A DNA stretch of 63,465 bases, the filler included, from Globobulimina sp. (Eukaryota), in NCBI GenBank assembly GCA_003354225.1. It is 33 parts of 33 records of this genome, joined end to end, with 100 filler letters (N's around TTAATTAATTAA, not from the genome) between each part and the next. Parts side by side here need not be neighbours in the genome. Positions count along the whole stretch, not along the records: positions 32,758 to 34,583 come from PIVH01011487.1; 32 more parts are not named here. One strand, 5' to 3'. Below are positions 1 through 63,465 of this stretch, in pieces; position 1 is the first letter of the stretch, and the number at the start of each line of letters is the position of its first letter. Below the pieces are notes generated by a model, which was given only the letters and a program-made list of their open reading frames with translations, was not told where the DNA came from and did no database searches. The position numbers were made by a program, and so were the translations under genes.

Positions 1-1583
1 TGATGGAGTTATTATTATGGCTCATATTTCCCGTCTGATTATAATTTGTGTTATAATATTTGTGTTTGGCTGCTTTTTTTTTGGAAGATTTCTGTTGTTT
101 TCTATATTGATATTGATATTGTTGTGGCTCTCGTGGCGATTGAATGGAATTCGGAGAATACGACGGAGAAACATTAATATTATCCATTGACATTTTTTCT
201 TCATCGGAGTCGTTATTTTTATATTCATTTTGTTTGTGTTTATGTTTTCTTTCCACTGTTTTACAAATACTTTGCTGGATTTTCGAGAGTTGCTGCATTG
301 CGTTGGTTTGCCCTCGAATATGTTTGGCTTTTTCTAATCCATTCAAACATTTCTGTATTAATTTAAAACTCTCATCAGAGATTTTCTTGCCACTTGGATG
401 GACACAAAGGGGTTTGTTATACTCATCGATGTCGGAAATGGGCGTATTGTATTTTGATTTTATTTTTTGACTTTGCGGTGTTTCCATGCAATCACGTCTG
501 CTCTGCACAGGTTTTTTGGTCTTTCTCTGCTGCGGTTTGTATTGCATATGTTGCAGTTTATAGTCATCATTGTGAACATCGTCAATATCATCCAGACCAT
601 CATCGGAATTATTATTATTTACAACGGCACATATTTCATTGTCCAATGCATCAAAGATTCCCGACAATTGTTCTGTGTATAAATCAATTACTTTTTGGTT
701 TGAGATATCATCAAAAACTATCAAAACAATTCCGATGCATAAATATAACAAAAAAATGTAGTTTTGGGATTAGTATTTTTATGGAAAATAAAATGAAAAA
801 TACCTTCAATAAATGGAGCTCGATTATTATCATTTAGAGAGTATTGTGATTGCAATAGATTGGACATTGCATTATTATTATTATCTATTATTATTTCGTT
901 ATTGTTATCATTCTTATTATCAGCGAGCACATTGTATTCATTCATATTCATATCATTCATATCATTCATATTCATATCATTCATGTTCATATCATTCATG
1001 TTCATATCATTCATGTTCATATCATTGCTATCGGGCTTTGAGTGATCTTTATTCATATTTTCATCTTTTTTATTCTTTTCATCTATCAATATTTTGCTTT
1101 ATGGTTTTAATAGAAAATGAAAATAAAACAGAATATGTTGACATAACTTTTAGCAGTTGGCGACGCATAAAATTTGCCAAAAGATGGAGTGTTATCTTTT
1201 TGTGAGTTGCTTGTTAAAATTTGCGTAATGTTTTTGTTTTTATCATGATCATAATTAAATTGCCAATCATTGTTGTTTGAATTGTCCTGTTTTGATATGT
1301 TTGATGTATTTGACGTATGGTCGGTATTATTTTGTTGGTTGTGTTTGTCCGTTTCGTTGGGTGATAGTTGGTGTTGTGATTGACGAGGTCTTGACCGCGG
1401 CTGTTTTCTCTTTCTTCTATTTGGACTGTTTATGCTTATATTCATGTTCATATTCATATTACGCGTATGATTATTTTTCCGTTTGCTAGGGCTGCCAGGT
1501 TGAAATAGTTGCGATTGTTTATTCGCATGGGTTTGCTTCGTATTATCAACCATTAGAGTTGAACCTTCGTCGTTGGAACTCAT
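1..1583 (-). CDS. Asn-rich low-complexity hypothetical protein, about 3 exons, 3' partial
   Basis: ORFs 1107-1583 and 721-1089 each end in an AT-rich GT..AG intron-like tract. A third frame (FDDISNQKVIDLYTEQL...) stays open from about 716 to the window start. Confidence 0.6.
940..1025. repeat. Coding 15-nt tandem repeat (ATCATTCATRTTCAT)n encoding (MNMND)n
   Basis: About 5-6 imperfect copies are visible directly. Confidence 0.85.
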
Positions 1584-1828
1584 TGGATACTGGAACTAGA
1601 ACACTTCGCCACTCAATAACGCCTATGTCTGGTATCTGATTTAGAGCCGTTAAGTTTTCTACTGAGAAGTTAAAAGTCAAAGTCAAACTCAATAATGCTT
1701 TCACCACAAATAAAAGTCAGTGACAGGAGAAATTCTCGTAGTATAAAGTGAAAAGCGAACATGGGGAACGAACTACATTTTAAACCACACAAATTGAAAA
1801 AATGTATTTTGAGCCAAGTAAAATCAAA

Positions 1829-1928
1829 NNNNNNNNNNNNNNNNNNNNNNNNNNNNNNNNNNNNNNNNNNNNTTAATTAATTAANNNNNNNNNNNNNNNN
1901 NNNNNNNNNNNNNNNNNNNNNNNNNNNN
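1829..1928. other. Artificial scaffold linker (44N-TTAATTAATTAA-44N); first of 32 identical linkers separating 33 contigs
   Basis: An identical 100-nt unit recurs about every 1.93 kb. The 12-mer has stops in all six frames, and contig lengths fall steadily from 1828 to 1825 nt. Confidence 0.99.
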
Positions 1929-2476
1929 TCTCAATTTGCATTGCATTGTAATAAATACATTGAATCGGCAGATAATAAAATGGAGCGCGTTGATGTTCGA
2001 GTTTGGAGAGGTGACAATGATGAAGATACGTGGATAAATATTGCAGTCATTAATAATGCGGAATCAGGAAAAATCAGTATATCAAAAGAAACGGAGCTTA
2101 ATGACGAAACCTGGGATGTGATGGTAATAACATCGTGTAATACTAATTAAAAACTTGTAGTTCAAATTTTATCCTTGCACAGCAGTGACAGCACAATTGA
2201 GACTTGAAAATCAATTAAACCATAAACGAAAACAATCAGAGCATGGTACAATTGGTACGTACGCATAAAAAAAATAAAAACGAAAGAAAAAAAGAAATAT
2301 GACAAAAATGCATTATTTCGACAAAGGGATTTGATTGGTCAGTTTTGCAAAGTGATTTTAATTTCAATTTGTAAATAATGGATAAAACATTAAAACCTCC
2401 AACAATAAAAAAGTTCAACATGATCACAACAACAATTCAACAAAAAAACATGAGATTTGATTTTGTCATGTTTTGA

Positions 2477-2881
2477 TTATGTGTCTTTTCCAGGAGGCGG
2501 TTTTGATAAATCTTCGTCAATGCCCGCTTGAGTCATTAATTCACCGATTGATCCTTCCAATTCGTCCAATCTTTTGCCCATATCATCCACTGTATATTTT
2601 ATTAGTTTATTTTGCATATATTTCAGTATTGTGTATCAACGCAGATTCGCACAATTCGCACATACATCTTCCAATAATGGAATCAGACATTTCTTGGAAT
2701 CTCTCGTGCTAAATATTGCATATTGTATATGTCTACATTCTTGTCATGGAATTGGAGCTTCATTACACACCATTTTTTGTAAAAGCGATTGGACAAATTC
2801 TGTCAAATCCTGCGTAGTTTGCTCATCTGCGTCCTTTGCATTTAAACTAGCAACTTTGCTCTCCATTTCTTTATCTGCCAT
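2477..2881 (-). CDS. HSBP1: Heat shock factor binding protein 1, 3 exons (2881-2771, 2708-2666, 2589-2477)
   Basis: Spliced translation MADKEMESKVASLNAKDADEQTTQDLTEFVQSLLQKM-HERFQEMSDSIIGR-LDDMGKRLDELEGSIGELMTQAGIDEDLSKPPPGKDT matches the HSBP1 pattern QDLT..VQ.LLQ.M...FQ.MSD.IIGR.DDM..R.D.LE..I..LMTQAG. GT-AG introns are 62 and 76 nt. Confidence 0.92.
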
Positions 2882-3016
2882 TATTTAATTGTGATTGTAT
2901 TGGGTGAAAAAGTGTATTATTTGTGTCTTGAATTCAGTTCCAAAGAGGAGGATGGAGCGTTTCTTCTGTTGATGAAATAGCAAAAGTTTTTTCAAAAAAA
3001 ACCTAACACTGAAACC

Positions 3017-3709
3017 ATGAGCAAAGGCAATTGGTCCGAATGGTTAGGAGCTGCTCATGATACATCATCCTCTGCACAGACACCAAATTACGTCGCATTA
3101 ACTGATGACACACTGCATCACCCAAACAATCCAAGTGCAATACCAGCGTTCTCAAACAATAACTATCGATATGCAGCCAATAATCCATCCTATAATCCCT
3201 ACCATTATAACCCTGCGACGCCATCCACATCACACTATGGCCAGCCTCAATATTCTGCATCGTATTACCAACAACAACAGCAACCATATCATAACATTAA
3301 CTATAACAACAACACTAATAATAGCAATACATTATGCCCACCGACAGATTATTATGCATTAATAAAAAATAAGCACAAAAAGCACAAGAAACACAAAAAT
3401 AAACGAAATAAGGAGATAAGTGTCCCCCCAGCGAGACCACCTAAACCTACTCCAACTTACACAATCAGCAACATATCGCATTCAGCAGCAAAACAGTATG
3501 AGTTAATTGTGACCAATGTGCCGTTGCAAATACGCAGTCGTGAGCTGCATAAGGCATTGAATGGTGTCAAGTGCCATTTGACTGACTTTTACATTCCAGA
3601 CTACAGTCAGGCGTCGACGATCATTATTGTGGTGAAAGGATTTGTGCAAAAACCCTATGATCTTGAGACGCTGGCGAGCATGCTCCAAAAAATAATAAAC
3701 GAAAAGTAA
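3017..3709 (+). CDS. Hypothetical protein, N/Y/P-rich N-terminus, possible RRM-like C-terminal part
   Basis: Complete 230-aa ORF divergent from HSBP1. YELIVTNVP resembles an RNP2-like strand (weak). Confidence 0.55.
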   Translation: MSKGNWSEWLGAAHDTSSSAQTPNYVALTDDTLHHPNNPSAIPAFSNNNYRYAANNPSYNPYHYNPATPSTSHYGQPQYSASYYQQQQQPYHNINYNNNTNNSNTLCPPTDYYALIKNKHKKHKKHKNKRNKEISVPPARPPKPTPTYTISNISHSAAKQYELIVTNVPLQIRSRELHKALNGVKCHLTDFYIPDYSQASTIIIVVKGFVQKPYDLETLASMLQKIINEK

Positions 3710-3856
3710 TGATAGATCCTGAATATTGCACCATTTATTCATATATTTATATGGAGNNNNNNNNNNNNNNNNNNNNNNNNNNNNNNNNNNNNNNNNNNNN
3801 TTAATTAATTAANNNNNNNNNNNNNNNNNNNNNNNNNNNNNNNNNNNNNNNNNNNN

Positions 3857-5683
3857 GTAGAAGTGGATTTTTGATTTTTAAACGTTTAATTTAATTTGTA
3901 AATTTTATTCACTGTAAATACATTCCATTTGTGTATATTTGAATAAAATAATATAAATTTGTTTCTAGTACACATTTTACACAACAAAACACAAAAAATA
4001 TGTAAACAGAAATTATATTGTTAGTAACAAAAAGTGAAAAGAGGGCAGACCAGGATAGCAATAAGAAATTTAGAGTGAAAACGGCTTGGTGGCGTTAGCA
4101 CTTATCCAAACCGTAGGTTACAATTTTGAATAATAAGATTATGTTTGAAAGCACCGAGTGAACGAGAGGCTATTCGTTCTGCTGTCAGTTTATTCCATTG
4201 ATTAACAATCCTATTTGCAAAGAAGAATTTTCTAGCATTTATACGACTTTTTTTTACTATTAGTTTTGCTGGATGGCCACGAGTGGTACCTTCTCTGATT
4301 TCAAAGAAATGGTTAAAATCGAGATCGATAAGATTATTACGTATTTTGAAACACAAAGTTAGGTCAGTTTTAATTCGTCGTCTTTCGAGGGTTTCTAAAC
4401 CGAGGTAGTCAATACGATCCTGATAATTCGTTTTTGGTAAATTACATCTTTTAAATAGTCTTCGCGTAAAGTATCTTTGAACCTTTTCTATAATAACAAT
4501 GTCTTTAACCAAGTGAGGATTCCATATAGAGGGACCTGATTCGACTATAGGACGGACATAAACTTTGTATGCTCTTAATAAAGTTTTGGCAGTTTTACTA
4601 CGAAAAACACGAAAAATTAGGGCAGAAGTCCTAAGCGCTTTTGCAGAGATTATTCGACAATGAGTGGAAAATTTAAGGTTGGTTGTGACTGTGTAGCCCA
4701 AGTCTCTAATAGAAGAAACGGATTCAAGTTGATGATTAGCAATAGAGTATGTAGATTTAACATTGTTATGGCGATTAGTGATATTTAACGTTTGGCATTT
4801 AGTTTCAGATAGTCTCAATTGCCATTTTTTAGCCCAGTCAACAATACTATCTAGATCAAATTGGAGAGAAACAGAATCTAAGTTAATGTCACTTATTTTG
4901 CGATAAAGTTTTACATCATCAGCAAATAATCTAATATTAGAGTTAGGTACACAATCGGTAATATCATCAATAAATATATTAAAAAATGTTGAACCAAGGA
5001 CTGTACCCTGTGGAACTGAACTAATTACGGGAATTAGGGAGGAAACCTCTGAACCAATATATACCCTTTGGGTTCTGCCAGTAAGAAACGCGGAAATCCA
5101 TCGTAAAGCTTTACCAGAAATACCATAAGTTTCAAGTTTAAATAGCAATTTTTGGTGTGATACAGTATCAAATGCTTTGGCAAAATCAAGGTAAACTACA
5201 TCAGTGTCGCACCCTTGTTGCAAAAAAGTTGTCCAATCATTTAAACACTCTAGCATTTGAGTTATAGTAGACCTTTTAGACCTAAACCCATGTTGGAACC
5301 TAGATAAATGAGGTGAGAATAGACCTAAAATAGCCTTGCGAACAATTTTTTCTAAAGATTTACATACATATGAAGTTTGAGAAAGAGGGCGATAATTAGA
5401 AACTTTACAGTTTCTACCTTTTTTGAATATAGGGCAAACTAAAGCAGTTTTCCAGTCGACAGGCAATTCACCAGTGTCTATAGATTTTCGAAACATAAGA
5501 TAAATAGGGTAAGCAATACCTTTGGCAATACGGCGTAATAAATAGGCAGGCAAACAATCAGGAGTACGTGAGAGCTTATTAGGTACGTTTTTTACAGTTG
5601 TAAGTACGTCAGGGATGGATAACGGTACGGTATCCAGGTCACCTATTGCAGCCCGGTGGAAATCGGGTATATCTCCAGTATCT
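3857..5683 (-). mobile_element. Non-LTR retrotransposon (CR1-like LINE) 3' half: RT ORF (stop at 4102, frame open to contig edge) plus 3' UTR
   Basis: RT motifs NYRPLS, QHGFR, YLDFAKAFD, VPQGTVLG, FADD and DLG, with the C-terminal TRGHPAKL and FFANRIVNQWN typical of the CR1/L2 group. AATAAA and (AAATT)n-like tail near 3880-3910. Confidence 0.9.
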
Positions 5684-5783
5684 NNNNNNNNNNNNNNNNN
5701 NNNNNNNNNNNNNNNNNNNNNNNNNNNTTAATTAATTAANNNNNNNNNNNNNNNNNNNNNNNNNNNNNNNNNNNNNNNNNNNN

Positions 5784-7603
5784 AATTTTGATTTGGTTTC
5801 TGCTAAATCCAATTCTATATTTTCATGAATTGGTGGCATTACAACTATAACATTTTCAGTCGTTGATATTTCTCTATTTCCAATCATTTCAATCTCAGCC
5901 AAACCATGCAATTTCTGTACGGCTTCCAATTCATTTTCGTTTTCTAATTTATGCCCAGCCGCAGTGTGTGGGATAAATTCGATTGCTTCACAATTTAATG
6001 AACTTTTTATTTCATTATCTTTCATATTTAATCCAATAATGCCGGACATCGACGTACATTCATAACGTTTCTCACTAAAATTCATTTTCTTTCGCGAAAC
6101 CATTTTTATTTCTGGCAAAGCATGAAATTGCTGTCGCGCAAATTGAGTGTGTCTGTAATTACATTTGTGCTCATTTTTGCAGCCCCAGCGAGAATTAAAC
6201 CATTTACAAAATGACACATAATTCGGATTTGAATGACTGAACACACAAAATCTGCCTTGTTTACATCCAGCGGCTGAACCAAAATAATCACAGAATGCAA
6301 TGTTAATTTGTTTTTCTTTTTTCTTCTTCTTTTTAAATGGATTTTGTCGAAATGGATTCACAGACAAATCTTTAATAAAAGCTCGATTATATTCCATATC
6401 TTGGCTCTTTACAATATCATTATCTCTCTGCCTCTTTACAATAATTACTTTTATGTCATTCTCATCGTTGCTTTCCTTGAATGTAAAGGTATACTTAAAT
6501 ATCAATAATGATAAAATGAATATTAATGTTTTCTGTCCAAAACCAATTTGATCAAACCATAAATCCAAATTGATCGAATTATAAGTCATTGTATACAGAT
6601 TTATTGCATATACGCCATCAGGCGGAACTGTATATATTTTACCACAGTTTAATTGAATTTGGATTGGTTTATTTGATGAGTTACATCGAAATCTGGGCAA
6701 TGAACCAAATGGATATAATCGCAAATTATCAAAAACAAATGCTTTCAATACGGATATGTTTGTATCTGCTGATATTGCTTTGACATTTCCATTGCAGGCA
6801 TCATATATTTCACTATAGATTTTATTCTGAAACACTGGGTATTTGCATAAGGACATAATGCACCACTCCAAGCAACTCGACATTAAATTCATTGCATTGG
6901 CTGCAATCATAAATAAATCCGCTTTATTGCCAAATATTTTGTGTTTCTCTTTGAGTTTACAAAATACGTTTTCTGTATTTATAATATCGTTGTTTTCTAA
7001 GTGTTTTTCAATGTATTCATCATATATTTGCTGCCATAGCTGTAGGTAATTATTTTTATGATGGTATTTTTGCCTAATTCCGAAACATTTATTTATAAAA
7101 GAATATATTATGTGGGGCTCAGTCAATAGCGCAGTATCGCGTATTTGTCGGGTCGCTGCGTCCCATTTCATGTAAAATTGTTTATTTAATGATGATTTGT
7201 CGATGGTTATACCAAAGCATATAATCATTGTTATATTCAATACCATTAATTTTATGCTTTGATGCAAGTTATTTGTGTAAAATATTATGTTATGAATATC
7301 ATGGAAATTATTATGTTTCTGCAAAATATACTGTTTGATGCATTTTATGATTCTGGCAGTGTCTAATTCGTTTGCTATGTTAATGTCAAATATTGATAAT
7401 GTTTGGCGTGTGTTTTGTCGAAATAATGTGTTTTGTTGAAATCCTAAATTATATTCTGCGATATCACCGTGAATAATACGTGTATATGTGTTCACTAATA
7501 AATAAGGTATGCATCCAATTAATGGTAATCCTGTTCTTTTTATTATATTTAATGGTAAATTGGAATAAATTCGACCGAATTTATTATATAATCCTCGACC
7601 CAT
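5784..7603 (-). CDS. Degenerate cytochrome P450-like domain fused to two CCCH zinc fingers (3' partial)
   Basis: GLPLIG; I/J-helix-like DLFMIAANAMNLMSSCLEWCIMSLCKYPVFQNKIYSEI; K-helix LKAFVFDNLRLYP; GFGQK without Cys; then CDYFGSAAGCKQGRFCVFSH and CKWFNSRWGCKNEHKCNYRH. Confidence 0.75.
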
Positions 7604-7710
7604 TAGGAATNNNNNNNNNNNNNNNNNNNNNNNNNNNNNNNNNNNNNNNNNNNNTTAATTAATTAANNNNNNNNNNNNNNNNNNNNNNNNNNNNNNNNNN
7701 NNNNNNNNNN

Positions 7711-9537
7711 ATATTTTGGATAATTTATTTCATAGAATGCATTCTCATTCCATGCTGTACCATTTTTTAAACATTCCACTGCTTCATCTACAAACAATTG
7801 CCATTGTGGTAAATAATATGTTCCAATCACATCTCCCCACTGTTTACACGCATAGTTATTGATTTGCCCCGTTGGCCCCCATAACTAACAAACAAATATT
7901 AACACGTATACACTGTATACGTACTGTACATATATAAATGTCTTAACGGTGATTTGATTGCGTGCATTAAACTCATACCAATTCTTTGTATCATTATTAT
8001 TCGAAGTATCAGTGGTTTGACCTCGTGCCATTCCAATCCAATCCGCCAACATCCAATGCATATTAGTCAATAAAATCGAATCTAAATCTTTCATAACATC
8101 AATCAACGTCTTTCCATATGTTGTTGCATCATCAATTTGCTTTGCATTAAATGCCACACTGAAATTCTGATAAACTTCGTTAAATAAATCGGAAAACACT
8201 TGTCTGCTCACATCCACTAAATCATATCGAAACCTTTCAACACGCTCCAACACATTACCAACACTTATAAACTGTTTCCATACTCTTTGCACGATCATTG
8301 GATCATGATTCACTTTGCCATACCCAAAATTAGGGAATTCCACAGCATAGTTGTTTTGTGGAGTGTCGCCAAGAGCATACAATGTCTGTCCTAACTCAAT
8401 CCAGCCATTTACCAAATTATCAATGACCCCCATATTATTATTATCCGTATGTCCCAATCCATAGCGTCTGTAGGCATATTTCCGAGCGAATTGAGTGACA
8501 TTCATAGTGTTTGTGCGATAGCCCATTTTATACGTTATATCATACACGATATAATTTTGCCATATGCCCTCCATTGTGGTTCCGATACCCATTAATGTGG
8601 AATTTGCAAAATTTAAAGCGGAAACGTAATTATTCATAATGTGAGATAAATTGCCCTGTATTCCATTTTTACCGCCATAATCATGTAAAGTATTGAAGAA
8701 AAACGGTTTACCATAATACGATTTATATCGATTGTAAAGAGGACTGCTTTCCGTATTCAAGTCCAAAATTATCATGGCATCATCTGGTACGCCACTCAAA
8801 TACGCCGACACTGTATTTGCGTTCCAAAAACCTGAATGGAATAACCATCCTTGCATTACCCTGAACAAATTAAATGTAATAAACCGCAAATAGAACATCA
8901 CAAAAACAAATAGCAAACCAAATAGCATTCTTATCCGCTGCATCCATCGCACCATAAACATATTCGGTATACGACTTCAAATAATTGGCATCGTTGCTGG
9001 CTGGATTCATTTCATTGAATGTATCACATTGATACACATGGCCAGTACCAAAATATTGTGTCTGTGTTTCAATAAAAGCACTGCCAATTTGAGTAAATAA
9101 TGGATCAGACGCATTTAATAATTCCACACAACAATATTGTTCAGGAAACCCTCCCCAGTCTGGAGATTTCGTAACATCTGCATTTGGGTATAATGTGGTA
9201 ATTGCTTTTGGAACATGCCCAGCAAAACAAGTCAATACAGGCGTCATCCCCAATGTGTTCATTCTTGCTAAGATCTGTAACTGCAAATTATACTGACCAG
9301 TGATCTCAGATTCTCTTAGGATATTTTTTGAAACATACAACAGTTAGAAAAAGAATTTAAGTCTGTTCAGAAATGGCATAACTACCTTAGCGGGCCACCC
9401 CAGCCTTGCATATTTCCCATTCGTTGCCATGCATAGAAGCCAGGTCCAGCAAAAAACGAGGATAAGTCCGTAGTATCAAATCCAAACTGTGCAAAGGTTT
9501 TTGCCCACACATATTCTTGTCCTGTAAAGGCTAATGG
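7711..9537 (-). CDS. NAGLU: Alpha-N-acetylglucosaminidase (GH89), internal portion with 3 introns
   Basis: PLAFTGQE, AWQRMGN, FAGHVP, DTFNEM, WVMQGW, GTTMEGI, RYDLVD, YEFNARNQIT-LWGP. Frame changes coincide with GT..AG introns near 9390-9320, 8920-8862 and 7950-7885. Confidence 0.95.
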
Positions 9538-9655
9538 NNNNNNNNNNNNNNNNNNNNNNNNNNNNNNNNNNNNNNNNNNNNTTAATTAATTAANNNNNNN
9601 NNNNNNNNNNNNNNNNNNNNNNNNNNNNNNNNNNNNNTCATGCAGCATAATGATA

Positions 9656-10461
9656 GTGGGTTGATCTTTTTTAGAATATAATGAAAGCGATGTTAAATTT
9701 GAGTTATTATCGTCTGGGGATAAAAGTGCTGCGGTACCATCAGGGATTGGTAATTTTGGGAAATTGTTGTTGCTGAAAGACATTTTAGTTGAAGTGGAAA
9801 CTAAAGATGTTTTTTTGAAAAAGTACAGTATTTATCAAACATAAAATGCCATAAAATGCCCAAACTTTTGTATCATCGCCCAACGGTAATATTGAGTTTA
9901 ATAGGTTTGGTTCTATGGCGCCAATACCAATGCCACCGATGAAATTTGCTATGATGATCCACCAGCAATATTTTATTGACAATACGAAAAAAATAAGCAA
10001 TATTATGAACATGCTACATATCATGCAACATAGTGATAAAACAACGCGGGTTTTGCAAGAATAGGAGCTCCAAAATATTTCATGACCGATGCGGAAGATA
10101 AGTGTGCCGATAAATGTGGCTGATATGCCATGCTCAAATATTGATTTCTGTGCATCAGGAATGCCATTTGGCCAATTGTCTTCGATGTGGTCGAGTAGAT
10201 TTGCCTGGAATAATAGTAATGAAGCAAATGTCATCCATGCTGAGAATGTAACAAATAGCATGGATCGATGTGTGGGTTGATCTTTTTTAGAATATAATGA
10301 AAGCGATGTTAAATTTGAGTTATTATCATCTGGCGATATCGATAAAAGTGCTGTTGTACCATCAGGGATTGGTAATTTTTGGAAATTGTTGTTCCTGAAA
10401 GACATTTAGTTGAAGTGTAAAACTGAAGATGTTTTTGCCTTTTTGGAAAAATTGACATTTA
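9656..10461. repeat. Diverged direct duplication of about 180 nt (9656-9836 vs 10273-10461) covering the gene start and upstream leader
   Basis: MSFRNNNFQKLPIPDGTTALL vs MSFSNNNFPKLPIPDGTAALL; substitutions plus a 6-nt indel. Confidence 0.9.
9848..10405 (-). CDS. Multi-pass membrane protein, possibly CLN3/battenin-like MFS, truncated by a downstream duplicate
   Basis: Several hydrophobic helices and the GGIGIGAIEPNLL motif. The sequence switches into a second copy of its own 5' region near 9840. Confidence 0.45.
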
Positions 10462-10701
10462 TCGTACACGTTGATCAATAAAACCATTAGTGGAATAAAT
10501 TGTCATTTCAAAGTTATATTCAAAAGTATAATTGCCATAAACAAATCCGTTTAAATTTGACAGTTAAATGGATTCAAGATCTATCTGTAGCTCTGATAGT
10601 CTGATTTGTGAAAGACTTTTGGTGCAGTCGCTCTTTAAAACACTCATAACATCGATCTGAATAAATTCAAGCAGTTTTTTTTAGACAACTTGAACTAAAG
10701 A

Positions 10702-11464
10702 ATGGCAACAGAATTAGCTGTCCAGCAAACATTAAACGATAAAAATAAACTTACATATGCAGGCATGACAGAGGAAGTTAAAGATCAATCAGCGAATGAT
10801 ACAGTTAGTAATATTTCGACAAAAATTAATTTACCAAATGCAATGCGTGAAATCAGTGATAAAGATAAGTATGAATTTAATTATCGATTACATTTGATGT
10901 TACCATTTACCATTTTAATATTTGTATCATATTTCCATGAGCTCGAGTACATTCTTGATAATAATATACTGCGTATTTTAATTATTGTTTATCATGCATT
11001 GCTTATTCTATTTTGTTCCGCAATTTTTATTTTTTGTATAATTTATAAAAAACCATTCGCAAAATTTGTAAATACATTATTATTTGGATCTGTATCATCA
11101 AATATATTTGAACACAGACAGTATGCCGGATTATGGTTTTTTGTATCCATTATATATTCATCAGCGGTAACTATCCTTGATATATATTATGTTTCTGCTG
11201 TCTCGAGAGCAGTACCACTCGCATTGAATTTGACATTTCTTATTTTCTATAAAACTGTTAAATGCCACCAACGTTAATTTGAGTATATTCCTTTTAAATA
11301 CTTTTAAAATATATAATTAAAATATATTAAAAATTTTAGAAATTATGGAGAAACAAAAAACAGTGTTGGAAAAATATAAAAATACAGAAAAGATTCAACA
11401 TAAAATTGATGAAAGATTGCAAGATTGGCAGCAGAGTAAAAAATTAATTAACCGTAAAATGGAA
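10702..11464 (+). CDS. Hypothetical multi-pass membrane protein, probable intron after about 11273, 3' partial
   Basis: 191-aa ORF with hydrophobic segments, followed by a GTTAAT...TTTTAG tract and further open sequence. Confidence 0.55.
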
Positions 11465-11601
11465 NNNNNNNNNNNNNNNNNNNNNNNNNNNNNNNNNNNN
11501 NNNNNNNNTTAATTAATTAANNNNNNNNNNNNNNNNNNNNNNNNNNNNNNNNNNNNNNNNNNNNAACTCGAAGCACTGTATACAATATTACAATTTACAA
11601 T

Positions 11602-12018
11602 TTATCTGTGTTGTGTTGAAATGCAGTTGCAATAAAAAACGTTGTTAATTAATGTTGCAATAAAAAACACATAGAGTATCAGCTCAATGTTTGCATTCCA
11701 CATGTTTTCAACTGTGATGGTTGATATTGAGACGATTAACAAACCCATAAAGTATATTAATGCAGAAAGCATTACAGTACGATATCGATTAAGATATACA
11801 TCAGAAATATATGCTGCACCGACTGCACAAATATACATAATTCCAATCCATATTGAGATCATGTATGCTGACGATTGAGTGGTAATTTGTAAATCACGGC
11901 GAACAAATAATGTTAAATTGCCAGATAAACTGTAAAAGGCTAAACGTTCACATAATTCACAACCTATGATAGATAACAAGACATATTTGAGGCCTGCCAC
12001 ATGCTTAGTTTCCTCCAT
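11602..12018 (-). CDS. POT/PTR (SLC15/NRT1) peptide transporter, N-terminal part
   Basis: ExxER motif in GCELCERLAFYSL and GAAYISDVYLNRYRT matching the PTR2 signature. Confidence 0.88.
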   Translation of the reverse strand: MEETKHVAGLKYVLLSIIGCELCERLAFYSLSGNLTLFVRRDLQITTQSSAYMISIWIGIMYICAVGAAYISDVYLNRYRTVMLSALIYFMGLLIVSISTITVENMWNANIELILYVFFIATLINNVFYCNCISTQHR

Positions 12019-12079
12019 GTAGGAGTGGGATGGCGACAACTCTCAGCTTAGAGTGACTAGTTTAAAATCTTTTCATATA

Positions 12080-13391
12080 ATGTCAGCAAACAAATGCAAA
12101 TACGCATTTGGTTTAAATAGTGTGTTGCCGGAGTTCACTGATACCTCAATGGGCGCGAATCAGATTGTTAAAACAATTAATGCAGAAATAAAAAAAAGTA
12201 GATCAACACCATTAAAATCTGTGTTGGATGAACTATATGCCAATGATTTTAATATTCCCTTAGATATTATTGATCTAATAAATGTCTATGAATATGGTGG
12301 TATCTCATATCATTATTCAAAAACGTTTGAGAAACAAATTGAAAATACCATCTACATTACACCAATAATATTTGGTTACATTGAGACCATTTTATTTTTC
12401 TCTTTATTCATTTTCCCCTTCATTATAAAACACACATTAACTCCACTTTTAATATCATATGGTTTAATATTATTCATTCACGGAATCTGTGCAATAATAT
12501 CATATCATAAATGTTGTAAATATGAAATATTTATTCGTCAATTTAAACAAACCTTGCATTCAAATGACAAATTCTATGAAAAACACAAAGATAAATACGA
12601 TAGGAACAACATTAAGAATATGAATAAAATAACAATCGCTTTATCCAATCCATCAAATAATACCTTTGCTTATATTGCATACCAATATTGGTTAAACGTT
12701 AAAAAATTAGAATTGGTAAATGATAAATTTACGCGTTCGCGTGCTGCATTTTGTTTGTCTTTGAGCAAATATTGGTTGCCATCAAGTTTAGTCTTTTCAT
12801 TTATTGTATTTGTATATGGATCAGACGTCATATCCTCAATCTGGCTCATTGTCCTGATTCATTTGTTTAACGCTTTGGGGTATTGTTATTTTCGCGTCGC
12901 AGAAGGAAGTAACCAACGAACAATATTGACCTGGACAATAATATATGTCCTGTTACAAGATATATTTACTGCAGTTATAATTATTGGAGTATCAGGAGCC
13001 GAGGAAGAGGATAATGCAGAATATTGGTTGACTGATGTAGCATGCCCCATTTTCTATGGTTTAGCTTCAGTTTTATGCTCCATATATTTGTGTATTATAT
13101 TAAGAAAAATAATTCGTTTTCATAAACATAAACGGAAAGTATATGAGACCCAAATCCTGTGGCTTGCCAATTGTATGACATTCCTATTTGTTGCAGTATT
13201 GTTTGGTGCTCCATCATGGAATATAAAACCTGTGGCGGCGGTATTTTCTCTGGGAATGGTGATATCATATTATATGATGTTGCAACGATTGATTGAAAGA
13301 ATAATGACTGGGCTGAAAACAAAAGACTGTGTTAGGAGTTACATGGCTAGTTATCCTCAAAAATGGTTAAAACGAGAGTTGAAGTTTTTAT
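12080..13391 (+). CDS. Hypothetical multi-pass membrane protein (3' partial)
   Basis: Long ORF of more than 430 aa with about 8 hydrophobic segments. Confidence 0.65.
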
Positions 13392-13491
13392 NNNNNNNNN
13401 NNNNNNNNNNNNNNNNNNNNNNNNNNNNNNNNNNNTTAATTAATTAANNNNNNNNNNNNNNNNNNNNNNNNNNNNNNNNNNNNNNNNNNNN

Positions 13492-15318
13492 GAATTATAT
13501 GTGCAAAATATATATTATTACAACAAGAAAATGCTGGGATCCTTCATCGATTTGTTAAATCTTCATTGTGTGTTCCAATCAGTATTAATGTTCGCTGTTG
13601 TATTATTATTCTGTTTTCACAACTTATTTTTTAGCGATTTCCAATCAAAAAATAATTTAAATATAATATTACTGCACTTATTGTCGTTGACATTATCATT
13701 TATATCGTCATGCATTTTTACTGTCAACTTTGAGAAATTTCGATATATCCCATTGTATCACGTCTGTTCATGGCAATTTAGTAAACATAATATCATAGCA
13801 TTATATACCTTGTTTACCGGTGATGTCATTCTGCGATTTGTTCCATTTCTAATTTTTACATCGTTTTATTACATTTTATATCAAACACAAAGCATTTTTG
13901 TGTTTGATTGGCTGTTTATTTTGTGTGCGATCTGCATTTGTATACAGTTTGTATTATGTTTCTTATATCATACAATGTGTTGGTATAAGTTTGGTTTTTT
14001 GCGCCTAAATGTATGGACATATCAACATTTGGCAGCTTGCGAGTATCAAATTATTAATCCCTTGCTATCAATATGCGACATATCAGCCATATTTTCGTGT
14101 ATTATGCATGAGATTTTATTTATTTATGCCTCTGTTTTATTGTCCAATATCTCGATAATGGCACATATATATTTTAAACCAGTGATGATTAATAAGCAGA
14201 ATGACGCTGCTTTTTTGAGTAAATGCGTGCGCTGTGAATGTTTTATACGATATTGTTTGGGCGTTATTATATTGTTTATGCTGTTAATCGAAGCTAAAAA
14301 ATATGATAACTTACCACCGGGCTTACAAATATTATGCTCATTGGATGTCATATTATTGATATTATCACTTCTTTCCTTATTATTTAATACCATGTTAGTG
14401 TACAATTTAAGTGATTCGCCTGCTTTTCATGTCGAATTATTTCACATTAATTATATGCAAAAAAATAGATTTAATCGACATTTATATCACTCAAATGATA
14501 AAAACATGAATGACGAGCATAAATATATTATTTTGGCACAAAATAATAAAAATATTAATACAGAGATATCGATGGATGATAAAAATGCATCAAAAATGGA
14601 TATTTGCCTCCGATATTTAATAAAAATGGCATTTTCCAATCACCAAATAAAATGTCACAAATCTGATATTCAGCCATGGGCCGGTTTTGCAATGTTAATT
14701 ACTGCATTTTCACACTATTTGTTATAAAATTATCCTTGCACTGCATACATAGGCGAGAGAAATGGAAATTGCATCCAATGGGTTTTTGGCAAAGACTGAG
14801 CAAAAATGAATGGAATCATAAACAAATAGAATTGGATATCGATGAAGAGGAAGATGAGTATCTGCATTTTGATGAAGATGAAGCACATAAATATGCAGCA
14901 AATAACGATCCATTTTATACACAGTTTGAAATTATGCAAAGCCGTAAACAGGAAATACGTAAACGTAAAACAATGCGATTTCTAGCAAATATTAGTTATG
15001 TTTCATATGAATATCAATGGAGACAATGGTACGTTGCATATTTGGAGAATAGTTATAATGGAACAAAAAAGGAGAAAAAAAGTGATAATTCAGTGGTGAG
15101 AGTAAATACAGACAGAACAGAATCATTTACTTTGAATTCAAAGTCAACGGAAACTGAAATTGAGACAGTCACTGAAGAAGAACATAAATATCATTGGGAC
15201 AAATATTTGAAATTCAAAAAAAATAATCATTCATATCAATCAATACCGAGCATATCAAAATGTTCACTGTCAATCTCCGCAAAGATAACAAATCCCAAAA
15301 CGGCTCGGAAACAAAAAC
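13492..15318 (+). CDS. Hypothetical multi-pass membrane protein, likely one gene split by a frameshift near 14705
   Basis: Overlapping ORFs 13501-14727 and 14676-15318. Joining them gives a continuous TM helix WAGFAMLITA/IFTLFVIKLSL. Confidence 0.5.
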
Positions 15319-15948
15319 NNNNNNNNNNNNNNNNNNNNNNNNNNNNNNNNNNNNNNNNNNNNTTAATTAATTAANNNNNNNNNNNNNNNNNNNNNNNNNN
15401 NNNNNNNNNNNNNNNNNNAATACACCAAATACAAATGCGATCAATAATGAGAGTGCCGATATAGTTTATGACAATAAGGAAGGTGATGGCAACATAAATA
15501 CAAATAAGAATAATAATGGAAATGCAACAAATAATAATAATGATGATATGAATTCAGATGAAGCAATGAAATTTTTTCAACAATTAATGGGAATGAAAAA
15601 AAATGGAAATACAGCTTCTGATGATCAGAAAGATAATGATTTTATGCCGAATTTAAATGATTTACCGAAACTGAATGAAGCTGAAATGCAACAATTTAAA
15701 CAGTTGATGAACCAGGACGGCTGTTTGCTTATGTAAAGAATCCTTTTGTTGTTTTTAATCCTTTAATGACTATGACAGAGAAAGTTGTTCTTTTTTCTAA
15801 TTTTACATAAAAACAAGTGTTCTAATTTTTACATAAACTCTATCCCAAATTGAATATCTAGCTCAAATATTTGCAGACTCTGTTCTACCATATATAATAA
15901 ACATACGGTAAAGTTGATTTCTTAAAGTTTTGAAGCAGAAAAATAATA

Positions 15949-17245
15949 ATGGCAAAGCGGTTGCTGCCTCTTCAGCCTCCACATACCACACCTTATTATG
16001 CATTTTTCTATCTCACGATATTTTTTTTGTGTATCTCAAAATTATACTGGCTCTATTTTGCTGTTCCATACATTACAATCAATGGAATTTGTGATATTCT
16101 GATAAGAATTAATATGATAAAATCAATGGCTGAAGACAAGCAAAAAATATACGGACAAAAACGTGATTATTGGACATTTATGTTGGTTTCCTCATTGCTG
16201 TATGTATCAATATGGCAGTCACTATCCACTGCAATATCATATAATAATATTGATTACACGATAATATTTTATTTCATTTACTCGCATTTTTGTGTTATTT
16301 TGAATTTTATGCATTTCCATTCAAATTTATTTGCAAAATTCAAATTTTATCGTTTATTCATTGGATGGATTGCTGAGTTACATTATTCAACTTCGTTATG
16401 CTCATTATATATATTTCCAGTTTATCCACTTATATCTTTTTTTGTTTATAACGATATTATTGACCAAATTCGAAATAAATATTCTGTCGTAATGGTGTAT
16501 GTAATAATATATTGTTACATTTTATATACATTATTATTATCAACAAATCAAAAAAGTCCAAATAACTGGACATATTTTAAGATTTGTATGCATCCATCAT
16601 CACAGAGTTCAACCCATTCGAGCAAAGTCTTGAAACCTTTAAAATTCAATGAATACTGCATTGGAAACAATATTAGAAACAATAACAACAAACATATTTT
16701 ACGTATTTGTCAAATTAGTGATTGTCATTTAGATTCATTGTGGACTGCCAATCAATTAAACAAATTATGTCAAAATATTGTACATTTTGACCCTGATTTA
16801 GTTATCTTAAGTGGCGATTTTTATTATACAAAGAATGATGATATACCGAAAGGGCTATTGATATATGCATTGACTCCATTAATCAAAATTGCTCATAAAT
16901 GCTTTGCATGTTTGGGTAATCATGATATTAAATCAAAAAAAACAAAAATGGATATTCTACATTGTGTTGCGTCGGAGTTTAAAAAGTTAGGTATCAAATT
17001 GTTAAGAAATGAAAGTGTTTTATATAATGAATATATTGAAATATTTGGATTTGACTTTATTAAATGTAATAGAAATAATAAAAGAGCAAATATGATGAAA
17101 AATGTATTAAAAAATGAATCAAAATTGAAATATAAATCAGATAAATGTTTAAAGGTTGTACTGTTGCATAATGCTGAACATTTTAATGACTTTGACGGTA
17201 ATGAAAATATTATAGTTTTCAGCGGACATATTCATGGCGGACAGG
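15949..17245 (+). CDS. Transmembrane metallophosphoesterase (TMPPE/YkuE-like), 3' partial
   Basis: N-terminal TM helices followed by calcineurin-like motifs ISDCH, SGDF, GNHD, LLH and SGHIHGGQ. Confidence 0.9.
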
Positions 17246-17558
17246 NNNNNNNNNNNNNNNNNNNNNNNNNNNNNNNNNNNNNNNNNNNNTTAATTAATTA
17301 ANNNNNNNNNNNNNNNNNNNNNNNNNNNNNNNNNNNNNNNNNNNNCGTGGCTCAGTTAATATTAATAACAATCCATTGAATGTATATGCGATCATAAAAT
17401 ATTGTAATACACCCATAAAACGAACATGTTCTAAATAATAAGCGTTGTTACAACTTACATATAAAAATAAAATTAAAATATCAATTCAAGCATAAAAAAA
17501 TCTCCTTGTCATTATAAAAGCTGTGCTGTGCTTAATTGTTATGCTAAAATGGGACATT

Positions 17559-18509
17559 TTAATTTGGAGCATACCTTATATACGCCACTAAAAACAGTTT
17601 TGCCCCACGAGTTATAACCAGCCTTGCCACATAATGCCTGTCATAGGTTTTGAGATACCGTGGGAATGTGATTGACATTGCAGCTCCCATTATAAATATA
17701 AACCAAGGAAACACCAAATCAGCCACAGTTAATCCATTCCAAGTGCTATGAGCAAAAAAGCTATAACCACCGCCTCCATAATTGACAAATATCATTATAA
17801 TTAACGATAAACCGCGAAATGCATCCAATGATACAAACCGCTTCTTTTTATTTTGAATTGGTTTATCTTTAATTTCTATAATTGGATATTGAATATCTGC
17901 GAATTGATTTAAATCAATGACATTATGCTGTTTGCCGTGAAGGCATAAAATTATGTTATAACAGATCACCAGAAATAATACACAACCAAAAGCAATGTGT
18001 AATGGAATATATTTATTCGAATGTGATGTTGTGTTTGTTAATATTGCATCTGATGAATTTATAGAGATATTATAATGTGTATACTCGTTATAATGATATG
18101 AAAATGGCTGGATTTTATATTGGGCTGCATTTGGTTGCCATGCACATGTTTTGTTTGTATTTATGCAGCCATTGAAAGGTTTCACTGCTGACAAACCGAT
18201 TGAATATGAATGTTGCGTATCGATTATAATACATATATTTGCTGCCGTTGTTAAATGTAATGGAGTTAGCGATAATGGTAAATATAAACATTCATAACAA
18301 TTATCTGAAGCACCGTAAATATACAATGGTTCAGTTACATTGGTAATATTAAATATAATTTGTGCTGTTTCCATTTCTAAGTGTTGAGAAGTCATGCTGC
18401 AATATGATGACATTGGTGCAGTCCATGGAATCGATGTTGTGGTGAGATGATCAGCAGACTTGACGTTTAAATACAGTATAAACAACTCGATAAAGAGCAA
18501 GAGGAGCAT
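17559..18509 (-). CDS. HGSNAT: Heparan-alpha-glucosaminide N-acetyltransferase, N-terminal part
   Basis: Signal peptide, luminal CYEC domain and a TM helix, then RFVSLDAFRGLSLIIMIFVNYGGGGYSFFAHSTWNGLTVADLVFPWFIFIMG. Confidence 0.93.
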   Translation of the reverse strand: MLLLLFIELFILYLNVKSADHLTTTSIPWTAPMSSYCSMTSQHLEMETAQIIFNITNVTEPLYIYGASDNCYECLYLPLSLTPLHLTTAANICIIIDTQHSYSIGLSAVKPFNGCINTNKTCAWQPNAAQYKIQPFSYHYNEYTHYNISINSSDAILTNTTSHSNKYIPLHIAFGCVLFLVICYNIILCLHGKQHNVIDLNQFADIQYPIIEIKDKPIQNKKKRFVSLDAFRGLSLIIMIFVNYGGGGYSFFAHSTWNGLTVADLVFPWFIFIMGAAMSITFPRYLKTYDRHYVARLVITRGAKLFLVAYIRYAPN

Positions 18510-18670
18510 CCGTTACACAAGAGATAATAAACGATAATCACAAAAAAAGTTTTACAATCAAGTACGTTTCGAAGTTGATGGCAGATTAAACATTTTTGAT
18601 GATTGTATAAAGCACATATTCGGAATTCCGTATTTTTTTGAATAAAATTGCACGTGTCGAGTCTTTTTGA

Positions 18671-19172
18671 ATGACAACTTGTTGTAAAGCAATTATGTTA
18701 TTACTATTTATTATAGCTGCAATTGAATTATGTACAGTAACAAACGGTGTTATTCATTTCAGAAACATTAGAAATGGTGATACACATTTAAGTGTTTGTA
18801 TTCGAGAACCAAACGAAGATCTATTTAACAAAACAATCACTTGGAATGTAGAAATGGAGCATGAGACAGATGTTTACATGGATGATCCGTCTGATTTTGA
18901 AATAGTATCCAATACTAATGGAGGTATTATAGCTACGGCCAGTTTTCCGTTGTGCAAATTTCCTGGAATAATTAGAAATAAATTTAGTAATAAAAGTGCA
19001 ACTGTCATCAAAATAAAATACAGAAAAAGCAGTGATTCATTTCAAAAAACAAAAGCAGTGATTATCTATAATAACCAAATAGAGAGTGCAGAATCTATGA
19101 TTCGAATAAATAATGAAAGATTACCACAAAATGGCGATACTATGCTATGTTATCAAGTGACGGATATAGGTT
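18671..19172 (+). CDS. Hypothetical secreted protein (3' partial)
   Basis: Signal-peptide-like N-terminus; frame open to the contig end. Confidence 0.5.
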
Positions 19173-19272
19173 NNNNNNNNNNNNNNNNNNNNNNNNNNNN
19201 NNNNNNNNNNNNNNNNTTAATTAATTAANNNNNNNNNNNNNNNNNNNNNNNNNNNNNNNNNNNNNNNNNNNN

Positions 19273-19958
19273 GCAGTACGTCTTGTGTACGATTTACCAC
19301 ATTTATTATAATTACAATGATAAGGTCTCTCATCTGCGTGTCTCCACAGATTATGACTTTGGAACTCTTTATGTGTTGGAAATGTTGCACCGCAATGAAA
19401 ACAAACATGTTTTGCACTCGTCTGACGATTATTGTTTGCATCTTGTTTGGTTACATTATTCTGGTTATTTTGATCTTCATTCTCCAAAATATGCGCAGCT
19501 TCTAATAATAAATCAATTTTTTGTTTGAAGGCGTCAGTTGGAACATTGTTGGAATTCTCATTGTTTTCTGCTTTAATAACAGTGTTGTTTTGTGTTTTTG
19601 GCGAGTTATCAATTCTGAATATTTTATGTTTCTGATGAGCGGCTTGATTGAAACTTAGGCACAATGTCAGTTGTTCTGCTTTCATGCCTTGTAATAACTG
19701 CGTGACTCTTTCAGCAAACGCGATTTCGACGGATTTAATTGCAGCTAAATGCGTTTCTTGTATTAACAGTTGTTGTTGCTTCAAATAATTGTTATCGTCT
19801 TTGTCATCATTTATTTGATACAAATCATTACTTTTCTTTTGGAAATCTGTTTGTTTATCAATTTGATTCAACGAATGTGCATCAAATGTTTGCCCAATTA
19901 ATCTCTTATATTTCTCGGTGACTGTTTGCAAGGACATGAGCATAAAAGATGGCCACAT
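19273..19958 (-). CDS. C2H2 zinc finger protein (3' partial)
   Basis: CFHCGATFPTHKEFQSHNLWRH, linker ADERPY, then CNYNKCGKSY. Confidence 0.85.
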
Positions 19959-20121
19959 GGTGCTGCACGTTGGGGAGCTATGAATAGTTATAATTACGAA
20001 TTAACGAACGCACCGTTCATAATTGGATTGCAGCTGTGCCGAATGTTAATTCCCACTTAAATCCGATTAGCTAACTACAAAATCTGAAGGCCGGGGGGTT
20101 AGGATAAGAATTATTATTATT

Positions 20122-21099
20122 ATGGCTACTACAGGTTGGCGTCAGATGTGCTCAATACCGGATGAAATAGATGTGATTAATCATTTGGTTGCATACAAGA
20201 ACGGATTCGTGATAGCTCCATCCAGACTCTCTTCGAAAGGCAGACTGCAGGCCATCTACCAATACAATGCAGCTGCAAACGAATTTAATTCATTCATAGA
20301 GTTCTCTGCGGATCATTTCTTTATTGGTAATTGTTTATGTTACAATATGAAACATAATAAATTCTACATATTCCACACCGGCACCACATACACCAGCATT
20401 GACCTGCAAACTCAACAAATTGCGACGCACTCTATTCCATTGAGAAAAGGACAACAAATTGGCCGTGGTGGCAGATGTATTTACAGCCAAGACGGCGAGG
20501 CTCATTTCCTGGGGCTAGTAAGCAGCGGTACGGGAAAGTGAGTTGTCAGGCATTTCCAGTACACGCTGAGTTGTATGCGCATGCTTTGGTATATTTGCCA
20601 TCCAAGGCATCACTGATTGCATTTGGTGGACTCGATGGCCTCAATGGCTACAAACCAACCGATGGAATGTATGAATATTGCATTAGAGCGCGGAAATGGG
20701 CCACAATGAAATGTAAATTGCCACGTCCGACGCATTTGGTTTCTGGCCTTATTAGTTTGGGAGAGGCGTATATCATCGCAGTGGGAGGATATGTGGAGCA
20801 TTGCACTGAATATGCCATTCATGCGTTTGATGTGTTGCAATCCAAATGGTATCGGAGTGGCATCACCGCCGTAGAAACAGATGCGAAAGTTTTGCGAGCG
20901 GTGATTATAGGAAATATAATTGGAGACAGCAAGATTGTGCGTGGATATTTGCGCAATTGCAAGGAATGCAAATCTGTGTCTCCTTTGGCGGAGGATGTCA
21001 TTGCGTTAATTGTGGAATGGTCGGCAACGGATTATTTGCACATTGTAGAATGTTCAGGCGGCAAACATTGGCGTATAGCGGTGAGTGAAATTTTAAATG
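20122..21099 (+). CDS. Kelch-repeat protein (two ORFs joined by a putative 32-nt intron at 20518-20549 or a frameshift)
   Basis: LIAFGG...W...KLP and IIAVGG...W kelch blades. Confidence 0.75.
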
Positions 21100-21975
21100 N
21101 NNNNNNNNNNNNNNNNNNNNNNNNNNNNNNNNNNNNNNNNNNNTTAATTAATTAANNNNNNNNNNNNNNNNNNNNNNNNNNNNNNNNNNNNNNNNNNNNA
21201 ATTGTAATTATCGAATGTTTTTGTTGTTTTGTGTTGTTTTGTTGTGTTTGTGATATTAATCTATCAAACATATTGTATTTTTAATATAGTGAATTAAACC
21301 ATAATATATATATGTCCACGCACTGGTTAATATAAAATTAGATCTTATCGATGCTATCGACAGCTTCTGTTGAAATATGTTTGCGATCAAGTTTTAAATT
21401 TTCGAGTGCTGTTTTTCCGCTAAAAAATAACCCAGCTACACTTTCTACAGTCATCCAAACTAATTAGTGGTCCGAACTAATTAGTGCCTGATAATCCACC
21501 AACATGTACAAAAAAAAGAATAAAGAACCACTATGTAAATTTCCCCGCATACCAACAACAACGGAACCAACAAGCTTAATACTACCAAAGCAAGAAGTGA
21601 CAGATATAATAAATACATTACCAAGTTATGGCATAATATCGTATGAGGCATCCACCAGTTATTGGTACATTAAATTGCCTCCAGAATGGCAACAAGCAAC
21701 TACTAAAACCCTAAACAGATTGTATGATACATACCATTCGCATGCGTGGTATAAAGAATCTGTTAAATTAGCGCAATGTTGGTCTAATTTAGTGAATACT
21801 GCCAACAATATATCATCAACAGCAGATACATACACATCAACATGCAAAGTGAACCTAGTCGCTCCGTCGTCTGTCGTTGGTTAATGTTTATTATGTTTTC
21901 TATTTTTTGTTATGTTTTCTCTGAATCCAATTTATCAATGTTGTGGTTCATTGTGTATTGTATACTAACTAAGGT

Positions 21976-22434
21976 TTGCATATTTCATTGGGTGTATGGC
22001 CGATATCTGACTCTAATTTGCCTCAATCATTGGTGGAATCGAAGAAAGTGCAGTTTACAATCGGTGATATAATATCCTTCAGATCGATGCGGGAAACACC
22101 ACAGAATATCTGCGGACAATACACGGATGAATATAATTTTCGATATTATCCAACACGATGGCTATTTGTTGAAATAGCATTCGTCGATTTCGAATTTCCA
22201 ACAAGATATCCGCCACATATATCTATTGCGTGTATCGCTGTACAATTAAAAGTTGATAAAGTGGATAAATTTGAAATAGAATATAAAAGATATAAAGATA
22301 AACAAATAGAAGTAACTAATAAAGCAACTTCAACACAAACTGCGCAAACATGTACATATAAAATATCTGTATTTATGTGTTTGTGCATATTTATGTTATT
22401 ATTGGCCTCTATCTATGTATTGAATACTGTTTGA
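21976..22434 (+). CDS. Possible cyclin C-terminal-like fragment
   Basis: RWLFVEIAFVDFEFPTRYPPHISIACIA resembles the cyclin C-terminal E.SL.D..F..YPPS.IA.A pattern; no clear start. Confidence 0.3.
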   Translation: MHISLGVWPISDSNLPQSLVESKKVQFTIGDIISFRSMRETPQNICGQYTDEYNFRYYPTRWLFVEIAFVDFEFPTRYPPHISIACIAVQLKVDKVDKFEIEYKRYKDKQIEVTNKATSTQTAQTCTYKISVFMCLCIFMLLLASIYVLNTV

Positions 22435-23485
22435 CTGTATTTCTTTTTTTTCAACGTTTGGTTTAAACTTTTTAGTTGGTTTAAACCAATTATTTTTTTT
22501 GCAATTGTGACACTTTTCCGTTTATCGCTTTTTGTGTGCAAATAATTCCAAATAACTTTTTGTTTTTCAAAATAACTTTTTTTTTTACATTCGATCACTC
22601 AGTCAGAGGGCAACGAATCAACCGAATTAACGAATAACGAATCAACCGAATCAAAAAACATTTTACTAAACTTGGAATCGGACCTGCGTCCTGATTGAAT
22701 TTTGTACTGTGTATGGAAGATAACTATTACACTTCAAGAATTTTGTACCGTGAATGGAAGCAAAACTTAATATCACGGTTTTCTTGACGTGAATCAATGT
22801 ACGAGATACAATATTGGATCATTTATCATTTTAAACTAAAGCAAAGCTGTGAATCAAGAATGTTTTGCGTAAGAACCGTTTGTAGAGTCTCTAAAAAATC
22901 CCAATTTTTTAAATTTAATTTCTTGCGCTTGTGTTTTATCTCTGATATGCCATTTCCTTTCGGCTAAATCCGGCAATAACTCATATTTATACCATTTCGG
23001 ACATTTATCGGGTGTAAAATACCAATNNNNNNNNNNNNNNNNNNNNNNNNNNNNNNNNNNNNNNNNNNNNTTAATTAATTAANNNNNNNNNNNNNNNNNN
23101 NNNNNNNNNNNNNNNNNNNNNNNNNNTGGAAATCGTCTATAATTGATGTATACTGCGTTGCATGTGATAATATCTGCTTTTCTGTGGCGGTACCACACAA
23201 TTTCACCGTTTTTATAATACGCTTTAACTTTCCACAATGTTGGATATTTCCGTTACAGTCCGTTTCCACCAATGACATGGCCGATTTCCAAAGCTTGCTT
23301 TAAAACTTTGCATTCAAAACCCATGACAGCGCCATCTGAAAATATAATGATGGCAACTCACGTTGATAAACTCACTATGATGTTTCCAACAATTGAAAGG
23401 AACACAATTCAAGTTTAGCCGCAGTCGATACTGTATATTAAATGCATGTACATATATATGATTATATACTACATAGAATATACTG

Positions 23486-24862
23486 ATGAATGAATGTCAT
23501 GGCGATACTACAAAATCAATTGTAATTTTAACGCGAATTCAACAATTTAATACCAGTATGAATAATGCAAATAATAAGAATCTCCAAACAAATAGTTCAG
23601 GAGAAGCAAATATTTCCGTCATTAATCCAATAAAATCGCAACAAATACCGTTATCTATAAATAATAATCAGCCACAAGCAGCAGCACAAGGATGTTGCGG
23701 AGATGGTTGCCAATGTTGTTTAGTTAAACCAGCTTCGTATTCAAATGGTTTATACAATATCGATTATAAAATGTATAATATCTCATATTTATTATTTTCT
23801 TTATTCACAATCTATCCAGAAACCACATTATACGCTTTATCCCAATCGCATCAAGGCCTATATTTACCGACCATTGCCTTAGTTTTATTATTTATTGCTT
23901 CGTTATTTATGTTTTTTAAGCGTGATAATAAAATAAGTGATACTATCAATTGTATTCGTGGCGCATTGTTTGTATTTGGTGGATTATTATATTTTTTAGG
24001 TTACATTATACATTCTGTCAATATTACTGATATCTGTGATGACGACGACAGTTATTGGGATGACTGGTATTATGATTATTGGGATTGCGGATATTGGGCA
24101 GAAGATGATGTAACCCCAGAACCAGAATATCTGATCGGTCGCGGCATTTTTGTTGGTTTCCATGCCATTGTGATCGGACAATTATATGTTTCAAATAATA
24201 CATTTTCGCTATGTTTTCATTCGCGAAATAAATTGATCCGTTTTTGGTCTTTGTTATTTTTTATATTTTCATTGTTGGTGTTATGTTGGATAATGTATCC
24301 ATGGCATTATTTGATGTATATGGCATTTGCGCCAATTATTATATTGGTTGGGTTGGTATTAAATTGTTGTTTGATAAAGAAAAGCAACGAAGCAGGCGGC
24401 TGTACCAGCGGTGTATCGCTAGGATTAATTATTGTGATTGCATATTATTTCAGTTTATTATGGTTGACTATATTTATAATCAGTAAATCATGGATCCATG
24501 AAAAGGAGCAAAGTTGGTATTTATTTTGGGATTTATCCATTTTATTGTTTGGTGCTATACATTTATGGATATTATCACGTGCCATGTCGCCTGTTAATGC
24601 GAATTGTGGCTGTACTATGGATGGGAATGGGGATGGAAACGTGAATAGCACTCAGTCGCAGTCACAAGCACAAGTACAGGCACAAGAGCCGCAGCAGGTT
24701 GTGATGGTGATACAGCAGCCACCAGTTCAACAACAACAGGTTGGCATGATACCAATTGTCAGCACTGCTTCATTATCTGCAGCTGCTCATAAAGGATATC
24801 GATATCAAAAAGCCAAAAATAATCAAAGTTCAGATGATGAAGGAGGTGATGATGATGTTTAA
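23486..24862 (+). CDS. Hypothetical multi-pass membrane protein with a D/W/Y-rich loop and Q-rich tail
   Basis: Complete 458-aa ORF with about 8 hydrophobic segments. Confidence 0.75.
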   Translation: MNECHGDTTKSIVILTRIQQFNTSMNNANNKNLQTNSSGEANISVINPIKSQQIPLSINNNQPQAAAQGCCGDGCQCCLVKPASYSNGLYNIDYKMYNISYLLFSLFTIYPETTLYALSQSHQGLYLPTIALVLLFIASLFMFFKRDNKISDTINCIRGALFVFGGLLYFLGYIIHSVNITDICDDDDSYWDDWYYDYWDCGYWAEDDVTPEPEYLIGRGIFVGFHAIVIGQLYVSNNTFSLCFHSRNKLIRFWSLLFFIFSLLVLCWIMYPWHYLMYMAFAPIIILVGLVLNCCLIKKSNEAGGCTSGVSLGLIIVIAYYFSLLWLTIFIISKSWIHEKEQSWYLFWDLSILLFGAIHLWILSRAMSPVNANCGCTMDGNGDGNVNSTQSQSQAQVQAQEPQQVVMVIQQPPVQQQQVGMIPIVSTASLSAAAHKGYRYQKAKNNQSSDDEGGDDDV

Positions 24863-25053
24863 ATTATGTTCTTTGTGTCAGACCTAATCCTAAACCACCA
24901 TAACCATAATCATTACCAGCAACATATATTTTACCATTTGTGCTTAAAAATGTNNNNNNNNNNNNNNNNNNNNNNNNNNNNNNNNNNNNNNNNNNNNTTA
25001 ATTAATTAANNNNNNNNNNNNNNNNNNNNNNNNNNNNNNNNNNNNNNNNNNNN

Positions 25054-25687
25054 TGAATATATTAATATTTTATTATTGTTGGCGAGTCACGGCAATGTTT
25101 GCAATGTGATGAAGGAGGTGGCCATCGGAAATGCGTATGGTTTGATGACAGATAAATTGGATGATTTTGTGAAACAGCAATCATTGAAGCAACAGATTTA
25201 TAAATCATTGCGGGATTATCGCGTGTTGTTAGTTGAAGTGTTGTTTCATTCATTTGGAATGGTCAATAATACGCATTATATTGCTAGCTTTCATAATATA
25301 TTGGCAAAGAAAATTGGTGTGGCTGCCTATAATGATCCAAATATTTCTATGCCGACCACAAGTCAGTGTGGTAATTGGCAGAGAAATTTGGACAAAAGAT
25401 ATTTTAGCACATTGTATACAAAGGATAATATTCTAAAGCATATATTAAAACAGATAAAGGAAAATAAAATTGGATATCAAAAGATTGTTAAATTTATGCA
25501 AGATGAATGTCCAAAGAATGTGAATAAAATGGGATTCTTACAACAGGCAATTGATATTGACACAGGCAAGATTTATGAGGATTATATTTGTTGGATGTTG
25601 GAGAAATTGAATGTGTTTATGATTAAAACGGATGATTGGAAAGATATTGTTAAATGTTGGGAGGATATAAAGCCATTACGGCAATAA
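25054..25687 (+). CDS. Hypothetical protein, C-terminal part
   Basis: Open frame of more than 200 aa from the contig start. Confidence 0.55.
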
Positions 25688-25890
25688 TTAGAATATAATA
25701 CATAATTGTTTTGCGTATTTATCATACGAATATTGTTCACTTGTTCTGTATGGTAAACGTTATGAATACTTTTTGTTGATAATCCTTTATTGAAAACTTG
25801 CAGTCTTTCACTGTGGAAAACTTTCGCCTTTCAATCCCTACGCATTTTCTAGCAAACACATCATTTCATAGCATTCATTAATTCCCAAAC

Positions 25891-26514
25891 ATGACAGCCC
25901 GTCTGCCTCATGACTATAAAATAAAATTGCTTATGATTGGAGACAGTGGAGTTGGCAAATCATGCTTGCTGTTGCGATTTAGCAATAACGAGTTTACATC
26001 TTCATTTATAACAACGATTGGAATTGATTTTAAGATAAAAATGATGGAAATCAATGGAAAAAGAGTCAAAGTGCATCTATGGGATACGGCGGGACAAGAA
26101 AGATTTCGCACCATTACCAACGCATATTATCGCGGCGCGCACGGCGTCCTGTTGGTGTATGATGTGACCGATGAACATTCTTTCATGAATATAAGAACCT
26201 GGATGAATAATATCGAGCAACACGCAAACGATTCCATATCCAAAGTGATTGTTGGAAATAAATGTGATATGATCAATGATCGAGTGGTCTCTGCAGAGAA
26301 CGGTAAGAATTTAGCAAGCGAATATAATGTGCCTTTTTATGAAACCTCGGCGAAGACAGATATTAATGTTACAAAAGTATTTGTTGACATCGCCACAGAA
26401 GTTATAAAAAAGAAATTTAGTGAGGAAGAGGAAGAGTACAATAAAAAAGGAAAAAATGTAAAACTACATCCAAATGCAGATAAACAAAGAAATTGTGCTT
26501 GTCAATTGTTGTGA
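25891..26514 (+). CDS. RAB8: Rab8/Sec4-family small GTPase, intronless
   Basis: [48 protein letters not shown] and a C-terminal CQLL prenylation motif. Confidence 0.92.
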
Positions 26515-26979
26515 AATTATTGTGTTGTTTTTTGATCGTGAAATAATGGAAAAGAATAGTTTAACTTCTTTTTTTCTAATTTATTTTATCGTGAGTTTTT
26601 TGTTTGTTATAATGAATCTAAACAAATGGAATGGATTAATACCAGATCCAAATGAAATTAGTACATTGGATACGGAGACAGATGGAAACGAGGATAAACA
26701 GCTATATTATTATATAAATTCTGCAAACGGCGTATTTAAAAAACTGTGTTACTAAAAGCTCTATTTATCATGGCAGCTCGGCTAATGTTACCGGCTAAGG
26801 ATCCTTTGGGTTCTCACATGGCTCAACTCCATGAAATGGAAGTCGAAACTATTGATTTAATAAAACAATGTTCATTGCTNNNNNNNNNNNNNNNNNNNNN
26901 NNNNNNNNNNNNNNNNNNNNNNNTTAATTAATTAANNNNNNNNNNNNNNNNNNNNNNNNNNNNNNNNNNNNNNNNNNNN

Positions 26980-28610
26980 TCCAAGGACCAGTCATCAACG
27001 CCGAGAACTTGCCAGTTATTTTGCGTCGCAGTGATCAGTGAGGTGTCCCTCTGCGGTGAATACGCCACGACTTTGCCAGCACCGCATAATTCTTGCGATA
27101 TCATCCATAAATTATACGAACTATAACACAAATATCGGTCTGTTACATCCGACAATAAATAATAAGACTCACCATTATGACATCCCGATGGGTGCCAATC
27201 TCCATTATATGACCTACCATCTTCGTCCAATGCCATTGCATCTATGCGCAAACAACTAAAATAAGTACAGGCCAATGAGGGAATGCTGGGCGTATTTGCT
27301 ATGTGTTTGCTATGTTTTATCCATATATCAGTTTGCTGTGCATAGCAGGCAGTACCTGGTGGAGGAGTAGGCGCAGTGCCTCCGCTGTCCCGACAATCAT
27401 AAACTTCGCAGGCAGTTTCATCGACCCATCCCGTACTCGAAAGCGCTCTGAAATTGCCGCCACATTCCGTCAGCTGAGCCTCTCGACAGTAGCCTTTGAC
27501 TGACGTAGCCCCGACGGAGAGAGAAATTAGCCAGAAACCATAAGTTGCATGAAAATATAAGTAATATCCATTCAAATAATATGCATTCTTACCGGCGTAG
27601 CTGCCTTCTCGAGCCCAATTGCCATTAAATCCAGAGATCCCATTTGCATTTCTCAGACCAAAGCAGCTCCATTCACCATCACCATCACCTGCTTATTTTA
27701 TAGTAGCTATGCAATTCCATGCAATGTATACATATACGCATACCTGCAGTGCTTGGCATTGGTGTCGGCCAGCTGGCTGTGGGTCGCGTGGGGTTTGGTG
27801 CCGGCTGCGGTGTTGGCGGTGCCTCAGTGGTCGTAGTGGTCGGTGGGTCCTCTTCGTTATCATCGTAATTGGAAACGACAGCGCGTGAATTGGCATTTGA
27901 CGGCACAGACAAACATGTTAAGCCAGCATTATTATAGAAATATTCTTGTACCGAAGTGATTGAACAAGAACTAAATCGGTCATAGCCACCGCCCATAATA
28001 TAGTTATCATCACAGCCAACATTCGCATCATGCGACATTCCAAAGTTATGACCCAATTCATGCTCCATTGTTTTGACGATATAATCCAAGCCCCATCCTT
28101 CATAAATATCAGACACTGAGCCGCTTCCTTTGCAAATCTGTCCGATGTTGCCCCAGCCAGCTGTACCTGCACTAAATGCAATGTCTGAAATTAATTGAAC
28201 GTTATCAAAGGTGCTGACATCTTTGTATTGGTAGAGCCAGTTTTTTAATGTACGTAACCAACTTAATCCATTTACGGCGCACTCACTGTACGATGTCATG
28301 CATGCGGTTGATAGCCAGGTCGGTGCTGACAGCAAATATAAATATAAATTATATATATTTTAGTCATATCAAAATAGAAAAATAATGCTATTTGAATGAT
28401 ACCTAAATTGTAATATTGCCCGGTAAACGCAAATATTACTTCTAATTCTACCCATTTGACCTTCACTGCACCTATTCCGCCTACGTATGCTCCCCAATTT
28501 GTTGCCGCATAATCTGCCGATACTTGGTTGACAATGTCAGCAAACTCTGCGTATAACGCGCCATACCAACCAGCACCTAAACAAAAACGGAAAGCACACA
28601 AAGCCGACAA
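26980..28610 (-). CDS. Reprolysin/ADAM-type (M12B) zinc metalloprotease with P/T-rich linkers and repeated extracellular modules, multi-exon, partial
   Basis: HELGHNFGMSHD zinc motif, Met-turn YIM and FSSCS; GT-AG introns near 28395-28330, 27742-27690 and 27340-27270. Confidence 0.85.
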
Positions 28611-28905
28611 ATTATGGTATGTAATATATGTGATACCTTATTCATTTTGATTTGTTTTTTTTACGGTCTATCAACTCTGACTGCATAAATTTGCCTTCTT
28701 CGTTGATTCTATATCGCGGCAATACTTTAGAATTATAATTGTTTATTGCCAAATCTCTCATATTCTCCATTTTTTTATTTGTAAATAGGATTAAATCATT
28801 ATCTANNNNNNNNNNNNNNNNNNNNNNNNNNNNNNNNNNNNNNNNNNNNTTAATTAATTAANNNNNNNNNNNNNNNNNNNNNNNNNNNNNNNNNNNNNNN
28901 NNNNN

Positions 28906-29358
28906 GGGTTGCTTCACTTGCTTGTTACTATTATTATTATTATTATTATTTGGTTTATAATCATTACGTTGATTGTTGTTATTATTATTGTTATTATTGT
29001 GATATCGATTTTCATCAATTTCATTGCTATTATATTGCAATTCATTAAAATTGGTTCTAGTTTGATTATATGAATGTGATCTTGGTCGTTCACCACCGTG
29101 CCGCCACCACCGCCGAATACGGGCACGACTACGAGCACTACCATGAACACCACCACCACCACCTTGATATCTCATATTATACGCATTATGAAATGTATTC
29201 GGTGTTGGATCATCATACATTGTTTGTTCATATATTGGTGGTTCATATGGTGGGTAATATAGTGATTCATAGATTCGTCTTGGTGGCTGACTCATCGCTG
29301 TTGGGTGATGTTGTGGACATTGCCAATCACAATAATATCCATGAGGACATGATTGCAT
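28906..29358 (-). CDS. Low-complexity (P/Y, G/R, poly-N) hypothetical protein, 3' partial
   Basis: ATG-started ORF open to the contig edge, divergent from the AKR gene. Confidence 0.5.
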
Positions 29359-29415
29359 GGTTTCAGTAAAAAATTGTTTTTAAAAAAAACAGCTTAAATA
29401 AATCTTTAGAATAAC

Positions 29416-30591
29416 ATGTCAGCAGATCCGACAAAATATACCAAAAAAGATGCAACTAAATTACCTTTACCATTGTTTAAAGTTGTTACAGCAATTGGAC
29501 TGACCTCATTTTGTATATATTGGTATATTAAACAAAACAGCAGAATGGCATGGTCGCGTGCTTTAGCTGTATGTAAAGATCAACACATTGGAGATGGTAA
29601 ATTAATGCCGTTAAAACAATTAAATAATAAAATGAATATTCCAATGCTTGGTTTGGGGACCTGGGGATTAGGAAATATGAATGCAAATGGATTTGAATCA
29701 TTTGATAAAACAGTAATTGACAATGCATTAAGTCATGCAATAAATACAGCTGGTTATAGATTAATTGACTGCGCCTCGGATTATCAAAATGAATATTTAA
29801 TTGGCGATTCTTTATCGAAAATCATTGACTCGAATCAAATAACACGACAAGAATTATTCATTGTGAGTAAATTAAACCAAAATTATCATCAAAAAGAACA
29901 TGTTAAGAAACAATTGATCAAAACCTTAAACGATTTAAAATTGGATTACTTGGATTTATTTTTGATACATTGGCCCTTTTCATTTGAATATCTTGATTTT
30001 GATGAGAATGAAAGAGGCTTTGCTGTTGATTATGATTCTTGGACAACATTGAAAATGCCAGGTATTCCATTACAAGAAACATGGCGCGCAATGGAAGAAT
30101 TAGTGGATGAAGGATTGGTAAAATCAATTGGTGTCTGCAATTTTAATGTTCAATTATTATATGAATTATTGAGTTATGCGCGAATAAAACCAGTCATTAA
30201 TCAAATTGAATTGCATCCATACAATCAACAAGAAAATCTCATTAAATTTTGTCATTTTGCAGGGATTGATGTGATGGCTTATTCGCCATTGGGTACACCC
30301 GGCAATAAAGAAGATAATGATAAAGTGTTATTGGACAATGATATGTTGCATGAGATTGGAAATAAATATGGAGTGAGTGCTGCCCAAGTTGCATTAAAAT
30401 GGAATGTGCTAAGAGATGTAATTGTTGTTACAAAAAGTAATAATATTGACCGTCTCTCCGAAAATAAATCTATATTACATTTCAAACTCAATCAACAAGA
30501 CATGGCGCAAATTAATGGTATTAATACAAATTTGAGATATTTACGACCGGAAAATTGGGGAACTACAAGTAACATACCTGTGTTTGACTGA
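29416..30591 (+). CDS. Aldo-keto reductase with an N-terminal hydrophobic anchor
   Basis: GLGTW, IDCASDY, SKL, LDLFLIHWP, KSIGVCNF, NQIELHPY, AYSPLG; catalytic D/Y/K/H present. Confidence 0.95.
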   Translation: MSADPTKYTKKDATKLPLPLFKVVTAIGLTSFCIYWYIKQNSRMAWSRALAVCKDQHIGDGKLMPLKQLNNKMNIPMLGLGTWGLGNMNANGFESFDKTVIDNALSHAINTAGYRLIDCASDYQNEYLIGDSLSKIIDSNQITRQELFIVSKLNQNYHQKEHVKKQLIKTLNDLKLDYLDLFLIHWPFSFEYLDFDENERGFAVDYDSWTTLKMPGIPLQETWRAMEELVDEGLVKSIGVCNFNVQLLYELLSYARIKPVINQIELHPYNQQENLIKFCHFAGIDVMAYSPLGTPGNKEDNDKVLLDNDMLHEIGNKYGVSAAQVALKWNVLRDVIVVTKSNNIDRLSENKSILHFKLNQQDMAQINGINTNLRYLRPENWGTTSNIPVFD

Positions 30592-30831
30592 TATTCGTTT
30601 AATTACTTTTTTTTCTTTGTTACTAGTACAACACTTTTTTTCTTTGTCATAACCAAGCAACATTTGAAAACCCTGAAAATATGAAATATGTTTCTAAATA
30701 ATTTCAGAATAGAATTTGATCATATTTTATTNNNNNNNNNNNNNNNNNNNNNNNNNNNNNNNNNNNNNNNNNNNNTTAATTAATTAANNNNNNNNNNNNN
30801 NNNNNNNNNNNNNNNNNNNNNNNNNNNNNNN

Positions 30832-32657
30832 CAACCCGAAAACGATAGAAACGAAAGTGTTTTCGCAAATCCATTCAACCCGGATCCGTTACAAGAGCCC
30901 ATAAATAGTATAAACACGCACAAAAAGTATGCCATTCCCTTTGATAATAACGAAAACATGGCAGTGCACAATGAAGGAGATGATATCTGGGCGAATTGGA
31001 ATGTCCCCTTTGGCCACGATGACACAAATACAAATACAAATAATGAGTTAACCGATCAACACGCAAACAATGATTCGAATGACAGCATACACGCCAATGA
31101 GTCCAATACGAATAGCAAAGCGAGGAAAAGTGAAATATTCGCAGACCCATTTCATTGGGACACCGACGACGAAAATAATAACCATGAGGACGGAATCGAC
31201 GAATATGAGTCTTATGACTATGGTGTCGACAATAGACGCGCCTCCATGCTCGACATCGATGTCACTGCGCCCTTCAAAGACCCATTCCATCGCACACCGA
31301 CAACGCTGTCACATATTCAGTCGCAAGACAGTGTTGAGTTTGATATTGATATCGATGCAGAGTTCAAACAAAACGACAATATATTTGGCAATCCCTTCAA
31401 TAAAAACGAGGCCAAAACTGATCTCGATCTGATATCAAGTGATGAAAATAGCAAGCACAGCGAGGATTTATTGCGATTGTTATTTGGCGAAAAGATACAG
31501 CCAAAAGATCAGGAACCAGCACCAGAAGCACATGGTTATGCGAACCCATTCCATCCGAATACTGACATCCAAATTGCATTGTCGCCAATGCTTCAAATTA
31601 TCGATATTGACAATGATAAATTGCCGCCAATTATCGATCTGAAGCTATCCAATACGCACAGCAATCACGTGCTGACTCCCGTGCCTCTGCCAGAAAAACG
31701 AGTGAGTACCGTTATCAATGCGGATACGCCCATTTTTGCCGCCTCTTTTGATGAATATCTAGAAACAGAAGAATATACTTACACTAGTACTTTCCCACAA
31801 ATTACAGCGCAAATCATTCAACCTGAGATTATTAATCATGACAAAGATGACCATGACGAAAAAAAAAATGAGCATCTCAAAGAAACAGGTATAACAATTC
31901 TGAATTGTGAATCGTTTCCAGTTTCACTGTCTGTATACATATATATATAATAATATAAACAGCAACAGTTCCAAAGGGGGGCTCCTTGTCATTCAGTTGG
32001 AGCAGTAACAGTCGCGACAGTTTATACGATGTTGTACAGCAACCAACGCCACCAACTCCAAAGATAATGAACGAGGAATTATACCAATTATTGGCAGGAT
32101 TGTTGGAGAAAACCATGGAGAAACCTCGCGCTCATTACATGGTCGAAGGAGTGCCGTGGCAGAAATGGGAGTGTCTGGATTGGCCGAGCCACGTTAAGCC
32201 GCCAGAGACACTGAAACAAGTACGCGATAGGTTGGAGGATAACGGATATGACACTCCAGGGCAGTTTGCGGAAAACGTGAGGAATGTGTTCAGAAACTAT
32301 ACCTCGTATCATTGGATCCGGAAAGGGCTGGGCCAATATAGAGTGAATACAAAAGCTGGCATATTGTGGGAAGAGTTTGATTTCGAATATTTCCAAGTGT
32401 TGCATGATGAATCTGAGCAACGCAAACGCGAGGAATCGAGGAAGAGAGCGATCGATGAGGCGAAGGAGAATAACGGTCCAGAACATGAGTTTAGTAATAC
32501 ACACACACCCACAGAGGCAGAGGAGGTGGAAGATGATGACGGCGAGGCGGAGCACACCGAGGAAGAGAAGGAAAGTCGGACTGGACGGGACAAGAAGGTT
32601 AGTTTTGTGGTGGAGGCGTTGGATAAAGATGTGCTGGACGACGAGGGCGAGTTTGCT
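30832..32657 (+). CDS. NPF/DPF-motif acidic protein spliced (intron 31889-31962) to an atypical bromodomain-like domain, partial at both ends
   Basis: NPF x3 and DPF x2. A 74-nt GT-AG intron restores the frame into ORF 31986. The segment VKPPETLKQVRDRLEDNGYDTPGQFAENVRNVFRNYTSYH follows the bromodomain pattern. Confidence 0.65.
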
Positions 32658-32826
32658 NNNNNNNNNNNNNNNNNNNNNNNNNNNNNNNNNNNNNNNNNNN
32701 NTTAATTAATTAANNNNNNNNNNNNNNNNNNNNNNNNNNNNNNNNNNNNNNNNNNNNTGCGTTGCCCCCTGGATCCACTTTTGGATTCATACAGACTCTC
32801 AGAGGGATGTTCGAGCAATCTGTGAG

Positions 32827-32883
32827 TCTGGAATCAGACCTCAGGCCTGATTGAATTTTGCCCCACTACTTACCTAGCTGTGT
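32827..32883 (+). mobile_element. MIR-like SINE fragment (possible mammalian contaminant at contig end)
   Basis: TCTGGAATCAGAC...TTGAAT...CCACTACTTACCTAGCTGTGT resembles the MIR core TCTGGAGTCAGAC...TTCGAAT...CCACTTACTAGCTGTGT, compared from memory. Confidence 0.4.
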
Positions 32884-33092
32884 AGTGTGTACAGATTAAT
32901 GAGATTGTAACATTATTGAGATTGTAACATTATTATACACCACTACTAGTATCCTAGAGAAACATTGATGATTAATAATTATAAAAAGAAGAAAATGAAA
33001 GTATTATTTTATGATTTAATTTAATCAGTATTGGACTGTTTTTAATCTAACACATTTTAAATATTAATTAATTAACAATACAACCATAGTTT

Positions 33093-34583
33093 TTAAGTAA
33101 ATATGACTTTATATTCAATGAGTAATGATTCAAGAACAAATAGTAAATACAAAACAGCAAAAACGTATGATAATTTTCGGCTTAATTTCCATTGAAACTG
33201 TTGTATTGATAGAATAACAAAAGCGACCATTAAAAATAGTGACAAAACCATAATTGTCATTCCATCCGATTTAATAAAAACACTTGAACCAGGATCAACA
33301 ATTGCGGTTTTAATGAACCATGGAAATGGTAAACCGAATAATATATCAAAAATATTTGATCCAATCGACGATGAGACCGCCATATCCCCTCTTCCTTTTT
33401 TTGCCACAGCCAATGATGACAACATATCAGGTATCGATGTACCCGCTGCTAATATGGTAATACCCATAATTGGCTCAGGAATCGATGCCGTAATTCCAAT
33501 TTCCGAGGCCATCCAAACCATAATATACGACAATGTCGCAATCCATAGTATACACGCTACAAACGATAAGCCCCAATATTTATCATTCATCGCTTTTTTG
33601 GTATCAACAATCGTATAAAACATTAAAATATGTAATGGCGACATTAATAGAAACATGCATTTATCATATATACTGTCATCAGCTGCGGATGGATAATGCC
33701 ACCGTTTTATTGGTCCATCATCATCTGCATCGGCATCAGCATCGTGACCATGATTCACCATCAGCATCGGCTTAAGTTCACCATCAGTCTGTATATTATC
33801 TGTAACAGGAACTATTGCTAAATTGAAATTTCCTTTGTAACTGCGAGATACTCGCGAACCACGAACAACATAATGTTCTTCAAAACTTTTAGTACCGTCC
33901 GACATTACAATCATTCGAATAGTTGGCGTTGTATCACGTTCAAAAAATAATATTTTTTTACCACATTTATCAGGTTGATGATCGCGAGCAGCTATATTCC
34001 GAATGCAAATGGTATTATCATATTGAAACTTTGTTTTTGCCATAGATTCAGGAGATAATCTGGTTTTACTTTTATTTTTATGCTCAGACTCTTGTATATT
34101 GATATTATCACTGGTTTGACTCTCATTTATCGATTGCAATGATGGCCGCGACGACGGCGATAAAGCCGTACTGATATTTGAGGATAATATCTCAATTTTT
34201 CGAATTTCAGATTCTAAGTTATCTTCTTCAGATTTTGGAATATTGCTTGAGTTTGACACAACAATCGCCATATCATTTGTTTGTGTACCCGTTGCAATAT
34301 GGATGGTATTCAATTGTTCCATTAATTTAAAAATTCGAAATGAACGCGCAGTACGACCTAATCGCAATAATCTCAATGCGCGGACAGCACCGGACCCTGC
34401 GGATTGTGTTAAAATATATTCCACGATGATTAAAACCACTAATACGCCATCCATCGCATTCCAAACATCGACCCAATATGACAATGGACCATAGCCATAT
34501 AATTTTAATGCCATTTCAATCACAAAAAATAATGAAATATAACGGTTTACCTGTTCCGCCATTGGCGACTCGTAAAAGAATAA
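33093..34583 (-). CDS. Voltage-sensing domain fused to the C-terminal half of a K+-dependent Na+/Ca2+ exchanger (NCKX/SLC24-like), 5' partial
   Basis: S2 [14 protein letters not shown]3 [10 protein letters not shown] and S4 [20 protein letters not shown], then the alpha-2 repeat [17 protein letters not shown]...[21 protein letters not shown] in the same stop-free frame. Confidence 0.9.
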
Positions 34584-34683
34584 NNNNNNNNNNNNNNNNN
34601 NNNNNNNNNNNNNNNNNNNNNNNNNNNTTAATTAATTAANNNNNNNNNNNNNNNNNNNNNNNNNNNNNNNNNNNNNNNNNNNN

Positions 34684-35349
34684 AGAAATATTGAAAAGGC
34701 TCATTACATTTTTGGTTTTGGTTCATTGATCAATACAAGATCAAGGAATAACACTTGCAAAACATCTGATGCATATCCAATCAGACTGCATAATTACAAA
34801 CGACGGTGGAATCGTTTGGAAGGTCCAACACAGCCATGGATGGGAATAATACCAATTAAAGGTTGCACTGTAAATGGTGTGGTATTTAAAGCAAATGAAA
34901 CGATGATCAAAGCATTTGATGCAAGAGAGCTAAAATGGGGATATCAGAGAAAACAAATATGCATTGAAAATATTGAATTATTAACAGATAAAATAACCTT
35001 AAATCATAAAAATGATGTGATTGAAACTTATGAATTGCCATTTTTGCACCAACAAGAAAATAATAAGATGGATATAAATAGCGATGAATATAAAAATCTA
35101 AGACTTAATCCTCAATGTTACATTGATATTGTTTTGAAAGGATGTATGGAATATGGCGAGGAATTTGCAAAGGAATTTATCCGCACTATGTTTGATTGGA
35201 GATATAAATGGAAACTAAATCGATGTGATCCAAACCACAGAGCGGGATGGAATTTAACGAATAATGAATGTCAATATATTGATAAAATGATGAAAGAAAA
35301 TATTCCCAAGTATCATAATTTTGTCCCGCTACATTTGAAAAACACTTAA
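34684..35349 (+). CDS. Gamma-glutamylcyclotransferase-like (GGCT/ChaC fold) protein, 5' partial
   Basis: HYIFGFGSLIN, VNGVVF, FDARE..Y.R and YIDIVLKGC. Confidence 0.75.
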   Translation, partial: RNIEKAHYIFGFGSLINTRSRNNTCKTSDAYPIRLHNYKRRWNRLEGPTQPWMGIIPIKGCTVNGVVFKANETMIKAFDARELKWGYQRKQICIENIELLTDKITLNHKNDVIETYELPFLHQQENNKMDINSDEYKNLRLNPQCYIDIVLKGCMEYGEEFAKEFIRTMFDWRYKWKLNRCDPNHRAGWNLTNNECQYIDKMMKENIPKYHNFVPLHLKNT

Positions 35350-35534
35350 CCAGATATTTAAATAAAATCAGATGACTAACATATTTAAATAAAATCATAT
35401 TTACATTAAGTCAGAGCTGATCAGAGCTAGGTTTTTGGTATGACTCTGAACTCAATTCAGCATCGTGTATATTAAATTAGTCAGACGCATACAACAAAAA
35501 ATCTGCATTACACACACATATATACACATTTCAT

Positions 35535-36509
35535 ACATCAATCCCACACAGACTCAGTATCCTGATATGCATTTTTAAATATATTCCCACTCATCAAATC
35601 ATTCAAATCATCATCCGATGAGCTGCTACTCTCTTCCTCCACTTTTACGTCAGGCACAATCTGTATATATATAACGTTAACCATAATAATTTCATATATA
35701 TATATATCAACATTTTATATTTTTTATAACTTTTTTTGGTGTTGCTTTTACAACACTTTTCTTTTTCGTTTCCTTTTTCTTAGTGATATTTTTTTTTGCT
35801 ACCTTTGATTTCAAATTAAAATTGTATCTATTCCTTGATTGCATGGGCATAGCCACTGGAATTGCCGAAGATAGCCGCAATATTTCAGCCGCATCGGGTA
35901 CACTCGACCTTCGTTTAACATGTTTATTTTTAGCACTTTTCTTATCTTTTTTCTTTGACTTAGTCTTATTTTTCTTTGCCTGTTTATCCAAATTGAACCC
36001 ACCGCGAATTAATGCTAACGATGGATGTGTTTGATGCAAATTTGGCACACTCGATCTGCGCGCTTTTTTATGTCGTTTAATTAGAAAATCATAGCTTTCC
36101 CGTTTAATCAGATTTGCAGGATTTGATTTTTTATTCTCTCGCCACAAATTATTATTTCTTTTGATATATCCATCCATTCGATTGTTGTACATTAAATAGC
36201 TAATATCCAATGAGAATTTTATTATATTTTTATTTTTCTCCATAACCTCACAAAAAGAGACCACAGTCTGAGAGCCAATATTGTGGAAAGAATTGGATAA
36301 TCTGAATATATGTAGAATGTATTCACTATGATTACCGCTATCGAGTTTGCATATTATTATGGTACAAAAATACGCGATAATCACAGTGGATACATTCCAT
36401 TAATATCTTATTAATGCACTACCTTAAAACTCGTAAATCCGGCGGATTTTTAGATAAATAATTAACGATTTCAATGCAGCCATTATCAGTGATAGGATTT
36501 GATTCTAAT
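35535..36509 (-). CDS. Tropomodulin-like LRR fragment followed by a Lys-rich RRSSVP-repeat tail, multi-exon, partial
   Basis: LSNSFHNIGSQTVVSFCEVMEKNKNIIKFSLD...IKRNNNL resembles the tropomodulin LRR end. A last exon VPDVKVEEESSSSSDDDL... follows an AT-rich intron. Confidence 0.45.
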
Positions 36510-36750
36510 NNNNNNNNNNNNNNNNNNNNNNNNNNNNNNNNNNNNNNNNNNNNTTAATTAATTAANNNNNNNNNNNNNNNNNNNNNNNNNNNNNNNNNNN
36601 NNNNNNNNNGGCGAGAATATGTGTATATGATGATTTGGATGATATTGGAATTAGTGACAACGAACATAAGTCCCTATTTTTGACTCATATTTACCAATTA
36701 TATTTATATGAACCCTACAATAAATAATCCCTCGTTTCGTGTCCTTTTGT

Positions 36751-36798
36751 AAAAATCAAGTTAGTAAGTATTAAAAATCAAGTTAGTAAGTATTAAAA
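36751..36798. repeat. Exact 22-nt tandem duplication AAAAATCAAGTTAGTAAGTATT upstream of the TBC gene
   Basis: Two adjacent copies are visible directly. Confidence 0.85.
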
Positions 36799-36820
36799 AA
36801 AACAGCTATACCTACTTTGA

Positions 36821-37930
36821 ATGGCTTACGTACTAATCAGTATCCTGAATTATGCAGTACAACAACAACAAAAGAGAATGTTGCTACTAAAACAAAATGA
36901 AAACGAAGATTTATTAAACACGTGGAACGATTTATTATCTCAATACACCAAACAAGATTTAAGCACAGCTCGACAATTGGCATATTCTGCCGACATACCA
37001 AACGAAGTGCGCTCAAACGTATGGTTTATAATCAGCGGAGCACGAGATTTAATGTGTAAAAACTGCAATGTTTACGAGCGTCTCACTGAAAAACAAGCAA
37101 ATACCAAATGTACGCGACAAATTGAAAAGGATTATTGTCGTTCTTTAGGCTCTAAGAAAATGAATATGAAATATAAAGATAGGTTACGTCGAATATTAAT
37201 CGCGTACTGCAATTACAACCCATCTGTTCCATATACACAAGGCATGAATTTCATAGCTGCCTTTACTCTGAAACAGTACCTCGAAAATGCGCCAACTATC
37301 AGTTTCATACAAGACGAGGCGGACTCTGACGACGCCAAAATCGAAAACGAGATTATCAACGATTACTGGTTGAGTTGTATGGAGGAGGAAGCCTTTTGGA
37401 CCTTTGCTGCCATTATGGCTAAGATCAGTGGCTTGTTTTGCGACGATTTGGTTGGTTTCCATAAATGTGTGCAGTGCTTCAAGCAATTGGTCAATTTCCA
37501 CGGCTCTCGCGAGTTGGTGTGCCGTTTAAATGAGGAGGATATTTATGCTATGATATGTACAAAATGGTATCATACATTGTTTACACATCCGGGTATGAAT
37601 GAAAACATTGCCAAGCGAGTCTGGGATGTTTTTATTGTGGAAGGCATGGATTTTTCCGTGCTTTTGAAGATTTCGTATTTGATATTGATGCGCCATCAAG
37701 ACAGTATAATCAAGATGGATTTGATGGATATGGTCGATTTCTGTGAGTCGAAGCAGTGTTTTGTGTTTGGAGAGAATGACGACCATCAACTTATTTATAT
37801 GGCGTCCAAATTGCAATTGAATGAAATGTATTTGAAACCGATAAGGAATTTGCAGTATGATGGTAATTGTAAAGAGGAGGAAATTGGAGTTGGGACAACT
37901 GACAGTAAATTACATTGCAGGCTGCGATAA
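36821..37930 (+). CDS. TBC-domain Rab GTPase-activating protein
   Basis: IPNEVRSNVW, Arg finger IEKDYCRS, Gln finger YTQGMNF, EEEAFW and RVWDVF. Confidence 0.92.
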   Translation: MAYVLISILNYAVQQQQKRMLLLKQNENEDLLNTWNDLLSQYTKQDLSTARQLAYSADIPNEVRSNVWFIISGARDLMCKNCNVYERLTEKQANTKCTRQIEKDYCRSLGSKKMNMKYKDRLRRILIAYCNYNPSVPYTQGMNFIAAFTLKQYLENAPTISFIQDEADSDDAKIENEIINDYWLSCMEEEAFWTFAAIMAKISGLFCDDLVGFHKCVQCFKQLVNFHGSRELVCRLNEEDIYAMICTKWYHTLFTHPGMNENIAKRVWDVFIVEGMDFSVLLKISYLILMRHQDSIIKMDLMDMVDFCESKQCFVFGENDDHQLIYMASKLQLNEMYLKPIRNLQYDGNCKEEEIGVGTTDSKLHCRLR

Positions 37931-38779
37931 TATTTGCAAATTAAATTAAACAAAACGTACAAATACCAGTAGTACAAATGTATAGTTTTTTTGCATTGTG
38001 TCGATGTGATGTCTTGAGCTGTGCTCAATTGATTCATACAAATATTAAGTCAATAAATGTTAGTTACAATTTATTTTATGTTCGTTTTAATCACCTTTTT
38101 GTGTTGTTTTAAATATTGTGTGTGGTATTATTATCCATGCTTTTATTCTTTTTTTAATGTGACTCATGATTGACTATTAAACTCAAGTGCGTTTTTTACT
38201 ATCTCAGCATTTTTAATTATTGCATAATGTTTTTTTAATTTCAACAAAATTAATATCTCACACAGCATATAAAACAAATTTTTGCTAATTTAGATGAATT
38301 TAACATATAAACAAAGTGTAACAAGAAAAAGGAAAAAAGTACACAAAGAGGGACATGCAGTCTAGATCTCTCAACATCACACAGATATATAACATATAAT
38401 TTAAGTTTATTTGTCAACACAAAAATATACTATAANNNNNNNNNNNNNNNNNNNNNNNNNNNNNNNNNNNNNNNNNNNNTTAATTAATTAANNNNNNNNN
38501 NNNNNNNNNNNNNNNNNNNNNNNNNNNNNNNNNNNAAGAGGCTATTGTGTAATCAAAGTAACCATTACAGTACCCCGCACCCTCAGTGACTTGATCTTAA
38601 AAAACATTACTGTGTTGTGCTGTACATACTGTATGTTTTGATTTGATATATTCTGAACTGACAGTCTACTTATATGATACATTACTACTATGTATGTGAT
38701 ACATTTTTCAGTCACCGACCGGTTCTCTCAGATGGAGGAAATATTCCATATGGACTTGGTAGTCAACAACCAAAATTGT

Positions 38780-39760
38780 TCACAGTTTAATTGAGTATAA
38801 TTGTTTTCTAAATTCTTGGTCCAAATGAATTTTAGAATGAGATTGGAGAAAGGAAGCTGAATGAAAACTTCGAGAACATTTCGAACAACTAAACCATTTC
38901 CATTTGCCATCAGAATAATGTTTATGACGACATTCTAATTGATGATCTTTCAATTCTAATTGATGATCATGTCGTTTGTCACAGAACATGCAAATATATC
39001 TCTCTTGTCTAATGGCACCACCAGCACTACCTTCGTGTGTTTTCATATGACGTCTCAATTCATAAGGCTTGGGAAAATCAATACCACAAATATCACAAAC
39101 ATGAGAAATTTTGCCAATCTTTGGAACAACTGATGACGGGGGTAGAGTAGGACGGGTGGCAACTGCAATGGGGGGTTTCATTGATAACGTGAACGAACGT
39201 GAACGAATATGATCATTCCATCGATGACGTTCCAAATTATATTTGCTTTCAAAGAACAAGCCACACGCACAAAAAAATTGATTCGGAAAACCATTTAATT
39301 CTTGAATTAAACGTGCATTGGTAATAGTGACATCATTTGGTTTAACAATGGTAGAATCGTCATTGTCTGTAAAGCATGAATTAGGAATAACTTCAGCAGA
39401 AACAAGTTGTGGAGAAATAGCAGGAGTAGAGTCGACAATAATTTCATTTTTAACATCCAAATTGCCATTGACATTCACACAAAATGAATTGAGAAAATCA
39501 AATACATTAGAGGAAGAAGCACCATCTTTGCAAGAATCTGTCTCATTAGATAAATGTATACATTTATCGTCATTATTGTCCAACTTTCTTTTGTACTTTA
39601 GTTGTTTTCGCTTTTTACGTGAAAGCTTCTTGTGCACATTGAATGCAAATGCTTTGACGGCATTCATGGCTTTGGATTCGGATATAAATGGCAGATAGTG
39701 AGAGAAAGATGGTTCCTTATCAACAGAAATCTGTGACAAACGACTAGGAGTTATTTCCAC
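38780..39760 (-). CDS. C2H2 zinc finger protein (about 4 fingers), start uncertain
   Basis: CACGLFF...HRWNDH, CDICGIDF...HMKTH, CMFC...H and CSKCSRSF...HSKIH. Confidence 0.8.
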   Translation of the reverse strand: MEITPSRLSQISVDKEPSFSHYLPFISESKAMNAVKAFAFNVHKKLSRKKRKQLKYKRKLDNNDDKCIHLSNETDSCKDGASSSNVFDFLNSFCVNVNGNLDVKNEIIVDSTPAISPQLVSAEVIPNSCFTDNDDSTIVKPNDVTITNARLIQELNGFPNQFFCACGLFFESKYNLERHRWNDHIRSRSFTLSMKPPIAVATRPTLPPSSVVPKIGKISHVCDICGIDFPKPYELRRHMKTHEGSAGGAIRQERYICMFCDKRHDHQLELKDHQLECRHKHYSDGKWKWFSCSKCSRSFHSASFLQSHSKIHLDQEFRKQLYSIKL

Positions 39761-40461
39761 AAGAAAATTATGGTTTTAAGGGGCTCAGAGCAGAATCTGA
39801 AGGAACTTAATGGGAATATTGACCAGTTACAGGTCCTTGCCAATAATCAGGATGGCGATGAAATAATTCAAAAGCTTCAAATGATTGTTCCTGAATATTC
39901 GCCAGTGGTTCATTAATCTGTAAACATGTTTTTTAATTGTCTACCATTTGATGCATTCGTAAAAAGTAATAAGATGGCTAAGGAAAAGGGCCCATATGCA
40001 AGCTTTAGTGTCTGGCCAGGCACTAAACGCAGTAGATGGGACTTTTTACGACGCCATTACCATTTGAATTTTGTAACTTCCAGTTTTAAGTCATAAATGT
40101 TTGCCATTAATTCAAGTAGTTCACCCTCTGATGTGCAAAAGACATAAGTGAATCTTTTAAAGATTCTTTTTTTTGTTTCATCTGAAAGCTCGCCACCGGC
40201 AAGTACCGCCATTAAATCTGCCCCATAGATAATTTTTTTATAATCGTTTACAGTTTTTTCGCTTGTGTTTTCTCCCGTGTCGAAGGTATGCGCCTCGCAG
40301 GCATCGCCGATCATGGATGGCAGGTTCCATCTTTTACAAAGAATAACCCCTAATGAATGGCNNNNNNNNNNNNNNNNNNNNNNNNNNNNNNNNNNNNNNN
40401 NNNNNTTAATTAATTAANNNNNNNNNNNNNNNNNNNNNNNNNNNNNNNNNNNNNNNNNNNN

Positions 40462-41623
40462 CCATGGCAAGGTGATGGCGTATGGCCGCGGCACTTATTT
40501 TGCAGCGGATGCGGCGATGTCCATTGATTATTCAGCTGTGGACGACAATGATTACCAATGGATGTTTTTATGTGCAGTGATTTTGGGCGAATCGATTTGT
40601 GGCCGAAAGTCATACAATGTACCACCCACAAAAGTAAATTCCTGTGTTCATTATGAATCGATGGTGGACGATTTAAACAATCCCAAAATATTTGTCATTT
40701 CAAAAGATTACATGGCATATCCTTTGTTTTTAATTAAATTCAAACAGCAACAACACGCCCTTTGTGCACGCAGTATATTTGGCGCCCCATTGTCAATGAA
40801 TAATATTATTAACGGCAACAATAAAAAACAACACAATAAGACGAATAAATCATTGATCCCAATAAAAACGAAGTGTGCCACTGCCACCAATCACACAATG
40901 AAAAAAACAATGCCATTGCCAAATATATCCAATATATTAAATCAGATATCCAGAAAACCCGGAGGTGCGTTATCCGGCTTATTAAAGCCCACTGCTCCAA
41001 CTCCGCTCCCTCTCCCTCTCTTGCTACGAAATTTGATTTCTGCCAATAATGCTTTGGTATATCAACCAACATTGCCGCCGCCTCTGTATATCAGTAATAC
41101 ACCGTCTCCATCTCATACATTTTCAATAATGAATAATAACAAATCTCTGCATCATACTCCAGCAATGCCATCGGCAATAAATAATAATTTAAGTGTCCCA
41201 GCTTTGCAGTATACACTGACGATGCCAGCAACAATGAATACGAATTTGAGTGTTTCTGCAACACAAAATAAGCAATCGACTGTGAGTAATAATAAATCTT
41301 TGCATTATCCACCCACAATAAACAATAATTTGAGTGTTGCAACACAAAATAAACAATTTCCAATGGGATTGCCTGCATTTTCAGGATTGCCAACATCTGA
41401 TCCAATGGCGAATAATGTGAAGGTAACTCCGGTTCCGACTACATTGAGTTTGTCGCCAATTGTTGAACAATCACAAACAAATTCATTTGTGCAATATATG
41501 TCATCATTGTCGACATCAACGACGCCAAGAAGCTTAACGCCATATCCATCCTATTTACATTCTCAACCTATTGTTGGATCGCCAATGCCTCCAATGCCTC
41601 CATTGAATTTACTGCAATTATAA
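40462..41623 (+). CDS. PARP catalytic domain C-terminal part (mono-ART type) with a long P/S/N-rich tail, 5' partial
   Basis: YGRGTYFA..A..S..Y, MFLCAVILG, YESMVD..NNPKIFVI and AYPLFLIKF; Ile at the catalytic Glu position. Confidence 0.88.
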
Positions 41624-42010
41624 TTATGATATTAATTCTTACATTTTTTGTGTTTTTCTTTTTGAATTGTTTGTATTTTGTATAATTTTTACCAATCTTA
41701 TTTTATATCATATACATGTTTTCATTAATAGTGTGTTGTCTGCATAATTATAAATTTATAGCTGAATTAAAATATAGAATTCTTTACAATACATTATTTT
41801 GAAATTGTTGTTGACTAAGTCTTTGAGATCGGAGTTGCTGAATTTTAATGTAAGCAGGGAACACTAACAATAATTAATTGATTTCCTAGTATTTTGAAGA
41901 TCTGTGATCTTTTTTTTTAACTTTTTCAAACGTTAGCTCTTGACACTCATCTCGAACAACAAACAAAATTAAACAAACATAAATTATCTTTTTCAACTTC
42001 GTTATTTGCT

Positions 42011-42287
42011 TTACAATTTACCGTTTATTATTCGTGTTGCATTAGATCCAGGATACATTTCAAGTATTTCTTCGTCTTTAGCAAAATAATTTGAATTAAA
42101 TAATAATGGTTTCGTAATATTTGATGGCGGATTGGCATCATGAACATGTAAACATTGATTATATTCATTATATCCCCATAAATAATATTTGTTATCCGCT
42201 GTTTTTATAATATTATGATGTTCACCACATTTAATATCAATAATTGTTTCCTTTTTTAATGTTTCATTTGGTTGTGGTAAATATACA
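42011..42287 (-). CDS. RCC1-repeat protein, C-terminal fragment (not in ORF track)
   Basis: IIDIKCGEHHNIIKTADNKYYLWGYNEYNQC. Confidence 0.8.
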
Positions 42288-42387
42288 NNNNNNNNNNNNN
42301 NNNNNNNNNNNNNNNNNNNNNNNNNNNNNNNTTAATTAATTAANNNNNNNNNNNNNNNNNNNNNNNNNNNNNNNNNNNNNNNNNNNN

Positions 42388-44145
42388 TTTGGTTTTTGCA
42401 GTAAAATTAGGCGATCGCCATTGCAAAATAAGTGTTGGATTTATATGTTGAATGCGGCTTAAATCGTTTCTGTATGAAAACGATATATTTTCTTTAAATA
42501 ATTTCTGAAAATCTCTGTATGGATTGACAGCGTTATGTTGCTCTTTTCCATAATGTAATAAATCTTTATTGATATCCAATGGCTCATATTTCATATATTT
42601 GCAACCATTTTCGCGTGGAATAATAATTGGCGATGGACACAATTTCATTGTCGCATCGTTTAAATCTTCATTAATATGATTCAATGTGCAATTTAATAAT
42701 CCATTAAAATATTTACATCCTAAATGATGATATGTTGTACGAATTTTGTAATTCGTAATAGTATGTTCTTTATGTATAATAATTAAATCTTTAAATAACT
42801 TTGATGATATTGCTTCTTTTTTGTTTGATGAGGTCTTTCCTCGATCGATAATTGCTTGAAATAATGGAGGGAATAACATGGTAAACCCTGTTTTCTTTTT
42901 TTCAGGAAACACAGATGCATAAATCGGTGTGCCATATGCTTTTTGTTGGTGTACGCGACCAACCCATTCATCACAGATTGCGTACATATCATCATATTGC
43001 TGGAGGAATAATGCGCGGTCAAATTCATTTCCATTCATTGCATATCGGTCTTTGGCGGCGCGATTAATAAACGCTTGTGGTGCGTGACTTGATATTATCT
43101 TTCTGCTGTAATGCTGCGTGGCAGCATTGAGTTTTTCACTGGCTTGGGAAGCCGAATCATTTCCTGCATTTTGAGCTGACTCAAAAACTTTTTTTTGTGT
43201 GCAAAGGACATATAAGATGTCAGTCGCGATCTTTTCCTTTTTCTCATTGCCTGGTTGTCCTCCATCATGAAAATCATTTTCATATTCCCTAAATTCACAT
43301 ATTTTTATGAATTCATTCATATCCAATATCGATTTAATAATTGGCTGTAATAAATCAAATTGTTTCACAAATTCTTCGTTTCTATCGTCATTCCATTGAA
43401 ATGATTCGATAAAATCAACTTCGTATCTTTTAGCATGAAAACAATCACATTCATCCAATACAGATTCCTTTATATTTAATAAAAATAATAAATTCAATGA
43501 TAATTCTTTTAATGTAATAATATGCTCTGATAATTGCAAAATTATATCAATTTGTTGGTGATTGGTTCTCGTCAATGATGTATAAATTGATTGGTTCTCT
43601 TCATTGTTTACTAAATTGTATATCTTTAATCCCATTACAATCGAATTCTTGGCAAAATACATAATAATAAAAAAAATAATGCATACATTCCCTTTATGTT
43701 TGCTTTCCAAATATTTTAATGCCAATTTGGCGTATTTTAATAGAAATGATCCATTCCGAATAATTGTAAAATATAATAATAAATCCTTTTTAAATTGCTT
43801 TGGCCAATTGATAAATTGATCACCTTTCCAATACAATAAATGTTTGTCGCTTTTCCCATTATCTCGCATTTGAATATGTACCCAAATAGATTTTGCTTCG
43901 CCGTTATTCCCCTTATGCAATGACTTTGGCGCTACAACAACTCCATGAAATTGTTTGTTGCCAACACGATTATACGCTGTGACTGTGCCATTGTGATTAA
44001 TTGAAGATGTCCCTAGTAACACTTCACACACTGAAGACTGCAAAAACTGATAAATCTGGTCTTTGGGGGCTGACGATGTTTTATACCCAAAGCGTTTACG
44101 AATTGACGACTGTGTTTCTGACGGACCCGCCATACGTAGCAACAT
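42388..44145 (-). CDS. Large hypothetical protein, partial
   Basis: Stop-free frame of about 585 aa; no motif recognised. Confidence 0.65.
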
Positions 44146-44370
44146 TTTCGTTTCTCTACAATTGTTTGTTGTGTTGTGATCGTGCCGTTGAACACTGCAA
44201 TAATCACTAACCANNNNNNNNNNNNNNNNNNNNNNNNNNNNNNNNNNNNNNNNNNNNTTAATTAATTAANNNNNNNNNNNNNNNNNNNNNNNNNNNNNNN
44301 NNNNNNNNNNNNNTGTTAAAGTCTGTTTTTTTTGTATATTTTCTGTTTTTATGTTGTAAATTATGCACAG

Positions 44371-45513
44371 AGAGGATATGGTGCTTGGTTTCCCAAATCG
44401 ATGTCAGATAAATTGGGTAGATCTGGCATGCATTTTATAGGCAGCTTATTGGAGATGGATGTTACAAAAAGATTGACTGCAAAGGAAGCGTTACAACATC
44501 GCTGGTTGAATGATGAAATAGCACTCAACACCAAAGGCAAAATGGATTTGGATACATTAGAAATGTACCAATTTGCTAGTTTTGCAGTGTCGCATAAATT
44601 TAAATATGCCATCGCTTCCTTGTTCCGTGAGCAGTATAAACATCTGCGACCTCAACATTTTAAGAATTTAAATAACTTATTTCTCCAACTGGATAAGGAC
44701 AAAAATGGAAAGATATGCTATGCCGAATTCAAACAAGGCATAATGAGCAAATGTGATGATTTGAAATTAAATGCGGATAAAATAAGTGAGATATTTAATG
44801 AATTGGATATCAATAAAAAGGGCGAGATTGAATTCAGAAATTTATTGGATGCGGCAGTCCATGATTTTATCATTGCGTCCGATGCCAGACTGTATAAAGC
44901 ATTTCGCGATTTGGATGAGAAGAATGATGGGAAAATATCAACCAATCTGTTGAAACAAAAAATATGTGAATTGAACCCCTATGGTTCACAAAATATAGAT
45001 ATCATCTTACAAATTATAGACGATGTCGACTTAGATAATGATGGAAATATTGATTATGAAGAATTTCTAAAGGTTTTGCATCCCGATTTCAATGAGACTC
45101 CAAATTGGTTTTGGTTGGATGGTAGCAATGAGAATGACCCATTCATTGTACATTCGGCCTCGTTTGAAAGCTGTGATGAATGTAAAGGAATGAATGAAAA
45201 CGCGGTTGTCAAGCAAGGATATATGAGGAAAGAAGGGAAAATAATTAGATCGTGGAAGAAGAGATGGTTTGTATTGCTGAATAATGGGATAATGAGTTAT
45301 TATGAGAATAGGAATGATCAAGAAGCGATATCCAGGCTCAATGTGAAGTATTTAACGAGATTAATGTACAAATCGTGGAGTAAGACGGATAAAAAAAGAT
45401 ATGGTATCAAGATATATACACCATGGAGGAACTGGAGATTTGTCTGTGGAAATAATGAAGAAAGGTGCGAATGGATGAGAGCAATTCAAACTGTTTCTGG
45501 ATATAAATTATAA
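44371..45513 (+). CDS. Calcium-dependent protein kinase C-terminal exon: kinase end, junction, four EF-hands and a PH domain
   Basis: LLEMDVTKRLTAKEALQHRW; EF loops DKDKNGKICYAE, DINKKGEIEFRN, DEKNDGKISTNL and DLDNDGNIDYEE; PH motif KQGYMRKEGKIIRSWKKRWFVL...EWMRAI; splice acceptor TGCACAG at 44370. Confidence 0.9.
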   Translation, partial: RGYGAWFPKSMSDKLGRSGMHFIGSLLEMDVTKRLTAKEALQHRWLNDEIALNTKGKMDLDTLEMYQFASFAVSHKFKYAIASLFREQYKHLRPQHFKNLNNLFLQLDKDKNGKICYAEFKQGIMSKCDDLKLNADKISEIFNELDINKKGEIEFRNLLDAAVHDFIIASDARLYKAFRDLDEKNDGKISTNLLKQKICELNPYGSQNIDIILQIIDDVDLDNDGNIDYEEFLKVLHPDFNETPNWFWLDGSNENDPFIVHSASFESCDECKGMNENAVVKQGYMRKEGKIIRSWKKRWFVLLNNGIMSYYENRNDQEAISRLNVKYLTRLMYKSWSKTDKKRYGIKIYTPWRNWRFVCGNNEERCEWMRAIQTVSGYKL

Positions 45514-46239
45514 AATATCTCAAATGAGCGAATGTATCTAAATCATAGTTATTATATAACTATAGAAATAATAGAATGCAATGCTGTATGATCACTGATC
45601 ATAGATCTCATACATATTGTTTTTCGCCATTTAGTGTGCTGTTTTTTGTGTGTTTTAGGTCGGTCGTGTTTTGTATATTATGGTTTGTGATGTTTCGACC
45701 TAAACTTTTTATTGTATCCGAATCACCGTAATTATCCTCGCACATCACGCAGAAAAAAATCATTAGAGAAAGACTATCACGAATACACGCCACATATGGG
45801 CTTAATGAAAGATTGCGGCGCTTAATCTCAGGTTATCAAAAACGTCAGATCTAAATCATAAAATCCGAGAAAAAACACTATCAATGTGAGTAAAATGTTA
45901 ATAAAACACTATATCATATTTTATGTAATTAGCTGATCAATGATGTAATAGTATAGAATGGCGAGAATGATATTCATCAGGCAATTTTGAGAGATTCCCT
46001 CTTTTTCTAACATATACAGTTCGGCCGTAATTGCCATCTTGAAAATTATACACTAACATTGGATATTTCTGATAAAATGTATTGATGATTGCGTTTTTAA
46101 TAAATTTAGTATAACCATCCAATATTTCAATTGTATTCANNNNNNNNNNNNNNNNNNNNNNNNNNNNNNNNNNNNNNNNNNNNTTAATTAATTAANNNNN
46201 NNNNNNNNNNNNNNNNNNNNNNNNNNNNNNNNNNNNNNN

Positions 46240-48000
46240 TAAACGCCATAAACGACCATCGTATTGTTGATAAATACGTCAACCATTGCAATGCTTTTGG
46301 GAGTGATTCAACATGAATAAAAAAGCCAGAAAACAATATCATCAAAGCAACCAATGTTTGACCTTAAAATGTTTATATAAAAACACCTCAAACCCTTTTC
46401 ACATACAAAGCAGTATAGTTCACACCAATGACAGTCGCAGCTTCAACACTGGGCGCAACACAGCCGCACAAAAAGCCCAGTCCAATAGAACTAAAATTTT
46501 GCAGCACAGTAATCAACCAAAACCATAAAAACCTTCCAAACCGCGGGTTTAAGCCCACGATCCAATATAAAATCACTCCAAATACCACCGGGAATATAAT
46601 CTGTATCGGAATCGTCGATATAAAGGTTGTAATATAGTATATCCCCAATGAATATGACCTAGTTTGTCTCTCCCGCATTACAATGGATTTCTCCAAACAA
46701 AAGCCTTGCACCGTATTGATTATCGGCCCCATTGACTGCAAAATACACATAAAAAACAAAACGCCTTCTCGGTCATGAATGGACTCCTGGCTTTTACTGC
46801 CATTTGTTTTGCTATAAACACCGGAGATAAATATCGCAAATAGCATATTCATTACGATGCGAATAACAAAAGATCTTCGATCCCGTACCATTTGTCGGAA
46901 CGTACGTACTGACAAAGTCGATAACTGCTCAAACTTGGCCACTTTGATTGATTTGCCCGACCTACTTTCTTTATATTGGTTGGTTTCCGCAATCAACTGC
47001 TTACTATATTCATTAAACGTATATTTCCTCACAGACCTCGCTCTAAATTCTCTCGCATACTCTTGCACTAAAAATTCAATCCTTGCCTTTGATGTATTTT
47101 CTGCAGAATGAGAGCGCGTATCCACAGACACCAAATCTAAAAAGAAATCCGCTGGGTTGAAATATGCAGGACAAACATAACCTTTTTCAGCAAAATACGC
47201 CAATGTATCGTCACCCGAAGGTCCATGATATATTAAGCGACCATTTGCTAACAATATGATATCATCAAACAGTGTAAATATACTGCTGCGTGGCTGATGT
47301 ATGCTGGTTATGATAGTGCAACCATGCTCGCACAGCTTCTTTAAAGTTTCCACCACTTTCAAAGCTTGATAGCTGTCCAAACCACTTGTTGGCTCATCGA
47401 GGAATAATAACGACGGATTTCTGAGCATTTGGGTACCAATATTTGCACGCTTTCGCTCTCCACCGCTGACTCCACGAACTTGGGCATCGCCTATCTTTGT
47501 ATTGCGCGTATGTTTCAAATCTAATTCTTTCAATATACTTTCAACCAATTCTTGTTTTTCTTTGTCAGAGCTGGTGGCGTTGCTAAATTGAGCGGCGGTC
47601 ATTAATGTTTCATATACAGTTTGCTGATTAAATAATACATCATCTTGCTGGACAAATGCGGTCAGATTTGTGAATGTTTTGCCTAATTCATAGCGATTGA
47701 TACCATTTATAAGGATTGAGCCGCTTAACGTAGTCGCTCCTTTTGTAACTACTAAACGTTTGCTTATCACGTTTAATAGGGTTGTTTTGCCAGAGCCTTT
47801 TATATATGTAATATGCAATTATTATCATTATAATCCAGAAAACGTTTTTGTCAAAGTACAGTACAGTGATGCTTATGTTATTGACAATAATGTACAGTTA
47901 ACAATAATAGCCATTTTAATAGAATGTGGACAAATAACTGGAGCGTCACTGTACAGACTGTACAGTACCTGATGGACCCATGATTGCCACCAATTTTCTG
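46240..48000 (-). CDS. ABCG (White-family) half transporter, partial, introns 47968-47797 and about 46425-46364
   Basis: Spliced Walker A AIMGPSGSGKTT, VQQDD, signature VSGGERKR, Walker B LFLDEPTSGLDS, SIHQP, NPADF and an ABC2 membrane domain. Confidence 0.95.
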
Positions 48001-48171
48001 TTCCGTCGTCTGACAGACTGTCAATAATTCCCCTAATTTACGGGCCAATTTTTTTATTGGCTTTCNNNNNNNNNNNNNNNNNNNNNNNNNNNNNNNNNNN
48101 NNNNNNNNNTTAATTAATTAANNNNNNNNNNNNNNNNNNNNNNNNNNNNNNNNNNNNNNNNNNNNGTCAAA

Positions 48172-49482
48172 TTATATCAAATGCAACCAATAAAGTACTT
48201 TTACTAAGCTGGTTAACAAAAACATCATAATCATTGGCATTGATTGTCCAACTCTTTGAACCACACGTGTGACACAGGAGACTTGTATACCTGATGCTTC
48301 AAACACGCCAATATCTTCTGATGGTGGCAAATAATATCCACAAAAACCTTCAAATATATATTCCAATAGTCCCATATCATGTACAGTTGAATAATCTTCT
48401 AAATCTCTGTCTGGTTTATACCCATACAATCCTTGAACAGCCATAATATATGGCATCAAGATCTCTTCAAAATAAACGAATCTTCCTTGATCAGTCACAG
48501 ACGCTAGTATACCAGTTATTCGTGCATTCACATCCATTATGAATATGTTATTTGTATTGATTACCATAAATTCAACACCCATAATACCACTTATATTCTG
48601 CTGCTTCACAAACTCAACCATGTAACTGTGAATTTGTTTTGCAACACAGTCACTCTCCTTGTAAACAATTTTGTAGGACGGATTACCTAGATATGGAATC
48701 TTTGGCTTGCGATCGTATTGAACTTGCAAGAAGTTAATCATTTTGCATTTCTCAGCAACAAAATCAAATCCATAAATGACGAAATCAAATACATCAATTT
48801 TCATTTGTGCAATGTATTTTTTCGATATTCCAGTGATTGAAGCGTTTGATTGTTCAGTTCATTTAAAAACTTTTGTCCAATACCACCTCCTCCATGATGT
48901 GGTTTTAAAATAAATTCTTTGAAATTCGGATACTGTTTTCTGCAGAGATTTGTAAATTCTTTGAATTCTTGATCAGAATATGGTATGTTCAAATCAAGTG
49001 ATGGTAAAGAACCAATATAATTCTTGGACGATTCTATCACGCCAAAACATGAGGTGTCAATGAGACGTGTTTTGTCTCCAATCCATGAATTAAAATCTTT
49101 CTTGTGACTGTTGTGAGTAACAAGAACCTTTTGTTGAGGAAGGTATTGTTGTGCAAAATCCCAACTCTTCTTGTGAAAGCATGGAAGATAACAGCTAGAG
49201 AACGTTGGTATCATTTGTATTTGTTTGCGTTTGAAGTTGTTTAACGGTTTGCAATTTTAATGAAATTCCTGTTCCTTTTTGTTTCAGCAAACGTTTAATA
49301 ACTGAAAAAGACAAACCGTCAAAGATTGTGGCTGCTTTACTACCTTCATTACTTGAAACATAGACAATCTCAGACATTGTTTGTATAATTTTACTAAGCT
49401 GGTTAACAAAAACATCATAATCATTGGCATTGATTGTCCAACTCTTTGAACCACACGTGTGACACAGGAGACTTGTATACAT
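48172..49482 (-). pseudogene. ATP-grasp-fold ligase-like gene split into three frames
   Basis: FILKPHHGGGGIGQKFL, YIAQMKI (read after a -1 shift) and GIMGVEFMV...FIMDVNARITG are ATP-grasp-like motifs spread over overlapping ORFs. Confidence 0.55.
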
Positions 49483-49513
49483 GATGCTTCAAACACGCCA
49501 ATATCTTCTGATG
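48199..49513. repeat. Near-identical 125-nt direct repeat (48199-48323 and 49389-49513), 1190 nt apart
   Basis: Identical by eye except for one substitution (ACCTGATG vs ACATGATG). Confidence 0.92.
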
Positions 49514-50090
49514 TCCCAATAAAGGATTTTCAAAACAATTAGTTGAATTTGAGAAACAATTATTTGATGGAAAAACAACTGTTAATCAAATTGAAGAAAG
49601 AGGTATTAGAGATTTAACGCAATATAGAAAGTTTTTAAAAGGAAAAGGGAAAAAACAAAAAAATGAAGCACTTGTCCTTAAACAATCGGTAAAAGCGTAT
49701 TTTACACAACAAGAAGGAAAATAATAATTGACCTATTAACGGAACAATATAAAGGCATTCACTCTGTCACACACCCTCTGTCACTAAAAACGTTGTTAGA
49801 TTTTACATGACTGTCAGTTTACTTACAATTGATTATGAATTTAAAATTGGATAGACTTACTGTATTGTATATGTATAGTGCATAATGAAGGTTAAGCAAG
49901 TTTAATTAAAAGGTAACGAATTTTATTATAGACGAAACAGCATAACTTAGATTTGATGTCATCCGAAGAGCGTTTTCAGACGGATGTGCTNNNNNNNNNN
50001 NNNNNNNNNNNNNNNNNNNNNNNNNNNNNNNNNNTTAATTAATTAANNNNNNNNNNNNNNNNNNNNNNNNNNNNNNNNNNNNNNNNNNNN

Positions 50091-50467
50091 ATTTGCGCAA
50101 TGTCTGTGTGGTGTTGATGCTTATTTCTATAATATTTATTTGCCGCATATATATATCCAGAAGATCCAAACAAAAAATTATTGAACACAATACAAGCACT
50201 GCATACTCACAATCTGACAAACAAACGAAACGTGTTCAATTGGAACTAGGTCCGGTAAAATCAAGTAAATCAACTCCATTGCAAACAGATATGGTATATA
50301 TTGGCGAGGAACCAAATAATGGATTAGTACAACAAACTGTGAATGGGAATCATAAGATAGATTTACGCGAATCAGGTGATGATGCTGACGATGATGATGT
50401 GGTCGATGATATTAACGAATATATGGATGCATTTGAGCCATTTGCCAAATCAACAAACACAATCTGA
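50091..50467 (+). CDS. C-terminal fragment of a single-pass membrane protein
   Basis: TM helix followed by an RR stop-transfer and an acidic tail. Confidence 0.5.
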
Positions 50468-50928
50468 AGGAGTGAAAATTTTACAACAGAAGCTATTTTC
50501 GTCTGAATAAAAACTGCTTGTCCTTTATATTATAGTACTAGATATTTTTTTTTACGGTGATTTGAAGTCACTAAAACAAAGTTTTCAATTTGCTCCATAC
50601 AATATTTATTAAATCAATCATGATAAAACACAATAAACTAAAAATGCTTACATGAGAATATCTGTGGTGCTTGAACCACGATCCCGTTGTTTGACTAATA
50701 AAGTTTTTGATTTCTTAATTACATTGTTCTAACTAAAAAAACTTGTACTTCACCATTTAAACAATACTCACTTTATACAAGACATACTGAGACAATATTA
50801 CAATTGGAGGGTGTGACTCGCTTTCTACAAAGGCGGAATTAGCATTAAACATGCAGTTATATATATTTTATATGCCCAAAAGGGTCCTTATATAAGACAT
50901 GCATGTCCTTTACATATTTGTATAATAC

Positions 50929-51127
50929 GTGAGCACTGGTCGTCAGCTCTGCTATCATGCATCACTTTAGTGTACTTGATTTGAAAGGGACGAAGCCAAG
51001 ACACGTATAATACTGTTACGGAATAATTGTGAGTACTGGTCGTCAGCTCTGCTATCATGCATCACTTTAGTGTACTTGATTTGAAAGGGACGAGCCAAGA
51101 CACGTATAATACTTACGGAATAATTGT
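50929..51127. repeat. Tandem duplication of a 100-nt unit
   Basis: GTGAG(C/T)ACTGGTCGTCAGCTCTGCTATCATGC... starts at 50929 and 51029, with small indels. Confidence 0.92.
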
Positions 51128-51338
51128 AGACGTATAATATGGCGTATAAATAATGCAGGTTCACACGGGCGACATAATGCATTTATTTGTCCATATATAC
51201 GGTCTAATAATTTTATATTTTAATTATTCGTGTAAATATGACGTAAATGACGTGTAGAAATGACGTATATTACGTATTAATTTTATATTAATATTACGTA
51301 TTAAGTTTATATGTATTTTAATATTTCTGTGTGTCGAT

Positions 51339-51497
51339 CTCATAACCAGATGACACAATAGCTTACACGCCTCATAACCGGGCAGTAATGTACGTACAGC
51401 CTCATATCCGGGCAGCACCATTATATTTATGGTAATAACAGCCTCATATCCGGGCAACACCATTGTATTTATGGTAGTAATAGTCTCATATCCGGAC
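51339..51497. repeat. Array of five CTCATA(A/T)CCRG motifs (51339, 51371, 51401, 51443, 51485)
   Basis: Spacing 32/30/42/42 nt; the two 42-nt units contain ACCAT..ATGGT inverted repeats. Confidence 0.85.
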
Positions 51498-51578
51498 CGC
51501 AATATATTTAAATGTAGAATAATAATAAATAATATTAACCTACATATTTGTACATATTTCTAAATAGATAATTGAAAT

Positions 51579-51830
51579 ATGTCAGTAAAAAAGCAAAATA
51601 GAAGAGATAAGGAATTATCCATAGCATCGCGTATGCTGGAATTATCAAATCCAGAAGCATTTGATGTAAAATTCACTGGAAATCCACGACAAACATTAGC
51701 ATACATATTTGCAGCCAAATTATTTTTAAAAGTAAATAGTTACAAAGATCCAGGCGTAAAATTTGCGCGTATCTTTAATTCGTTAGATACCGAAATTCAA
51801 ACATTATTTATGTTAGAATATTTTTTTTAA
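51579..51830 (+). CDS. Possible retrotransposon Gag-like N-terminus, truncated
   Basis: PEAFDVKFTGNPRQTLAYIFAAKLFLKVN..KD..VKF resembles the Gag P..F.G.....F......F pattern (weak). Confidence 0.35.
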   Translation: MSVKKQNRRDKELSIASRMLELSNPEAFDVKFTGNPRQTLAYIFAAKLFLKVNSYKDPGVKFARIFNSLDTEIQTLFMLEYFF

Positions 51831-52400
51831 AGGAGAGGGAAAACTGTGCTTTAGAACTTGTGTTAATTAAAGTCGGGGGTTGGCATCTCTTCGGCTTGTC
51901 TCCTTAAAGGATTTANNNNNNNNNNNNNNNNNNNNNNNNNNNNNNNNNNNNNNNNNNNNTTAATTAATTAANNNNNNNNNNNNNNNNNNNNNNNNNNNNN
52001 NNNNNNNNNNNNNNNATATCTTGAAAATACTATCTTTGCAATCATCCATTTTGACGAACGGATGCCTCAGCTGAGGCTCAGCCCACTAAAAAAAAAGATT
52101 GAAAAACATACTTTAATTCTACTAGCTTCTATCATATTTTGCAGGATTTGTTGTCAGAATCTATAAAAGAAACATAAAAAAAGAAAAAAAAACTTAAAAT
52201 CAAAACCAAATTAGGTTAATAATGTTTTTTCAGTGACAGCCCGTTATTATTTAGCAAAAGCATGCTCAAACATCGCAGCTTTTGGATTTAGAAACTCTTT
52301 CTGACACTGCTTAGTATCAACATCTGTTAGTATCGATACAGCATTGTTTTACCTTTTCAATCACTACATGTTAGGAAAGGAGTGGTTATGAAGTGGTCAA

Positions 52401-53402
52401 TCAATCGCAGCATTCAATCAATCTCAACAGCAAACTAACAAAACCTATGTAGTGTCCAGTATCAGTTTCGCGGTCTACGTAATGTCTGAGCCGCCGGTTG
52501 GTGTTTCTCCAAACAGGTTCCAATAAATTCCTTATTTCCCCGATATCCCAATTAACATAATTCTCCTGTTCATCCATGGTGAAATTTAATAGCCGGCCTC
52601 CAATCATTTTGGCAACGTCACACAGCGGATGCTGTACAAAACAATTCTCGGCAACAATACTGAGGGCAGAAACAGCCAAAGCATATAAATCAGCGCAAGC
52701 CGCCAGACGCTTGGAAGTCTCATCAGCGGTGAAATTATAAAGTGTCACGTTATTCGCATCTGTGTACATGCTGTTTTCCTGAATTTGCACTGAATATGGA
52801 GACAAATACGAGAGTGTGCCCAAGAAATCAGAGTCCTTAAAAGCGCTGTCATCGACACCTAATACAACAGCAAAACCAAAGTCCACCAAATAAAATTGCC
52901 GGCTCCCACCACAATAGATAATGTTTGCTGGTTTTATATCATTATGATAAATATTTTCCGCATGCAGCGGTCTTAATGCTCTGTATTCAATTTGTTGTAT
53001 CATACGAGACACAAAAGCAATGAGCAGAGGCAGCGACTGTTGCAGGTAAATCCGTTGCATATCCACACCATCGATGTAGTCCATCACCAAATTGGGATAG
53101 CCAATGTCCGCCATATCCGCTCGCAAATGAGCTATTTGAAGAGCACTATGATGCGGCAATGTTGCTATCAATGTTAAAACAGCCTTTTCTGCGATGTACG
53201 AAGCTTCAGTGATTGCACCAAGTTCTTGAAAAAACACTTTTAATGCAACATCATTATTGGTTGGTAGATCACACATTTGTGCGTGATACACATCGCCGTA
53301 TGTACCGGATGCTATTTTACGAAGCATTTGACAGGCTGTGATATTTTGAAATTTTACATTTGTTGATCTAATCATAAGCGATTCGCACGCACGCTTTCCC
53401 AC
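52401..53402 (-). CDS. Divergent Ser/Thr protein kinase, start uncertain
   Basis: IASGTYGDVY, VALK, YHNDIKPANI, LVDFG, GTLSYLSP and DLYALA. Confidence 0.9.
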   Translation of the reverse strand: MGKRACESLMIRSTNVKFQNITACQMLRKIASGTYGDVYHAQMCDLPTNNDVALKVFFQELGAITEASYIAEKAVLTLIATLPHHSALQIAHLRADMADIGYPNLVMDYIDGVDMQRIYLQQSLPLLIAFVSRMIQQIEYRALRPLHAENIYHNDIKPANIIYCGGSRQFYLVDFGFAVVLGVDDSAFKDSDFLGTLSYLSPYSVQIQENSMYTDANNVTLYNFTADETSKRLAACADLYALAVSALSIVAENCFVQHPLCDVAKMIGGRLLNFTMDEQENYVNWDIGEIRNLLEPVWRNTNRRLRHYVDRETDTGHYIGFVSLLLRLIECCD

Positions 53403-54635
53403 AAAAGCTAAATCCGAATGTTTAGCAGGAGATAGTTCTGTTTCTCATTGGTATGATTGGTAGATATTGAACGGGAATATTGTAATATGCAACGAAAGCT
53501 GTGATTGTGAAACGGGAAAAAATTGTTTGGTGTATTGGGTTTATGGACGCTGTCATCGCAAAAAAAATAAAACACAACAAAAAATTAAATGCATGCAGTA
53601 TGGTTTTTTTATATAATATTAGTATTATTTAGTTTTTTTGAATTACCAATGCTTCTTTACATCCAATTTGTTTCTTTTGATGAACATAATCAAATTGTTT
53701 TAATTCCCAACCTTTTTCTATAAATATTTTTGCATTTTGTGTAATAAAATGATTGATAGAATCCTTTGGTTTAATAATCTCTAATCGAGTAAATATTGAA
53801 TGTGGCATTTTATTCATCATATCAATGCATACAAATATTTNNNNNNNNNNNNNNNNNNNNNNNNNNNNNNNNNNNNNNNNNNNNTTAATTAATTAANNNN
53901 NNNNNNNNNNNNNNNNNNNNNNNNNNNNNNNNNNNNNNNNAACGAATCTGTCCAATTACCTTTGCGCCATATTTCCGCTGCCTAACTGTGATCTTTCTGG
54001 ATTCTAATATTGATTCAATGGCTCCATCCGAGTCATGTGGTGGCTTTAATTCTGTATTGGTTTGGTGGCTTCGAATAGTAAATGCTGTATCAATCATTAT
54101 CTTAAATGGAGGCAAGTCTGTTTTGGTCGCATTGCTGATATATATTTGAAAATTGAAGTAATGTTTGAGATGAATGCCATTCGATGTTGATATTGCTTGT
54201 ATACAGTATCATATTGTGTTGATTACCAACGACATATAATCCATTTTCATTTACTGCAATCCATCCGGGCGCATTGCTCCTTGTTGCTATGTTTGTTTTT
54301 TTTGTGTATATAATAATAATAAATGTGTTTGCCGATTAAAATCGGATTGATTCTGACATATAATCCGCAGATACGCCGATTAATAATGTCTTCTTTCTGT
54401 TGCCGGCCTAAAATATGTCTTTAATGACTCGATTAGATTCAAACAGGAACTTTTGCTTTAAAGTTGCCATAATGATAAAGTAGTTGAATAAGGCCATTAT
54501 TCCGATATCATATCGCAACATTTGTAAAACCAGCAAAGAAATATGCTGCTCGATAATTGCAGGCCAATTTAATTGCATTTGCAGCACGGCCACTATATAT
54601 TGCATAGTTTCATTGTGCTGTATTTATCACATAAA

Positions 54636-55232
54636 TCATTTTAATCCTTTCAGTTGTTTGAAGCAGAAAGTGCTGAGTTTGGTGATGGTGTCCAATGTTT
54701 GTTGGCAATTATTTATAGCGGATATGCAATGAATTGAATATTTTCTACTTTTTATCTGATTTAATTGCAATATGTTGATTATTTGCTGTTTATTGTTTAC
54801 TTTGCTTAAATCTGTTTTATTGCAATATATTAACAACGGCAATGATTTTAACTGTTTTTCATTCAATATATTAAAATGTAACACGTTTCTGCATAATGTC
54901 ATTCGTGATTTGTCATTAGAATCAAATACAAAAATGATACCCTTTATATTCTTAAAATAATTCTTCCAAAGAGCTCGCATGGCGGCACCACCGCCGATAT
55001 CGGTTACTTTTAATGATGCTATGATTTCAACATTATATCCAATAGTTGCTACATAAAGGGGTTGTTTTGGTGATGCTATTGTCTCATTCATATCCTTTGT
55101 CTTTCCATTTGTTTCTTCATCCACTCTTAATCTATTTGAGTCACTCAACAATTTATACAATAGCGTAGTCTTACCGGCACCGTCCAAACCTAGCATTATG
55201 ACGTTTGGTGTTTGTAGTTGGGTGTTACCCAT
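54636..55232 (-). CDS. Divergent Arf/Arl-family small GTPase
   Basis: MG start, LGLDGAGKTT, TIGYNVE, DIGGG, LWKNYF, NKTD and CISA. Confidence 0.9.
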   Translation of the reverse strand: MGNTQLQTPNVIMLGLDGAGKTTLLYKLLSDSNRLRVDEETNGKTKDMNETIASPKQPLYVATIGYNVEIIASLKVTDIGGGAAMRALWKNYFKNIKGIIFVFDSNDKSRMTLCRNVLHFNILNEKQLKSLPLLIYCNKTDLSKVNNKQQIINILQLNQIKSRKYSIHCISAINNCQQTLDTITKLSTFCFKQLKGLK

Positions 55233-55922
55233 GTTCGGAAAACATTAATTAACTGTGTCACAATGTTTTTCAAAATGTAAACAGACCATGGCACTCCTGT
55301 CAGACCAAACGAACAGAAATGTAGTGTTGTGGAAAGCAATCTGATATATCCAACTGCTTTCAATTTGTTAAACAAACATACACTGCATTGACTGCAAAAT
55401 ATCAATCAAAACATTATACATTTACGGTAAACTGCAGTGCGGTTCATATCATACATCAGAGCGAGCAATATGTGAAGTCATTAGATTTGCTGTATAATAT
55501 TCTTTATGATTTCTCCATATGTTTCAAATTCTATTATATTTATTGTATTTTTATGAGGATTCAAGAATTTTCTGGATATTATTTATATTTATTTTTACAG
55601 GGATATTTATGATATTATTTTATTATTTTTATGGTTGGTCGTTAGGTGTTTTTCAACACCATGGCCAGTCCACAATTAATTCTGTAAGGAACTGACCTTT
55701 TATCCTAAATCCTCTTGATTTATTGTATCTAACTTATTAGGTACTCCTTACTTTAAAACTTTACTNNNNNNNNNNNNNNNNNNNNNNNNNNNNNNNNNNN
55801 NNNNNNNNNTTAATTAATTAANNNNNNNNNNNNNNNNNNNNNNNNNNNNNNNNNNNNNNNNNNNNATTTACAATACTAATACTACTAGAAAACTCACACT
55901 GACTTGATCGATGACATAGGCA

Positions 55923-57095
55923 ATGACTCTTGATCTAAGTGATTCAATTCAATCAATTAAAGCGCATACAGGAAAAAATGACGATGATGAACATGGCGAT
56001 TTATCAATATACACTCAATCACTCGCAAGTATTGAACCATATAACTATGGCTACATTCGATCATATCAACGATACGTTTATTGCAATAGTGTACGTTTTA
56101 TTTTAATTTGTGGAGTTGTGTTAGGAATAGCAATTAAGAGACAAATGACATTTCAGAACTATTACAATGCAGACAGATGCTGTTTTTGTTTTGAAATGGC
56201 ATACATTAATGACCGATACCCATCTCACAATCATACCATCTTCGAATGGGCCGCCTGCGAATATGATATTGCCATCAAACAAAGAAATATTGAAAATGAA
56301 TGTTTTGATGGCTCGAAATTCGAACATCCAGAAAATATCAGCAATTTATCCACTGATTTTGACATCTTTGCAGCAAAATATTATTATATAATCACTGCAC
56401 TCATTGTTTTTGTGATTGCATTCATATATTCGATAATTACAATATATCGAGCATGCAACACCAAGAATATTAGAAATCTAATGAGGGATTGTTTATATCA
56501 TTTAGTATATAATATTATTATTTCAATTATGTGTTTCTATCAAATATTAATTGATTATCAATATCACAAACAACATTTCATATTTTACCAAAATGGAGAT
56601 TTACCAAAACCAATATTGAAAGAAGCTGACTGTTATATAAATGCATTGAATAATAGGACAGAAAATATTATTAAAGGTGTATTGATATCAGGCGGTGTCT
56701 ATTTTGTTATGCCATGTTTTGTCGAATGTTTTTTGCATTTTTCTGAAGATAACCGGATAGAAAAGATATTGCGAGCAAAATATAATTGGTTAATGTTTGT
56801 TTTTGGAACTGTAATTACTTTGACATTCCTTGGCATTGTTATTTATTTTACTTATTATGTATTGCAATTGAAAAATAATGAATGGCCCGCAACTATTTTA
56901 GTAATAGCAATTGATATTGGATTAATATTATCTTTTTTTGATATATTATTTTTTAATATTCGCGATTATGCAAAAATACCTTTTATGAAAATATTGAAAT
57001 CAGTTTGTTGTTGTTATTATAGACTGTATCCCGACATACAACAAGATGATCATAACTTTGTTGCGTATAGATATCCATCTGATTCATACAATTAA
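55923..57095 (+). CDS. Hypothetical multi-pass membrane protein
   Basis: Complete 390-aa ORF with about 6 hydrophobic segments and a Cys-rich loop. Confidence 0.7.
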   Translation: MTLDLSDSIQSIKAHTGKNDDDEHGDLSIYTQSLASIEPYNYGYIRSYQRYVYCNSVRFILICGVVLGIAIKRQMTFQNYYNADRCCFCFEMAYINDRYPSHNHTIFEWAACEYDIAIKQRNIENECFDGSKFEHPENISNLSTDFDIFAAKYYYIITALIVFVIAFIYSIITIYRACNTKNIRNLMRDCLYHLVYNIIISIMCFYQILIDYQYHKQHFIFYQNGDLPKPILKEADCYINALNNRTENIIKGVLISGGVYFVMPCFVECFLHFSEDNRIEKILRAKYNWLMFVFGTVITLTFLGIVIYFTYYVLQLKNNEWPATILVIAIDIGLILSFFDILFFNIRDYAKIPFMKILKSVCCCYYRLYPDIQQDDHNFVAYRYPSDSYN

Positions 57096-57356
57096 TCGTA
57101 AGTTGTAAATATGTATTTTATTGTGAATACTGTTAACATTACATGTCGTTAAATACTTTGCGACTCATTCAGTTCAGATTATCCTTGCACACCAGGAACA
57201 GAGTGATAACAAATACGTATACAAACATATATTTCGTCATTTTAGTGTCATATGTGTGACATTTCGTTGCCGTACGTAAAATTCAAAAAACTAAATTTAA
57301 ACATGAAGAAAACAACAACAAAAAACAAACACGTGCACACATAAAAAAACAAGTAC

Positions 57357-57690
57357 TTAGTTGTTAACAATAAGCCGTTTATCAAACAAAACTAGCTGCG
57401 AGACATTTATTTTGCAATCGGATATATTTATCATAATATCGACCCTATTTCTGATGATACCCTGCAATGCGGCATTTAACATAATCGCGCCTTGTGATGT
57501 TATATTCTTATTTCCATTAAGATACAACTCACACAATGTATGATAAGGATACAATTCATAAAAATTAACAATATATTTCGCCGTTAGATCCGACACATTT
57601 GTCCATTGAATATATAATTTTTTCAAATGTGGACATTTTTTCGCAATCCCTTTATTTAGTAATAAATAAATTGAGTTATCCTCAATCTGT
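57357..57690 (-). CDS. Leucine-rich repeat protein C-terminal fragment
   Basis: LKKLYIQWTNVSD and LCELYLNGNKNIT..G...L repeats. Confidence 0.7.
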
Positions 57691-58116
57691 NNNNNNNNNN
57701 NNNNNNNNNNNNNNNNNNNNNNNNNNNNNNNNNNTTAATTAATTAANNNNNNNNNNNNNNNNNNNNNNNNNNNNNNNNNNNNNNNNNNNNATGTGAAGAA
57801 CTATTCATTTATAAAGAACCGGTTCTTCACTCATTAAATAAAACCAAGTATAAATTTCAATTTTGTTAACGGTGAAGAATCCTTTAATCTATATAGTATA
57901 TATCTTCTCAACGCGTTTTTTGTTCTTGGATCATTCTTCAAAAAACCTACTTTGAAATAACAGTTTGCAACAAGTCATCATAACTCTGAGTGCAAGGATT
58001 AAGAAATATTTTTATTATGGCGGTGTTTTATCATAATCTAAAGTCATTATCGAATATTCGAAAAAATAATTATCAAAAAAAAATACATACAACAACAAGC
58101 CAAAAAACAACAACAT

Positions 58117-59193
58117 TCAGTCATCAATAGGAACGGCAAACGGTTTATAATTTTTTTTCGCATTTTCCCAATAATGCAATGTTTGATCAGAGCCATTTTC
58201 CTTGCAATGCTGCACAACAAACGTATTCATCAATTCCTTAAATTTCTTCTCTAACTGCATGCTCGCCAAATGCACCGCGTGCACAGAAGTATTATATAAC
58301 CGCGCATTGATAAACACCAACTCACAGTCTCTCAGCAACGCATCCAATGTATTATATTCATGGCGCGCTAATCTGCTGCAAATGGTGCCATAATCGGATG
58401 GCAATGGACACACTAAATAATAATTTGGCGCTGAATGCTTTATTTCATCCACAGGCTCCCAAAACCACCCACTATTTTTCACTTGTCTTTTAAGGGAAAA
58501 TAATTTTTTCAGCGCGGCCTCATTCCACTTATTTTCCACCCTTTGTTTCTTTAATGGTATGGTATGCATTGATAATGAGAACTCATTCTTTCGTTTCCGG
58601 GATTTCATCTCAATGTCGCTATTATGCATATTGTCCCTCTCAATCTGCGATATTAACTGGATCTCATCATTTGGTTCATATTCAATGGATGGCGAAGCGT
58701 TTGGTGATGGCATTTGTAATGGATTGCTATTGTCGGCGGTTTGTGGCGTTCTATGGTTTAAATCAATATCTTCATCATTGGCAGGCATGTTTATGCGTGA
58801 TAGGTTCATGTTATTTGTTGCTGTGTCGTGCACAGTATTTTGTATATGATTGTTAAGGTTCTGTATGATATTATTTGCATGGATGAGGGAGTCGGTGGTT
58901 GCAGTGTTGATGTTATTTATTTGTGGTAATGTTTGTAGGTAATTATTGATATTGTTGTTATCGAGTGGTGATAATATTGCTTGTTGTGGTTGTGTTTGGC
59001 TTTCTGGGTTGTTATTAACTGTGGTAATTGACGTAGAGCCAGTGTGTTGTAAGCGATCTTGTGCAACTTTTAAATCTTCTTCTAAGCCTTCCACATCCCA
59101 CGAATGTTGCTCTTCGTCAAAATAATCGTCGCGGGACACTTCTGCATCGATCTCTTTTAATTGTTGAAATAAACGTAATCCAATATTGCTCAT
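58117..59193 (-). CDS. Bromodomain-containing protein
   Basis: GWFWEPVD, PNYY, PSDYGTI..RL, DCELVFINARLYN with the conserved acetyl-lysine-binding Asn; NLS-like KSRKRK. Confidence 0.9.
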   Translation of the reverse strand: MSNIGLRLFQQLKEIDAEVSRDDYFDEEQHSWDVEGLEEDLKVAQDRLQHTGSTSITTVNNNPESQTQPQQAILSPLDNNNINNYLQTLPQINNINTATTDSLIHANNIIQNLNNHIQNTVHDTATNNMNLSRINMPANDEDIDLNHRTPQTADNSNPLQMPSPNASPSIEYEPNDEIQLISQIERDNMHNSDIEMKSRKRKNEFSLSMHTIPLKKQRVENKWNEAALKKLFSLKRQVKNSGWFWEPVDEIKHSAPNYYLVCPLPSDYGTICSRLARHEYNTLDALLRDCELVFINARLYNTSVHAVHLASMQLEKKFKELMNTFVVQHCKENGSDQTLHYWENAKKNYKPFAVPIDD

Positions 59194-60172
59194 TGCAGTT
59201 TCGACACAGCTTGTTTGACGAAAGGATGTTTACTGAGTCAAGCGGCGATTGGTTTTTTATTTTAGATAAAAAAAACAGTTATTCGCAGTGCCAAGCATGA
59301 TCAGCTGCCTTTTTCACTTTTTTTTGTCATTTTGGTGAATAAAATAATCATGCAAAGATTGAACAAAACTGCACAAATTGTAGAGCAAAACAAAGAAAAA
59401 CAGATAATTTTAGTGTTGAAAAAAAAGTTAATGAAATTGATGAGCGAAATAATATGAAACTACATAATAATAAATACCTTACATAGGAAAGACAAGAAAT
59501 CAGTAACATGGGATATATCAGTAATTGATAATGAATTTATGAGTAAAAAAAAATCAAATAACTGCTGCATTTATCATAAACAGCGCACATGGGATGAATC
59601 AGATACAGATGAAACNNNNNNNNNNNNNNNNNNNNNNNNNNNNNNNNNNNNNNNNNNNNTTAATTAATTAANNNNNNNNNNNNNNNNNNNNNNNNNNNNN
59701 NNNNNNNNNNNNNNNATAAGTGTTGTTGTTGTTGTTTAAAAGTTGTATGAACGTATTAACTTTTTTGGCTTAACGATATATTTGTTCTGACTTTGTTCTG
59801 GATTATATTAAATAAATATTAATATATTAATTTTTAACCAATCAACACATATTCCAATAACACATTTAAACAATTATGCAATTCACAAAAATGTAAAATT
59901 ACTGTTTTGTTAACATTATATGCAAAATCAGCTCTCACCAAAATATAGATTGAAGGAAACTTGTTTGAGTAGTTTGAGAGAAATCAAGATATTTACATTT
60001 TTAACAAATTCAACAAAAAGGGTAGATGCTATCGAAAATAGTACTTTTTGCACATCACAAACAAATGATGACATCAACGTACGCACAACTCTCATTACAG
60101 ATCCAACTGATCAAAATTTCGAAAAAATATAAAATAATTAATTTACAATCATCATTTGCTCAAATTTGCTTT

Positions 60173-61315
60173 TCAGCTTTTTTGGTTTTTATCCGTATAT
60201 ATTCCACAATTATCTAACATTTTTGCTAGAAAATATGCAGATGTTGAACCTGCTGCATTTTTAGCAATAATCCATGTTTTTAAATCTTTCCCATCACCAT
60301 ATTTATAAATAGCCCATTTTCTTTTCACTAACTCCAAATCAGTCTCCATTCTCTGTATAAAAATATTTGCAATTTGCTTTCGATGTTTCTTATATTGTTT
60401 GCCTAACATTTTTATCTTTTTCGCATAATAACCGGGTGTATCCAACGCAAATAAAATACGCGTTTTACAAAAATATCCAGAAGTTGATTTTGACCCTAAC
60501 TTCTTATCCATGAATATTGTCAAACTATCCTTTGATTTTAACTTAAACTCATCATTCAAAACCTTAATATACTCCACAGAATTTGCAGTAAATATCATCA
60601 CCAATCTCTCCTTTGTTTCACCTTTAAACGTCTTTGTTGTTAATACAAAATCTAAATCTGAATCCACATCAAGGAAATCGATATCTGCCAATTCTTTTCT
60701 ATCTAAATCAAATATTCCACCAATCACTTTCACCAATGTCTTTTTTTTATCTTTTTGCGCTAATGCTTGCAACTGTTTCTTCACATTCAATTTACATTTC
60801 TTCTTATATGCATCATGCAATTCCTGCAACTGAAATATACTGCGACAACAAATAATATCTGCTACAGGCTCAATATCCCAATTTGCCACACATTCACTGA
60901 TTAACATAGCATCATATTGTGCTCGTGTCATTAATAAAGCATGTATTATTTCGAGCGTATGTCCCTTGACAATTATTTTTTTAATATCCTTTTCTAAACT
61001 TAAACCATACTGCGTACGATATGCGTGTATTAATGTCTGTCGATACGATTCAGAGCGTGAGGTTAACATACTGGCCAATCGATGTTTTAATTGTTTAACC
61101 GCTGTTTTGGAATCGATTTTTTGTCCACGTAACCATGAATATATATGTGTAGCTGCAGAAGTTGCATCATAATCTATTTCATAGTTCAAGCCTAAGATCA
61201 TGGCATCCTTCCTTTGTAAGGTTTGATAATCATCACTGCCACTCACAGTATATTCAGTATCGCTGCCATCTGTACCACTCACAGTATGTTCCTGGCGCGG
61301 TGAATTTCTATTGAC
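60173..61315 (-). CDS. Annexin-like protein; true 5' end unclear
   Basis: LTSRSESYRQTLIHAYRTQYGLSLEKDIK, QYDAMLI, IICCRS..QLQELHDAY, YYAKKI and IFIQRMETDL annexin repeats. Confidence 0.85.
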   Translation of the reverse strand, partial: VNRNSPRQEHTVSGTDGSDTEYTVSGSDDYQTLQRKDAMILGLNYEIDYDATSAATHIYSWLRGQKIDSKTAVKQLKHRLASMLTSRSESYRQTLIHAYRTQYGLSLEKDIKKIIVKGHTLEIIHALLMTRAQYDAMLISECVANWDIEPVADIICCRSIFQLQELHDAYKKKCKLNVKKQLQALAQKDKKKTLVKVIGGIFDLDRKELADIDFLDVDSDLDFVLTTKTFKGETKERLVMIFTANSVEYIKVLNDEFKLKSKDSLTIFMDKKLGSKSTSGYFCKTRILFALDTPGYYAKKIKMLGKQYKKHRKQIANIFIQRMETDLELVKRKWAIYKYGDGKDLKTWIIAKNAAGSTSAYFLAKMLDNCGIYTDKNQKS

Positions 61316-61540
61316 AAGATCTGGAATGACAAGTCGTGCGGATATTGTTGATCGCGCAGACAACGATGGAGATATAGCCGGCGCACTGTGGGCTGATGAC
61401 AGCGTTGCTGCGTTAATAAAGATTTTAGAAGATGAGGGGGTATATGATGAGACATTTGTGGTTTTAATGAACGAGCAGGGAATGGGTGCAAAAGGTTCAT
61501 TATATGAGCAGGGAACGCGCATGTTTCAATTTATTCGATT
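61315..61540 (+). CDS. Sulfatase internal fragment, antisense to the annexin ORF extension
   Basis: DDSVAALIKILEDEGVYDETFVVLMNEQG..AKGSLYEQGTRMFQFIR matches the sulfatase consensus DD.VG.L...L...G..D.T.V....D.G...KGSLYEGG.R.P...R. Confidence 0.75.
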
Positions 61541-62301
61541 NNNNNNNNNNNNNNNNNNNNNNNNNNNNNNNNNNNNNNNNNNNNTTAATTAATTAANNNN
61601 NNNNNNNNNNNNNNNNNNNNNNNNNNNNNNNNNNNNNNNNCTGCTGTCCACCGTTGTTTTGATACTGGGAATGGTACTATTTTTAGTGACATTGGAGGAT
61701 GGTTCTGATGAGGATGAGTGCTATACACAGCCGCCTGATGCTGTTGTATTAGAAGAAATATTTGGTGGTGATCGATGGTCCACGGATATTCCAGATCCAT
61801 CAATATATAAAACAGCAGTAAATTAATTAAAGTTTTTTGTGGATTATTAACTGTCCAGTTTCTGAATTATTATTTTATTATTGTGTGGTTTCGACTTTAT
61901 ATTCAAATATTAATCGATAATTCGATATTTTTTGTTTGTATTTAACTAATAATATTATAATTTAATTCCATTGCCAAATTGGATAATTCGTCTGTATAAA
62001 TTATTTTTTTTTATACTTATACACTCTCGCACAAAGCCATGGAAACGGTGCGGAATAAAATATCACCAGATGGATTATCGACAAAAAAAATTGCATGAAA
62101 AATTGCGATTGTGCGAGAGTGAATATTATGTACTTCACAAATGCACTTATTGCACACTTCTAAACACTTCTTTTGTGATTGACTAAGTTTTTTAAAGCTT
62201 TTTGCACCTACCTTAGGCTACATTTAGGAGCAGCACCCCGGTCGAGCCCCTGAAATTCCTGCATTTTTTTACAGTTTTCTTGAAGTAGGAAAATTAGGAT
62301 A

Positions 62302-63465
62302 ATGTCTTCAGCAGTTGATCGATCAAAATTACATTGGTGCACTGAAGAAATACCAATAGGATCAAAGTATTTTTTAGAATTTGGGCAATCATTTACCGAA
62401 GCCAGGTTTTTAGGATCATTACAACGCGAAGGCTCATGGATTGGCGCATTACCATTAATACCAACAGATAGATTCGACATATCTCGTTTACAATATTTGG
62501 TGCCAACATTACGTTATTTTAATATAAAAACGTTTGACTTAAATGAAATCGAGCAAGAATTATTAACATTTTCCCAATATTTATTACAACCATATCATGC
62601 ATTTATTAATTTATTTACAAATTTTGATTTTTGTGATGAAACTGAGTATATTCCATTCAATAACAAATATAACACATCATTGCCATTGTACACCGGCAAA
62701 ATTATAAATAGGCGTTTAATAAACGCAATAAGTGAGTTAATAATAAATGACAAATTAAATTCATTGACAATCTGTGAAGATGTAAGTCGAACTGGTATTG
62801 GTTTACGATGTCTATATCCAAAGCAATACAATTCAGTACAACACAGATTTGTAATTCGTGCAACTGTCTCATTCACATATCCTGGCAATTATATATTGGA
62901 AAATGACGCATTTGATATTTTATTGCAGGATGAAACATGGTCGCAGTATGTGCATAACATCCAAACTAAATTAATTGACAAAGAATTGATCCCCACGCAA
63001 CAAGAAAAGCTATGGACACAATTATTAATCGACCCCAACAGCGCACAGTCGGCATCATCCAGTGATGAATCTGACGCTGATATTGATTACAAAATGCGTC
63101 GCATCTCTGACTATGATCAGCATCGTCAAAAAATAAAAAATAAAAAATATTTCACCCCATTTATAATATACGATTTCTCGCAAAATAGATATTCTTCAAA
63201 CGATAATAATTTCAATTATAATGACATTGTTTCTGCCATATCCCACTCATCCACACAAGCCGCAAAATGTGCAAATATGCAAAGAGCATTTACTGACAAA
63301 ATTAGTCAATGTCAAGTGTTTATGGTGTTATCTAAAAACGATTATGATACTAAACCAACTGCGTATGTGTACAGATTGAATATATTGAAAACAAAAGATA
63401 TTAATTTGTATATTAAACAGTTGAATCAAAATGAACAGGAACACAAACAAAATGAAGAGGAGTGT
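62302..63465 (+). CDS. Hypothetical protein, 3' partial (not in ORF track)
   Basis: ATG at 62302 (MSSAVDRSKLHW...), with the frame appearing open to the window end. Confidence 0.65.
   Translation, partial: MSSAVDRSKLHWCTEEIPIGSKYFLEFGQSFTEARFLGSLQREGSWIGALPLIPTDRFDISRLQYLVPTLRYFNIKTFDLNEIEQELLTFSQYLLQPYHAFINLFTNFDFCDETEYIPFNNKYNTSLPLYTGKIINRRLINAISELIINDKLNSLTICEDVSRTGIGLRCLYPKQYNSVQHRFVIRATVSFTYPGNYILENDAFDILLQDETWSQYVHNIQTKLIDKELIPTQQEKLWTQLLIDPNSAQSASSSDESDADIDYKMRRISDYDQHRQKIKNKKYFTPFIIYDFSQNRYSSNDNNFNYNDIVSAISHSSTQAAKCANMQRAFTDKISQCQVFMVLSKNDYDTKPTAYVYRLNILKTKDINLYIKQLNQNEQEHKQNEEEC

Follow-up and report, generated by a model that had tools for sequence, protein, structure and literature searches.

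Voltage sensors are generally regarded as controllers of pores, and to our knowledge there are two known exceptions, the voltage-sensing phosphatases and SLC9C1. In the available part of the source, SLC9C1 is called the single transporter known to be under the control of voltage-sensing domains (PMC10620092), in agreement with the initial annotation of the locus studied here, which had named SLC9C as the characterised transporter of this kind. The accessible portion of a 2024 review likewise names SLC9C1 and the voltage-sensing phosphatases alone as non-channel sensor proteins (PMC13095418). The protein described here, an NCKX-type exchanger bearing a voltage sensor (sensor-NCKX), resembles SLC9C1 in being a secondary transporter that has a voltage sensor of the S4 type but no pore. 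However, SLC9C1 is a CPA Na+/H+ exchanger, whereas sensor-NCKX falls into the CaCA superfamily by its sequence, and the sensor of SLC9C1 comes after the transporter part, with a cyclic-nucleotide-binding domain next in line, whereas the sensor of sensor-NCKX lies between the two transporter halves. Sensor-NCKX also resembles Ci-VSP, in which a sensor is coupled to a non-pore effector, but that effector is a phosphatase and here it is a transporter in the same chain. NCX1 (SLC8A1) shares the ten-helix core and carries a regulatory module in the cytosolic loop between TM5 and TM6; its module is the soluble Ca2+-binding pair CBD1/CBD2, whereas that of sensor-NCKX is a membrane-embedded sensor followed by an acidic linker predicted to be disordered. 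The animal exchangers NCKX1-5 share the alpha motifs, including GTSxPD and GSNxFD, and a TIPDCRR-type segment before TM6, but the animal NCKX proteins in our match lists were without Ion_trans and lay on the opposite side of a branch in a tree built from exchanger columns only.

The window, by which we mean the whole 63,465-nt stretch of DNA that was analysed, consists of 33 unrelated contigs of 1825-1828 bp each, separated by N44-TTAATTAATTAA-N44 spacers. The voltage-sensor/exchanger gene is found on a contig of 1826 bp (32758-34583), where a single stop-free frame on the minus strand (34583-33096) is translated into 496 aa, here called P0001. The frame is closed by a TAA stop (33095-33093) and remains open on the 5' side, where it meets the contig edge. 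Because the alignment of P0001 begins at residue 287 of its 808-aa relative P0002, the alpha-1 half and most of S1 fall outside the window; the approximately 290-330 N-terminal residues beyond the contig edge correspond to a signal anchor, the alpha-1 bundle (TM1-5) and most of S1. The end of S1 had previously been placed on the contig, which was correct, but the alignment with P0002 puts only its last three or so residues there. Short high-depth contigs match the contig's last ~110 bases (32798-32870), which have the look of a dispersed repeat. The GC3 of the P0001 frame was 0.29, within the range of 0.24-0.39 found for 10 other open reading frames in the window. When the whole window was searched, tblastn with three full-length relatives gave no match outside contig 32758-34583, and Rfam gave 0 matches, so that there was no rRNA by which to place the host. 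Elsewhere in the window, a different contig carries an ABCG fragment that is 82% identical to Bolivina argentea and 74% identical to Nonionella stella, and this upheld the earlier supposition that the host is a foraminiferan. What the contig holds is two thirds, at the C-terminal side, of a genuine eukaryotic gene, probably from a foraminiferal host.

Table 1. Features of the sensor-NCKX locus, in window coordinates; residue numbers refer to P0001.
Feature	Position	Strand	Remarks
Open-ended ORF	33093..34583	-	C-terminal 496 aa of voltage-sensor-bearing NCKX-type exchanger (P0001)
3' flank of gene	32758..33092	-	Adjoins TAA stop
Voltage-sensor domain, S2-S4 part	34299..34559	-	Pfam Ion_trans, residues 9-95
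S2 helix, residues 7-31	34491..34565	-	Charge-transfer-centre Phe-x-x-Glu and Lys
S3 helix, residues 40-64	34392..34466	-	WNAMD; Asp is the S3 acid of the charge-transfer centre
S4 helix, residues 66-92	34308..34388	-	A basic residue at every third position: six Arg, one Lys
Hydrophilic cytosolic linker, residues 93-303 (~210 aa)	33675..34307	-	No hydrophobic segment, no Pfam match
Subfamily-specific linker module, residues 191-260	33804..34013	-	From alignment; contains ...ICIRN...FFE... then 31 further residues
Second Na_Ca_ex repeat (TM6-10 bundle), residues 339-484	33132..33569	-	Pfam E 1.1e-31

Pfam detected Ion_trans in P0001 (E 8.8e-15, 55 bits where the cut-off is 25, over profile positions 35-116 of 241) and, at E up to 1, Na_Ca_ex as the only other domain, which was the pair that had been expected. 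The S2 motif FFVIEMALK covers residues 19-27 (34529-34503) and the S3 motif WNAMD residues 41-45, while the charged stretch of S4 is 19 aa long (residues 68-86). The initial annotation had read FFVIEMALK, an S3 WN..D and an S4 with six Arg plus a Lys from one stop-free frame, and all of them were located there; for S4, which had been put at about 34385-34326, the motif and its spacing stood and the span was corrected to 34382-34326. It had also been proposed that no pore follows, and indeed S5-pore-S6 is absent after S4, since residues 59-308 of P0001 were free of hydrophobic segments in a 19-residue hydropathy scan and the Ion_trans match ends at profile position 116 of 241. The nearest sensor sequences were those of CaV and NaV channels (30-39% identical among the matches listed, where each channel was matched in four stretches), which, unlike sensor-NCKX, have an S5-P-S6 pore. 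Repeat sensors of CaV3, CaV and NaV also ranked first among the matches listed when P0001 was compared to the PDB by phmmer, and a family profile matched whole S1-S4 units of CaV3, NaV and CaV chains in the PDB; CaV3 headed the matches in both comparisons. SLC9C1 was absent from the best 60 of 79 PDB matches to P0001 and from the best 60 of 238 to the profile, and Pfam found no cyclic-nucleotide-binding domain in P0001 (E up to 1) or in 10 full-length relatives. The absence of SLC9C1 from the matches listed, together with the different superfamily and layout, makes it likely that the sensor was acquired independently of SLC9C1. A phmmer search with the sensor alone (108 aa) against 1.84 billion representatives returned 2375 matches at E up to 1e-3; the best 150 of the 2375 were almost all four-domain channels, where the scores of four sensors add up, and the only single-stretch matches among these 150 were P0006 and P0367.

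The residues of the sensor were compared in 67 full-length members, whose identity to the reference is 35-61%. Neither the Glu of S2 nor the Asp of S3 varied (67/67); the S2 aromatic position was Phe in 58 members and Tyr in 9, the S2 Lys position was Lys in 63 and Arg in 4, and the S3 Asn position was Asn in 64 and Asp in 3. The seven S4 positions were basic in 61, 66, 67, 63, 66, 67 and 63 of the 67 members (91-100%). In the larger set of 120 relatives listed, 103 had at least six of seven basic residues at every third S4 position.

A hydrophilic linker of about 200 aa had been described after S4, and this agrees with the ~210 aa found here, with a mean Kyte-Doolittle value of -0.7 and, as noted above, no hydrophobic segment, from which its hydrophilic character follows. 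It was predicted to be mostly disordered in the model of a relative, and in both models that were compared the chain is disordered after S4. Within it, a module shared by P0001 and P0002-P0007 corresponds in the P0002 model to a weak beta-strand region (strands at 483-552, pLDDT about 50-65); the module gave no Pfam match at E up to 10 and no usable Atlas match. Across family members, the connection between S4 and TM6 is long (62-282 residues), poorly conserved and probably disordered. In contrast, the connector between TM5 and S1 is constrained to 31-41 residues (median 34) with an invariant Tyr, Tyr, Met and Asn, and this difference between the two connections may be read as showing signs of a coupled module.

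The second TM bundle of an NCKX exchanger with GTSIPD and GSNIFD, as first reported, was recovered by Pfam and the motifs were placed at 33443-33426 and 33362-33345, respectively. The window contains the second Na_Ca_ex repeat alone, and two Na_Ca_ex stretches were present in all 10 full-length relatives that were scanned. The motifs GATxMAAGxSAPE and GSAxFN of alpha-1 and GTSxPD and GSNxFD of alpha-2 were invariant in the 67 full-length members. We take the Glu of GSAPE and the Thr/Ser and Asp of GTSxPD to be ion ligands, as in NCKX2 and NCX_Mj, and the Asp of SNxFD, here compared by sequence alone, to be the one linked with K+ dependence in NCKX2, as the initial annotation also held for SLC24. 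This Asp was also found in 12 of 12 further NCKX-type matches, mostly named animal NCKX, two of which were flagged by a crude S4 detector; NCLX has Asn at the position. The best-scoring NCBIfam model was TIGR00927, K+-dependent Na+/Ca+ exchanger, a model of 1209 positions built on animal NCKX, on which the fragment scored 170.5 bits, P0002 373 and P0044 409, all below the curated cut-off of 710. By these comparisons, the exchanger is a member of the CaCA superfamily closest to NCKX/SLC24, of the K+-dependent type, and the sensor-bearing exchangers may thus depend on K+ for transport.

Folds were compared using predicted models of relatives, rather than of the P0001 fragment, with pTM values of 0.69 and 0.78; in the second model, S4 had the lowest pLDDT of the sensor (66-74). 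Model residues 220-344 superposed on the sensors of CatSper (Z 15.3, rmsd 2.4 Å over 124 residues), CaV3.2 (Z 14.3, 1.9 Å over 119), Ci-VSP (Z 14.3, 2.8 Å over 123) and NaV1.7, so that the sensor fold as a whole gave Z 14-15 and rmsd 1.9-2.8 Å over 118-124 residues. Foldseek gave rmsd 2.6-3.0 Å over about 130 columns for the sensor. The exchanger core superposed on NCX1 (Z 34.5, rmsd 2.3 Å over 358 residues) and also on NCLX, NCX_Mj and CAX, and from its motifs and core fold the exchanger is predicted to be transport-competent. In the exchanger-column tree, one branch (SH-aLRT 95) separated 68 sensor-bearing rows from 12 sensor-less rows, the latter being few and picked by similarity to the query; because a single branch parts the two, the tree fits a single insertion of the sensor that was then retained.

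A contig of this kind could be an assembly chimera, in which a channel fragment was joined to an exchanger fragment within the linker. It is short (1826 bp) with a depth of about 5, and the three run contigs at depth ~5 that tile the frame overlap by 6 and 26 bases with none spanning it. Still, between 33161 and 34514 neither a loose end nor a joint was reported, so the read break in the linker that had been raised as a danger was not seen in the runs containing the contig, which are four runs belonging to a single sample of a single study and may be the source itself. The relatives argue more directly against a chimera. P0002, the best relative, is 63% identical over 100% of P0001, linker included, and P0003-P0006 are 52-53% identical over 98-100%; these five independent relatives are colinear with the fragment through the sensor, the linker with its module, and alpha-2. 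PF00520 and PF01699 occurred together in 94 of the 120 relatives listed from the sequence search and in 92 of the 120 listed from the profile search, and nearly a hundred further proteins have the parts in the same order. In each of the 10 full-length relatives that were scanned, Ion_trans precedes the C-terminal Na_Ca_ex (in most, at profile positions ~1-117 of 241), these two are the only Pfam families, and the alpha-1 motifs are N-terminal to the sensor, which is the order alpha-1, sensor, alpha-2 that had been anticipated for the complete protein. Six members (P0038, P0044, P0113, P0436, P0451 and P0456) are named as transcriptome assemblies, and both domains are therefore carried on one mRNA. 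With at least 94 proteins that combine the two domains, and with P0002 aligned over the whole fragment, the chimera is refuted in practice. The members with a named source are from the labyrinthulids and euglenids and from one cercozoan, one Atlas cluster is mostly haptophyte, and the source annotations read plain NCKX, NCKX-like or uncharacterised. The sensor-exchanger architecture is kept across several eukaryotic supergroups.

In the mechanism that we favour, a complete CaV/NaV-type S1-S4 sensor without a pore sits in the cytosolic TM5-TM6 loop of the exchanger in the usual orientation, with the N-terminus of S1 and the C-terminus of S4 on the cytoplasmic side, and because four helices are inserted the exchanger topology is preserved. 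Membrane potential would move S4 and switch the exchanger on or off allosterically, and this switch would tie Ca2+ extrusion, or a block of reverse-mode Ca2+ entry, to electrical signals. We give this reading, a pore-less sensor in the loop of an NCKX-type exchanger with S4 as the allosteric switch of exchange, a probability of about 0.6; the architecture, the fold, the conserved sensing and ion-binding residues and the wide occurrence of the family are established by the comparisons above, and the movement of the sensor, its control of transport, the polarity of that control, the membrane location and K+ dependence are what we infer. The sensor might instead be a structural relic or a scaffold for folding, trafficking or the binding of lipids or partners, with no voltage control of transport. 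Because S4 joins TM6 through a long, variable linker that is probably disordered, the protein does not have the rigid S4-S5-type lever found in channels, and no other coupling lever is recognisable, which would suit a relic. Some channel sensors add little to gating, and TMEM266 is a human pore-less sensor protein whose function remains unknown according to the accessible text of the 2024 review (PMC13095418). However, a relic would be expected to lose its gating charges, and the S4 positions are instead basic almost throughout the family, the acidic residues of S2 and S3 are invariant among members as little as 35% identical to the reference, and the architecture was retained over a wide range of eukaryotes. 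We consider a mere relic or scaffold unlikely. It is more improbable still that the sensor itself conducts, by an Hv1-like proton path or a gating-pore leak, which would make the protein a combined channel and exchanger that could, for example, move H+ along with Ca2+ during calcification. Hv1 has a mid-S1 Asp for proton selectivity and a short S4 with three Arg, whereas the mid-S1 polar residue of sensor-NCKX is Asn in 66 of the 67 members and its S4 has seven basic positions. The Hv1-type structure 3wkv was among the weak PDB matches (E about 1e-6), but the nearest sensors are the CaV and NaV repeats. Hv1 is described as a lone S1-S4 domain that is able to conduct, whereas the seven Arg/Lys of S4 and the S2 aromatic residue kept here form the arrangement that seals the gating pore, in the portion of the review that could be consulted (PMC13095418).

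If the sensor does gate exchange as we propose, voltage sensors would control a third type of effector and a second type of transporter, and the excitability of single-celled eukaryotes would be linked directly to Ca2+ export. Foraminifera, haptophytes, labyrinthulids, euglenids and cercozoans could then switch Ca2+ extrusion by membrane potential. NCKX-type exchange is electrogenic, with 4 Na+ exchanged for 1 Ca2+ and 1 K+, so that depolarisation poses a reverse-mode problem, which a voltage switch within the protein could solve. Such a switch could, for example, keep Ca2+ from entering in reverse mode during action potentials or hasten Ca2+ clearance afterwards. The family is found in haptophytes and, judging by the window, in foraminifera, both of which include major marine calcifiers, and sensor-NCKX is thus a candidate for controlling Ca2+ handling in calcifiers and may have a link to calcification. 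With sensor-NCKX there may be a second kind of transporter under voltage control. The broader proposal, an ancient and widespread protist family of truly voltage-gated NCKX proteins that forms a second class of sensor-gated transporters and was acquired independently of SLC9C1, is more tentative, and we would put it slightly short of an even bet. Because full-length sequences are already public, such as that of Hondaea fermentalgiana (GBG25547.1), voltage control can be tested by ordinary heterologous expression.

The initial annotation knew of no characterised CaCA exchanger that bears a voltage sensor, and no Na+/Ca2+ or NCKX exchanger with such a sensor was found described in the searchable literature, which here means outside subscription journals, TCDB, InterPro and supplementary files. 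Two papers were considered as prior descriptions and set aside: a Phytophthora paper concerns sensor-cyclase proteins, and in a pelagophyte paper PF00520 and PF01699 belong to separate genes. PtSLC24A of Phaeodactylum tricornutum is the one protist relative with a functional study that we found; it is an SLC24-type exchanger of similar length (651 aa) with a central region of 305 residues, which is called an intracellular regulatory domain, with voltage unmentioned, in the part of the paper available (PMC10982851). PtSLC24A has Asn544 in place of the invariant Asp of GTSxPD in sensor-NCKX, which argues against its membership in the clade, and its knockout altered the rise of intracellular Ca2+ with cell density, again according to the accessible text (PMC10982851).

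The contig encodes a stop-free frame of 496 aa (P0001), whose one end is left open by the contig edge. Two Pfam families were found in P0001, the pair that the initial annotation had expected: Ion_trans at residues 9-95 (E 8.8e-15), which covers only profile positions 35-116 of 241 and hence S2-S4, and Na_Ca_ex at residues 339-484 (E 1.1e-31). Of S1, just the final few residues fall within the contig. The motifs quoted in that annotation, namely FFVIEMALK of S2, WNAMD of S3, the S4 run, GTSIPD and GSNIFD, were all located at most 3 bases from where it had placed them. No hydrophobic segment was found across residues 59-308, and therefore S4 is not followed by a pore; the claim that no S5-pore-S6 follows S4 agreed with this. 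The S4-TM6 linker was hydrophilic and about 210 residues long, close to the 200 estimated earlier, and gave no Pfam match. The observation of a sensor-exchanger fusion was thus confirmed.

Coordinates of features along the stretch
Feature	Position	Strand	Remark
Contig bearing the sensor-exchanger frame	32758-34583		
Open frame P0001	34583-33096	minus	496 aa
TAA stop of P0001	33095-33093	minus	
S4 run	34382-34326	minus	19 residues
Linker module	33804-34013	minus	P0001 residues 191-260
Repeat-like segment	32798-32870		near low-coordinate contig end (32758)
ABCG half-transporter fragment	46391-47818	minus	
Retroelement frame	4105-5682	minus	526 aa

A word-indexed protein search with P0001 gave 2679 matches at E <=1e-3 among 8000 scored candidates. 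Among the matches listed, the best 120 of the 2679, PF00520 and PF01699 were both present in 94 according to a precomputed Pfam column, and a crude test found an S4 with at least 6 of 7 basic residues at every third position in 103. The best match, P0002 (808 aa), shared 63% identity along the whole fragment (100%), and the relatives P0003-P0006 were 52-53% identical over 98-100% of it. Because P0002-P0006 are all colinear with P0001 through the sensor, the linker (conserved module included) and the exchanger half, a chimeric join within the linker is excluded, and it is extremely improbable that the contig is a chimera of channel and exchanger fragments. A break in the linker was also sought in sequencing runs. 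Three low-depth run contigs tile 33161-34514, with no loose end or joint reported there; the only runs containing the contig belong to a single sample and study and could themselves be its source, so this evidence was given little weight.

The full-length relatives supplied the parts that lie beyond the contig edge. All ten that were scanned with Pfam matched Na_Ca_ex in two stretches and Ion_trans once; the Ion_trans match spanned profile positions of about 1-117 of 241 in most and preceded the C-terminal exchanger repeat. The alpha-1 motifs and NCBIfam matches were located N-terminal to the sensor, and the order of parts was TM0, alpha-1 bundle (TM1-5), S1-S4, linker and alpha-2 bundle (TM6-10), as had been predicted for the missing half. 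Exchanger topology is unchanged because the inserted helices number four. Since the TM5-TM6 loop of NCX and NCKX is cytosolic, the inserted sensor would, by analogy, take the canonical orientation. The TM5-to-S1 connector is tightly constrained: it measured 31-41 residues (median 34), and two Tyr, a Met and an Asn in it were invariant. The S4-to-TM6 linker was 62-282 residues long (median 113), usually acidic just before TM6. In the subfamily P0001-P0007 the linker holds a conserved module, ...FFE...IRLI..PDG..FEE.., which in the alignment was restricted to these proteins. It was predicted to form weak beta strands, had no Pfam or Atlas match, and may act as an additional regulatory domain located between sensor and TM6.

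AlphaFold2 models of two full-length relatives, P0002 (mean pLDDT 73.5, pTM 0.69) and P0441 from Hondaea (mean pLDDT 82.4, pTM 0.78), showed a confident exchanger core and four-helix sensor, with a largely disordered linker between them. The P0441 core superposed on human NCX1 (Z 34.5, rmsd 2.3 A, 358 residues) and also on NCLX, NCX_Mj, YfkE, VCX1 and CAX1; the PDB entries matched by sequence included no NCKX structure. Residues 220-344 of P0441 superposed on CatSper (Z 15.3, rmsd 2.4 A, 124 residues), CaV3.2 (Z 14.3, rmsd 1.9 A, 119 residues) and Ci-VSP (Z 14.3, rmsd 2.8 A, 123 residues), as well as on NaV1.7 and NavAb. Foldseek with the P0002 model agreed with these superpositions.

Residues in both parts were compared across 67 aligned full-length members, whose identity to P0002 is 35-61%. 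In the exchanger, the alpha-1 motifs GATxMAAGxSAPE and GSAxFN and the alpha-2 motifs GTSxPD and GSNxFD were invariant in 67 of 67. The top NCBIfam model was TIGR00927, K+-dependent Na+/Ca+ exchanger, with scores under the curated cut-off. The SNxFD Asp, which we take from NCKX2 mutagenesis to be the residue underlying K+ dependence, was present in all 12 further NCKX-type matches checked, mostly named animal NCKX (a crude S4 detector flagged two), whereas NCLX has Asn in its place. By sequence, the sensor is closest to the sensors found in four-domain CaV and NaV channels: CaV3 repeats ranked first when the PDB was searched by phmmer, the family profile matched CaV3, NaV and CaV chains over complete S1-S4 units, and four-domain channels among 1.84 billion representatives matched at 30-39% identity, with four matched stretches per channel. 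The sperm exchanger SLC9C1 was absent among the PDB matches listed (60 of 79 and 60 of 238), and because of this the sensor was probably acquired independently of it.

A single polypeptide joins an NCKX-type core that looks competent for transport to a CaV/NaV-type sensor that looks competent for sensing. NCX1 differs in having regulatory Ca2+-binding domains in the loop where this family has its sensor. We propose that S4 movement would allosterically regulate exchange, and give voltage control of transport a probability of about 0.6. A sensor retained with no gating role is a distinctly less likely reading, as the S2 Glu and S3 Asp are invariant and S4 positions 1-7 are basic in 61, 66, 67, 63, 66, 67 and 63 of the 67 members. 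The remaining landmarks are also kept (S2 aromatic, 58 F and 9 Y; S2 Lys, 63 K and 4 R; S3 Asn, 64 N and 3 D), as selection for charge movement would predict and a relic would not. It is more doubtful still that the sensor forms an Hv1-like conduction path, given the Asn at mid-S1 in 66 of 67 members and the retention of the seven S4 charges.

Under voltage control of transport, coupling would most likely run through the short conserved TM5-S1 connector and through direct contact within the membrane, given the length and disorder of the S4-TM6 linker. NCKX exchange is electrogenic by its stoichiometry, and depolarisation therefore favours reverse-mode Ca2+ entry, which makes two polarities attractive. 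The sensor could shut the exchanger upon depolarisation, or it could activate the exchanger so that Ca2+ is cleared after an action potential.

Sensor-bearing members were found in Hondaea fermentalgiana (GBG25547.1, named 'Sodium/potassium/calcium exchanger 1', on a 342-kb genome contig), Mucochytrium quahogii (A0A7S2WRZ0), the euglenids Urceolus, Keelungia and Petalomonas and the cercozoan Mataza, and include CAK9005813.1 at NCBI ('Sodium/potassium/calcium exchanger 2'). A 71-member ESM Atlas cluster, whose automatic name gives both domains, has mostly haptophytes among its members of known phylum. Independent homologues are many, and six sensor-bearing members bear transcriptome-assembly names; animal proteins among the matches listed were all without the sensor. 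Judged from these records, the architecture is widespread in protists. In an unrooted maximum-likelihood tree built from exchanger columns only, with sensor and linker left out, one branch (SH-aLRT 95) separated 68 sensor-bearing rows from 12 sensor-less rows, the latter few and picked by similarity to the query. Because one branch parts the two sets, the tree fits a single sensor insertion that would afterwards have been retained. P0001 grouped with P0002, P0003, P0005 and P0006 as a clade of five rows (support 100). Three proteins, P0447-P0449, are 890-917 aa long, about 100-200 residues beyond the usual 640-800; two of them lack Ion_trans on record yet score 7 with the S4 detector, and the sensor is under-called by the precomputed Pfam column. 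P0462 from Aureococcus anophagefferens (KAH8075817.1, 907 aa, annotated 'calcium, potassium:sodium antiporter') has additional PF14050 and PF04969 and seven spaced basic residues by the crude detector, with no Ion_trans on record; it may represent either a longer fusion or merged gene models.

A voltage sensor in a CaCA exchanger, or any prior description of the family, was not found in the main texts of the open-access papers searched. In the accessible part of the 2024 review 'Voltage sensors', the only non-channel sensor proteins named are SLC9C1 and voltage-sensing phosphatases (PMC13095418), and SLC9C1 is elsewhere termed the sole known transporter under voltage-sensing domain regulation (PMC10620092, accessible part). 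The diatom exchanger PtSLC24A has been studied by knockout, with residues 12-183 and 489-651 modelled; the 305 residues between are treated as an intracellular regulatory domain, with voltage unmentioned in the accessible text (PMC10982851). This central part is about the size of the sensor-holding loop in the 650-aa Hondaea member. PtSLC24A probably lies outside the sensor-bearing clade, because its Asn544 differs from the invariant Asp of the family (PMC10982851, accessible part). Members are already in public databases, named plain NCKX, NCKX-like or uncharacterised, with one automatic cluster name listing both domains. The sequences are already known, and the novelty appears to lie in recognising how the parts are arranged and what this implies; there is a minor but real chance that the fusion was remarked on somewhere previously. 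The sensor-exchanger combines two known kinds, the NCKX exchanger and the voltage-sensor-coupled transporter. The earlier interpretation is supported as a hypothesis, which the sequences in hand make directly testable.

The window comprises 33 contigs of 1825-1828 bp with N44-TTAATTAATTAA-N44 spacers between and is not one locus; as the contigs were joined artificially, adjacent genes are not genomic neighbours and are uninformative about the exchanger gene. Elsewhere in the window, contigs code for ordinary eukaryotic proteins (Rab, Arf, ABCG, P450-like, annexin-like, reverse transcriptase). The host is most likely foraminiferal, as had been guessed, because the ABCG fragment is close to EukProt proteins of Bolivina argentea (82% identity) and Nonionella stella (74%). 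GC3 was 0.29 in the sensor-exchanger frame and 0.24-0.39 in ten other measured frames of the window, which fits the same genome and not a contaminant. A retroelement copy with an RVT_1 match (E 4e-30) occupies its own contig. The repeat-like segment in the 3' flank of the exchanger gene matched many short run contigs, with a summed depth of up to 403 vs about 5 over the frame and loose ends at 32814-32849, and resembles either a dispersed repeat or an assembly junction.
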